A stretch of 64,000 nucleotides of DNA, from assembly GCA_037379345.1 (NCBI GenBank), contig CM074514.1:10850001-10914000 (forward strand). The letters are read 5' to 3'. Below, in pieces: positions 1-64,000 of this stretch (position 1 is the first letter of the stretch; each line of letters opens with the position of its first letter). The notes beneath the pieces were generated by a model. It had not been told where the DNA came from. It saw only the letters and a program-made list of their open reading frames with translations, and did not search any database. Position numbers and translations under genes: made by a program. Source of the stretch: Perna viridis (taxonomy: Eukaryota).

Positions 1-430
1 ACAAAACAACATATTTTTCTGCAAGACACACTACGTCCAATGTTTATAATGGAAGGTAGACGTAGAAAATGTTTGCAATAATAAGATCAATCCTTTTAAC
101 ACTCTCTCCAAAAAGAAATACTAAAGGAAAATGAAAACCATAAATCCGTTCTTTCCTCTTTTGTCTCTCTACTAAAGACTGAAAAAAAAAAAACAACAAA
201 AAAAAAAAAAACAACAAAAAAAACAAAAAAACGCTTCTTAGCTGAATCTGCAAAATGTAAAACCAAGCCTTTTTTCGAAATAATTAACTTCCATACTTGC
301 GGCTGTCAATTAGGGTCTTCATTCTTTCAACGAAACTTGTTTCTCCCGTAGTGGTATCAGTTCAATGAAGATCCTGATAAATTCGAAAGAAATTCTTCTG
401 GAAATACTCAATGCTAGATTATTATCGGAA
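1..430 (-). mobile_element. Highly decayed Penelope-like (PLE) retroelement fragment, region upstream of the RT core
   Basis: Minus-strand remnants such as LAEKYVV (nt ~3-23) loosely resemble the pre-RT region of the PLE family better preserved at 46180-47424. Many stops and frameshifts. Confidence 0.25.
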
Positions 431-559
431 TAAAATAGCATTAAGACCAATAATTTTTCAACCCTTTAATACTACACTTCCCAATACTCAGTTGAAATCC
501 GAACTCAAAAGCATTATAAATTTTTGCAACTCTAAAAATGGTGGAATACTTAGATGCAA

Positions 560-1000
560 ATACGTAGTACTTTGAAGAGAGTATTCATACTTTGTACAAA
601 ACGATTCCAACTTTCTTTTAAATAAACTAAAGATGTTCTGGTATTATTTATCGACAACATACATGTCCAGTGTGATAGTCGTGTTTTTCTACAGACGGTC
701 GGCATTCAAATGGGAACAGATTGGTGCTCCACTTATTGCTGACATATCCCTGCAGTCTTATGAGGCTAACTGTATATCTGATCTCATCCAAAGAGAAGGA
801 ACTCAGTTTTCGTTGTATATAGGACGTTTTGCTTTTTAACAATCTTAGATTCGGGAATTCATACTTCATATCTGTCACAACAAACTTGAGATAAAGGAGA
901 CAATAGACACTATGAGCTTAGTCTCGTATTTTAACCTACTCTTCAAGGTCGATGCAGGTGGAAAACTCACGACTTAATATACGTCAAATGCGACATAAAG
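560..1000 (+). mobile_element. Decayed Penelope-like reverse transcriptase fragment
   Basis: GAPLIADISLQSYEANCISDL (ORF 633-839) and LEIKETIDTMSLVSYFNLLFKVDAGGKLTT (~885-974) match the PLE RT motifs GTNCAPLLADLFLYSYE and LEIKxTTxxxxSASYLDL. Disrupted by stops and frameshifts. Confidence 0.6.
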
Positions 1001-1355
1001 CCACATGGCAAATATTCTTAACATTGCATCTGTTTTCTGATTTTTGCATGGAAAGAAATAATGATAAATAGTTTATGATTTGATAGCATATTTTGATTTT
1101 TAGTTGTAATTTGCAAAGAAACAAAACAAATATAGATGATGAATTTTCAAAATATTTATATATCTTTTACTTGGTTTGACTACTTATTTTTCTTTGATTC
1201 TATATGTTTCTAACTGAAATATACCTTTTAAATAAACTGTTATGGAAGCGCGCCACAAAACCTGTTTTAAAACAACATTTCCTGTTTAGTTGTGTAACTA
1301 CCTTTTATTTTCAAATAATTTACCAAACGTCTTTAAAGCTTGAGTAATCGGGGCA

Positions 1356-1527
1356 AAGGAAAACCTTATCATGTACCTATACACAAGATTGAAGGGAAAC
1401 CTTATCATGTACCTATACACAAGATTGAAGGGAAACCTTATGTACCTATACACAAGATTGAAGGGAAACCTTATCATATACCTATATACAAGATTGAAGG
1501 GAAACCTTATCATATACCTATATACAT
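1356..1527. repeat. 36-bp minisatellite, ~4.7 copies
   Basis: Unit GGGAAACCTTATCATGTACCTATACACAAGATTGAA. One copy lacks 3 nt and later copies carry G>A/C>T changes. Explains the repetitive ORFs 1298-1579 and 1340-1531. Confidence 0.9.
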
Positions 1528-2117
1528 TTAAACATATCAAATAATCAAAGCAATTATAATAAAAGTAGCTTGAAATCAAAATGGATGTTAAACTTTATTT
1601 ATATATGTCTATATCAGTGATAGGTAGAAACATATTTGGTTCATAAATGTTATATAATAATGCACTGTATTTAAGAATACTCATTCTATCAATATTTTGG
1701 CTTGGCTTGCTAACTCCTTCGTTTAGTCTTTGATAAAATATACGACTAAAGGCAAAACAATCATAAGTCGTTTTACTTAGAAATTGAGTAAATGTAAAGG
1801 GACTTTTCAGTGAGACTTCTTAATAAGAGTTTGGGAAAATAAAAATTCACATTGTTTAAGTAAGGTACTTACAACCCTTTGTAGATAGGTCAGCAACATT
1901 CCAATGTTCATTGCTCAAACTAAATAGCATATAGGTAACCATTTCATTGAACGACTAAACTAAACAAATGCAGTTTAAATGCTTAATGAAAGCAGGTTTT
2001 TGATAAAAGTGTTCAATCATTACGCTTTATAGTGCTCGTAATTTGCAATCCATGAGAACTTCTAACATATAATTCCAATTTATGGAGCGTGGCTGAACTG
2101 CACTTCGGACCTTTAGA

Positions 2118-2620
2118 ATGGAATCATATATGCTCTTTGCTTCCTGTGTTGCAAGTAAGTAAATTTGTTTCTTAACAAACCTGTTCAAATTTTCCAACAT
2201 TGGAAACCAATATATTTGTACCTATCGCATTGTAGTTTCAATACATCATTACTCTTCATAACATTTCACTTTTTTTCTTTGTTTTGTCCGTTTCTTTTTT
2301 ATTATTTTTCAAATTTATTTAACTTACTTTCAAGATGCAAGAATGTCAACTAGCCATACCATAAACATTTTTGAATTAATTAAAAATATTAAATTTCTAT
2401 GTGGTTTGCCTTTGTTTTCATTGCAGGTATGGTTGTTACCAATGCCAGATGGATCTTTCTGAAAAGGAGAATTCGGATATTATGGTTGTGAATCGGTGTG
2501 TCGTCTCTATCAATGTTATGGTTATGGAGTGTCAACAATGACTGGTTTTGTTGTACTGAGTGTACTGGCTATAAGGATAAAAGAGTTGCGTTTATAGGGA
2601 ACGGATTTTTACCGCGTTAG
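2118..2620 (+). pseudogene. Candidate small secreted Cys-rich (mytilin/myticin-like) peptide gene, apparently frameshifted; exons 2118-2154 and 2427-2620
   Basis: ATG 2118, donor A|GTAAGT at 2154/2155, acceptor TTTTCATTGCAG|GT at 2426/2427, phase 1 compatible. Gives a signal-like MESYMLFASCVASMVVTNA. A Cys array CESVCRLYQC...WFCCTEC is split over two frames, with an in-frame TGA at 2489-2491. Confidence 0.35.
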
Positions 2621-3051
2621 CTGGCAACACATATTTTCGTTGTTTTCATTTGATTTTGCTATTTGTGTATTGTGTAGATTTGATTGATTGTTTTATTTGT
2701 CTTTTGCCTTTAGAATGTAGATGTCGCTTTAACGATGTTTGTCCTAGAATTTATAAATTATCATATTCGTGTATACTTATGTCTTGTTCAAATTGTGACT
2801 CATTTTTTCAGATGATATATATTGTCTGTGACTGCATTTTTTTGTTCGTATTTGCTTTCTATCCGCTATTTTTTGTTTTTGTTTTCTTGTTTGATATTGT
2901 GTGTATGTTATTATTTTTATTAAAGAAATCTTATTGGGTTTTTCGTTGTTCTTACAATATTCAACTCTTGAAATCCATATAGATATATGACCACGTATCA
3001 ATATAAAAAAAACCAAAAAAAAAGCAATCAAGTTGTTTTTTTTTATCATCA

Positions 3052-3057
3052 TTTATT
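3052..3057 (-). terminator. Putative polyadenylation signal (AATAAA) of the myosin heavy chain gene
   Basis: TTTATT on + at 3052-3057, ~570 nt downstream of the inferred stop at 3623, with a T-rich tract ~30-50 nt further downstream on the minus strand. Confidence 0.45.
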
Positions 3058-3622
3058 CAATTGCATGGTATGAAATGAGGAAATAAACAACCGTAACATA
3101 ACATTGAAAAGGTCATACGAACTGACAAAACACAGTTACATGTACAATGAATCGTTGATTAAATTCAATAAGTGAATTAAAGGTGAAATAAATAATAATT
3201 CACTCCACATGTAAATGCAACTAAATCGTCCTTGTCACTTTCCACATATGCTACATCAGCTAAGGTAAAAATAGAATTATCTCCCTTTCCACAATCTGCA
3301 AGAGAAAAGAGGTTGAATATTTCTTTAGGTTTCAATTAGAACGAAATAGAATATTTAATTATTCATGCTGAAACTATGTATGCAACAAACACTTTTACGT
3401 TTTTTTAACTGATTTGTTTGGATTATGGAGTCCCTTCTCTGCTACAGATGAGAAACCAAATAAAGATGATAAACGTTTCAAAACATAAATACAGTATATG
3501 GAAGCAATAAAAAATAGAACACTAAATACATTGACTGCGTATGAAATCCAAATTGATATTCATAATTAAAGAAAATTGTTCTCACCATTGTAAGTTTACT
3601 GTTTAATCAACCATCCTCCATA

Positions 3623-6600
3623 TTACTTCTGTAAAAAAAATAAAACATGTTTCATCTCTTTCATTGTTATCAATTTGCATTTGTCTTAAATGGTTCACCA
3701 ATCTGACAGGTGATAAATACCAGCTACCAGATACTTATATGTACTGTAATTTTATTCATTATTGTCAGTAATTTATCAAAGGAATCAACAATTTTGCAAA
3801 GAAATGTAAATTATAAATATCAGAAGAATGAAGTTGAGCTACCTAATACTCATTTGAAATGATTTGTCAACTTGACTACTACTTCATACGTTAGTCTATA
3901 TCAAATGTTAACAATCAAGGTAAACGGAATAAAATTCATAATACTCACAAAAGGGCTGGCTCTGCTGACAGATACACTTTTGACAGTTCTAGTCGTGGAT
4001 ACTGAGCTACGGTTTCTTGTTCTAAGTTTTGTCAAAGATGCTTCTGTACTCTCAGCACGTTCCTCGGCATCCTCGAGCTCACTCTGAGCTTTGCGGTATT
4101 TAGACAGATTGATAGCAGCAATTTCTTCCTGCAATTTCAAAGCAAAGATTTCTTAATAGTTGAGTAGTTTTCGTTATATAAATCGAAAAATAAAATTTCT
4201 TCCTGCAATTTCAAAGCAAAGATTTCTTAATAGTTGAGTAGTTTTCGTTATATAAATCGAAAAATAAAATTTTCAATTGAGCCTTCAACTTGGAAATCCA
4301 CTTTTTCAAGTGATGTTTCTGTACTAAGCGAAAATACTGACTGTTCATTAGTCTATGCTATTTATCTTTGTCAAATTCTGTTCATTGTTATTTTTGTTGG
4401 TATTATACAGTGTATTATTATAACGAAATAATGTTATGATTAATAAACTGAAAGTATTCGAAAATGTTCATGCCATTATACAATGTTTAGTAATAATATG
4501 ATATAACAGTTTGCTTACATAGTTGGAAAAATAGGTCTTGGAACTGTGCAAACAATATCTTTCTCATATTCATGTTTTAAGAAATAAACTGTCTTTTAAG
4601 TAGGAACTAATACTTACAGCTTCCTCAACCTGGCGCTTGTATGTCTTGACCTTTGCGTTGAGTTTATCAATCATGTCCTGGAGTCTTTCATGAACCTTGC
4701 GATCTTCGTCGCACTGGAATGCCAATTCCTTCATTCTGCGGTCAGCTTTGCGCATATTCTTCTGTGTCTCAGCATGACGACGTTGTTCTCCATCAAGTTC
4801 ACCTTCCAAGTCACGTACCTACGAGTAAATAATTGTAAGAAGATATAATGAAAAAATTCTTGAAAGAGATTTTTAAAAATAGCATAGTATTGATCATGCA
4901 GAAGTTGATTTCTACGAAAATATCATGAGAATATTTCAAATGCTACATAGTATATACACATTTAAAAATCAGACAGGCTAGTGTGATGTTATATAATTTT
5001 TGATAAATACTTTGTAGATAATACAATAACTTACTCTTTGTTCAAGTTTAGCAATGACTTTCCTTCCTCCCTTTGATCCACTGGTTTCGGCTTCCTCAAC
5101 ACGAACGTGCAATTCTTTGATGGTGATTTCCAAAGATTTCCTCATTTTCTCGATCTGAGCGCTATGTTCTTGTTCAGCTCTAAGCTCATCGGCGATCCTG
5201 GTAGCATCCATTAGTGCTCTCTTTGCACGGTCATCAGCACCCTTGATTTCGCTCTGCAGCTCATCGAGGTCAGCCTGAAATTAAAGTTACTGTAGCTAAA
5301 AATTTATATAATTTAATTTAACTAAATGATTAAAGTACTAAAACTAGAAGCTGTTACTTAACATTAAAGGCATTCAGAAGTTTTGGATAAATAGAAGTTA
5401 CTTATCATCTTCAAATGTATAAATTCATAAGTACTTACAGCCATGGCTTGCATGTCTCCTTCAACCTTCCTTCTCTGAGCTTGTGCAGAGCTAACTTGGG
5501 CAGACAGCTCGTTAATACGGTCTTGTGCTTGATAGAGTTCTCCCTCAGCGACTTTTCTTGCTCGCTCCGACTGTTCCAAAGCAGATCTGACTTCGTCAAT
5601 CTCACTAATGAGGACATTACATCTTCTCTCAGTTAAGACGTATGATTCACGTGATTCATCACGGAAACGTGATTCTTCCTCGACCTTCCTCTGCATCTCC
5701 TGGATGTTAACAATGTATCTTTTTACTGTCTTCTCTGCTTCAGCCTTGGCTCTGTTGGCAGAATCAAGTGCCATTTCCAACTCATTAATGTCTTGTTCAA
5801 GCTTCTTTCTGACTCTGGAGGACTCAGCTTTGCCTTTAGCTTCAGATTCAAGACTTATCTGCATGGATTCAAGAGCCCTCTGGTGGTTGCGACTGTAATG
5901 TAAAAATATAGTTCTTTTTATGAATTCCTCTAATTTTGCATTCGTTTTTTTTTTATTTTCTCTTTTTCTCCTTATCTATATAATATTGTGTATATTTTAG
6001 GATGCAATTTTAAATCAATCAGTTATTCCGACGAATGGTTTAAGCTACATCAATTCAAGACCACTTCAACCTTTCATCTTTATTAAATTGTTTCGACCGA
6101 GTCCCATCCAATGCCATATTTAAGAAAATACTTCTAAGCCTTACCGTGTGTTCTCAAACTCTTCTTCTTTTTCACGGATACGTCTATCGATTTCTTGTCT
6201 AACAGTTGAAATTTCCAACTGCACGCGCATCACCTTGGCCTCCTCTTGTTCAAGAGCAGATTCAGCTTCTTCTAAGGCAGCCTGGAGCTCTTCCTTCTCC
6301 ATCTCGAGACGTCTTTTTGCTTTTTCGACTTCATGAACGTTCCTTCCACCATCGCTAAGTTGGTCGGTCAATTCACGGATTTCATCTGAAATAAAATAAA
6401 TGTATTAGTTTGGAACCATATCGCTTTTCATAATTATGGCCTTGTATTATTTTAACAGGTTCTTTATAAACTTTTCTTCGTCTTCATGGAGCAATTATTT
6501 TTAAGTAAACTATATTTTACAAAACCTTATATATCATGACATACCAGCAAGACTCTTGTTCTCTCTCCTGAGGGATTCAATAGAAGTGTTGCTTTCCTCG

Positions 6601-9600
6601 AATTGAGCTTTGCATCTGAAGAGTTCAGCAGAATAGCTACGAGCCTCGGCATGAGCTGTGTCGACCTCGTTCTGAAGTTCTTTGACCTTGACGGTCCATT
6701 CTTGGATGGTCCTGTCAAACTGTCTCTGCTTCTTCTCAAGTGTGCTTGAGCTGACGTTGGACTAAAGAATTATAAAATCATATGAAAATAAATGTTTCCT
6801 CATCTCACATGTGTACGATTACAAGTAAAGTCTTTCGAATTCAGATCAAACAATAGATTTAGTGCTTTTGCAAATGAATATATGCGACTTACTCTTTCGA
6901 CTTCAATCAGCAGGTCATCGAGCTCCCCTTGGAGTCTATTTTTAGCCTTCTCCAAACCACTGGCCTTGGCGTTAGCAGCTTCTGCGCTCTGTTCAGCTTC
7001 AGCCAATCTGGCAGCCAATTTGCGCCTGAAATCAATAGTATAAAAATATACATTTAGACGAACTGTATTTTAAATTCACTTACAATGTACATTACTGTTG
7101 TAATATTTCAAAACCTAGACTATGAACAGCACAAAATTAAAAAAAAAGAAAGATCTACATCACGAGTTCATAATTATAATAAATAGTAATAATAACATAT
7201 AATGTCGATTTGTTTTATTAAAAACTAACTTAGCTTCTTCCAGCTCGTCAGTCTTAGATGTACCCTCAGACTCAAATCTAGATCTCCATTGCTGGGCTTC
7301 GTTCTTAGCTCTGGACAATTGGCGCTGAAGATCGCTCTTGGATTCTTGTTCCTCTTCAAATGCTTCACGGAAAGCATCGACATCAGCGTTCATGTTTCTG
7401 ATCTCGCTCTGCAGTTTTTGGCGCATCTGTGAAAAAAAGTGAATAAAAGAACCGTAATTAACAAATTTATTAAAGGAAAATTTTATCTCCACTTATTCAA
7501 AACTAATATACTGTACGTTATGTTGATTCTAGTTAATTTAATATGAAGTATGTGTTTTAGGTGTACATTAATACATAATACTGTACTCAAACATTCCATT
7601 TTATTAAAGAAATGGTAAATTACCCTTGTCTCGTCCTCAAGACTACGTCTTGCTTCTTCAAGTTGGTGACTGATAGATGATTTGTCTTTTGTGAGAGCAC
7701 CAATGTTGTGTTCAGCATCTTCCAGTTGACGGTTGAGATCAGCAACCTCGCTCTGGAGTCTGGCTTTCTGTGAGTTTACGTCAACAATGGTCCTCTGACT
7801 TTCCTCGACTCTGCTGTTCATTTCAGAGATCTGAACTTCCATCTGCTTGGCAACCTTGTCGGAGACGCCCTTGTTTTTCATGGAATATTGTACTTGGCTT
7901 TGAACATCATCTAACTCACGTTTAAGATCTTTTTTCTCCTTTTCGAGTCTTGCCTTAACTTTGTTTAAACCATCAATTTGATCGGCTAACTCGCTAGCTT
8001 GGTCTTGTGCCTTCTTTCGAAGCTGAGCGATTTGAGACTCGTTTTGTAGTGTTTGCTCTTCCATTTCACGGCGAATTCTGATCAACTCTTGCTCACGTTT
8101 CTTATTCAAGTCGACCTGAGCCTGTGTGGCTCCGCCTTGTTCTTCCAATTGAACACTGATCTCATCTAACTCTCTGGACAGTTCTGATCTCTGTTTCTCA
8201 GCCTATAATAACACATTTGAAAATTAATGTAGATTCTTTACACACCAAAGTTTTCAGCGTCTTCATTTTATATAGATATGTTAACGTTACATTCTCATAT
8301 CATATAATGATTCACAAAGATTCTTCATTAGTATTAAATGTATTATGGAAGACTGCTGTACGGCCATCTGCCAGTGATTCCGAAGGTTTTCAGAGATTTG
8401 GATGATATACAAAATGTGTAGGTACAGTATTTGTCTTCGAGTAAGGAAGATTAGTTTCGTTTTTCATGGCTTTTTTTATTTTCAATTAAGAATTGAGGGA
8501 CTTTAATCAGTATGAATATCTTATGATTTAAAGCTTCTGCTTGGTAGTCCATACCTTAGCTCTTGCTGCTCTCTCAGATTCAAGTTCCTCTTCCAACTCA
8601 TCAATAGTTGATAAGAGGTCTTTAATCTTTCTGTTTTGTTGAGCATTTACACCTTCACATTCTTCAATTCTGGAGTTGAGCATGTTTATTTCACCGTCTT
8701 TCCTACAAATTGTTGATCAAACATCGTTTAAAAACATTCAGTGAATTACTTTCAGGTAACTATTTCTGTCAACAAAAATAACTTGTTAGAATTTCATATT
8801 TCAAATTGCTTGTAAGTTTGGTTTATTCATTTTTTTTTATTTCTAGAAGAGAAAATTTGATGGACTATTTTGTTCAAGTTCAACCAAAATTAATATATAT
8901 TTTTTTTTGATTTGACCAATCACGAACATTGATGATCAGACCAAATATATAAACTGTATACATACACCAACATAGTAAAGATCAGCTAAGTGTCTGCACT
9001 CTATTTATTACCCATCATTTCTACTGACAAATCAGTAAATATCTGCAAAAAATTAGGACTCTGCAAAGAGAAACCATATAACCTAAACACTAAACGGGAC
9101 AGTATCATTTTAAATCGTCTTACTTTCTGTTGGCTTCCTCTAGGTCTCTCTTATTGCCTTCTAGTTCTTCCACCACATCTTGTGTTGCTTTGAGATCTTG
9201 CTCAACCTTGCGTTTTGCCTTTTCGACATCTCCTCTGATTTTCTTTTCTCTTTCCAAGTTGTCTTCGAACTCGTCCAGAGTCTGTTCCAGCTTGTTCTTA
9301 ACTTTATTGAGATGGTTGACCTTATCTTCTTCCTTTTGAAGATCATCAATTGTCTTCTTTTGCAATTCTTCCAAGTTCTTTTTCTCCTTGTTCAATTTAC
9401 CAATATGCTCGTCTTGTTGAGCCATCTCACCCTGGAGAGTCTTGATTTGATTGTCTTTTGTTGTTTTGTCATGTTCAGCCTATGTTAATTCAATAAAATC
9501 ATGCTTAATGATAGTTTACATGTCAAATTATAGCAAAACAGACTAGAAAAACAATACTTACTAACTTGATACCCCCACTAACCAACATGGTGACCTCCAT

Positions 9601-12600
9601 ATTGATTTGGGTTAAAATATAAAGTTGGAAGAGTAATCAAGGGAACCAAGGTTATAGCGGTAATCAAAAGAATGTAATCCAGGGACAAAGACCAGACATG
9701 GAAAACAGACATACACAACAAAGAACTTAAAGTAACTAAAATCATTAGAGGTGCACAATGCGAACATGAAAGAAAGATTATGTAAAAGTTTCATTTAATT
9801 CTATTCAGTGTTGTTTTAGAATGAGTAATGGATAAGGGATGTCTCCATGTCCCCATATTTACAAATGACAAAGTCCATGTTTTGCATTGTGAAACCCCCA
9901 AATTGATTTGGAACAAAATCTAAGATACAAGTTGCAAAATGGGAACGTAATAATAAATTTTCAGTGGTGTAGGAGAAGTTACAGATTAGAGATGAGTTCC
10001 TCCTGTGTAACGGACGGAAGGAAGGAAGGAAGGGCAGACGGACAGACACCCATATCACTATATACCACCCAATTTGCAATTGGGGTGTAATAGATAGCTA
10101 AATTACGTGGTTGCTTACTTTTCCGTGTACAAATGATTAATTTTTATTTCAGTTTTATGTATGTTTTGTACCTTAGCCAGTGTGGTTTCTAGATCTTCAA
10201 TATCTCTCTTGAGTTCCTGGTTGGACTCCTCCATCTTTTTCTTAATACCCTCTAACTCAGCAGCGGCATCTTCTTCATCCAAAAGGCGTTCTTCCATTTC
10301 CTTCATCTGGGCCTCAAACTCACATTTCTGGTTGACGAGCTGTTGAACTCTCTCTTCAAGATCAATAACAGTGTCTTCCTGTGTTTGTAATTGCAAGAAA
10401 AGATCATTTTTCTGCTCCAACAATTCGACGTTCTTGATTTCAAGTTCTTTCTTGATCTTTTCAGTTTTAGACAAATCTTCTTCCATCTTTTTCATCATCT
10501 CCATTTTCTTTTGCATTTCTTCCTCCTCTCTGGCATAGTTCAACATAGGTTTGACCTTTGCGTACAGTTTCCACCATTGCCAGTTGCGGAGCAAGAGCCA
10601 CTTTCTGATGTTACGCTGGATGACAGACAGGCCGACTCTGTAGAAAAAAAAATAATTTTCAATAATTTGAGCATGTGGTAGTTATGCCGCTTTATCGATT
10701 TCGAATTATACTAAGTATAAAACTACTTAAAAAAATGTAGAAATTTAACAAGTTTTTCAAGCAAAAAAGGGGACTTCTTGACCAGACCTCCTTGCTTCCG
10801 CCAATGATTTAAAATATTTCAATACTTGTATCTTCCATAGATATGGTATATTTCAATGAACTACCAGTATATAAGTGATGTATGTAATGTCTTTCTTTTT
10901 ATTATATAACATTTCGACAACATTCTTACCTCTGGTCCTGGAGTTTCTTGTATGCCTTTCTGATAAGGTATCCTCTGATGTGAGCTTGGAACATAGATAC
11001 AATAGCACCAAGACGCTCATCGCGCATGTTTTCCAAGTTACCAAGGACACCAGCTTTGAAGAAGACTTTGGTGTTTCCGAGTTTGTATTCTGCTGGGTCC
11101 AACTGAAGAGCGAGGAGAACTTTCTCTGTGACAACCTTGCCGTCAACGAATCCCTGTGGAACAGCATTTGGAGCTAAGATGGAGTATCTCTGTTTGAACT
11201 CTGCGTAAATGATTCTGCTTGGGTATCCCTTACGGCAGATACGGATTCCTTCCAGTACACCGTTACATTGGAGCTGGTTCAAAACCAATTCAGCATCAAT
11301 AAGACCAGGCTGTTTCATTTCGTTTGGAATGATACATCTGACAAAGTGAGGGTGAGTGCTGTACAAGTTTTTCATCAACTTGTTCAGTGACTCCTGTAAC
11401 ACAGACACAAGAAACTATATGATATCAGGTAAGTACTTACATGTAGTAAAGTAAGGTTTACCAAAATTAAATTATATATATGTAAGTCAGTATGAGAAAG
11501 GTGTTACTTGCACCCAATCAATATAACGCATGAAATCATAAACATTCACATTTCTAACATGGAATAACCATCCATGTATTGCCCAGTTAAGTTCCAGATA
11601 TTTCAAGAACTTATGAAATCTGTTTACCCTGTGGACAGCAGAGATGGTCTGGAAAGCAGAAGACTTCTTCTTCTTTTTAGCGCCTCCAGCTGCCTCAGCA
11701 CCTTCAGGTGGAGCGAACAAAGTAACAACCAAGTGCTCTTTGGATCCTTGCAAAAGTTCGACGACAGTCTCGTTAATGGGATCCTTGTTTTTGTCTAACC
11801 AACCAGCAATGTTGTATGGTACCTGTATCAAAAATAATCATATAAAATTCAATTAAATTCAACTTGTATGATCGCTATTTCTTGGAATTAAAATGTGTAG
11901 TTATTTTTTCTACCGTATGTGTACATCACACGACACTATTCAGATACGAGTACCTACTGAACTATTAGAAATCTTGAAGTTGATAAGTCATTATGATATA
12001 AATCATTCACTTACTTAGAACATCGACAACTATCGAAATAAGGAATGTCATCACCGATCAATATGAATAAAGTCAACGCTTAAATAGAACAAGATATGAA
12101 CATTTTACTTACGCTACCAGCGTAATGATGAAGTTCAAAGTCACCATTCTTTCCTTTGGCTGCCTTTCCTGGTTTGGTGAAGTTAGGAGATTTTCCCATG
12201 TGGTTTGAGAACAGCATTTCTTTGAAGGATTTGTCGTCAGCTTTGGGGAACATGCACTGTTCTTCTAAGATGGACAAGATACCCATTGGCTTCTCAATAA
12301 GTTCGATACAGGCTTGCAAGTCCATACCGAAGTTGATGAACTCCCACTGAATTCCTTCCTTCTTATATTCTTCCTGTTCCAAGACGAACATGTGATGGTT
12401 GAAGAACTGCTGCAGTCTCTCGTTGGTGTAATTAATACACAATTGCTCAAAAGTGTTGAACTGCAAGATAAATGCAAATTCTATACATAATTCAAACACT
12501 AACTTAAGGTTTGTTATTACGTTCCCGAACTACTGGTATCTTAAACAATATAAGACTGAAAAATGTTTGTAGTTGATATGAAAACATTTAACCATGTCCT

Positions 12601-15600
12601 TAAGCAAGCTCCATTAACGACAGATTTGTATTAGATGATTTCTACTTCCCTTCAGACAAAAGACAAATAAGATGATAATAAAAAACATTCGACTTACATT
12701 TATGACATAGTCGTTTAAATATAATGTAATTGCACTCTTCAAGACTTAAGTGGGTATATTAATTATGACATAATGAGATGGTGAATTGCAAGATTGAAAT
12801 AAAATATATACATGCAGTTGATCATCTTCCAACCTAGAATTTACCAATTGTCTTTAACATCGACAATTCTGGTTTATATTGAACTTAAAACTTATTCTTA
12901 TAGTATTTATTGTTAAATTTAAAGAGAAAGATACTTACATCGAAGATTTCGAAACCAGCAATATCTAGTACACCAATATAGTAGTTTCTCTTCGCTTTGG
13001 TGTCGAGACTGTGGTTGACTCTCTTGACCAACCAAGCAAAGAGACGATCGTAGAGAGATTTGGCCATAGCGTTGATGGAGTTCATGACCTGGTTTTTGTT
13101 ACGGCCCTGGGCGACAATTTCTGTGCCGACCTTGATCTTTGGTTTGACCAAGCATTTAATGAAGTCGTTTGAGTTGACACCCAACAAGAAGGAGACTTTC
13201 TCAGCCTCAGCAGTACCATCAGGTTCAGCCTGTTCACCTCTCTGTTTAAATTTCATTTCACCCATGTGTAAGATGGAAGCTGTACATTTGTAGCAGCTCT
13301 TCTTTTCATCAGATGTGAAGCCCAAGACATCAAAGGCATCCTAAAGAAAGAAACGATAAAAAAAACTGTAAAAGCTGCTACACTTTCTTCCTTCAAACAT
13401 CATATTGGTAGTTTTAAATCGTTAAACTTTAAAACATATTTCCTTTTTATTTAGGTGGTCGTCTTAAGGTTAGTTCGAGAAATAAAGCAGGTTAAAAGAA
13501 AACATGCATTTGCCATATATTTGTACCCATCGGTAACCTTTTTTTTTTTTAAACCGTCGGTATCGTTTAATAAATTGAAAACACTACTTACGTCCATGCC
13601 TTTCATTTCCTCGCTATCGTTGATTCCGTCGACAGTAAGAGCTCCCTGGTTGATGAAAGTGTACAATGCTGCGTCTGGTGTAACCAACATCATTTCGTGA
13701 TACTCAGGTATAGCATTAGTCAACAACTGATAGAAAACGTGGTAGTTTCTCTCAGCACTCAGACAGAAGGTGACACGAGACTTCTCAAGCAGATCTAGAA
13801 GACAAATGACGTCCATAAATATATTTGTAATGAAAATGTAATTTAAAAAATGAAAATTTCGTGATATCTTACATGATACCGGTGAAAATTTCCAGTAGAA
13901 GCAGTTTGCATTTTTATGTCGCAGTTAAAAAAATTTTTTGGTCCGAATTTTGATCCAAAACTATCATGAGCTGGCGTGATTTCCTATGCATAATAAACAT
14001 TTATTTCACTTACATAAACGCTACCAAAGATATAAATTGTAACATGAAAATAGGATAAAAAATGACATAAGGAAGTTGAAATACTTCGTTTACTGTTACT
14101 ATACTTACAAGTTTCTATGTCAGCTCCAGCAATTTTTCCATCAGGACCAAAGTGAATACGGATGAACTTTCCCTGTAAGGTTAAATCGAAAATAAATGTA
14201 ACCATGAATATGTGCCCATTATCGGGAAAAGTTTTCAAATGTTAACTCTTTGTAAATGTTAAGTTCATGTTCTATTATTTTGAAAAAATCAGCTGAATAA
14301 TTCAGAAAAAAAGTTTATTTGAGAAGCAAAGGCTATTCAATCTGAATAAGGGTAAGTATTCAAGATAAAACTACAATCTAGACGTGGTAACGTTTTAGAA
14401 TATTTAAGATCCACTTTTTCTTGCAATTTTAGTTTTTGAAACAAGATTTTACTGTTAAAATATATCTCGAAAAAGACTAATGGTGAAGTTGTGCAGCCAA
14501 TGATGAATAAACTGATTGCATGAATATTTGTAAAATATGGTACTTACGAATCTAGAGGAGTTGTTGTTACGTGTTGTCTTGGCGTTACCGTAAGCTTCAA
14601 GCACAGGGTTAGCCTGCACAATCTGGTCTTCGAGAGAACCCTTAAATTGAAAAATAAACATATCATTATTAAAACTTGTTCCGACACAGTTGGCATCACA
14701 AATGATATTTATACAATCTCGCAATTCATTAGACAAAAGTGGTGACAACCGTGGTAATGGACTCCAGAGTGGCCTTTTGTGTTTGGAATATTTTCAGTCA
14801 AAAACGGCTTTTGACTTTCATACACTGGTTTACTTGCTGAACCAGTCAGATAACAAAACATAGCACAGTGATCACACATTTTACAAAAAAAAATGTGAAT
14901 AGGATTTGGTATTAACTTTAGACTGACAAAGCGAGAAAATATATCTTCTTTTTCGAAATATGATAATTGTTATATTTACATGATAAAATAGATAATAACA
15001 ATACGTTAATATGTCTTATCAGCCTAAAATGTTTGTACCTTCTTTGAATCGGATTTTTCTTCATCATCTTTGTCTTTTTTCCCTAGAGTTGCAGCGACTT
15101 TAGCGAAGTACATGATGACTTTCTTGGTGTTTTCTGTCTTTCCGGCACCAGATTCACCACTGCAAATACATATACATATATAACATTTTTAACCAATAAT
15201 TTATACTCTAAAATTGAAAAGAAGCAGATTGACCGAATTGGTATAGAATGAAAATAATGTCATGTCATTGGTAGCAAATGTAAAACCAACATTCATCTAT
15301 AAAATCAACAGAAGGTGGTAGGTTTATACTTTCCGATTGGCCTTTAAACTTAAAAGTACTAGTATGCATTTTACTAATTGCCGAGTTCATCTAAATATAT
15401 ACTATGTCAAAACTTACGTAATCAAACAGGACTGGTTCTCACGATCTTGAACCATAAATTGGTAAGCATTGTCAGCTACAGAGAACAAGTGAGGGGGCAT
15501 TTCTGTCTTCCTCTTTCCCTTGTACTTAGCAATGACACTATCAGTGTAGATAGGGAGACGTCTATAAGGATTGACAGCAACACAGAAAAGTCCAGAGTAG

Positions 15601-17678
15601 GTCTGTAATCAACAAGGCAGATGCTGAGACATTTCTTTTCTGTTAATGCGCTGATGCAAGACACATTACATATCAGTGGATAGAAGTTACTCTGAATCTT
15701 GAATATTTACTTTTCAAGCATATTTTTTTCTAATCGAATTCCTTAAAATGACGTTTTAAGATCTTTAAAACTTACGTTTATATTCACTTAAATACCCAAG
15801 TACATTTCAATATTTTAAAAAAAAACATCAAAAAAACATTTCAACCAATATTTCTTGTTCTTGCACCCGTATAACTTACGTAAATGAGCTGATTGGTGTA
15901 TCTAGCCCTCAAGTTATGGAGTACAGAGGCCTCGTTAAGGTATGTCATGTTGGCCATGTCTTCAATCATTTCGTATTTTGGTGGATTCATCTGTTGAATG
16001 TCATCTTTCTTTACTGTCCTATTCTGTAGTCAATTAAAAATATATTTTATAAACACGTACGTTTGGGGGGGGGAGGGGGTGTTTGTTAATATTGATCAGA
16101 AAACAACGATATATCAGTAAAATCTAATATTGTGATATAGCTATATTTTGTGAATCTATAAAAGCCAAATTAGAATCTCATGCAGTTAACAAGCACACGT
16201 AGCTTACTTATATCGAAAGAGGAATGCATATCCAAAGAAAAAATTCTAATGCTATCAAAACTGGTACCACTTCCTATGTCCAGTACTTTACAGAATACGC
16301 TTAATGGTGTTTACATTTTGGTTGCCATCTTAAATTATAAACACTGTTAAAAGCAGTATTTTTTATTTTTATCATTCGAAATTTGCTACCACATTTATTT
16401 GTAGTGGAATATAAGAAAAAGTTTTGAGACTTGAGCTTTTATTTAGTTAAAATCATAGCTTTTTAAACCCTCCTCACAAAGTCATATGCGTTTGTCTCAT
16501 GGACGAGTGGACACAAAAGCCGCGGAGTTGTGATGATGTTTTAAAACTGGTCTAAACCCTAGTCATACCAGATACTTAGGATAAAAGTTATCAAATAATT
16601 ATATGTAATTCTATGGTTTTGGCCAAAAATAAAAAAATGTATTCATCCTGTTTTCGTTTACAACTCAGACTTATTTGTCAAGAATCTGTACTACACGATG
16701 AATGGACTTCAATTCCTTCGAAGTAAAAATATTGCTGATAACTTTTTAATGCTGCAGTTAAAAATTATGTCTTTTATTTAGCAACTGTAATCAGTCTTGT
16801 TTATCTTAGTAATAAGTCCGTGTCGACAGCCTTGTTTATCAGTCATATGTGCTGATAGGAGATAATGGAGACACTATGTGTTTTTAATGGGCTGACGAAT
16901 GGAGGAGGATATACTGTATATACTTATCTCATGATAAAACATTTATTTGGCAATTTTTATCGTTTTCTTTGCATGCATTGATATGAATTAAGAGTCGTCA
17001 GTCTTTGTAAGAATTAAGCAGCGAGTGGAAAATGGACAAAAAAAAAAACATCGCTTTGATATTGTAGTTTCTCTATTTGTACAATCAGAATCATACATAC
17101 GATATTGTAGTTTCTCTATTTGTACAATCAGAATCATACATACGATATTGTAGTTTCTCTATTTGTACAATCAGAATCATACATACGATATTGTTCTTAT
17201 TGTTTTGATCAAAATGAGTTATAATTTCAATTAAATGTACTGCAAATGAACATTTTGGGGGTAATTTACTCTTTTAAAAAACAAAAGTTTCTATCATTGT
17301 CATGTAAAATTTCCGAAAACATCCAATGATGCAAAGATTTATCTGCGAGCATTTTAAGAATAATAAGTCAGAGTGGTGGAATTAAGATTTTTTTATACTT
17401 CGTCTGATTCTTACAAAGACTAGTACGTAAGAGGTAAAATATATTTAGGGGAAATGGGAATAAGAATTGTACTGTACCTCGTTTGAATCGATGCATTTGA
17501 CAGTAATATCGTCTCCTTTTGAAGATTGAATCTCGGCTTTAACAAATCCTTCCTTGGCATCGTGAATCCAGCACATTTTCTTGCCATCGAATTCCTTGGT
17601 TTGTTCCTTCAGCAACTTTGCCCTATCGACGGCCAAGTACTGAAAGTCGGGATCCTGCGCTAACTGTGCCTGCGTCAT
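3623..17678 (-). CDS. Mhc: Muscle myosin II heavy chain (molluscan striated/smooth-adductor type), complete, 1945 aa
   Basis: 24 coding exons, all GT-AG with matching phases: 17478-17678, 15880-16023, 15418-15602, 15039-15159, 14548-14640, 14109-14172, 13592-13794, 12939-13340, 12113-12460, 11628-11822, 10930-11393, 10172-10637, 9124-9479, 8555-8702, 7624-8202, 7230-7426, 6893-7025, 6545-6761, 6145-6385, 5439-5892, 5035-5274, 4618-4818, 3949-4128, 3623-3628 (sum 5838 nt). Motifs: P-loop GESGAGKT, switch I NNNSSRFGK, switch II DIAGFE, SH1/SH2 [19 protein letters not shown] region, [12 protein letters not shown] and a full heptad rod. The last micro-exon (K-stop) is the least certain. Confidence 0.97.
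4120..4272. repeat. Perfect 74-bp tandem duplication spanning the acceptor of the penultimate myosin coding exon
   Basis: 4120-4193 and 4194-4267 are identical (AATTTCTTCCTGCAATTTCAAAGC...GAAAAATAA), followed by a partial AATTT. Confidence 0.95.
9629..9746 (-). mobile_element. 3'-terminal fragment of the Penelope-like family inside a myosin intron
   Basis: Reverse complement matches 47305-47424 and ends at the same terminus (...CCCTTGATTACTCTT). Confidence 0.85.
9840..10091 (+). mobile_element. Helentron-associated (HINE/DINE-like) element end fragment in a myosin intron
   Basis: GACG/GAAG microsatellite (10011-10046) followed by a terminal hairpin ACCACCCAATTTGCAATTGGGGTGT, the usual architecture of bivalve HINE ends. 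Confidence 0.55.
17058..17194. repeat. 43-bp perfect tandem repeat, 3.2 copies, in a myosin intron
   Basis: GATATTGTAGTTTCTCTATTTGTACAATCAGAATCATACATAC at 17058, 17101 and 17144, with a partial copy at 17187. Confidence 0.95.
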
Positions 17679-18052
17679 CTTGAACGAAAGTTACAAGGAG
17701 ACGAAGGTATACTCTGGACAATCTGTGTTGGTCTTTGGATGCAGCTTTAGTCTAAAATCAACAAGGTATTTTTGTAAATTGATGGGAAATTTGGATTGTT
17801 TCTTTTTCATTCACTCATAACAATATCAAAATTTCGTGAATGGTCAGTGGTTTCGAATATTAAAGAATGTTTTATTGTTACTTGGAATTGTCTGTAATGG
17901 TTTTTAAAAAGGTTGAGAAGGACAGAGTGTTTGGATGTTTGGAGGGTTAAGGTAAGGAGATGGTATACTAGGGGTATAAGAGGTTGGAATATACGTTACA
18001 CACCGAATCGAATCCAAAGCTAATCCTGCGTTGAGATGCCGGGAACTATCAG

Positions 18053-18104
18053 CTTTTATACTACAATTTTTCTAACCCTGCCAATAGATCTGCATTTGAT
18101 TGGC
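18053..18104 (-). promoter_or_regulatory. Core promoter of the myosin gene (TATA box plus CCAAT boxes); short non-coding exon 1 ~17995-18030 spliced to the acceptor at 17751
   Basis: Minus-strand TATAAAAG at 18060-18053. CCAAT at 18103-18099 (minus) and 18081-18085 (plus). An acceptor TTTTAG at 17757-17752 lies 73 nt upstream of the ATG. Confidence 0.6.
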
Positions 18105-19527
18105 TTATCGATGTTGATGATCAATTTTTTGGACAGTATTGATAACTCTATATGGGCAGTATCACCTACGTAAGGGGTTACATGTTTTCCTACTCAGCAG
18201 GTACGATCAACTTTCTCGTTACGTTAATTAACAGATAGTTTAATAAAACAATGGGGTGCTAATCACATCCAGATATTAATGCTTATCTGACAAACAGTTA
18301 CTGATGGCACCCAATTAGTTCCAATATCAACAGTGTATCGCAGTGTTCTGTATATACTGATTTTTCTCCATGTTACATCTGTGATTTAGTCCCAATCGAA
18401 AGATTGCACCTAATGGTGAAGCATGTTGCAAAGTCCTATTTCAATGATTAAAAAATGTTGATCTTTCGACATAAATTGAATTTGTTGCTTCTGATACCTT
18501 TTTAGCACCCAATAGGAGGTTAGATGTACTTAAAGATGTAGATTATTATCAGTGAATGTGTTTATTATGAAAACGTGTGTAACGGCCTGTGATTAATTCT
18601 GTTCATAATTATCATTTTGCATTCGCCTCTTGTTCCATTGTATAACTTTCATAACTTTTTTCGGAGATTATGTATATTATATGAGAATATTCTGGTAAAC
18701 ATTGGTAATATCAGCCAGAATGTTTGGATATATCCTTTAAAAAAACACTTCCTAAAATGTTCGTCAGTTGGTATTCGTTATATATTATGTAGTAAGTATG
18801 TGTCTCTCTCCTCTTACCAGTTTGATTTTACAAATGGAATGTATCAACAATGCTCAATACAATGGAAAACAATGTAATAATTATGTCCGATATACAATTA
18901 TTCACTCAACTGAAATCTTATTACGTGTTCAGTAATATCAACTTGTGCTTTTTTCTGTGGCGACCGCTCAGGGCGACCGCTACCCCAAGTCTTTTACTGA
19001 AATTCTTAACTTCCTTGATGATTTATTTTTTGGCAGTACTTCTTCCATTAAACTGCAATAAATTACTCAAAGCTGCTTCTTTGGTCGTGTACATGTAAAA
19101 GTTCTTTACATTCTGTAAGTCAGGACATTTTCTGTAAAAAATGTTAATTAATGAATGAAATAATCACGATAGATTGTAAAATACATCGGTATACATCAAT
19201 TGTTTGGTTTGTTCAAGGTTATTACTGCAACTAAAACATGATCAATAACAATATAAGAAAATAACATTATCCTAGGTTAGAGTGTAGTGTATTAAAATAT
19301 CGCTTCCGAACAAGATCTTATCTTCAAAGAATCAATTACTAGTATTTGTGAACGTAGTAGATATTGGTACTGCTACCTCTTTTTTGGGGAGTCTGAAGCA
19401 TGCAATACGCTTTTTTTATGTTATAACAACCCCCTAAATAACATATTACAAGTCATTACACACTGTGGCAATGTGTAGTATTTTCAATTTGCAGTAGTTT
19501 TCGATTGGGCGGTTAATGATAAACTAA

Positions 19528-19702
19528 TTTTAAGAGCTTAGCCTTCCTCCCCCGGTTTTTAAGGTCTTGGCTGTGAAGAGCTTGACCTTCCTCTCCCAGT
19601 TTTAAGAACTTGGCCTTCCTCTCCCGGTTTTAAGAACTTAGCCTTTAAGAACTTGGCCTTCCTTTCCCGGTTTTTAGAACTTAGCCTACCTCTTCCGATT
19701 TT
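19528..19702. repeat. Degenerate ~29-bp minisatellite
   Basis: Repeated TTTTAAGAACTTGGCCTTCCTCTCCCGG-like units, ~5-6 imperfect copies. Confidence 0.75.
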
Positions 19703-21314
19703 CCTTACTATCGTGAATGCCGTTTAACGATGTCAGGTGAGATTAACACATCGTTTCTGGGTCCAGAAACTCGTTTTAGTTCTTTTGCTTAACTGACAAA
19801 AAACCTAACAGTTACTTTATTAAAAAAAGTGCATTACTACCCGTGAATATCATTGTACATGTATGTATGTTGAACACGTCAAATCCCTATAGATAAAGAC
19901 AATTGTAACTTGATAAATGAGTAATAAGTTTCTCATCCTTGATACTGTGTTGAATTAATCCATATAGAATTCCAATGTCTTTATCACCAGTGTCGCCATA
20001 TAGTAGGACATGATCACTTGCTTTATGATCACTGATCTGTAATTTAAAGGATAAGTTCGAAGTTTAATTGAAATCAAACCGAAATTATGCATTTACCGTA
20101 ATGGAGCCTCCGGTACATCATAACGGTTCATTCATCAATCATTATTCTACCCATTATTGTCGCCACATGATGAATACAGACCTTGGTAGGACATTTTAAA
20201 TGCATTTCGATTATAATATAAGTGCTGAAGAACTTTTTTGATATACAAGAATATGAAGGATGGCTGTTAAAGATTCATAGATAATCTCAATATAACCTAC
20301 ACGCTTGCACGAAATATATGGAAACTTCATTTTAATAACAAAATGAAAGGCATATCTAAACTTATTGTCAAAATGTTCGAACGCTAAAAGAAAGGGCTGA
20401 TTTTTTTAGGATAGCAGACGCCACGCATGAAAATCATATGTAGTGAACATATTGTACAATGCATATGTATCGAGCATGATATGCATGTTTTCACATATTT
20501 TCACTTACAATTCAGTTACAATACAACTATAATAAAATTTCCATGTTAATACACATACATTTGTATATGTGAACCTTTTGCCGCGCATATGCATAAACAA
20601 CTTAGAGGCTGTTTCAGGAAGAGCTGAGAACACCATACTTCGATACTGGATTGGCGTTCGGATTTTTATTTAATCTTTGTTGTCAGTGCATGTTTGTTTT
20701 CGGGTGCTGTCTAAGTTATCTTATCATCATTTTTTTGTCTCCATTTACTCTGCTTTATCATTTTTCTCTTGAATTTAGCATTTCAGAAATTGCTACGACT
20801 GTGGGCACAGTTTTAGCATTTTTTATTGCACAATGTTCTGGCGTCATAGCACCTAGTGTATGTGTCATGTAGTTTTATACACAGTCGTACAAGAATTTGT
20901 AAATATCCATATGTTGGTGTAAATAATTAGACGACAATATGTTGTAGTTTCATTTTTTCAACTTTATCTTTCGAATGAAATATGAAGTGAATGTAGAAGC
21001 TTGGTTATACTTGTTTATTCAGCTTCATATTTTTAAGGCAGTATGATTTAATATAAGAATATAACTCAAATATATCATAAAAATCCCTTCGAGTTTTCTA
21101 CCAATATGTAACATTGCTTATCTTTTTCTCGGAAATTGGTCGAGCTTAAACAAAGACTTCAATCGATCATAAACGATTTATTATACCTAACAAAGCAGAC
21201 GAGTAACGATTCAAGTGATGACAATGCAAACATTGTTTTATGATCTTCTGAGTATAACGTATTTATGAATATTTTATTATTTTAAATGAATATTTGTACT
21301 GCTATTGAGAGAAC

Positions 21315-21643
21315 TTGTTTCTTGTTACTTTATTTTACCAGCAGCATTCATGACTTGTAAATGTGTTTTGGATTTAAAGTTCATGCGAGATAGCTCTAAG
21401 AACAAATATTGTCTATGTTGTCTGCTCATTTAAAAGTAATTTAGTAAAAATGGATGGAACAAAGAAATTACAGATGTGAATACAGGGCAAGATTTCAGAT
21501 TGTGACGTAGTTAACGTCTTTAATTCCCCGACTTAACAGATGGAATTGATATTTTTTTCATAATTAAGTTTTCTATTGTATTATGTTATAAAATTCGCCA
21601 AACGATTCCTGATTGATTCGTAGCTAGAAATTCCAATTCTATT
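21315..21643. repeat. Left copy of a 329-bp direct repeat flanking the LINE (putative target-site duplication)
   Basis: Matches 24638-24966 at offset 3323 with 4 substitutions counted by eye and no indels. Confidence 0.93.
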
Positions 21644-24637
21644 CATTCATTCTTTAATTCCTCAAAATAGAGATGACATGAATTGCAATTACATAATTAC
21701 AAATTAATTAACACACAAATAGGAAGTATTAAATAATAATAATAATAATGAATTGTATTATTAATTCATATCTATATACAAGTAAAGTGAGCAAGACATG
21801 TTCGTGTACTGGTGACATTACATGCATTAGCTACAAAAATGTATTGCAACAACGTAAGCATCTTAAATATTCGCCTGTTGACTTTGCAATATGGATGTAG
21901 CAGAGTCGTCTGAATTCATCTATATCGGAATCACAGAGTTCAGTGGAAGTTTTTCTACCGAGGAGAATTCGGACAAGCGATTCATCATCATACTCGCTTA
22001 GTTCTACGCACAACTCTAGAGGAAAATGTTCAATTATAAGGTCCATCCAAACATTAAACAACTCTGAAGTACTTGTACAGTTTTGGGTAGCATGGACAAG
22101 CATGTCGGTGAATATTTGATCACATAATTTACATGATTGTTCGATTAGGTTTGGTACAGAGGAAATGTATTTAGCAATAATGTGAGCGGTACGCAGATCA
22201 AAGCAGTTTGTAGGGTACTTCCAGATGTCAGCAACAGCAATGGAATTGTGGATTTCTCTGAATCGACTAAAGCCACTATGTGAGTCTATACGTGTTTTCC
22301 AGTCATTATCATGTTTTGTATGAACCGCATTTACCACCATGTGTTTCCATTCTAATTTGCCAGGAAAGTCACCGTCTCTGATAAAGATCGCAAGGCATTC
22401 GTACAGGTTATATTTGATTAAGATATCTAAAATATCCTGGATAAAGCCTATGCGATTTCGATTGTCTGTTAGGCATGTAAAAAGTCTGTGTAGGAAGATA
22501 GTTTTCGCCAAGCAGCTATTATCCAACTTGCAAAGTTTGCCGAAGAAATAAAGTTTGCGTTTTTCGATTTCACTTGTTATGCTGCGTAACCCAACCATAC
22601 TTTCGCAAATGTCCGATCGTGTGAGTGTGCTGAACTTTTGTGCATGTTTGACAACAAAATGTTGAAATCTATTTAGAAGTGCTAGCTCGGTATTCGTTAA
22701 ATTGTTCCATACTTCACAACCGTATAGAACGGTGGGTATAACAACAGATCTATATAATTTTATAAGCACTGACGGATTTGTATTTCCACATCTGATATTG
22801 GCAATTGCAAAATAAATGTTTCTACCTTTCCTACAAACGTTCGTTGTCCTTGAGACTTAAATTTACCATTGAGTTCAATCCCTAAATGCACATGGCTTTC
22901 TAAAATTGGAATCATTTCCTGGCTAACTGTCCATTTTAAGTCTGATTTTACGAACGATTTAGAAAATTGTATCACAAACGATTTCTTGCCATTGAACTGA
23001 AACCGCCACTTATTCGCATATTCGGTGCACACATCAAGCATTCGTTGTAATGCTTTAGGTGTTGTAGCAATGCATGTAATATCGTCAGCAAGCGAAGGGG
23101 CACAACATTTTATACTATTTACACCTGTTACCTGATTAGAATTACACAGCTCATTGATTAAATCATTAATAATCACAAGATATAAAAAACCAGATAACAC
23201 ACCACCTTGCCTTACACCTTCATTTACTTCAAAATACTTCGATTTGCATTGATTCACAATAACCGAACTTTGTGTATTACTATATAACATATTTATACAA
23301 GACCAAGCTTTACCTTTAACACCTAAGCTACAAAGTTTGACCATAAGTGCTTTGCGCCATACCGTATCAAAGGCTTTTCTATTGTCTAGGAATGCGGCAA
23401 ATACTTTACTGTGTTGTTCAATGTTATTATAAATTGTTTCAAGGAGACAAAAGGACGCAGTCAGACAACCCAGACCTTTCTGAAACCCGCGTTGCAGTGG
23501 ATTTGTAAACGTTCCTGGTATTATCACGAATGTTTGTATACGTTGGAGTAGGAGTTTTTCAAATGTTTTCAACACACTGGACAAGAGACAAACGGGTCGG
23601 TAACTGTCAGGGTGTGACTTAAGCTTGCCACCACCTTTAAATAACGGAACCAAAAGACCCTTTCGCCAATCACTGGGTAATTCACATTTAGATATCATGG
23701 TATTTAGAAAAACTGTGAGGCATTCAATTAGTTTCGGTCCGCCAAAAATTAAATGTTCATTTTGAACCAAGCCATTTCCACTTGCTTTTCTACGTTTTAA
23801 TTGTTTGATAACCGCCGCAACATCTTCGTCAGTTATGATACCACCGGGTAAGTATTGTTCTTTAACAACGTCACACACAGTTTCAATGTCGTCATACATT
23901 TTATTCACTTCACGGAATGTTGATTCGTTAAACATAGAAGTATCGGACGGTGTATATAAGTCTTTGAAGTAACTGGCAAACGCATTACAAACCGATTCGG
24001 GGGTATTATGAACAGTGTCATTAAAGTTTATCTCATGGTACACCTTTGACTGTTTTGGTTTCTGTCGCTTTATAAGTTTCCAAAACAACCTTATATCACA
24101 TTCAGCTGCATTGTTTATATCTTCGTATGTCTCTTCCATATATTGATCATGAGCAAGTTGCTGTATATTCCTAAAATTACATTTCGCTCGTTTATAATTA
24201 AAGTAAGACGGATATTGCATACCCCTTGGTCTACCATCCTGCAACCATATTTTACGCATTTCACGTTCTTTACGATGCGCTGTTTTAACGTCTGCATTCC
24301 AATACGGTTTCGTATATGGATTGAATCTGTTACATGGTATTGATTCTTTTGCCGCATCAAGTATCGTAGTCACCAAATCCGAATAAAAAGAATCTATGTC
24401 TTTGTCGTTGTGTTGAAGATCGTGTATAAGTCTATTTAACGGTTCACGAAGACTGTCTTGGTATCTACGCACATGCTGATCGGTGACTTTGTGCCACGAT
24501 GGCAACTTCGAAAATTTGTTTGACTCAATATGAATATTTTCTTCTAGCACAACGGATGCAATAACGGGCAGATGATCCGATGTCGAACTGAATGTTCCTT
24601 CTTCGAGAATTTCGTATTGTCTTAATTGTCTGACTAA
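21644..24637 (-). mobile_element. 5'-truncated non-LTR retrotransposon (RTE-X-like LINE) with the C-terminus of an AP endonuclease, RT and a Cys-His domain; one frameshift near 22850
   Basis: Endonuclease end motif SDHLPV (~24563-24580). RT motifs YRPVCLLSSVLKTFE, FLDNRKAFD, GVRQGGVLS and LADD in ORF 22760-24550. The continuation ORF 21831-22769 has LYGCEVW and CKLC-x9-H-x4-C. 3' UTR ends in ATTAAA(GAAT)n at 21644-21659. Clade assignment is from motif recall, not phylogeny. Confidence 0.92.
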
Positions 24638-24966
24638 TTGTTTCTTGTTACTTTATTTTACCAGCAGCAATGATGACTTGTAAATGTGTTTTGGATTTCA
24701 AGTTCATGCGAGATAGCTCTAAGAACAAATATTGTCTATGTTGTCTGCTCATTTAAAAGTAATTTAGTAAAAATGGATGGAACAAAGAAATTATAGATGT
24801 GAATACAGGGCAAGATTTCAGATTGTGACGTAGTTAACGTCTTTAATTCCCCGACTTAACAGATGGAATTGATATTTTTTTCATAATTAAGTTTTCTATT
24901 GTATTATGTTATAAAATTCGCCAAACGATTCCTGATTGATTCGTAGCTAGAAATTCCAATTCTATT
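24638..24966. repeat. Right copy of the 329-bp direct repeat flanking the LINE
   Basis: Starts exactly where the LINE is 5'-truncated and is near-identical to 21315-21643. Confidence 0.93.
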
Positions 24967-26159
24967 TAAATGTGCCATCAAATATTTTCAGTTTTCCATA
25001 GATTTTAAAACACAAATAGCTGTAAATTTGTTCCACACTTGAAGTCTATGGAACAGATAATTCTGGCTTTAATAATAAAACTAACACATTGTTGTAAATA
25101 AGCTTTGGTAACGACTGATATATTTTTCCTGTCTATGAGCAAATAACCTCAATCACGTGGTGCACACTAACTAGCAGGTTATTTTCAAGTGTGCAGCATG
25201 CACGGGCATTGAAATTATTTAAAACTGACCGAAAAATATAACAGTCATTCCTCATAATTTAATAATAGTATCCAAATTTAAGGAGTAAATCCGCAAAAAA
25301 AGGTTGATGACGTCACAGTCACATTACAAAATTTAGTCTGAGCTGATGGACATTTTTTATCCAATCAGAAAGCATGTTCATCGGAAATTAAATTATAATG
25401 CGTTAGCGACTTCCTTTTTTAATTGAGCCTGTTTTGTTAGACATATGTTACTTTTACGTCTGATGCGCCTTCCTCACCACCAGGAGGGTTGGAGTAAATT
25501 AAATTTCAATTATAACTAAGGGCGGTGAAGAACATGTTCGTGAAGTTACTATGAAAGCTGTCGAGCACGTTTTATTTTCATTCTTTTGCCGTCTAACTCG
25601 GGCGTCATCCGACATGGCTGGTAGAAACCGGGAGTTTTTAAGATATCAACGAATTTTTATCTTTCCTGTCGTACGCGAAGTCAAAACGCTCAGTTGCAAA
25701 GCAGAATTCCATGTCGTTTTTTTATAACGTGCAGGGGCATAAAGTTAATCTAAAAAATATGCATTGTTGAATAGTGCAGGAAATATCAAATCATAAGTTT
25801 TTTGTTCCTGAGCTGAGTAGTTGAAAAAAGGAACCCAGTCCGCTCCTCGCTAACAAAATGGGTGTAACTTTACAAAAAATTTGAGCCATTTACTGACCAC
25901 GGATTCAGCACTTTTGTCCTCTCCGGCTAAGCCAAATGTTTTTTACTTTTTTTTTACTATTTAGCAGGATGAAATTAGCATGCTTTTGATGTTGTCATCT
26001 AATCATGCAGCATTATAAACAGCTAATAGTATTTCAAAATTTCAGTGTAAATGTTTAACATTGAGAGTTAAACATAAATCGGAACAAGTGCCTGGTGCTA
26101 GATATCGGCAAAAAATACCGAAGCGTCAGCAGCGGATACTTGAAATACATCAAAATCCA

Positions 26160-26365
26160 AAAATATGGGTAAATGAGAACAGATGAAACAGAAACTATTT
26201 ACATACACAATTAGAATAAAGATTACCCATAAAACTGAAGACAAGGGAAACAAGACGTCACACTAGCAATATGAACTCCCACACAAAAAAACTGGGAGTG
26301 ACATCAGGTACTCCGGAATGGTAAACATGTCCTGCTCCGCCAGCGGCACCCACCATATTTCAAGT
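26160..26365 (-). mobile_element. Divergent subfamily copy of the Penelope-like 3' UTR structured element
   Basis: Reverse complement AATATGGTGGGTGCCGCTGGCGGAGCAGGACATGTTTACCATTCCGGAGTACCTGATGTCACTCCCAG...TGGGAGTTCATATT aligns with 47182-47282, with compensatory changes. Confidence 0.7.
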
Positions 26366-29300
26366 AGGTAAGATCCGTTGATTATCTAGCAACAATAATG
26401 AAGTTCCCCGATAGGTGTCAAACACTATTCACATAAGGACGAAATCATTCATTTCAACTAAGTATCATGATTAAACGTAGTAAATAACTTGGAAATACTT
26501 GGAACATATTCAAACTTTATGTAACAAAAAATCACCATAAGACAAACGACATTATCAATTATTTTTTAAACCACCGGAATTCGATCTTGAACTTGATATC
26601 ACAAAGGAATAAATTATGCCATAGAAATTAACATAGGTCAAAAATGTACTTGGAGGATTCAAAAGAAATAACACACTCAAAAGTCGGAATATCACACTCA
26701 ATTTAAAGGGAATTAAGGATTTATAATGGTAAATAAAAGTAAGAAGGGTTTGAAAGTGTTGAAATTGCTTAAGCCAATGGTATAAGTGAAAAACATGTAT
26801 CATTTTTTCTGCAATAATTTTTTTGGTCATATCATATATCATTGCAGTGTCAGTTTCCTAAGGAAATCTCTTTGTTTCCTTAATATGATTGTATTACTTG
26901 TTTAGTGATATCTTAAATGTTTTTATAGCTGTTTATTTATATTTCAATACCTCAGATTGCGCTGTTTTGGAAAACTGTTTTTTTTTGCGTCTTGTTTTGT
27001 CTTGTTTTTGTTTTCTGTTATTTTTTTATGCTTTCAGATTTTGTTTTGTTTTTGTTTTTTTGTTTTTTTGTTGTTGTTGTTTGCTTGTTGTTTTTTACTT
27101 CGCATTTTTGAGTTGTTGTATATTCGAATTTGCGTATTAATTAATTCTACATTACATGATTGACCAAAGACTGCGCTTTCAAAACGTTATGATTTTTTTG
27201 TATGAAATTCGAAAATATCTCTATAAACCTTACCTTCTTTGTAATAAAAAGATTTAAGAAGAAAAATAGTTTTATATTCATCATGGTGGCCATTTTCTAT
27301 AGCACAGGACAGGCAATCCACACTTACAATACTTTGTCAAAGGATTACATACAGTGACGTGAAAAAATGTCGACAGGACGAAAAATCAAAAGGTTACAAA
27401 ACAAAAATAGTACATTAATAAGCTGGTATAAGCCAGTTATAACTGGCCTCGTATTTTAATATTTTAAGAATATACTAAACAAGCCAACATAAAAAGTACT
27501 AAAGAATTAACGAATTCCTTGAACATGTGCATGTACCTAATACAATGCATATAGTTACAATTAAAATAACAACTTCTCGCGTCTGCCATCCCTGGTAATC
27601 GCCAATAACTTTTACTTTAAAATAACCCAGCAAGAATTTTATTCAAAACCATTGTCGAGAAAAAGAGAAAATAAGACTTGTACAATATGGTACAAAAAGG
27701 TAGAGAGTACTATTGTCAAATTATTTTATCAGCATTAGATAAAATTCAAAATGAAACCATTCAGACAAGATATAAATTCTTTTGGATGATAATAAATATA
27801 TGTATTGTTTTTTCATGTTTGCGAAATTATGGCAAAAATTCGAAAAACCTTTTGATCAAATAACAAGCGAAAATTTAAAAATGTTGATATAGATATCTTC
27901 CGAAAGGAGGTGGGGTAAAGACATTTTATACTCGCCCCAATCATCCACTTTTCAACCAACTACCATTAAACTCTGATAGTTGATTGTTTTTTAATATAGG
28001 TGAATCAAAATGTGAGAGATGCGTCATGATGTGAAAAAAAAGACATTTCTACTAAAAATATACGATAAATGCAGATGCAGTAGTCCACGTTTCGCCACAT
28101 TAATTAAATTCCCCGCCAAAGACAAGTACTTATTCAACCAAATCAACCGCTCCTGAAAACACTGTTCACAGAACAACGGAACAATAAACTTAATGCCGTT
28201 CTGAATTAATACGCTGAACATGAAAATCCTCAACAATAACCATTTTACGATACTAGAAAAAATTATATAAAATGAAAATAGGCAATGTACTTTACGAAGG
28301 TCAGTTATAATGATATTTTCTGACGTAGATTTGAACGTCACGGTGATACGCTGGGCGCTTTACAGAACTACATATACCTTATCTGTGTTTAATGGATCAA
28401 TCAATGTTCGTTTTTATTTATATAAAATTTACAACCTAACAGCGCCTTGGGGAGTTTTTCCTGAGGCAAATAAGCTGTTAAACACCCATCAATCTACGTT
28501 CAATTTTGTGAAACAATATCATGTCATAATTACCTAATGTGCTATAATTCTCTAATAGGGAAGAATAAATTAAAAGACGATATTTCTCTAATTGGAAATT
28601 TATCGACGTATAGACAAGTAACAGTGAAAGAAATCAACAAGAGGAAGCAATGGTAACTCAGTATTACTAAAGAATGACATCCTTGATCACATGATCAATA
28701 AAGTCTCAGATTTCTCCTGGAATCAGATGCTTTAAAATTCTATAAAGCAAAGTATTTATGTAGGAATGAGGAAAACAAAAGTTTTCAGTCAGTGGTTCTC
28801 CCTGGCTGCCACCGTGCAAGGTAAGACAAGACAAGCATTTAACTTCAGATTAATTCTTGGTCCTTACGCAGATTAAATACTACAGACTTCTTTGGTTTTT
28901 TTTTAAGAACATCTAAATGTCATATATAATCAAACCGACGTATACACTATTCAACATTAGAAGTCATTTTTTCACTTTGAAAGAAGTGTTGAATCGGATG
29001 GAAACATAAATACTAAAACTGACTTTCAGAGCACAACTCAGTATTTTTTTCATCCCCAAAATAGTTACCAGTACTTGATAACTTATTCACGGAATTCATA
29101 TTATATAAAGTATTATTACAAAATTGAGAGGCAAAATCATCTAATTATTAAAAAGAATTCAGCTAATTCTTCTACCAAACAAATGTGAATCTTTTAGTTT
29201 AGGAGGTTTGTTTGTTTGGTTTTTTTTTAATACCTTCTCAATACTCGAACTTGCCTTTCATTTTGGTATTTTGATATGAAAAGTTATTCTTAATTGCCAT

Positions 29301-29810
29301 TTCATAATGCTTAGATTTATCGCTCATGCAGGAACACCACGAATTTCAAATATCTTCTTCATTGAAACAATATGCATCAATACAGGAACAACATCTGTCA
29401 CGATTTATTCAAAATAGGTATAAAATTAGATCGTTATATCTAAATGAAATATCGGCCATGAGAACTATCATATTAAAAACACAGTATAGATTGTATTACA
29501 AATTGGTAATTAGAACGTGTGGAATATTTAGAAATTGTGGTTTATTAAATATACAGAAATGGCATACTCAATTTATCATTTAAATGAATTATGTATAAAA
29601 ACTCGGTGTTCACTTAAACATTTTGTCAGGAATAGAAAACTCACTGCTTGTTCCAACAATGCAATCTTCTAATACTAATAAAAAGTATTTTAGTCTCTAA
29701 ATCATTAGCAAGCGACTTCTCACAATCGTAAATTTCATTCTGGATGGACGTGGATGTTTGATATTCGTCCGCCGCAATATTCTCGAGATTGCAGGTTGGT
29801 AACCTTTTTC

Positions 29811-30156
29811 TATGGACTCGTGGATCGCTATGGTGTATCCATCTGCACCATGAAAACTGATTTATTCAACGGTTCATAGTCTTTCTTTCCGGCTTTGTCT
29901 ATCCCGGACTTGACTTTTATGAGCAACTCGGCGGGTGTTTCTAGAAAAACAGAGGACGCTTACCCTACCGGTGCACCTGGTCAATGCTCCCAGTTTTTAG
30001 TGGAGTCCGAGTTGCTCATTTGCTTTTGTTACTTTGTATGTATGATTTTAGTTACTTTATGTTCTTTGTTGTGTATGTCTGTTTTCCATGTCTGGTCGTT
30101 GTCCTCGGATTGCATTCTTTTCATTACCGCTATAACCTAGGTTCCCTTGATTACTC
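29811..30156 (+). mobile_element. 5'-truncated copy of the Penelope-like element (RT C-terminus plus structured 3' UTR)
   Basis: Closely matches 47075-47423 and has the same 3' terminus CCCTTGATTACTCT. Confidence 0.9.
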
Positions 30157-33100
30157 TATATTTATATGCATTAAAGCCGACTTCTGCTTACGAGGAAAAA
30201 TGTATTTCGAAAGAAGTAAGGCGGCGTGTTTTCAGTCTTTCATAATGTCTAAGGATGTTCGTTTGTCATGTTCAGCCATTTTTTTTCGGATTCCTCTTTT
30301 TTATTCTTCTCATGGCATTAATATTTTTTGCCCAATTACCCCCGCTTTTGTTTTCATAACTTCATTTAACACACCTTTAAATTTTATTTGAGAAGTTTTT
30401 ATGAAATCCTTGTTATTTCTTCAGAGGTTTTAATAGATAAAACCTACAAGACAAAACCTATGGAAAATCTAGAGAAACCCTTTTTCCCCGCAAAGATTTC
30501 AAATGCTTATATCTCAAAAGCGTGCACACTGACCCATCTACGTTTCCTGCTAATGTTGTTCTAGCATGCAAGATCTTTAAGATTTCACAACTCTTTGAAA
30601 TCCTTATTAATCTTAAACAAACCAGCGAACATCCAAAAAGCTGCATGTATACGCGATTCAGTTTCTGAATCTGTTTTGATCTTGAACTTTGTGAGTTTTA
30701 TGCTCGTGAAGTTTAGTGAGTTTTATGCTCATATAGTTTTATGAGTTTTATGCTGAAGAAGGATATCAGTTATCCGAAATATTTAATTTAAATTTTACCA
30801 TCTTCTGGTGATGTTAAACATATTTAGACGTTATATATAGGGTGTTAAAACGATATTTTACAACTACTGGAAATCAGAGTTCAATCATAATTTACCATTT
30901 TGAGGTAAAGGACGTCAGATTTAGGGAGAAAGGCAGCGAAGTTTTAATTACAAAACTACAATTGAGTTCGGTGAACCTTACTATGCGAAAAGTTGGCTAA
31001 AAACAGAAACTTGAAATGAAAACATTTATTTTGTTGATTCATCAATACAAAAAAAAAGTGTGTGAAGGATCGTTAAGAAGTCATCGAAACTGTAAGTCTG
31101 GTCATGATGCTCATTTATGATCTGAAGGATATAAAAAAACACATTTTCAAAAAGTTATCGTTCATATAAAAGAAGAATAGATTAAGTAGAAGCAGCCTTT
31201 TCATTAAACAAAAAAAATCCATATTTGTGGCAATAAAAATAAAAAAAATAAAAGCAAAATAAAGTAAGTTTCTGTTCGCTTTCATTGGGTTTCTGTATAA
31301 TTTTATATGCTTCACCTTAGTCCCTGAAATTCTTGATGTTGCTGCTAATAGCATTTACTTATGTTACTGATTCGTGCGTTGTCGTTTACGGCAATGTTGC
31401 AGTGAAATATAATAGTTGTTATACCTGCTATAGAGTAAACACGTGACCGGTGAGTACAGTATTGTTAATTTCAGCAAAGTGATACCCAACTCCCTATAGC
31501 AAAGTCCATATTGAGCACTTGAAATTCTGAAATAAATTCGAGACATAACAAATACATGCGGTAACTTTCTTTACATTCTGTAAAAATTAGGTAAATTCTG
31601 TTGAGGCAGTAAAGGTCGAATGATCAACTTCATTTTGGTTAAGTAAATCTCAGGCATGCCCAGTCCTGGACCAATTCCAAAAAAAAAAACTGGTGCTAAT
31701 AAAAATGCAGAAAAGCTGGTGCACAGATTAAACTCTGTTGAACAGTATAGAAGAGTTGTGTTTGCAACAATCGGAACTAACAAATAAATTGGATGTACAG
31801 AATTTCAGATGAGGTATAAAGTTGAAAGATGTTAAATTGTAATTAGACAGGCCCTATCGATACCCACAGAAACCCGTTAGTTTCGGATTGTTATACTGCA
31901 ATTAGTTGTTATGGGTTTAATCTAAAAACATCATCATGACACTTATGGGCTTCCGTTGATTCAAACCTTAGTGAAGTAAAAGCACAAATAAAAATCTTGT
32001 AACTCCACAACAAGAAAGGATTTTAAAAAAAAACAAATTTATTTCTGAAAGAATAATTTTCTTCTTCGATGCAAAGAAAAATTGATTAAACAATCACATG
32101 CATATTGGTATGTCTTGCAACATGGAACTCAAACCGATTACTTTTCAATCTGTTATTCAAAAGCAAAAATCCTCGGGTTTTTAGGCATTGGAATTCAATT
32201 ATTTCATGGATATAAACAAATCAAGCTTGGATCATTGTTTTAACTGCGTTCGTATTTTAAAATTTTTGGTAAGAAATGTACATGTACAGTAATTAGAGAA
32301 TTAAATGCAAGAAAACATTGATAGAATAATCTATAAAATGTTAATGACCTGCTACTAGAACAAAGGAGAAAACTTTAGTTAACAAACTGATGTATTCACA
32401 GGATAAAGAAAAAACATATGTACAAGTATTCTCTTCCTTATTTTTTGTCTGCTTCATCAAACCCAGAGTGCAATATTTAACATGTTCGACATTATCGTAG
32501 TATTTTTTCTGCTTCATCCGAAAATCAGTGCACCGAAAAGTTATTTAAAAATTATAGTACTAAGCAATCGATTCAATTCTATTTACATAAGTGGGTAGTT
32601 TACCATATTTAAAGTTTGTTCGAAATGTAAACAAATATTTACATTAAGTGCCATCTGGTCTATTAACACTGCAACAGCATAACTTTCGGTATACCGTTAC
32701 GTGTCAATGTTTTGCCGCTGCGTACAGTATCCGGGGTACGGGAATAGAGAGAAGTCATAGTCGGGAATATGAAAAAGGCCTATTCTGACTTGATTATATC
32801 AAACTAATATCACTTATATCTTCATAAATTTGAGAAATACAGGAACGTAATACTTTGTCAAGTCGTATGGTGTATCATGTAGGAATCATTGCCATTGAAA
32901 GGTCTGCTAGTAAATTTCTTGTTTTATTAGTTTCTTGTGGTACTTTTTGTTCAACTTATAAATTTCTTTATTGTGTGAGATAAACCAGAGTTACTTTTAC
33001 AGAACTGAAGCCTTTCTACACTGTTAAAAAAATGTAACGTGAAGTATGCTTATACATTGTTATATTGTAAATAGAAAGCCTAATATCACGAATAGCAACA

Positions 33101-33774
33101 GTATAGTAATAAAATGTTTAATATTAAAAGTAAAACTCAATCATAAAAGACCGGTAATAATCACTTTTATTGAGATACATTACAACATATTGACAAATCC
33201 TATTCGTTATAAGTCTGTGACTAAACGTCTAACAAGCCTAGTTTCAATTACTTTTTTACAGCTGCAAGTTAAAGATGTTTAATGCGGAAAAATTGATAGA
33301 TAGCGTGCACAATTATATCAAATTTCCCGATACATTATTGGAAATTACAGCTTCTCGCTTTTCTGTAATTGCTTTCCAACTGAAGTCCTTTTTTTTTTGG
33401 TAAATGCACACTTTTGAATTTTCAAACGTTGAGTAGATATATTTAATTTTGACATATAACGGGAAACTTCGAGCCATACAATTCCCGTGTTATTACCATA
33501 GCATGGTCATGTTGTAGCTCTTCTTGAAATAAAATTATAAACGACAGCTGTCCATTGTTCTTACAATACAGTTCCTTATTTAGGACAACTATCATTATTT
33601 ATAAAAGCTTATTCCTGACATTCGTTTCTAGCCATGAGTAGGTTATTATTTTTCTCCTGCATAATATTTACCCAAATAAGCTTTTACAGAATGGCTAATT
33701 TCTCTCGTCATAAAACGTAAACAGCTGTAGTTTACTATAATTATCCTTCTTGCATACCGATATATTAAAGAGAG

Positions 33775-34620
33775 AACTAAATCTGATAACCGATTTGTTC
33801 ACCGTGTTACGGTTTCCCTCTTTCTTATAGCCACCTCGTGACATGTAATAAATAACTCGATAAGTATTGCTAGAAAATTAGAAGAAATTTTCCAAACGGA
33901 TGCGCCCCGTGCAGATCCGGGTGTTAAAAGAATAGGCCTGCAGCAGCGCTAAGCTTGTCGTAAAAGGCGACTAAATAGTGCTCAGAACCCTAGCCGGGGG
34001 CTAGGGCGCTCTGCCCACAGAGCAACTGGGATGTGTGCCCCAGGTGGTGGAATGGGGTACCCTTGGCGTGTTACATGCTGAGGTTGTCAGGCTATAATAC
34101 GGAAAACCTGACCGCAAACCATAGTGGTGCACAGTGTTGGGAAAGATGACACGTTCCTCGCACGTTAAAGAACCCTACTGTGGTATTCTCCTGAAGTAGG
34201 AACCATAGAGCTCCGCCACAGGAGGCTAAATTGCCCGACCCTACCCACCTCTCCCTATTTTCTAGGGCAATCAAAATTTGTCGACCCCATTGTCTTTGTG
34301 TCCCATCCCTTTTTCATTTCATAATCACTTCAATTTATCATCAATGTTCATCGTCTGGATATAGCTGAAATATTGCTGCTCGGACGTTAAACCCCAACGA
34401 ACAAACAAACCCAACGGATGCAGTCGGTCCCAGTTTTCAGTGGAGTCCATGTTGTTCATTTACCTCTATATCTATGTGCGTGTTATTTTTGTGATTCATG
34501 TTCTTGGTTGTGTGCGTCTTTTTTTTTTAATTCGTTATCCATGGATTATGTTTCTTTTTACAATCATCCGAATCCTTTTTTCGTTTTATTCCCCTTTAAA
34601 ATATTTCATTTGCTCTTTTG
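33775..34620 (+). mobile_element. Old degenerate copy of the Penelope-like 3' end, split by a SINE insertion
   Basis: 33849-33903 (AATAACTCGATAAGTATTGCTAGAAAATTAGAAG...ACGGATGC) and 34413-34460 (CCCAGTTTTCAGTGGAGTCCATGTTGTTCAT) join to a decayed version of 47182-47282. Confidence 0.65.
33904..34412 (+). mobile_element. SINE-like non-autonomous retroelement, copy 1 (structured non-tRNA head, V-SINE-like core, (CAAA)n tail)
   Basis: Near-identical to 37111-37620 and 51336-51859. 9-bp TSD AACGGATGC at 33895-33903 and 34413-34421. Tail GGACGTTAAACCCCAAC(AAAC)n. Confidence 0.92.
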
Positions 34621-35883
34621 TATCCATTTAATTTACTTCAAAATGACATGAGTACGAAATGGTCGTCCCTTCGACTTTGTGGATTCGATTGTCGCTCCTT
34701 TTGAATGCAATAAAGAATAATGATTCTTCTGCAATGAAAATCTTTGTCTATTATAAGTAATTCTCGCCTTTGACAGGTAGTTGAAATTAACTATTCAAAC
34801 AAACAGATTTGTAAAGATAAACATGTCTTAGTGGTAACATTCATATCAATCTAGTTCAGTAATTAGCTGTACAAAAATGTGTTGCACTTAAATGGAAATT
34901 ACTTCCGAATCAATATCATTGAATGTAATTTACGGAAAATACAGAGGAAATGAAAATATAATCCGGTTTACTGTAGAATTTGTTGTTGTGTAAAGATTTG
35001 CTTCTCCGTTTTTCCACTTCACGCGTTTCAAAACAAATTGTACAAAATATCAACTTAAGAAAAGAAAAGGGGTGTGTATTAGAACAAGAAAGTAAAACAA
35101 AAGAGACTTCATCCACGAACAGAGACAAGTATTTTGTATTAATTTATGTTCATAACTGTACACCTTTCTGTCCAGGCGACAATTTAACAAATTTTAGGAC
35201 TGAAGGCGAGGGTATTTTTTTAAGTTGATATCACAAGCTAGTAAGATTGTGTTATCACACTTCTGCGATTTTAACTTACCAGACTTGAGATAACACTGTT
35301 ACAGCTTAATTTACTTATTTTACCGACTCCGCTAAATTATCTCAACTGTTGATAACAACTTATTTTACTTTTTATTTATGACTGGTTTCTGGTCATTTCA
35401 TTTTTTTCCAGAATTTCGTTAAGTGACACTAAAAACTTTCATTACATTATACAATTGTTATTGTTGGCATTTGGACACATGCGTGTCTGTTAAACTGGCG
35501 GGTATCATTTAAAGGGAGAATAGAAACTTAATAAAATATGCACAACATTTTATAACAAAATCACCATAAAATGCCTTGTCCGGATTTCCCCTATATATTT
35601 CACAATATCAATATTCTATCGCTTTGTAAGATCTATCTTCTTTCAGGAATTAGCATCGCTTTCCTTACGGTTATGCATTGTTTATGTGCTACTGGATACA
35701 TGCAGTACGAAATATTGCCATTTATAAATAAAACAGTATTGCAATGCATTAATTTAATGTTATGGGAGTCCATATTATCCCCTACCAATCGAAGCTGTTA
35801 TATCAGTAACTCCTCAAGGAGTGGTATTTTATTGGTTCAGGTAGAAATGGGAAAGACTTGTAATTAAGCTGATTCAGATGATA

Positions 35884-36826
35884 CCGTAGACATAGTTTAG
35901 CATTTACTGCTAATTGAAAAGGACCAGTAACTGTTCCAATTTCAATACTAATTTGTGTAGGCTATAGAGTAATTTAAATAGCTCTCTAGGTAGAAATCTG
36001 CCCTACATTATACCAATGTGTCCCACATAACTATTTTAGAACACCTGTGTGATCTTTTGGACACTGCCTTTTAAGTTTGAATGGCTGTCAATCATCTATA
36101 TCATGCCATCCACCACTGTGTTTGGGTAGCTTGTACTGTATATACAAATGATTTACTTGTTTCTGATTGGATAACACTGTTCATTTTATAATACTCATAG
36201 ACCAAGCCTATTTCTAGTTTCAATTACTTATTTGAAAAAAAAATGCTGAAACATTTTTTAGAAAGAATATGATGCTCATACATTGTTAAACTGAGATTCT
36301 ATCTAGCTGAAGTAGTTCTAAGGGCTTAAAAGTTATGGTTACATTCATTACACTTTTGCGAAATGGCTATGTTTTCAGTTTGCAATATAAATGCATGCAC
36401 CAGTCCCTCTAAGGACCTTCTCAATATTAAACAGTTGAAAAAATGTTTAAGAAATGTTGTAAAGTGATTGTAAATACTAGTATCATATTTATTTTTTTTC
36501 TTTGGTTTACAGTGACTGTTTATAAAAGATGCCATAAAATATAAACTTGAAAATTTACCAGTATAGAAAATTGAACAATGGTTTAAATGGGCTTAGTGAA
36601 TTGTATTTACTTGACCTTTAGAGGTTGAGCTCATCATAATTGACAGCTATTCAAACTTAAAAGACAGTGTCCAAAAGATCAAAAAAGGTGTTCTGTGGTA
36701 GTAAAGTAGGACACATTAGTATATTGTAGGGCAAATGTCTACCTACAGAGCTATATAAACTACTTAGTAGCTTACCAAGATTTGTATTGAAATTGGAACT
36801 GGTCCTTTTCAACTAGCTGTAAACGG
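35884..36826. mobile_element. Non-autonomous Tc1/mariner (pogo/Tc2-like) DNA transposon with ~200-bp imperfect terminal inverted repeats
   Basis: TA|CCGT...ACGG|TA termini (TA at 35882-83 and 36827-28). 35916-36095 is the inverse of 36634-36810. No transposase ORF. Confidence 0.75.
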
Positions 36827-36852
36827 TATAAATAATTATTGACTAACGTTTG

Positions 36853-37016
36853 CAGGGGCGGATCCAGACACATTGAAAAGGAGGGGTGCCAGCCGAGGTA
36901 CCTCAGAAAAGGCATTATTTGCCATTTTTTGTCAATTTTACGCATGAAAACGACAAGTTTTCCAATTTCCGGGGGGGGGGTGAAAAACCCCAGCATCCCC
37001 TCTGGATCCGCCACTG
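36853..37016. mobile_element. Small MITE (PIF/Harbinger-like)
   Basis: TIRs CAGGGGCGGATCCAG ... CTGGATCCGCCACTG, with an internal poly-G. Confidence 0.75.
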
Positions 37017-37092
37017 GTTCGAATATATGGCTTAATAGGATCAAAACTGCCAATACGGGATTTAGACGTACAATACGGCTACGTCATATTGG

Positions 37093-37741
37093 CCAGGCGT
37101 CGGTTTCGTCGCCCCGTGCAGGTCCGGGTGTTAAAAGAATAGGCCTGCAGCAGCGCTAAGCTTGTCGTAAAAGGCGACTAAATAGTGCTCAGAACCCTAG
37201 CCTAGTTGCCCACAAAGCAACTGGGATGTGTGCCCCAGGTGGTGGAATGGGGTACCCTTGGCGTGTTACATGCTGAGGTTGTCAGGCTATAATACGGAAA
37301 ACCTGACCGCAAACCATAGTGGTGCACAGTGTTGGGAAAGATGACACGTTCCTCGCACGTTAAAGAACCCTACTGTGGTATTCTCCCGGAGTAGGAACCA
37401 TAGGGCTCCGCCACAGGAGGCTAAATTGCCCGACCCTACCCACCTCTTCCTATTTTCAGTGGCAATCAAAATTTGTCGACCCCATTGTCCTTGTGTCCCA
37501 TCCCTTTTTCATTTCATAATCATTTCATGTTCATTTTATCATCAATTTCATGTTCATCGTCTGGATATAGCTGAAATATTGCTGCTCGGACGTTAAACCC
37601 CAACAAACAAACAAACAAACACAAAAAGTCGTAGGTGTAAAATTGATCGTAAATCATGACGTCACAATGCTATTTTAGTTTATGATGTCATTACTTCCGA
37701 TCAATTTTACACTTACGACTTTTTGTGAAATTGACGCCTGG
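37093..37741. mobile_element. Palindromic MITE interrupted by SINE copy 2
   Basis: The left arm CCAGGCGTCGGTTTC (37093-37107) + ACAAAAAGTCGTAGGTGTAAAATTGATCG (37621-37649) is the inverse of CGATCAATTTTACACTTACGACTTTTTGTGAAATTGACGCCTGG (37698-37741). Confidence 0.85.
37111..37620 (+). mobile_element. SINE-like retroelement, copy 2
   Basis: Same 5' start GCCCCGTGCAGG and same (CAAA)n tail as the other copies. A short internal deletion removes one hairpin arm near 37200. No clear TSD. Confidence 0.92.
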
Positions 37742-39082
37742 GTAAAATCCATTGGACTATACTCGGCGTCACATAAATAACATACTGTTAAAATTTCAAT
37801 AAAAATATTTTCTACGACTTTATTGACACCTACCTCGTTTAAATTGTCTTAAATGACTTGCTCATTCGTTTTCCATATTGGCTGAGTTGTTGGTCCGATG
37901 CTTGCCATATTGGACTAGCCTCGGACCATTATATAACCTTACGTAAAGATATAATATTAACTACTTAGCTATTCGGGAATTAGTACCTTAGGTTTTTTTT
38001 TATAACATTGTTCTTACAGGTTTTACCCGAATAGAAACATAGTTTGACAAATATCAAGGGTTAGTCGTCATTTTTTTTGCGTTATGAAGATCACAGTCCT
38101 TTGCTCTTTAAGATGTTTATCAATCTGAACAAATCAAATTCTGGTGACCTTCCAACGACCTTCATGTAAATAGGATTAATTTTACTTTTCTGTTCGTGTT
38201 TGCAATTAAGTTCTGGCTGACATTGATACTACTTTATATATTGATTTGTTTTGCCAATGGTTAGATTACATTGTTGGAATTTTATTGCTCCGCCATCTAG
38301 GTACTTGTGGTTACTTTTTAGGGTTAAACACCGCTAATTCCTACTATGCAGTAATAATCATCTCACCACCCAACAGTTAAAAAAGACAGATTGAATAACG
38401 GAATATAATCTTTTTTTCTAAAAGGGAAATTTATTTAGAGCATGTTATTAACCAACTTCCCAAAATACGTTAAAATATGTCAAAAACGGACCAATTGATA
38501 TGAATTCAAACCGGGCATCTATACAGGGCCAATCTATACGTAACATCAATTTTTCTATGCCATCTTAATTGATGTAAAATAGCATCCCCCTTTTGTGCAA
38601 ATACAGTGAGATTTTGGACATTCTTCACTTTTGGTGATAGAGAATTAAGTATCAAGCTGGGAGAGAAACTAATGAAGTAAAAATTGACAGTTTTAAAATT
38701 AGCATTAATTGTTTTGACATAACTTAATTCTAACGTATTCCTTTATACTGATTTATAGCAAGAGCTATCAGCTTAGTATTCACCAGAAAATAACAACTAT
38801 TTAAGGAACTTTTAGGGTCCAAACTAAAATCGGCGTACGGAGGATAATGAAAAGCCATGTGTAATGTATTTTGGGAACAGTATCTGCTCAAAACCTTCAG
38901 TGCTTCATACTTCATATTTATCATTGTATTTTGACATTGAGTTAACTGGCGGTGCGTTAAGCGGAACAAGTAAACGGGTAAGCTAGATTGACGACAACAA
39001 AGAATCAAATTTTGTTTTACTAATTGTTGTTAAATTGTTAAATATTTCTGTGAAAATATGCATTTAAATCTTTAAAATAATC

Positions 39083-39194
39083 TGCGCATGCGTTACAAAT
39101 AGTGTTTTTTGGGGGTTTTCTAATGAGTTAACTCGTTATTTTCCGATACACGCTTTAACATCACGGGACAACCATGATGCTTAACCATGGCAAC
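39083..39194 (+). promoter_or_regulatory. Candidate promoter of the repeat-domain gene (NRF1-like site and RFX X-box-like site)
   Basis: TGCGCATGCG at 39083-39092, TTAACCATGGCAAC at 39181-39194 (X-box consensus GTTNCCATGGNAAC, imperfect 5' half), and a possible donor AT|GTAAAT at 39229/30. Confidence 0.35.
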
Positions 39195-40330
39195 CAAAGC
39201 GATTTAGTATTTCATTGCATTGGACAAATGTAAATTTTAAGGCTACAATGGGGGCATTTTTCAATCACTTTTATATATTGAATATATATTGAGTATAGTG
39301 ATCACACAGATCACCAAATAAAATCTTAATTAGATTTGGGTATAAACAAAGCGAGAATATGCGTCGGCTATCTTTTTTTTAATATTACTTTTTTTCTTTA
39401 TACGTTTTTAGAAGTGAACTGTAAAGTTTTTTTTCGACATCTCAGTCTGTCTTATAATTCATATATGGGTTATGAGTACTTATTGAACTAAGTTTTCACA
39501 TTTCCTTGTTTTCTACTACTAAATTGAATGAAGGGAAGTGACCTTTGGTTTCACCATCGGTTAGCTGCTTTATATCAGTAGATTATTGGGAAATAATTAT
39601 GTCCTATTGAAACACAAGTAATAAGACAAAACATGGACTGTTTGGACGATATGAATTTGAAAGCAAACGAGACAAAATCAACTTGAAACGGATATATGTT
39701 TTACTACAACATCCAGGACATAGTTTTTTGTCTTGGTAGTTCATAGTCTAACATCTCCATATGCAGACCTAATGCAGTGGTATATCAGTTATTTCACGGA
39801 TCATGTTTTTAACAATAATATTATAACGCCATGAATCTAACTGAAATTTCATATTTATATTCACAGAAGCAAGGACTTTCTATTATATTTAAAACGCACC
39901 TTGGTTATAAATATTTGGAATGGAATTTTTTTAATTTTCAGCAATTAAAAGATGTATTTCTTATTTGTCCGACTTCTATAGACAATTCATAGACAGAAGT
40001 GAACATATTAAGTATATTTTTAGAGTTTCGATTCCATCTTTAGATTTCTTGTTCCATGTTCAAACAAAATTAAAACTTGTATCTAGTAAAATATTACTCA
40101 AAGAAAGGAACAATTCTCCACTCTCAAAAGCAGAACCGAAACAACATGCTGATATTAAGATACATAGAATGTCATATTCATTAATTAGGAATCGTTCGTT
40201 TAGCAGTAACAGAATCGATAGAATATGTCTTCTTACAGAAATCTCAAATGCTAGACTGCTTCCACTGGATATAACAAAATGACAGAACACCATTTTTTAT
40301 TTTTCTTATAAGATTTTACTAAAATTGAAA

Positions 40331-42940
40331 ATGTACGCACTACTAAACTAGTGAGTACTTGACTGGATTTGACCTCACTCTTCCTATTATAATACTTGTG
40401 TAACCATCTCTAATGTAACTGGATGTGCTTGCACTCCTTGTAGACGGGTATATTTATCATTATTCAACAGTACTATCTATATTTAATCTTATCCTTAAAG
40501 ACATTGTTCTTTACGTATATTTATATTTTAGCATGTAGTAATAGAGTAGCTACAAAGAGTGATCCGAGACAAGTCAACGAGCACTTATGTGCTGAAGCTG
40601 AGACGCTACAGAAAGACTATAAAAGACTTAAGCAAATAGTTGAACAATTGGCAAACGAATACGAGCATTCTAAAGACTTAGATCCTCTCCGTCGTTATAG
40701 AGAACTTAAGGGATTGATAAAAAGATGTGTTCTTCATCTTCATATCAAATCTGACGAGTCACGTGATAACTTACACAGTAGTAAAGAATTCACATATAAT
40801 TTGGAAATGGCAAAGAACAGAGAGAGCAAATATGCAGGTAAACTTTTAGAAAACTGGATGTAAATTAGATGACTATACCTTCACATGACATGTATGACTG
40901 TTATTTTGAATTTCGACATGATTTGAATGGGGATATGCTAATTATATTTTCAAAAGCAACGATAAAATCTTTCGTTTTGAGATAAGATTAAATAGATTAA
41001 AAAAAACAAAAAAGTCGGCTTATTTGCAGCGTCTTATCTCAACAAAAATTAAGCATTATTTTTCACAAATTCAATAAATACAGGGAGAAAATTCAATACA
41101 TTTCTAAGCAGCATGTGATGGATCGCTTGCTTGAATTAGACCGTTTTACCTTCATTTTTTTCAAAAATCCTTTAATACAAAACGGAATAATCGTTAATGT
41201 TCCATTAACACTTTCACAGATAAGCACAATTGGGTCATATCTCTATATTCATACATAAAAAGTCAATTTGAAAACAAAGTCGGAGACCATTTGACTGTAG
41301 AGGTCGAGACATTGACTGGGGCGAATTACAAATACAAGGTCTCTATTCCTTATGGATTTAAAGTTTGCAATTTTTACATCGATTTCTGTCTTACCGTACT
41401 TTTAAAAGATATTTCAAATCCACCATTCACCACTTTGTGGGAATGTAAATACATACACACACTCAGTGTAAAATCTGTGGTGCTATTGGCAAAAAATGTG
41501 GCATCTTTCATCATAGAATATTGGTAAAAAAGTTAAACATACATAACGCAAAAATATTTTTTTTTATTATTGCATTTTATTTGTTACATTTCATAATTAA
41601 TGAATGATGGAAATTAAGGGTGAATAAATATCAGAACAACGACAGTGACAATTTAAAAGACAGGATTTGTATCAGTAGAACTCAATGAAATACCGTTCAT
41701 AGGTTATTAATAATTTAAAAATAAATTAACTTTCTATAACTTATTCTCACTCATGAAGTTTCTATAACTTTTTCTGACTTCAATCATTTAATTCACGAAG
41801 TTTCGTAGACACATAGAACAAAACCAAGTTAAGATTTGTATTCCTGTTTCCTCTAGATTTCTCTTTTGTATTTTTCATTACGAAACAAATTATCTGTCTA
41901 AATGGCGTGGGTAAGATTGACATTTTCAGTTTGATTGATTCCCTTCAGAAAGTGATTTGGTCTTGATTACTGTATATAAATCACAAGTTCCCCATTGACG
42001 AGATATATTATTTTGTGTTAGGTTCGAAATGTCTACTAATAAGATGACCAACGGCTTGCATCGGAAACTTAGTGTTTATTTTTAATTTACTGAATTTTAT
42101 CAAAGCGAAATTTTTCATATAATTCGTTAGTGCAAATAAATCGTAATGATTTCGTCCGAAAGCTTCCATATATTTATCGTATGTGGTCTTAATTTTTAAG
42201 CAAATCTTTTACAAATTGGAGGAATAATGGACTCCTTTGATTTGATACGTCGTTGATAAAGAATGACGTTCGGGTTTTATCGACATTTTCGTAATCCCAA
42301 GATAATAACACATTAACAAAGGATACAGTTCGATAGCCCTTATAAGGAGGGAAACTTTTTTTATATTGGTATCTTAAATTGTGATGTAGACAGCACTATT
42401 AATCTTTAGGATTGTAAGTTAATTGTCAACCCTGTTTCAAAAATAAGCTTAGTCAATCAACTTAGTTTTCAATGTGAGGAGTGCAATAATTTGATTAATA
42501 TTTGGTTGATATAACTATGGTAAAAAAATTATCTTAAAGAAAAACAATGTCTCCGTATGTAAGGTAACGGGCGGATGCAGACACTTTAAAAATGAGGGGT
42601 GCTAGCCAGTTCCTCAGAAAAAGGGGAGATAGGACATTTTTTTACCATTTTTGTCACTTTTACATATTATAATGGAATAAAACTTTCTATGGAAATTCGG
42701 TCTTCTATCACGAGAGTAAACAAAATGTATTTTTCAGCTATGACGAAAGAAGATATTACAGAGGAAAACAAAGTGTTAAGAGGTCAGATAAGAGACTTAA
42801 AACGAGATTGTGCTATTGTCCGGGACTGTATACAACAACTAGAAAGGAACTATAATTCGTCTAAACAGTTCTCTCCCCTGCATCGATATCGAATAATGAA
42901 ACTTATGGTTAAGAAGGTCATTCATGATAAATTGCTATAA
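40331..42940 (+). CDS. Uncharacterised protein with two tandem ~55-aa helical/coiled-coil repeats; exons (40331-40350 tentative), 40532/40539-40837, 42738-42940
   Basis: Donor GCAG|GTAAAC at 40837 and acceptor TTTTCAG|CT at 42738 are phase-compatible. The two exons encode mutually homologous segments (QLANEYEHSKDLDPLRRYRELKGLIKR vs QLERNYNSSKQFSPLHRYRIMKLMVKK). The start is uncertain: ATG 40331 with donor 40350 fits only the second AG at 40538. Confidence 0.75.
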
Positions 42941-45527
42941 TGTTGAACATTTCGTAAAACAGCTTATTATGGAGTATGCCTGTTATATTCCTGAATAATT
43001 GTAATGTTTAGCCATGATTTATGTTAACGTTGCCTATTGCTTTGGCATTATGGTATGCAACTGAATTGCGTATAGGTATGGCAGAAACTATTTGATTTCC
43101 TGGAGGTATGGATTTTTTTTAATATAAGAATAACTTGATTTTAAATATAACGTTTTTTTTTGTAACCAGACCTGTCTTACATTGATCATAGCTAATTGCG
43201 TACACATATTTTTCTCAGCATATATTGAAAACAGTCCGATGTTCTACCTTTTACGTCATACAAATGACATGGTATTTCTGCTATGAATGAGGAAACATTG
43301 GTTTGGGAACGGCTATGGATTTTTATGTTGTCAAATTGATTTCATCTTGAACAACAACAAAACAACTTTTGTCACGTCCTATCTTACACAATATTTTTCC
43401 TCAGCATTTTGTTTCCAACCTCACATAAATGGCATGTTTTTCCTCTATGGATAGAAGGGATTGGATTTTGTATGTTGTTTCCTGTAATGTGATATTCACA
43501 CAGCATGCTCTTAGGTTTTGGTGGAGTCCAAGTTGCTCATTTACTTTTTTTCTTTGCACATATTATTTTGGTTATTTTATGCTCTTTGTCTATTTTTCCT
43601 GTCTAGTCTTTATTAAATCCCTGTATTGTTGCATTCTTTTGATCTCAGGTAGAACTTTGTTCCCATGATTTCTTTTTTGAAAAAATGTTTTTTTCTCACT
43701 TGCCCTGACACAAATTATTACCTCACTTTTCATGAAGAAACTTATTATTTAAAAAAAAATCTATAGATCTGCCATCAGTAAATCGAATGATTGCTGCTAA
43801 AGAATCACCATTTTTTTAGCTTTACATAAAATGTGATTCGGTGGTCATACAACCATTATGCTGCCAAATAAATATATTTCATTATGTTTGCACAAAGCAA
43901 TAGTTTCAAGTTAGAAGTGAATGAACAAATCTTCTTTATTTGTAAAGTTTGTAAAGAAGTTAATTATGTTTCCAATAAAGTTACAAGATTAAGCGGTAAA
44001 GTAGTTAAACTAATAACCCTGCTCAAGGACACTGTCTGAATTCCTGAAAGGAGCAAAATATTTCATGAAATGTCAATTTTGGAATACTCTATTGGGAAAT
44101 TAGAATCTTCAAGAAGAATGTACTCTCGTTTATTGCTTATATCTAACCAAATGGTGGCTATTGCAAGTTGGTCTATCACATTGGTGTCTCAATCTCTATT
44201 TCGGTTTTTGTTCATGACCTCAGTGGTCGTTAAGTGTGGTTCTAGACCATGGGCTCATTAGTCGTTAAAGAGTTTCTGAATCATGAACTCGCTGTTATGT
44301 CTTTTAAGTGGCCAGATGAAAATCCCATTTATCGTGATTCACGTGTTTATTGCATATGCTTCACGCGTAGCGAATAGCGAAGTAACCCATCCTTGTTTCA
44401 TAATTTTAGTTTACCCTTTAATGTTTGTCTTCGATGTGGCATTTCCATTTTATTTTATTTATTTCTATTTAATAGACATTTAAAAAGCAAAATCTGGATT
44501 AATCGCTTTCGAATGTTGGTGTAGTGAAGAGTTGCTTAGCTACATTAAGGTTAAATAAATGGAAAGCATGGTTAAAACAATACAAAACAAATAACCCATG
44601 AGGGTAGACCAAGCAAAAAAAAATCAGAGACGTAAGCAAGCATCGTAAAGAAACCCCATATGAAAAAAAACATTGTAAACGGAGAAGTAATAACGAGATT
44701 TAATTACTTGGTTATTGCCCTTATTATATTCTTGTATGTCATTGTATCCTAGTTATTATTTATGTATGAGTTTTTCAGAGAAGTAACGCCTATCCTTGAA
44801 GAGGGTAGGTATGATTTTGAATCAAATCGCAACATTACACAAACACACACATAGGTAATGAGTCACCACCTCCCGTGGCAGACTGCTGTAGGTACCATTG
44901 CTTCTACCCTGGACTTGACTTCTCAAGATAATACCTTAGTCTCTCCTTTCGCTGGCAAGTTTCAATAAGACAAGTTGACAAAGATCTACCACATTTTACA
45001 TTTTGTTTTGTTTGGCTTATTAGTCAGTAGACAAAGTAATTGAAAACACGTCATGACTAAACAATATACCAAAATAAATAGTAGCCATGACATGGGTAGT
45101 TGCATTTCAGTATTTTAGCATGAAAAAAATTAGTTTGTAGAACCGAACTTGAAATTGCCCAAGTTCCGGTCATATGACATACAGAAGGGCAATTGATGAA
45201 TTCAAGAAGCAGACAGAAAAGTTTATATAGATAGTTAATACATCTCTTCCTTGTGAAAGGTCACGGTAACAATTTCTGTGCTTTGTATACGTTAATACTA
45301 CAATTCTTTGCAAGATCTGAATGTTTTGAAAAAAAAGTCAGCTTAATTAAATCAAGTGAAAATATCTTGCAAACATCTTGCTATAAATATCCCAAGTAAT
45401 TACGTTAACAAACTGAAAAAAAAACAACTTCAAATGTATACGTTTAGTGACGAGATAATAATTATTACAATTCAATGAAAAAAATAGATAATAATAATTG
45501 AGAGGAGTTATAATTCACTTTGTCGAT

Positions 45528-48500
45528 TTACAGTCCAAGTCTAGCATTGAGCCATCTTCTCATCATGTAAATATCAGTGTAGATATCAGCCTTGTCAGGA
45601 CGAGCACAGTCAATACCCCAGCTAGTTACTCCTAAAAATAGTTAAAGCACTAGTAAGACTACAGGTATAGCATTGACTATGTTTGGTATTGTTAGCCGTT
45701 CTCTCAGCTGGTGAACTTGTAGCTGGAGTTTTTAACATATACGTGCAGTATTAAGTAACACCCAATGTTAATGCTGGCACTTTTTCTTTGAAATTTGATT
45801 CCGATATCACCTTAAAAAAATAACCATTTGATCTAGTTACTTACATGAAACAAACCAGGATGTGGCATTTAGTATGTGGATGAGACCGGTGACAGATAAA
45901 AAAAAGTTTATAAGTGTCATTTATCAGCATTAAAAAAAATCGCAATCATCACACTAAATATTTAACCGCTCAATCTTTTGAAATAGTCTATAAACAGTTG
46001 GGATAATCTCATTTCAAATTAATGAATACAGAAGTTACAAACGGTTTATCTTTTCGGTCTGAACGAAAATATCATTGACATTGGAAACATCGCAAGAACA
46101 AATTCGGTCATCAATATGTAAGAACAGACATCATGGACACAGACTGAATGGGTATGGACGGTAATACCAAAACAATAATACTGCAAACCCGATTACAATT
46201 TCTAAAATAATTATTTGACGTAAAATCTACATTGAAATTCTACAAAAATAAATTACGACTTCACCTACATTCCAACTGACTAAATTTTCAGAAAGTGAAA
46301 CTGTGAACAAGCACAAACAAACAGAAATCCCACTGTGTATTGGGTTCCCAAACTTTACAAATCACCTTATCAATATAGATTTATTTCCTCTTCAAACCAT
46401 TACTCAACAACCAGACTTTCTATTTTACTTACTAGTGAGCTCGATTCCATAAAAAAATCTTATTATAAATATTTTTTTACATCAAAATATGGAATTAACT
46501 ATTTCTGGAGTGTTAAAAAAACTCACTTAAAGTGCTTGGTAAATTACATGACCATGTGGGATCTTTCGAATCTGCTCAAAGTTTTGATTTTTCTACCTTA
46601 TACAATACACTTCAACATAATCTCATAAAACAAAAATTTGCAGATCTTATCAAATTGTCCTTTGGTGAATCGGGATGTGAGAATATTTTAGTAACGAAAG
46701 AAATAACCACATTAATTAGACTTCTTTTGATGTACTTACAGCACAGAGTTCTGGTAAGACAACATTTTTGTTCGCTTTGGGGATACCGTTTATCGTTAAA
46801 GTATTGGAATTCCCATGGGGACCATTGTGCACCACTGAATGTGGACCTCTTTCTGTCTTGTTACAAAACACAATTTATGGCTAGAATAGATAAAGAACTT
46901 TCCATTGATGACTTCTCATTCAGATCATATCACATCTCATACGTCATGCCAGAGCTTGCCGAAACTACGCAGACTTTTTGTATCGCGCTAGAACTCTAAC
47001 AAATAGGCTTCTGGAACAGGGTTATGTTGCTACAAGATTGAAGTCATTACTACAGAAGTTTTATGGTCGTCATCATGAACTCGTGGATCGTTAAGGTGTA
47101 TCCATCTGCACCATGAAAACTGATTTATTCAACGGGTCATAGTTTCCTTTCCTCCTTTGTCTACCCAGGACTTGACTTTTTATGAGCAACTCGGCGGGTG
47201 TTTCTAGAAAAGCAGAGGACGCTTACCCTACCGGTGCACCTGGTCCATGCTCCCAGTTTTTAGTGGAGTCCGAGTTGCTCATTTACTTTTGTTACTTTGT
47301 ATGTATGATTTTAGTTACTTTATGTTCTTTGTTCTGTATGTCTGTTTTCCATGTCTGGTCTTTGTCCTCCTTGGATTGCATTCTTTTCATTACCGCTATA
47401 ACCTTGGTTCCCTTGATTACTCTTAAAAACAACGTTTGGTAGAAATATTTTAACACCTTCTGATGTTTTGACGAAATTTTGGATCTTCAAAACGAAGACT
47501 TCAATATTTATACTAAAGAAACTGAGCATATATTGATAATAAGGAATTCCGTTTCTTGATCTTAGTATTCATATCCTGAATGGTAAACCTAATACTAAAA
47601 TGTACGATTGAAGGGATGATTTTTCATTACCTACTGTTAACTATTCGTTTTCAGATGGTGACGTCCCTTTGCCACCATCATTTAGTTTCTTTCGATTTGC
47701 TCGTATTTGTAACAAGGTTTCGAATTTTAACGAAAGAAATATTTACATAAACGAAAAATTACTACATCAAGGTTTTTGATTACACAAGCTCGTAAAAATA
47801 ACCGATAAAAGGAACTCATTCTCAAAATACAGATATAAATGATAAATACGTGCAGCTATCTCCCATCCTATATTTTATGGGAATATTCTTCACTAAGTAC
47901 GGAAAGCTCAATACTCAGCCAAAAATTGATTAAACCATTGAATATGCTAATTCGTAAAGGATATTGTTATGTTATTGTTGTCAAATCGTTTAAGATGGCA
48001 TTTTTAGCCCACTTGGCGTCCGTCGTCGCTGACAATGTTTCAAAAATCTTCTCCTTCGAAACCACTGGACCAATAAGAACCAAGCTATGTATAAATGTTT
48101 CTTGGGGTATTCTGCATAGAAATGATGTGGTGATTTTTGATCTGTCGAAAAATATAGCCACCGTTACTAAAAATAGAACACAGGGGTCAGACAGAAGTTT
48201 TTCGTATAAATGTTTAACATGATGAGATCTATCTTGGATGTTGGAGTTATTCCTTGTTCTACGTTTTTTTTTCTTTCCCAAATTTTCTCTGACATTACTT
48301 GACCAATTGGAATCAAACTTGTTTTGAATGTTCTAATTATAACTGATATGGGGATTTTTTATCTGTTGAAAACATGGCCGCCGTTACTAAAAATAGAGCT
48401 AAAGGGTTAGACAGAAGATTTTTAGCATTTATCTCCTTAACTCTTCAGTTAAGCCAAATTCTGATTGGGTAACACGGTTAAGCATGATAAAATCTATCTC

Positions 48501-51500
48501 TTGTCATTTTTTTGTGTTAATCTGTTAGGCCAGGTTGTAATTATTGCCTTTTTTTGACGTTCGTTCTTTATTTTTAATATTATTTTTTTTTAAATCTTCT
48601 CCTCTGAAACTACCAGACCAATTAGAACCAAACAAGGTAAGAATATTCCTCAGGTACTGTACATAAATCAAATGTGAGGATTTTTTATAGTTCGAAAAAC
48701 ATGGGCGCTGGTACTAAAAATAGAACAAAGGGGGTAAGTCAGTTTTTCTCATCCATCTCAAAAACTGTAAGGTTTAGCCAAATTATTTCAGTTGCCGAAA
48801 TGATCCTTATTATAAGACCTACAAAAGTCTGCAGGGGGGTCAAAGTTGTCGGAAGACTCCTTGTCAGAGTTATTGCCCTTGAAAGGTGAAAAATTACGTT
48901 TTTATCGTTTTCAGCCAATATCTGGAAATCTATGATAGAGGGAAAAACTTTCAATTGCTGAAATGATCTTGTAAGGCTTACAAGTCTGCAGGGGATCAAA
49001 GTTGATGGACGATTCCTTGTTAGAGTTATTTCCCTTGAAAGGCGAAAACTGATGTTTTTAGCAGTTTTCAGTCATTGTCTTGATAACCAATAAATAGAAA
49101 CTTTCAGTTGATTAAATGATCCTTATGGTAAGTCGTACCAAAGTCTTCTTGAGTCAAAATTGTCGGACAACACCTTGTTAGACTTAAATCCCTTGAAAGG
49201 CACAACTTTAACCAGGTGAGCCTCTTGTTTTTATTAACATCGATTCGCAAATATGGCCTTTACAAAGACACGAACACACTATATTTAAAAGCAGTTTTCG
49301 GCATGACATGGGTTGTGTCCTTATTGTATGACTTATGATATAACGTGATTCTCAACCCCGTATGAGAGGAACTGGAATCGATATTACATACGGAGAGGGC
49401 ATAACTTTTTGTAGGTTTAAACTGGTATGGAGCTAGCATGTCAGTTAACTACTAGAAGTCCTTTGCATAATCAGTCTCTTTCTTTTTTTGTGTTAACAAG
49501 GGAACTTTTTGAACTGGTTTTAATGTCATGTGGTATGAGGGTTTCCTCGTCGTTCATTGAATACCTATGAGTGGACTTGAGCTGCCATTTTTCATCCCGG
49601 TGGGGGTTGTTGTCTCTTTGACATATTCACCATATTCATTCTCGTTATATCAATCCATTATCTGATTATATGCCATTTGATCTGAAGTGACATATCTACT
49701 GTTAATCAACCATTTTACGCTTCAGGATGCGAAAAATGCTCGCAAAAATAAGTTACTCTATGTAGATTGTACATTAACCTCTCAGTTCTAGACAAAGTAC
49801 ACTTAGCTGCGCACCACAAAACATTACAAAAATTCGTATGTCTGAGAACAGTCTTAACTTCCATGGTAAAACCAAACATAATATTTGAAATTCATGACGT
49901 CAGAAACATTTAAGAACATTCTTAGACCTAAGTACTAGTTTCTTTTCTTTTTGTTTAAGTTTTGCGGTGCCGCATGGGACCAGTCTCATTTCTGGTAAGA
50001 AACATAAATTGAATAATTACTAGAAACTGCTTACCATTTAAAACTAGATTGTTTCCATCTTTACAAGCTAATGGTCCACCAACATCTCCCTGCGAGAGAA
50101 TAAATCAGTTAGATTGTGTTGAAATTTTAATTATATCCCCGGTTTGACAATGATTTTTATTATACGCCCGTAAATGAAGTATGGGTATATAGGTTTCACC
50201 CTGTCTGTCCGTAGGTCCGACCGTCTCTCTGAACTATTTACTAAGCAGATTGGAACATTTTATGAAACTTAGTGGGGTGAAATATAACCACATGGATATG
50301 TGGATACTGTCAGGAATTTATGTTTGGACAAAAATTGCAAGAACAATGGATTTTGAACTTGGACGTTTTTCAGCAAAACTTCGTCAAATGCAATGCTCAC
50401 AACTCCTTTACCTTATGACTTGCGGGATTGTTATGAAATTCAATGGAGTGTTAGATTACTATATGGAGATGTGCATTTTGTCATGAATTAGTCATATTCT
50501 GTAATCGTGTTGTTAAAAAGTACTGATTGCAGTCTTCGTACGTATTCTTTTGTTTATTGTTTTGTATTTTGTTATGTGTGTGTGTGTGTTTTCCTGTCTG
50601 GAGCAAACTGTGTCAAAAGTGCGTAGTCTATCCACCATGAAAAATTATGTCCAATATAAATCATGTCTACACTGGTTCCCAAATGTACATGGTTTAACAG
50701 GCTAAGATTATTTTTATAAGAATTTAGAGTCAATAAGTAGCACTCCATCTAAGAATCATGCAAAATGTGATTCATGTTTGGAAAGCCTACATATTTTTAT
50801 TTTTTAATATTTTGTTTGAAATATTATAGTAAACAGTTAATAACATGTGGCTTTTCATATAACTATTACCCTTGTTAATGGGAGATAAAAGTATACAGAA
50901 TGTACTGATGGATAAACAATATAGAGAGATGATTATACAAACGACACTAAAATGCAATAGAAACTATTGGATTTTCAATATTTTATACCTTATAAGTATC
51001 TACACCGCCTTCTCCCCAGCAGGTAATAAAAATGTCCAAACTGTCCTCAACGCCTCTCTTTTCGCCGCAGATCATGTTAAACTTGTGAAAATCGCCGTGT
51101 GGAAAATCCATGTAACATTTTACATCTGGGTAAAGCTCTACTCCGGTGTCCTTGAGACCTTTCATAGCCATTCCTGTGGGAAATAGTAAAATGACAACAC
51201 ACAAGCTGATACATATATTAAAAACGATTTTTAAAAAATTCAAAACCACCAAGTGAAATAACATATGTAGCTATGTCTGAATAAAACCTAGTATCTACTG
51301 TTTGACCTTACAACGCATGTTTAACTTACTGAATTATCCCCGTGCAGGTCCGGGTGTTAAAAGAATAGGTCTGCAGCAGCACTAAGCTTGTCGTAAAAGG
51401 CGATTAAATAGTGCTCAGAACCCTAGCCGGGGGCTAGGGCGCTCTGCCCACAGAGCAACTGGGATGTGTGCCCCAAGTGGTTGAATGGGGTACCCCTGGC

Positions 51501-54500
51501 ATGTTACATGCTGGGGTTGTCAGGCTATAATACGGAAAACCTGACCGCAAACCATAGTGGTGCACCATGTTGGGAAAGATGCCACGTTCCTCGCACGTTA
51601 AAGAACCCTACTGTGGTATTCTCCCGGAGTAGGAACCATAGGGCTCCGCCACAGGAGGCTAAATTGTCTGACCCTACCCAACTCTCCCTATTTCCAGTAG
51701 CAATCAAAATTTGTCGACCCCATTGTCCTTGTGTCCCATCTCTTTTTCATTTCATCATCATTTCATGCTCATTTTATCATCAATTTCATGTTCATCGTCT
51801 GAATATAGCTGAAATATTGCTGCTCGGACGTTAAACCCCAACAAACAAACAAACAAACAAACTTACTGAATTGTACATAGAATCCAACTCTTAATATTAT
51901 TTACTTACTTACTGTGTACATGGAGTTAACGCGGGAAATGTTTTCAATGGATATCAATTTTGGTCGTTATCGTGATTTAGTCAAACTATGCTCGATTTTA
52001 AAGTCTTAATAAATTGTTATTTGTTTTTGTTAGAAACTTACGGTCTTTACTAAAATTCTTAAACTAAAACTCCCCGAACATAAGAAATGTTGACACGCAC
52101 AGATGTACATGTAAGGCATTCGTGTTAGGATATATGCTGTATAACCAAATAACAGTATGACCCGTTGAAGTACTTTTTAATACAATGTTCAGACTTGTCT
52201 ATTAGTACATGTAGGTGAAAAACATAGAGGGATTTCTTGTACGAACTGAGAGCAATATATATAGTGGATATTTTGCACACACGTTGCCACTAATGAAACC
52301 GAGTTTATCTGACTAACGAAACTTTTCTGAAATTCTGGCTTAAATCAGAAAATGACACTCGAGTTTTTTTCAAAAAAAGTTTTGCAAATGTGCGATACAC
52401 AGGTGTTTATGTCTTGAATTCCGGCATTGTGAGTATGCCATAGCATGCATTACTATCACGTTAAAAAAAGATATGAAAGTAGAAATGCAACTGAAATAAT
52501 ACTAGAAAGATGACCAACCTCCAATAAACGTGAAAGGACGCCAGTTAGAAATAATACAGTCCTCATTGATGTAGTTCACACTTGGTTTACTGGTGAGTTC
52601 AATAGGCTGTACACCTGGGTTTGCTACAACATCCTCGGCTAAATAAATGATGGCTAGGTCGTTATGATTGCTCGAACGGTTATACTCGGGGTGAAATATA
52701 GTTTTCTTTGCTCTATACGTGTGTTCGTATATTGTCAAGTTTTGCTCAGTGGACATTGGGTAATATTTGCCGACTACTACTTCAGTTACAGTTAAGTTAT
52801 CAAATTCCTCCAACCTAATTGAAAAACGAGTAAACTGCCAGACTAAGTAAATTGTACACGAACATTAATGTACTAAGAAAATGTGAATCAATACAAATTA
52901 CAGACAAGACATATACACGACATGACTATGTTTTATTGGTGACAGTTTTACAAAAATACTCGAAAAGGCTAGTATTTGTTACGACAAAAGGGTTGATTCG
53001 CAAAATACAAGTGCTTGAATTTACAAAAGAAACTTGATCCGAAATAAACTAACCATGAATTAAGTTCTCGGTTTATTTGTTATTGTATTGTATAGTTTTC
53101 TGAGGGCGTTTTCCAAACGCTTTTGAATTTTTTTGTTACAAGTATAAGCATGGGTAACTTATCACGTCCAATTTTTTTTCACATTTATTTCAGTTCCCCA
53201 TGTCTAACCTCAAGTTAAGATATTCAGAAAGAGCTTAAGTATGGAGATCCTTTACTTAAGCACAACAGAACAACGAAATATTGTCTGCCTTTCATTCTTA
53301 TCAATTATCTTCGAATTTTTTTTTAATGCAAAAAATGTACTTTTTTTTAATTAGGCATTGTTTCGCAATAATTTTAGAAAACCCATTAAAAAAATCTTTT
53401 ACGGTAAAACAATTATCCTAACATGTCTTAATTTCTTATGACTTAAAGATAGGAAGCTCAACGACATTAACAATGTATCCTATAGGTCTGTGGCTAACAA
53501 TACAAACACTTACTTGAAACAACTAGCAGCTGTAAGAACGACAATTTTATCATCTCCTGTACGTACCAAAGAACCACCACAGAAACTGTGATTGTCCTGA
53601 TATTGGATGGAGACCTGAAATGACGGTCTTTAGTCTAAGTTAATAATGTTTCAAATATAATTGCTTGATGTACTAAATACACGCGTCATATTCATCTTAA
53701 AACGATTTTTAGAAAATTCAATATTTTTTCCTAAGACTTAATCTTTATTTTACCATTACAGCTCTTCATTAACTTATATTAATCTTACATTTTTGATTGT
53801 TTGTTTTGTCCTCAACTCATTCACTCAAGTGAATTTACAGTTATTAATTACAATGTGTAGTGTCAGCACAATGCAACTGCATCTTATATGTATAAGTTAT
53901 TAGCCATAAAAAAGTATGCAATAGTAAGTTTTAGATACATGTACATGTTGTATTCTTGCGACCTTGAATGTAATGCCCGCCTTCTAGGACTTGTAATCCA
54001 CCTTCATTCCTCGAATGAAAGTGTGATATTTTTAATGTTATTGCGGTGAAAAATCCAACAGACTAAAAATTACAATTTGCATGTTTATGTTACATCCTTA
54101 CAAATTCATTTTGGGGACATTTTTAGTTGAAATGTACGCAACAAACCTAGATTATCATTCTTTGCATTTTATCAAAGGTTATTCGGTTCATCAGATGGAC
54201 CGAAAACATACACGATGCTTTTATAACACCTTTATTAAGGTTCCACTAAAGTCAAAATCTAGGACATTAACTAGACAAAATACGTCATTTTTTCAAGAAT
54301 GCAATTATTAACAACTATATTTTGCAAATGATATAAGTGTAAACATCAATTTTAAAAGACGAGAAAGGTTTTTGTTTGGAAATGCAAAAATATTCTTAAA
54401 AACCTAGTGCAGTGCAAGCTACCACTAACTTGTAACAAATTACTAGATTTAAATAAAAATTCAGATATTTTTGTCTGTATTGATGTTGGTAACTAGCTGG

Positions 54501-57314
54501 ACCATAGCAAAATAATCTGAATTTATTTGAATATAAAGAAATCACAATTTGTTCAAGCAAAGCAATGCTAGGCTGTAATGCATACCACTTTTAGGAGCAG
54601 GAATATATAAATTTCAGACCCTTTAAAAATCTTGAATTATTTCTGGGCTCAATGTATTATACTATTGTAAGCTGTTATCACAAAGATAAGTCTGGCCTGT
54701 TAGATATTGTTAATATGATGCTGTGTTTGTTATATATTATTTTTTCGTGTTGCTTTCGTATTTTGTATAATAATTTGAACTTAGCATAAGCGGTTCATGT
54801 TTAAATGAACTCATCAGAAAACTTAACGTTAAGTTTGTGGACGCCGTCGCCTCTTCCACCGTCGTCGCCGGAAAAGCAAATTTAAACCTAGCAGGCGAGG
54901 CAAAAACTACGAATGAAAACTGTCAATGATATTGACTTTAGCAGAACCTTAATACACAGCATAACTGAATGTGCTTAATAGAATTACCCGACAATAGTAC
55001 TGGTTTGGTTGCACATCAGAGCCCTCAGTTATATTCACTGTTTCGTGAGCTGCAAAACAAGGGTGTACAAATTTTATTAGTCTATACAACTGAAAACATA
55101 TTTACATGTTAAGGTTCATTATTATTTTTTGCCAAATGCGGGATCAATTTCATCACGAATTCCCTTCTGACAACAAGACAAACCTGCGAATCGAGAAAAC
55201 TTTAAAGACAGAGCTTGCCTTTGATATGAAAAAAAGATACTAGAATGATGGCGATTCGAACAGACGGGCAGGTATACCTCTGGCTATGAAATCGTTAACT
55301 GGGGTGTTCCACATGGATGTAAGTAAGCTCCGAAAGGCCACGACAGCACAAGTAATAATACGGTAACGGAACAATTCTTCAGCCGCATATCTTGACCTAC
55401 ACTTAGAGATCTATAGTAAAGAAAACTATTTCTGAACTGAATTTGGACTGTAGTAACGTCAAGTACTAACTAGTTAGATGCATTGCAATACTCAGAAATG
55501 ACTTGTTTCATATGTAGAGGTGACATTAGGGGTCGAATATCTCTATTTGTGAAAATAAGCAATACCGATAATTTGATAATCATATCCTTTACAAGTTATT
55601 CTATTAAGGATGGTGATTAATCCATCGAATTTTGTTTTAGAGTAAGTTGACTCTGAATCAGAGTTTGTTAAGTGAATTAAAATATCAAATTTCTTTTTTA
55701 ATGAGTCTATTCTTATTGGATGTTACTATGTACCACATGAGGGTTCAATAACTTCTTCGGATAAATGTTTTATTGAAATTGATGATCACAATCAAGCTGG
55801 AGAAGTAGTAGAATTCCGCGAGGATCCGATCTCGGTCCCAATCTCTTCGTTCTTTTATCAACGGTTATCTCGAAAATTTATATGTTTGCTGACGACACCA
55901 AGCTATTTCGTGAGAGATCAAACACCAAATGATAAAACTATAACGAGAAATGAATGAATTTTTCGATTGGAGCAAAACATGGATGCTAAGATTTGACCCT
56001 GGTAAGTGCAAAGTGGGGTCAAATCTATTACCAATAAGAGAAAAGGAAACAGAAAAAGACCCGCCAGACTACAATATGAATAAATACGAAAGGGTAACAT
56101 TATCCTGGAGAAAGTTGCTCTGGAAAACCTTTGACAAGAGTCTGTCGTTTGCAAACTACATCCAGAATCAAGTGAACAAAGCCAACCAGATAGCAGGCCT
56201 CACCCACCGGTCTTTTACACATATCGACAACCGTACATTTACCATGCTGTTTAAGGCACTGGTCAGACCGAATCTGGAATATGCGAACAGTATTTAGTCT
56301 CCCTTCCGAAAACAGATATTGCAAGCATTGAGAATGTATAAAAACAAGCACGACTTAGGCAATACCGTCTCTTTAGATATCTCACTTACAAGGAACGTCT
56401 GTGGAGGCTCAAGTTACCAACACTCCGCTTTCGCCGTCAACGTGGTGACATGATAGAAGTGTTCAAGAGTTTGACCAAACTTTACGACAAAAGAGTTACC
56501 AACGACTTGTTCGAACTCAATACCAACGAGTTGACTAGAGGTAATTTTCTCAAACTAGTGCGCAAACTAAAAGAGTAATCAAGGGAACCAAGGTTATAGC
56601 TGTAATCCAGGGACAAAGACCTAAAAAAAGCTAAATGACGATGATGTCTTAGTCCCTAACGCGAGAATCCAAGGACTTAATCTATATATATTATATGATG
56701 ACATTACATGAGGATGTGATTTGCAGTTCTACCAAATCATTGAAAATGATAAATCTCCAGGTCTGGATATTGTACCGAGTAGTTGGACAGTGGGTAGAAT
56801 TCGACCCGTGTATAAAAACCAGGGAAATAACCCACATTACTTCAGAACTGTTCACTTCGATACTAAACACTAGACTAACGTGCTTTGCTGTAAAAAAAAT
56901 AAAGTTGCATTCAGAAAGGACATTCAACTACAGACAACCTGTTTATTTTGAATCCCCTCAACTTGTATCGATACATCAACCCAAGGAAAAAAATGTATTT
57001 TGTCGACATCGCTATGTGATTGAGTCCCACATGGTTGAAAGGTTTCAATGCGCTTACTATGGCCCGAGGGTATCATCGATCCAGCCTGGAATATCAAGTT
57101 TTCCTCTCCCACGAGCCTGGTGATCATGCGAGAAACTCATATTAGCAAAACAGCCTTAAATCTCTCCATTGGTTAAAAAGTTCTACAGATATTACAATGT
57201 ATGCTGATATAATTTACATTTACCTTTAATGGATATGGATTTGTAGTACGACCAATTTAAAAAGTACTTACCAAAAACTACTCCAAATAGTGCAAGACAA
57301 ATCAAAATTTCCAT
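45528..57314 (-). CDS. Secreted trypsin-fold (S1A) serine protease homologue, predicted catalytically inactive, 281 aa
   Basis: 7 phase-consistent GT-AG exons: 57272-57314 (signal MEILICLALFGVVFA), 54988-55049, 53514-53614 (FCGGSL...VLTAASC), 52519-52814 (HPEY...NDLAII), 50989-51173 (NMICG), 50035-50089 (GDVGGPLAC), 45528-45631 (GVTSWGIDC...IYTDI...WL). Total 846 nt, no internal stops. Confidence 0.9.
46180..47424 (+). mobile_element. Penelope-like retroelement remnant (RT with stops/deletions plus intact 3' end) in intron 6 of the protease homologue
   Basis: YWVPKLYKSPYQYRFI, SFDFSTLYNTLQH, GIPMG.CAPL.VDLFL and RLKSLLQKFYGRHHELVDR motifs. ORF stop at ~47141, then a structured UTR and a defined terminus without poly(A). 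Confidence 0.85.
47530..49660 (+). mobile_element. Second, older Penelope-like RT C-terminal fragment, interrupted by a HINE at 48001-49229
   Basis: FLDLSIHILNGKPNTKMYD*RDDFS...SDGDVPLPPS and FARICNKVSNFNERN...KLLHQGF remnants. The sequence appears to resume after 49229. Confidence 0.6.
48001..49229 (-). mobile_element. Helentron-associated interspersed element (HINE/DINE-like) with internal tandem repeats
   Basis: Inserted in a T-run. Termini TTTTAGCCCACTTGG... and ...AACCAGGTGAGCCTCTTGTT. Internal ~170-bp repeats are the inverse of those at 62480-63990. Confidence 0.7.
50155..50490 (-). mobile_element. HINE-like end fragment
   Basis: TTTTTATTATACGCCCG...GGGTATATAG hairpin, GTCC/GTCT microsatellite remnants and two degenerate ATGAAACTT.../GGATATGTG repeats. 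Confidence 0.45.
51336..51859 (+). mobile_element. SINE-like retroelement, copy 3, antisense in intron 4 of the protease homologue
   Basis: 13-bp TSD AACTTACTGAATT at 51323-51335 and 51860-51872. Same head and tail as copies 1 and 2. Confidence 0.93.
55870..56560 (+). mobile_element. CR1-like LINE 3' fragment (decayed RT) in intron 1 of the protease homologue
   Basis: MFADDTKLF, WSKTWMLRFDPGKCKV, LFKALVRPNLEYA, and LTYKERLWRLKLPTLRFRRQRGDMIEVFK motifs with frameshifts and stops. Confidence 0.85.
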
Positions 57315-57368
57315 TTGAACAGTTCGAGAAACAAATCACTCACTAAAACTTCTCGCCGGGTAGATCAC

Positions 57369-57376
57369 TTTATATA
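57369..57376 (-). promoter_or_regulatory. TATA box of the protease-homologue gene
   Basis: Minus-strand TATATAAA 55 nt upstream of the ATG at 57314. Confidence 0.55.
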
Positions 57377-58339
57377 CACGTATCATTTCGGGGATTTTAT
57401 TGTCCTCCGGGTACTCATTGTATGGGATTTGATTTTTCGCTCACTAATCATGTCTTGTAGTACTATTTTATAGTAAATTGTTCTCTATGATCATTTCACA
57501 AGACATGAACCACAGACGTTAAATTTACAAATTTGGGGAAAATTCTAAAGGTTTTATCAAATCTTATTCTGCCATATAATTTACTGCATAGTTGATTGAC
57601 ATTGAACCAACTCCTTTATATATTTGCTTATATCAGATCTTGAATTTTTTAGTAAGAATGTTTTTTTTTTTCAGATTGACTTGGACAATATTTTTACAAA
57701 ATAAACCCTCTTTGACAGCAAACTGGCTATTCACGTTGTTCCTTTCTTTGTGAGATATACAACTAAAGCTGTCAGATTAATGTCTATCGCCATTTAATCC
57801 ACTTGTTCAAGGTTTTATACATTAACATTTTCAATAATTCGTATGATCACATTTTATATTGTAATTGCTTTAACCATTTTTATTATAATAAAAGTTTATT
57901 GTTATCATTTTTGCAAACATGTCGTATTGTATATTGTACATATGTCTTAAGTATTCGATAATTATATACATGTACAAAAACAAAGAGGAATTCAATATAA
58001 GTTTGACTGTTTGATTAGTCAGTTGACTGTAGTTTTTTGCCATAATGCAGATAGCAAGAATTTCAGGTTGAGCCTAAATTTTAATGAAGCAACAGCCCGC
58101 AGGTGGTCGTGTCATCCAAATCCAAACCCTAGTATTGTGAGGATGCTTTATCATATGCCATGTGTTTCCAACACTCAAGTCAAGCACGCTAACACGAGAC
58201 ACGAAGTTGTTACATAAGGAAGGAAAACATTTGTTTCCAACAGAAAGGGAAAGTAGGAAAAGTTTAATCGAGATAGTCGGTGGCTGTTTCTAGAAAAGCA
58301 GAGGACGCTTACCCTACCGGTGCACCTGGTCCATATTCT

Positions 58340-58740
58340 AAGTTACAGACCGGACAAGAAATTACCATGTAAAACTTAATAATTTAACCTCAAGGTCAAA
58401 GTTCAAGGCCGAATTTCATCATCAATGGTGCACGACACTTCGTCTGAAATAATCTATCTACATGCAAAGTATCAAAAGCCTATCTCATAAGACAAAAAGG
58501 TTACAGACCGGACAAGAAATTACCATTTAAAATCAGTAATTTTACCTCAAGGTCGAAGGTCATCATCAATGGTACGCGACACTTCGTCTTGAGGTGACAT
58601 ATCCACATGCAAAATATCAAAAGCCTATCTCAAAAGACAAAAGTTATAGTCGGGACAAGATTTCGTAACGGATTGACGGACGGACGGACAGAGCAATTAC
58701 TATAGGGCGCCTGCTACTTTTTGTGGCGGAGCCCTAATAA
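58340..58740 (+). mobile_element. HINE-like element end with ~160-bp tandem units
   Basis: Two units starting GTTACAGACCGGACAAGAAATTACCAT (58342, 58500), a GACG microsatellite, and a terminal hairpin AGGGCGCCTGCTAC...GTGGCGGAGCCCT. Confidence 0.65.
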
Positions 58741-60976
58741 TTCTGTAAAAGAATTGGTTGCTGCTCTCATTTGGTCTGCAAGTATGTTTGATACTATTTT
58801 GAGAGGAAATTTTCAAAGTAAGGTTGATGTGGTAGTTAATTATTTCTCCATTAAAAACAATTTGCCTAGTCCTAAGCTTTGCTCTGTGAATGAGGTATTA
58901 TTTGTAGGTCATCTGACCTATTTTAGGTGGGATGTTGACAGACTCATCAATTCAAATATGGTGGTAGCATACCTACCTGAGAAACCAGGTAGGACATAAA
59001 AAGTGACCTAATATCGATATGGTTGCAAAAATTAACAGTCAATCAAGCATGAAAAATGGATTAGATGATCCCAATTTTTCAGCATAACAGTACATGCTTA
59101 AGTGAATCTGGATATTAAACAATATTGTAGGATTTTTGTTTGTCAGAAGTAATACTTAACACCATTATAAATTAAAGTTTGTTTTAAAAATACAAACTAG
59201 AAGTTTGCGGCGCGGTCGTCGTCGACGGCGGGCGCAGTGTGATGACAAAATCTTACATACCAAGTTTCGTAGAATTCTGCCCAGTTGTTTTCAGAAGAGT
59301 TGCGCTGACGAACTTTGTGACAGACACACAGACAGGCGTAAAACAATATGTCTCCCCACCAGAGTGGAGGGAGACATAATATAGTACATGATGGTATCAG
59401 TTCTAGTACATGAAGAAGCAAGTCAGACATTATTCAACCAGAGTGTCAAGCATGAAAAGTACGTCAAAGTTATCTCTCTTTGTGGGATACTGACATTCTT
59501 TTTAGTTGCAACCACATATCTGCAGTATTGCATCTTGGGAATTAAATTTTGATGTTTTAACAAGGTTAAATAAAGCTTGATATGTAGGTCAAATCGACTT
59601 TTTTTCTTTGATAGTTATTTCACACTATATGATGGCAGTGCAATTATTATCTGAGAAATCAAGTCCGATGTAATATTGTTCCTATGTAGCATTACATTTT
59701 ACATACATGTAACTTAAAAACCATTTCACCTTGAAATATCTATGTCTTGTGACTTCAATTTTGAGGACAATTTAGGCCAGTCTACGAAGAATATATGTAT
59801 ATATATATATATATAGCAATTAGCTAGAAATGACTGTGGAATTGTCACTTGTTTGTAACGGAGGTTTCACATCTTGCTACCAGGTGTGGTTTCACATGTT
59901 GAACACATGTTGAAGACCTAGTGGAAACCATCAATTGAAATTTTCGTTGTATTTTCTGCAATTTTGGTCGCTTTTGCTACATCTCTCTGTATCCTTTCTC
60001 TTTATATTGATTGTATTCTTGTTAAATATATTCCATTAGAATTGATTATCCTTTTGTTTGAGGAATATAAAAATACAAAATTAAGTATTTACATGTAAGC
60101 GTTTATTATCTGTAGAAAACACATACGTTCATTTACATGTATACATAACTAGATGGAGTTTTCCAGGGAAGACGTGTCGCCTGCTTTCTAAGTAAACATG
60201 TAAAAAAGTAGATGAGCCACAGTCATGAAAACGTAATAACGTGACACACTACAGTACTTACTATATGATAAAACACCCTGTAAAATTTTCCCCTAAGTGT
60301 AAAATACGTAAGTCTTCCGTAAACAGGAAGTAGATGAGTGGCAGCCATGAAAATGGCATACATGGTATAGAACTATACAGGATAAAACATTCTGTAAAAT
60401 ATCTAAGCTCTACTCCATGTGGTTGCTGAGAACACTGCGATGAGAATTTTGTATATGTCCACTATGTGTGAAATAGCTAAGTATATATTCAGGTGGCATT
60501 TGACTAGTGAAGTGCGTGCGGGAATTGTAAACTACGAAATGCCACTAAGACAGGCTAAAGCGAGATGGCGTCCGTGTTTTTTTACATACTTTTCACTCGT
60601 AAGCCGGTGATGCCGATTCGCCCCTAGCCTGGTCACATGATCGGGTCATACAAATATAGTTCGCCTACGTATTACTCATGCGTGTGTCGTCAGAGGATCC
60701 TGTGAACTTTGAACTGGTTTCCATACTTTGATGTGATCAGTACCAGTTTGATTACTGGTTTAAAAATTCTTACACTTTTGAATTATTGTTGCTAGGGAAC
60801 TATTAGATAAAGTTTTTGAACGTCCCTGTAAATAAACAAAATGGAAAGAAACGGACTGATAAATTGTGTCGAAGAAAGAATTAGGGAAAGTGTAAAGAAT
60901 AGAAGCACAGGCCTTTGGAACCAGGATTTTTTTTATATATAAAAAAATATTAAATCATTTTCTGTCCATATTTGAG

Positions 60977-61134
60977 TTATTATGTGTGTTCTCAGACATG
61001 TCCGCTCTCTATTTAATGTTGTTTATACTATGTCCAGTTTTTCGTCTATCTACTAGAGAAGGAGATGGACGAAAAACTGGGCATAGTATAAGCAACATTA
61101 AATAGCAAGACATGTCTGAGAAAACACATAATAA
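60977..61134. repeat. ~158-bp long inverted repeat (hairpin / palindromic MITE)
   Basis: TTATTATGTGTGTTCTCAGACATGTC...CCAGTTTTTCGTCTATCT pairs with AGATGGACGAAAAACTGG...GACATGTCTGAGAAAACACATAATAA. Confidence 0.85.
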
Positions 61135-62445
61135 AAGCACAATTTTACCGCACTTCTGCTTGAAAACATTTCTTAAGATATGTCTTGAAATATTGTATTA
61201 GGATATGAAAAAAATAGTTAATAGAATTTTGTATTGATTTCGGGCTTTCTGCTTTTAGTGTTACACACACACAGTAGCCGAGTGACCGAATAATCCCGAA
61301 TGAGTAATGCACGAGACTGGTAACATAGGTAGCTATCATTAAGGATAATTGTCCTTATAATGGGGTGTACAATGTACAACGCCTTTTTGTGCTTATTCAA
61401 ACCTTATGTGCAATATATATCGCATATTATTATTTACAGATTACACTGTATCACTTAAAGAAATAAAGTAAACTTGTACAAGATTTTTTTTATCAAGTGA
61501 TGTTGTTTAATGGTGTACAACATTTTACTACCCTTTATTTATAAATCCATTAAAGCTTCGTTTTCATTCAAACCCGTCGATCTCGTTTCCAAATGAGATC
61601 GATTGACAATTGCAAGTTGTGATCAACCAGCTCAGCAATATCCTCATTTCAGACAGAACTTCATGTTTCTATGCGTTTATATATATGTACCATAAAGCGT
61701 CACTGTCCCGCCCATAAATTATATACTTAATGGATACATAATAAATAAATCCAATGGCCGTGGTACAGGCTTATTTTATGGTTGAAGTTAAACGTAAAAA
61801 TATTACATAATACCTTTTAAATGATCCAATTTTAGGGCTTAAGATTGTGGACGCACTTTTTGTTTTTGTTTTCATGTGTTTATTTTTTTTCCACTTTCTC
61901 TCTTTTTATTCATTTATCTTTGTCACTTCCTAGCAAAACCTCCGCAATAAGAAAAACTTACACCATGATCACCGAGGCAAACATGGATTTCAGGTTAAGA
62001 GGCGTAAAAGGAATTAAAAACCGAGCGAACTGAGGCAAGAAAATAGGGGGTAGCATTTGTGAAAAATCAAGATTTCATGCAAAAATGCATTCCAATTTTT
62101 TAGGCACATCCTCTTTCCTTAGACCTGAACATTAGTCTTTTACAAAATTTATAATTGGAAATGAATAATTCAACTTTCAATATTGACGAATAGGCTACAA
62201 CAACTATTAGCTTCAATCAAGCAAAACCAAAATATCATCATGTATGTATTTATTTTTAACTAGAATTTCCATCATAAATATAATTTTTTGAGGAATTTTT
62301 AAAGAAAACAGAAATAATTGCAAAACCTGATGTATATTTTTTTATGATTTCGTTTGATAAATGAGAATTTACCACTACTAATTATGAATTTTCTATTTAC
62401 GTCACCTGTTGAGATGTTTATTAAATTAAATACAAAAAATGTATA

Positions 62446-64000
62446 AACTAGTGGCTACCGGGAACTTGAATCGCTCACCTGGTTCATTTTTCGCCTTCCA
62501 AGGACAATAACTGACAACGAGTCGTCCTACAACTTTGACCAATGAAGATCTTTCTAAGTTTTATTGTAAAAATCATTGCACCAATTGGATTTTTCTTTAT
62601 CTATTACGGACATCAAGATATTGTCTAAAAACTGCGTAAAACATGATTTTAGGTTTTTAAGGTCGCCCTTCAACTTGGACCCAACGAAAATTTTTTCAGA
62701 CCTTATCATAAGGATCATTTCATCAGTTCAAATTTTTATCTACCTACTTTGGTTCTCGACATTGCATAAAACATCAATTTTTCACCTTTCAAAGGCAATA
62801 ACTCTAACAAGAAGTCTTCCCACAACTTTGACCCAATTAGAGACTTTTGCAAGACTTACCATATGGCTCATTTCATCCATGAAGTTCTTTCTAAATATTA
62901 TGGATTTCCAGACATTGGCTAAAAACTGCATAAAACATAATTTCACGCCTTTTAAGGGCAATAATTCCAATAAAGTCGTCCTACAAATATGGCCCAATGG
63001 AACAGAACAGAATATAATGGTACCTACAAATACATTACAATGGAACAGAACAGAATAATGGTACCTACAAATACATTACAATGGAACAGAACAGAACAGA
63101 ATAATTGTACCTACAAATACATTACAATGGAACAGAACAGAATAATGGTACCTACAAATACAATACAATGGAACAGAACAGAATAATTGTACCTATAATA
63201 CATTACAATGGAACAGAACAGAATAATGGTACCTACAAATACATTACAATGGAACAGAACAGAATAATGGTACCTACAAATACATTACAATGGAACAGTA
63301 CAGAACAGAATAATTGTACCTACAAATACATTACAATGGAACAGAACAGAATAATGGTACCTACAAATACATTACAATGGAACAGAACAGAATAATTGTA
63401 CCTATAATACATTACAATGGAACAGAACAGAATAATGGTACCTACAAATACATTACAATGGAACAGAACAGAATAATGGTACCTACAAATACATTACAAT
63501 GGAACAGAACAGAACAGAATAATGGTACCTACAAATACATAACAATGGAACAGAACATAATAATGGTACCTACAAATACATTACAATGGAACAGAACAGA
63601 ACAGAATAATGGTACCTACAAATACATTACAATGGAAAAAGAGAAACAACAAATTATTTCTAGCAAGTTTCACAGACATTGTGTAGTGCTAAGAACTACA
63701 CGACACTCTATAAATACAGTGAAACGTGTCAAACATGGAAGTGATGGAGGTGGTGTACAAATGGTTTTCAAGATATTGGCTCAAGACTGCATCAAACATC
63801 ATTTTTCGCCTCTCAAGGAAAATAGGTCTAACTAGACGTCTTCCTACAAGTTCAACCCACTTTAGACTTTTGCAGGCCTTATCATAAGAATAGTTTCATC
63901 AACTGGAAGTTTTTTTATAGTATGGTTTTCAAGATATTGTCTAAAAACTGTATAAAACGTCATTTTTTTCCTTTCAAGCTAAACACTTTTGTAAGCTTAA
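62446..64000 (+). mobile_element. HINE/DINE-like element, running off the window end, with a minisatellite inside
   Basis: Starts AACTAGTGGC...ATCGCTCACCTGG. Degenerate ~170-bp internal repeats are the inverse of 48780-49200. Confidence 0.7.
62995..63637. repeat. 40-46-bp minisatellite, 15 units, with 5-unit higher-order periodicity
   Basis: Unit ACAATGGAACAGAACAGAATAATGGTACCTACAAATACATT, with long (+ACAGA) and short variants. Confidence 0.95.

Follow-up and report, generated by a model that had tools for sequence, protein, structure and literature searches.

Among the closest described systems to the RNA motif reported here are the minimal dimeric hammerhead ribozymes of Penelope-like elements (PLEs), which cleave slowly, need to form dimers and carry palindromes that let them work as dimers (PMC4209133, PMC6765202). 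Natural self-cleaving RNAs fall into nine classes plus one proposed class (PMC10085705). Twister, twister-sister, pistol and hatchet were discovered by looking where ribozymes of several classes occur together (PMC6765202, PMC10085705), and some structured RNAs from such surroundings turned out not to cleave (PMC6765202). The Naiad clade of PLEs is diagnosed by an N-terminal GIY-YIG endonuclease, CxC, GxKY and DKA motifs, a C-terminal reverse transcriptase (RT), and partial tandem or inverted copies (PMC8557442). The same paper, in the text drawn on here, describes Naiads as having no canonical hammerheads, and the sole other 3′ UTR RNA that it reports is the SECIS element, found directly after the stop codon in some Naiads. 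Neither ‘palindrom’ nor ‘HDV’ occurs in its main text, and the motif itself sits in its supplementary consensus sequences.

The window, the whole stretch of DNA analysed, comprises 64,000 nt of the forward strand of the Perna viridis genome (723 Mb; GCA_037379345.1, CM074514.1:10,850,001-10,914,000). An earlier sequence-only reading of it had pointed to a structured RNA behind a Penelope-like RT, and we conclude that this motif is a real, undescribed, probably dimeric structured RNA. The Naiad-derived features of the window are:

46329..46924, resuming at 47552-47776, plus strand: older, diverged Naiad RT remnant, with 25-43% amino acid identity to residues 243-495 of the L223 ORF; its downstream part is 37% identical to residues 501-581
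46925..47424, plus strand: dead, 5′-truncated copy of an abundant Naiad family, holding the last ~70 RT codons and the 3′ UTR; matches L223 ORF residues 549-619 at 92% amino acid identity
47140..47142, plus strand: family ORF stop codon TAG; the DLFNGS-stop terminus lies here and in the 12 long copies examined
29930..29985, plus strand: second whole core, of the same family as the core at 47193; 52.6 bits, 94% identical over 350 nt
58279..58334, plus strand: core-only fragment of the same family as 47193, from the model search
26299..26354, minus strand: core of a second Naiad-type family with a compensatory change in helix P2; 36 bits

The copy that carries the motif is 500 nt long, contains a premature TAA at 47092-47094 and appears to have been inserted as a young copy into the older RT remnant that flanks it. 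Other copies share the end at 47424 and start at 46925 or later. Insertions of the family end ~140 nt downstream of the motif, and the role in priming that had been suggested for it finds no support. Genome-wide, the core pattern has 10,542 exact matches and the 3′ end of the element 18,008, with none in either reversed control. Searching the window with a model built from 29 relatives recovered four whole cores (47193, 29930, 58279 and, on the minus strand, 26299), and two further fragments, near 34408 and 43504, hold just the 3′ part of the motif; the six or more copies previously counted are thus four whole cores and two fragments. The second family is present genome-wide as part of 227 matches, and its copy at 26299 is the only one in the window with compensatory changes. 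Assembled contigs of sequencing runs cover the motif stretch, with neither ends nor strand readable from the contigs.

On the coding features of its long copies, the host element is a Naiad-clade PLE, in keeping with the Penelope-like RT recognized earlier. The 619-aa frame of L223 contains DCSC (CxC), GPKY (GxKF/Y) and DKA motifs ahead of the RT, and the ORF of long copies terminates after the RT thumb with no later domain. An N-terminal GIY-YIG endonuclease with an upstream Zn-finger-like motif was found by eye in the decayed frames of L231 and is missing from the truncated window copy. Pfam RVT_1 matched the family RT weakly (E 0.01, under the cut-off). Partial tandem (pLTR), inverted and 5′-truncated copies occur in the family, as in Naiads, and L231 has a whole motif at each end of one element, 4.7 kb apart. 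Both domain order and copy types match the described clade; the 3′ UTR motif is undescribed in the text of that paper drawn on here (PMC8557442). Motif-bearing units with no RT homology, of 796 nt (L145) and 987 nt (L150), also show terminal duplications.

From 5′ to 3′ the motif consists of P0, CGGGUG, palindrome 1, RNCAG, five variable nucleotides, GCUYACYC, palindrome 2, CACCYG, the 3′ strand of P2, an optional P3 and the return strand of P0. Its parts in the window copy are:

47182..47194, plus strand: 5′ strand of the closing helix P0, joined to P1 with no linker; pairs with 47270..47282
47195..47200, plus strand: 5′ strand of P1, CGGGUG, near-invariant; fixed by the search pattern and hence no independent test, also present in 12 published consensus sequences
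47201..47210, plus strand: palindrome 1, 10 nt (8 in two families), a predicted intermolecular helix; Watson-Crick covariation
47211..47215, plus strand: conserved strand R-N-C-A-G, with CAG fixed by the pattern
47216..47220, plus strand: 5′ strand of P2 (the pseudoknot), variable in sequence; covaries with 47243..47247, and four of five pairs form in the window family
47221..47228, plus strand: conserved strand GCUYACYC with a candidate scissile step Y/A at 47224/47225, proposed from its likeness to twister-sister
47229..47236, plus strand: palindrome 2, 6-8 nt, flush with P1, a predicted intermolecular helix; covariation
47237..47242, plus strand: 3′ strand of P1, CACCYG; the sole variable pair is G-U in 25 of 29 rows and G-C in 4 of 29
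47243..47247, plus strand: 3′ strand of P2, directly after P1 with zero linker in the alignment
47249..47269, plus strand: P3 hairpin, variable; missing in two families (L162 and L181), with a 4-5 nt linker in its place
47270..47282, plus strand: 3′ strand of P0; pairs with 47182..47194

Because P2 crosses P1, the core is a pseudoknot; in the window copy GGAC (47217-47220) pairs with GTCC (47243-47246). About 20 core bases are near-invariant across families. The 13-bp closing helix, the GGGTG/CACCT helix, the conserved TACCC and the GCTCC/GGAGT hairpin all lie where the sequence-only reading had placed them, except that the structure begins 39 nt past the TAG at 47140-47142 rather than immediately after it. 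The multi-hairpin fold of that reading gives way to a pseudoknotted core with two predicted intermolecular palindromic helices, the pseudoknot and the palindrome at 47229-47236 having been missed. The 101-nt stretch folds at -39.3 kcal/mol. On either strand it is more stable than all 200 shuffled versions (z -3.3 for sense, -3.7 for antisense), which leaves energy with no power to assign the strand; with flanks (141 nt), z is only -1.5 (sense) and -1.8 (antisense).

The evidence for structure comes from covariation. A pattern fixing the conserved bases only returned at least 122 metagenome loci and seven genome loci, and the 129 matches listed were clustered by their flanks alone into 33 clusters, each represented by one medoid with none dropped. 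Among these matches, 25 low-GC clusters (119 matches) were scored as families, hereafter the 25 listed families, and eight high-GC clusters (10 matches) served as controls. Five metagenome contigs in the motif set are RT-less. The P2 pairs are Watson-Crick in 22, 22, 25, 23 and 18 of the 25 listed families, a sum of 110 set against a permutation mean of 53.5. Palindrome 1, read from its centre outwards, is Watson-Crick in 24, 24, 24 and 22 of the 25, then in 18 of 23 listed families; palindrome 2, in the better of two registers, in 21, 22 and 18 of the 25, with G-U adding two listed families at the innermost pair and one at the second. For the two innermost pairs the listed families gave 48 in palindrome 1 against a permutation mean of 18.3, and 43 in palindrome 2 against 19.5. 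None of 5000 permutations matched the P2 or palindrome sums; they ignore kinship, yet family flanks are mostly unalignable. The eight high-GC control clusters among the matches listed pair at chance level.

An alignment of 29 rows, hand-picked after viewing, takes in the copy from the window, all but one of the 25 medoid families and four further rows. It has 94% of its cells paired and a covariation of 0.636 against 0.170 (0 of 500 shuffles; slid controls 0.08-0.13). P1 varies between G-U and G-C only and, since it was fixed by the search patterns, its support comes from geometry and the Naiad_EuTe variant rather than from covariation. The best P0 helix begins directly at the core in 23 of the 24 families scored among the matches listed, with a distant partner picked by the script in ~6. 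In the strand R-N-C-A-G, the first base is a purine in all 25 listed families and the second is G in 21.

Two observations assign the motif to the RT sense strand, as had been proposed: 37 of the 119 low-GC matches listed have a Naiad RT end upstream in the same orientation and none has one downstream on the other strand, and across the three variable helices of the 25 listed families G-U outnumbers A-C by 23 to 7 on the sense strand. The motif is a real, conserved RNA in which P2 and both palindromes covary. The proposal of a distinct covarying functional RNA, neither canonical hammerhead nor HDV, is supported, well past what the window itself offers, by both the 25-family counts (among the matches listed) and the 29-row counts.

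Several other pairings were considered and rejected. An extension of P1 into palindrome 1 is kept in 15 of the 25 listed families, and pairing of CAG with CYG is broken in CACCCG variants. GGGUG/YACYC as the main helix would tolerate either pyrimidine change, yet Naiad_EuTe and Naiad-1_Pfla disrupt it. Of the hairpins suggested earlier, AAGC/GCTT survives in part, its fourth pair being kept in only 15 of the 25 listed families, and the alternative cloverleaf with ACCGG/CTGGT retains its pairs in only 6 to 15 of them.

Beyond this genome, a looser pattern found 92 distinct matches in viral contigs, none with five of five P2 pairs, which is chance behaviour; the three viral matches to the first pattern are a tandem repeat and phage coding sequence. 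No Naiad RT relative was found in viral contigs. Prokaryote genomes gave seven matches, six of them high-GC chance. The seventh lies on a contig of 407 nt that includes a Naiad RT end; it agrees with the published motif of Naiad_Pmar and is read as contamination.

The palindromes point to pairing between molecules. The innermost pair of palindrome 1 is AT in 14, CG in six and TA in four of the 25 listed families (24 of 25 Watson-Crick), and two copies most likely dimerize because these covarying central bases are neighbours, unable to pair within one strand. In nearly all families among the matches listed, a palindrome hairpin is worth 0 to -2.6 kcal/mol and the homoduplex -3 to -20 kcal/mol. 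The stretch previously drawn as a TTT-CTAG-AAA hairpin, TTTCTAGAAA, is such a full palindrome. Co-folding, a calculation made with no pseudoknots, prefers the dimer in all 25 listed families by 1.8-16.6 kcal/mol, and the excess of G-U over A-C on the sense strand points to pairing at the RNA level. On these calculations, two motif copies most likely pair through both palindromes.

Comparison with known RNA classes showed that the fold fits no RNA family tested, although its likely role has a known analogue. Rfam 15 gave nothing at gathering score in the window, and no match on the motif at E 5 (20 loci) or E 10 (161 nt); the earlier suggestion of an Rfam search thus turned up no described motif. 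A literature search of listings, abstracts and open text found no description of the motif, and an earlier one may exist elsewhere. The part covered of one bioRxiv paper (10.64898/2026.07.22.740005) holds no description of it either.

The motif resembles the dimeric PLE hammerheads in host class, in place (terminal repeat or 3′ UTR) and in a palindrome that needs a second copy; it differs in having no CUGANGA/GAAA, two palindromes rather than one, and a pseudoknotted core with an invariant helix, and its cleavage is predicted only (PMC4209133, PMC6765202). Neither the motif nor any of the 29 rows in the alignment contains the CUGANGA and GAAA boxes, and no hammerhead matched in Rfam; as the sequence-only reading had noted, no such core is present, the four such strings in the window all being >15 kb away. 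The cleavage strand of twister-sister (RF02681) is G-C-U-N-A, and GCUYA conforms to it in all families, having been fixed by the pattern after its sighting in published consensus sequences. The opposite strand, G5-C6-N7-A8-G9, corresponds to N-C-A-G in the motif, one base short, with G in 21 of the 25 listed families. The two-stem loop and SL4 of twister-sister have no equivalent: the P2 side is a 5-nt pseudoknot strand, and the P1-side pair is present in 20 of the 25 listed families with no two-sided change. Taken together, the strands GCUYA and CAG match seven loop bases of twister-sister (PMC5660989) and the TS-like LINE-1/OR4K15 RNAs (PMC11620745), with a variable base at the would-be cut, whereas the motif is one loop base short, has no SL4 and a variable G5 counterpart, lies in a dimeric frame and has no Rfam match.

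Like twister (RF03160, RF02684), the motif has an outer helix, an inner helix around two optional stems, and a pseudoknot formed with the strand that immediately follows the inner helix on its 3′ side. The P4/L4 block of the Rfam twister consensus is absent from the motif alignment, and no twister match was found at E 10. The twister UAA loop is also absent from the motif. HDV-like ribozymes have a nested double pseudoknot with P3/L3, P1.1, P4 and a J4/2 cytosine before P2; they share with the motif a second P1 pair that is either G-U or G-C and has a G after it, and a GCUYA-type strand after a helix. The motif has no P3/L3 and no space for P1.1, P4 and J4/2, every family has the P2 3′ strand directly abutting P1, and no HDV-like match was found in Rfam, in agreement with the earlier judgement that an HDV fold does not fit. 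In contrast to HDV, the wobble is preceded on its 5′ side by a C that never varies and is paired, in continuity with P0. Pistol, hatchet and hairpin ribozymes gave no Rfam match at E 5-10, nor did their consensus features fit by eye. With respect to SECIS, the AUGA seen here is fully paired in P0, a helix that varies freely across families, there is no AUGA/GA core or Rfam match, and the L223 ORF has no in-frame TGA or other stop over 619 codons.

The distribution of the motif was followed in the 3′ ends (300-600 nt each) of 42 of the 54 published Naiad consensus sequences in the PMC8557442 supplement, viewed by eye, a few family names being inferred from file order. By eye, the motif is present in 13 of the 42, across five phyla from hydrozoans to fish. 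Twelve are Clytia 1 and 2, five bivalves, four hemichordate families and one fish; the thirteenth, the crustacean Naiad_EuTe, is a variant with P2 and palindrome 2 kept. The other 29 ends hold, by eye, a twister-like core in eight (Mley, Chem4, Movir1, Mgal, Bpla, Mphi, Scon and Mmer), hammerhead boxes in either order in 11, and nothing recognized in 10. The ribozyme-like cores in 19 of these 29 motif-less ends sit in the same region as the motif, often with palindromes, and no second ribozyme core was seen by eye in the part viewed of the 13 motif-bearing ends. Naiad-1_Chem contains the motif, yet was flagged HHR_core by the authors of that study (PMC8557442). The twister-like calls were anchored on the consensus line of Rfam twister-P1, and Naiad-1_Movir matches all but one base of its P4/L4 block; the twister-like cores also contain palindromes, and sister Naiads appear to have palindromic twisters. 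In P. viridis, a related motif (L399) has a weak twister-P1 match (14 bits, E 1.6), twister-P5 matched none of the 79 scored of 8367 candidates, and 15 decayed loci of this second motif gave no twister match at E 5; the related-motif pattern has 142 forward matches in this genome against 2856 in the reversed-pattern control, which makes that control uninformative.

Our data are consistent with a model in which the motif is a ribozyme that cleaves itself only as a dimer and whose architecture is undescribed, a reading by analogy that we favour slightly. Self-cleavage is favoured because sister Naiads appear to carry known ribozyme cores in the same region. The partners would be either both terminal repeats of a single tandem transcript or separate RNAs sharing a particle, and they would pair via two intermolecular palindromic helices. 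When the strands are traced, the stretch that separates the two palindromes in one copy would run alongside the partner's P1, giving shared half-sites, each probably composed of P0, P1 and the P2 3′ strand from one copy and the CAG-P2-GCUYACYC strand from the other. The dimer would then cut the RNA to give a unit-length transcript that is religated or copied, by analogy with the proposal for the dimeric hammerheads of other PLEs; religation, or reliance on uncut RNA of the kind described for the anole PLE (PMC11167929), would account for the intact motif in genomic copies.

Where such a ribozyme would cut is a more doubtful matter. By analogy, the CAG and GCUYA strands might form a twister-sister-like catalytic loop cleaving the Y/A step at 47224/47225, which we regard as a tentative assignment. 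In twister-sister, C6, A8, G9, G59, C60, U61 and A63 are highly conserved or essential and C62 is tolerant (PMC5660989); the motif has invariant counterparts for all seven and a variable Y for C62, and it is this match, in which the variable base coincides with the position of cleavage where twister-sister tolerates change, that leads to the predicted cut. Against the mapping, the A7 position and the SL4 loop are missing, the G5 counterpart is G in just 21 of the 25 listed families, and Naiad_EuTe breaks the counterpart of G9-C60. G5A kills twister-sister, and the LINE-1 variant A12C, in which the equivalent position is paired, is nearly inactive (PMC5660989, PMC11620745). An alternative 3-bp stem, RGC/GCU, closing the P2 loop (21 and 25 of the 25 listed families, no two-sided change) explains the same bases about as well. 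We grade the site low because the match fails on three features of the class and because of the alternative stem. Genomic 5′ ends carry no cleavage footprint: those of 91 placed truncated copies (of 92) are spread out, 15 of them falling within the core's first 50 nt but none at positions +29 to +31; of 30 further loci, 16 end inside the core and none between +27 and +37; and no pile-up was seen by eye among the 100 matches listed. As reads of the anole PLE likewise do not end at its hammerhead site (PMC11167929), the missing footprint is weak counter-evidence.

The main alternative to a dimer-gated ribozyme, which we consider unlikely although far from negligible, is a non-catalytic signal for dimerization and recognition, in which the palindromes would pair two Naiad RNAs and the invariant core would be bound by the Naiad RT, with two templates per particle. 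It fits all the structural evidence, and two templates in one particle would explain the partial tandem and inverted insertions. Retroviral dimer signals and the telomerase RNA pseudoknot are loose parallels. An invariant helix sequence suggests protein contact, and the invariant P1 fits protein recognition equally well; the lack of a cleavage footprint in genomic 5′ ends also agrees with RT binding, and the terminal duplications of the RT-less units L145 and L150 fit either role. The anole PLE bears on both sides: its protein is predicted to dimerize and insertion in vitro does not require its hammerhead, but its activity needs the first 172 nt of the ORF RNA and not the ribozyme (PMC11167929). 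Recognition by the RT would also have to accommodate the 29 of 42 Naiad 3′ ends that do without the motif despite homologous RTs, 19 of them with known ribozyme cores by eye; a protein-binding signal is not expected to swap with hammerheads and twisters.

A structural regulator of RNA fate, acting by nuclease block, 3′-end stabilization, export or translation control and dimerizing by chance, is improbable. Its place in the 3′ UTR and a compact pseudoknot with zero-length linkers would suit such a function, as would the precedent of SECIS after the stop codon in some Naiads (PMC8557442), but the self-complementary palindrome centres would be left unexplained, and the SECIS precedent itself does not carry over, with no AUGA/GA core, no Rfam match and no in-frame TGA in the L223 ORF. 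We think it very improbable that the signal is read at the DNA level, by an endonuclease recognizing the palindromes in double- or single-stranded DNA. Palindromes are natural DNA features and two inverted junctions lie at or beside them (by eye, among the 100 matches listed); these palindromes nevertheless vary freely, tolerate sense-strand G-U (23 against 7 A-C), covary along with the pseudoknot, and lie ~140 nt from the element ends. Hardly credible at all is an ordinary, functionless hairpin carried in a repeat: genomic copies are for the most part dead and owe their near-identity to common descent, and the flanked folding z is only -1.5, but compensatory change over 25 families (among the matches listed) and five phyla, with unalignable flanks, refutes it.

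If the motif is self-cleaving, it would represent a new ribozyme class with a new fold and possibly a new chemistry, notable beside the approximately ten that are known. Such a ribozyme would also close the gap left by the description of Naiads as a successful clade without canonical hammerheads. The 3′ UTRs of Naiads seem to contain three interchangeable kinds of RNA, most of them palindromic, which suggests that dimer-gated processing is general in PLEs. Even without cutting, a two-palindrome dimer element found over five phyla would provide a handle on the partial tandem and inverted insertions of these elements.

As well as the young Naiad copy with its 3′ UTR motif, the window holds other retrotransposon sequences and repeats:

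2-968, 46329-46975 and 47552-47776: older Naiad reverse transcriptase (RT) remnants, 25-43% identical to the young family
33903-34410, 37110-37621 and 51338-51859: three copies of another repeat, of 510 nt, 92-93% identical
21315-24966, minus strand: non-LTR-type RT ORFs of 630 and 341 aa, with an endonuclease-like start, lying between two 329-nt direct repeats that are 98.8% identical

At the 3′ end of the young Naiad copy (window 47385-47424), joints reaching back 38 nt were present in contigs of all four sequencing runs aligned to the window. The Naiad fragment abutting the 510-nt repeat copy at 33903-34410 has as its first base the equivalent of window 47225, and TTAGGG repeats are joined to the 5′ side of a truncated copy elsewhere in the Perna viridis genome (G000:C1:259805-259877, L360).

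A second, older Naiad-linked motif, seen at loci L385-L399 of the same genome (G000), combines two palindromes with a twister-like P4/L4 block, the twister-like parts being circularly permuted in order. A pattern search of G000 for this motif gave 142 matches, and the type also occurs in 8 of the published Naiad consensus sequences (supplement of PMC8557442); no description of palindromic twisters in Penelope-like elements was found in the literature searched.

The same supplement revealed hammerhead boxes in several Naiad 3′ ends, some with a permuted order, in which GAAA lies ahead of CUGANGA, or with a very long stem II. Elements with such boxes include Amil, Anas, Plae, Obim and Ppla, families without a hammerhead ribozyme (HHR) flag in the table of the authors of PMC8557442. 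Other structures were also visible in these published sequences: Naiad-1/2/3_Chem of Clytia share an additional conserved stem-loop further upstream in the 3′ UTR, and in three families among the Chlamys consensus sequences a hairpin region begins with the same CGGGUG as the motif.

At one locus (L215:3-146) a ubiquitin C-terminal hydrolase domain (Pfam UCH, E 4e-9) ends approximately 130 nt ahead of the motif; this is either an element that carries a protease domain or an insertion into the 3′ UTR of a host gene. The copies at L126, L168, L197, L204, L209 and L213 form one related group on contigs of approximately 50% GC, with no RT homology in the sequenced contig DNA around them; the host of this group is possibly not an animal. 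Lastly, two motif-carrying units lack RT homology and have exact terminal duplications, one of 796 nt adjoining (GATA)n (L145; duplication of 95 nt) and one of 987 nt (L150; 63 nt), and it is possible that both are non-autonomous, retrozyme-like derivatives.
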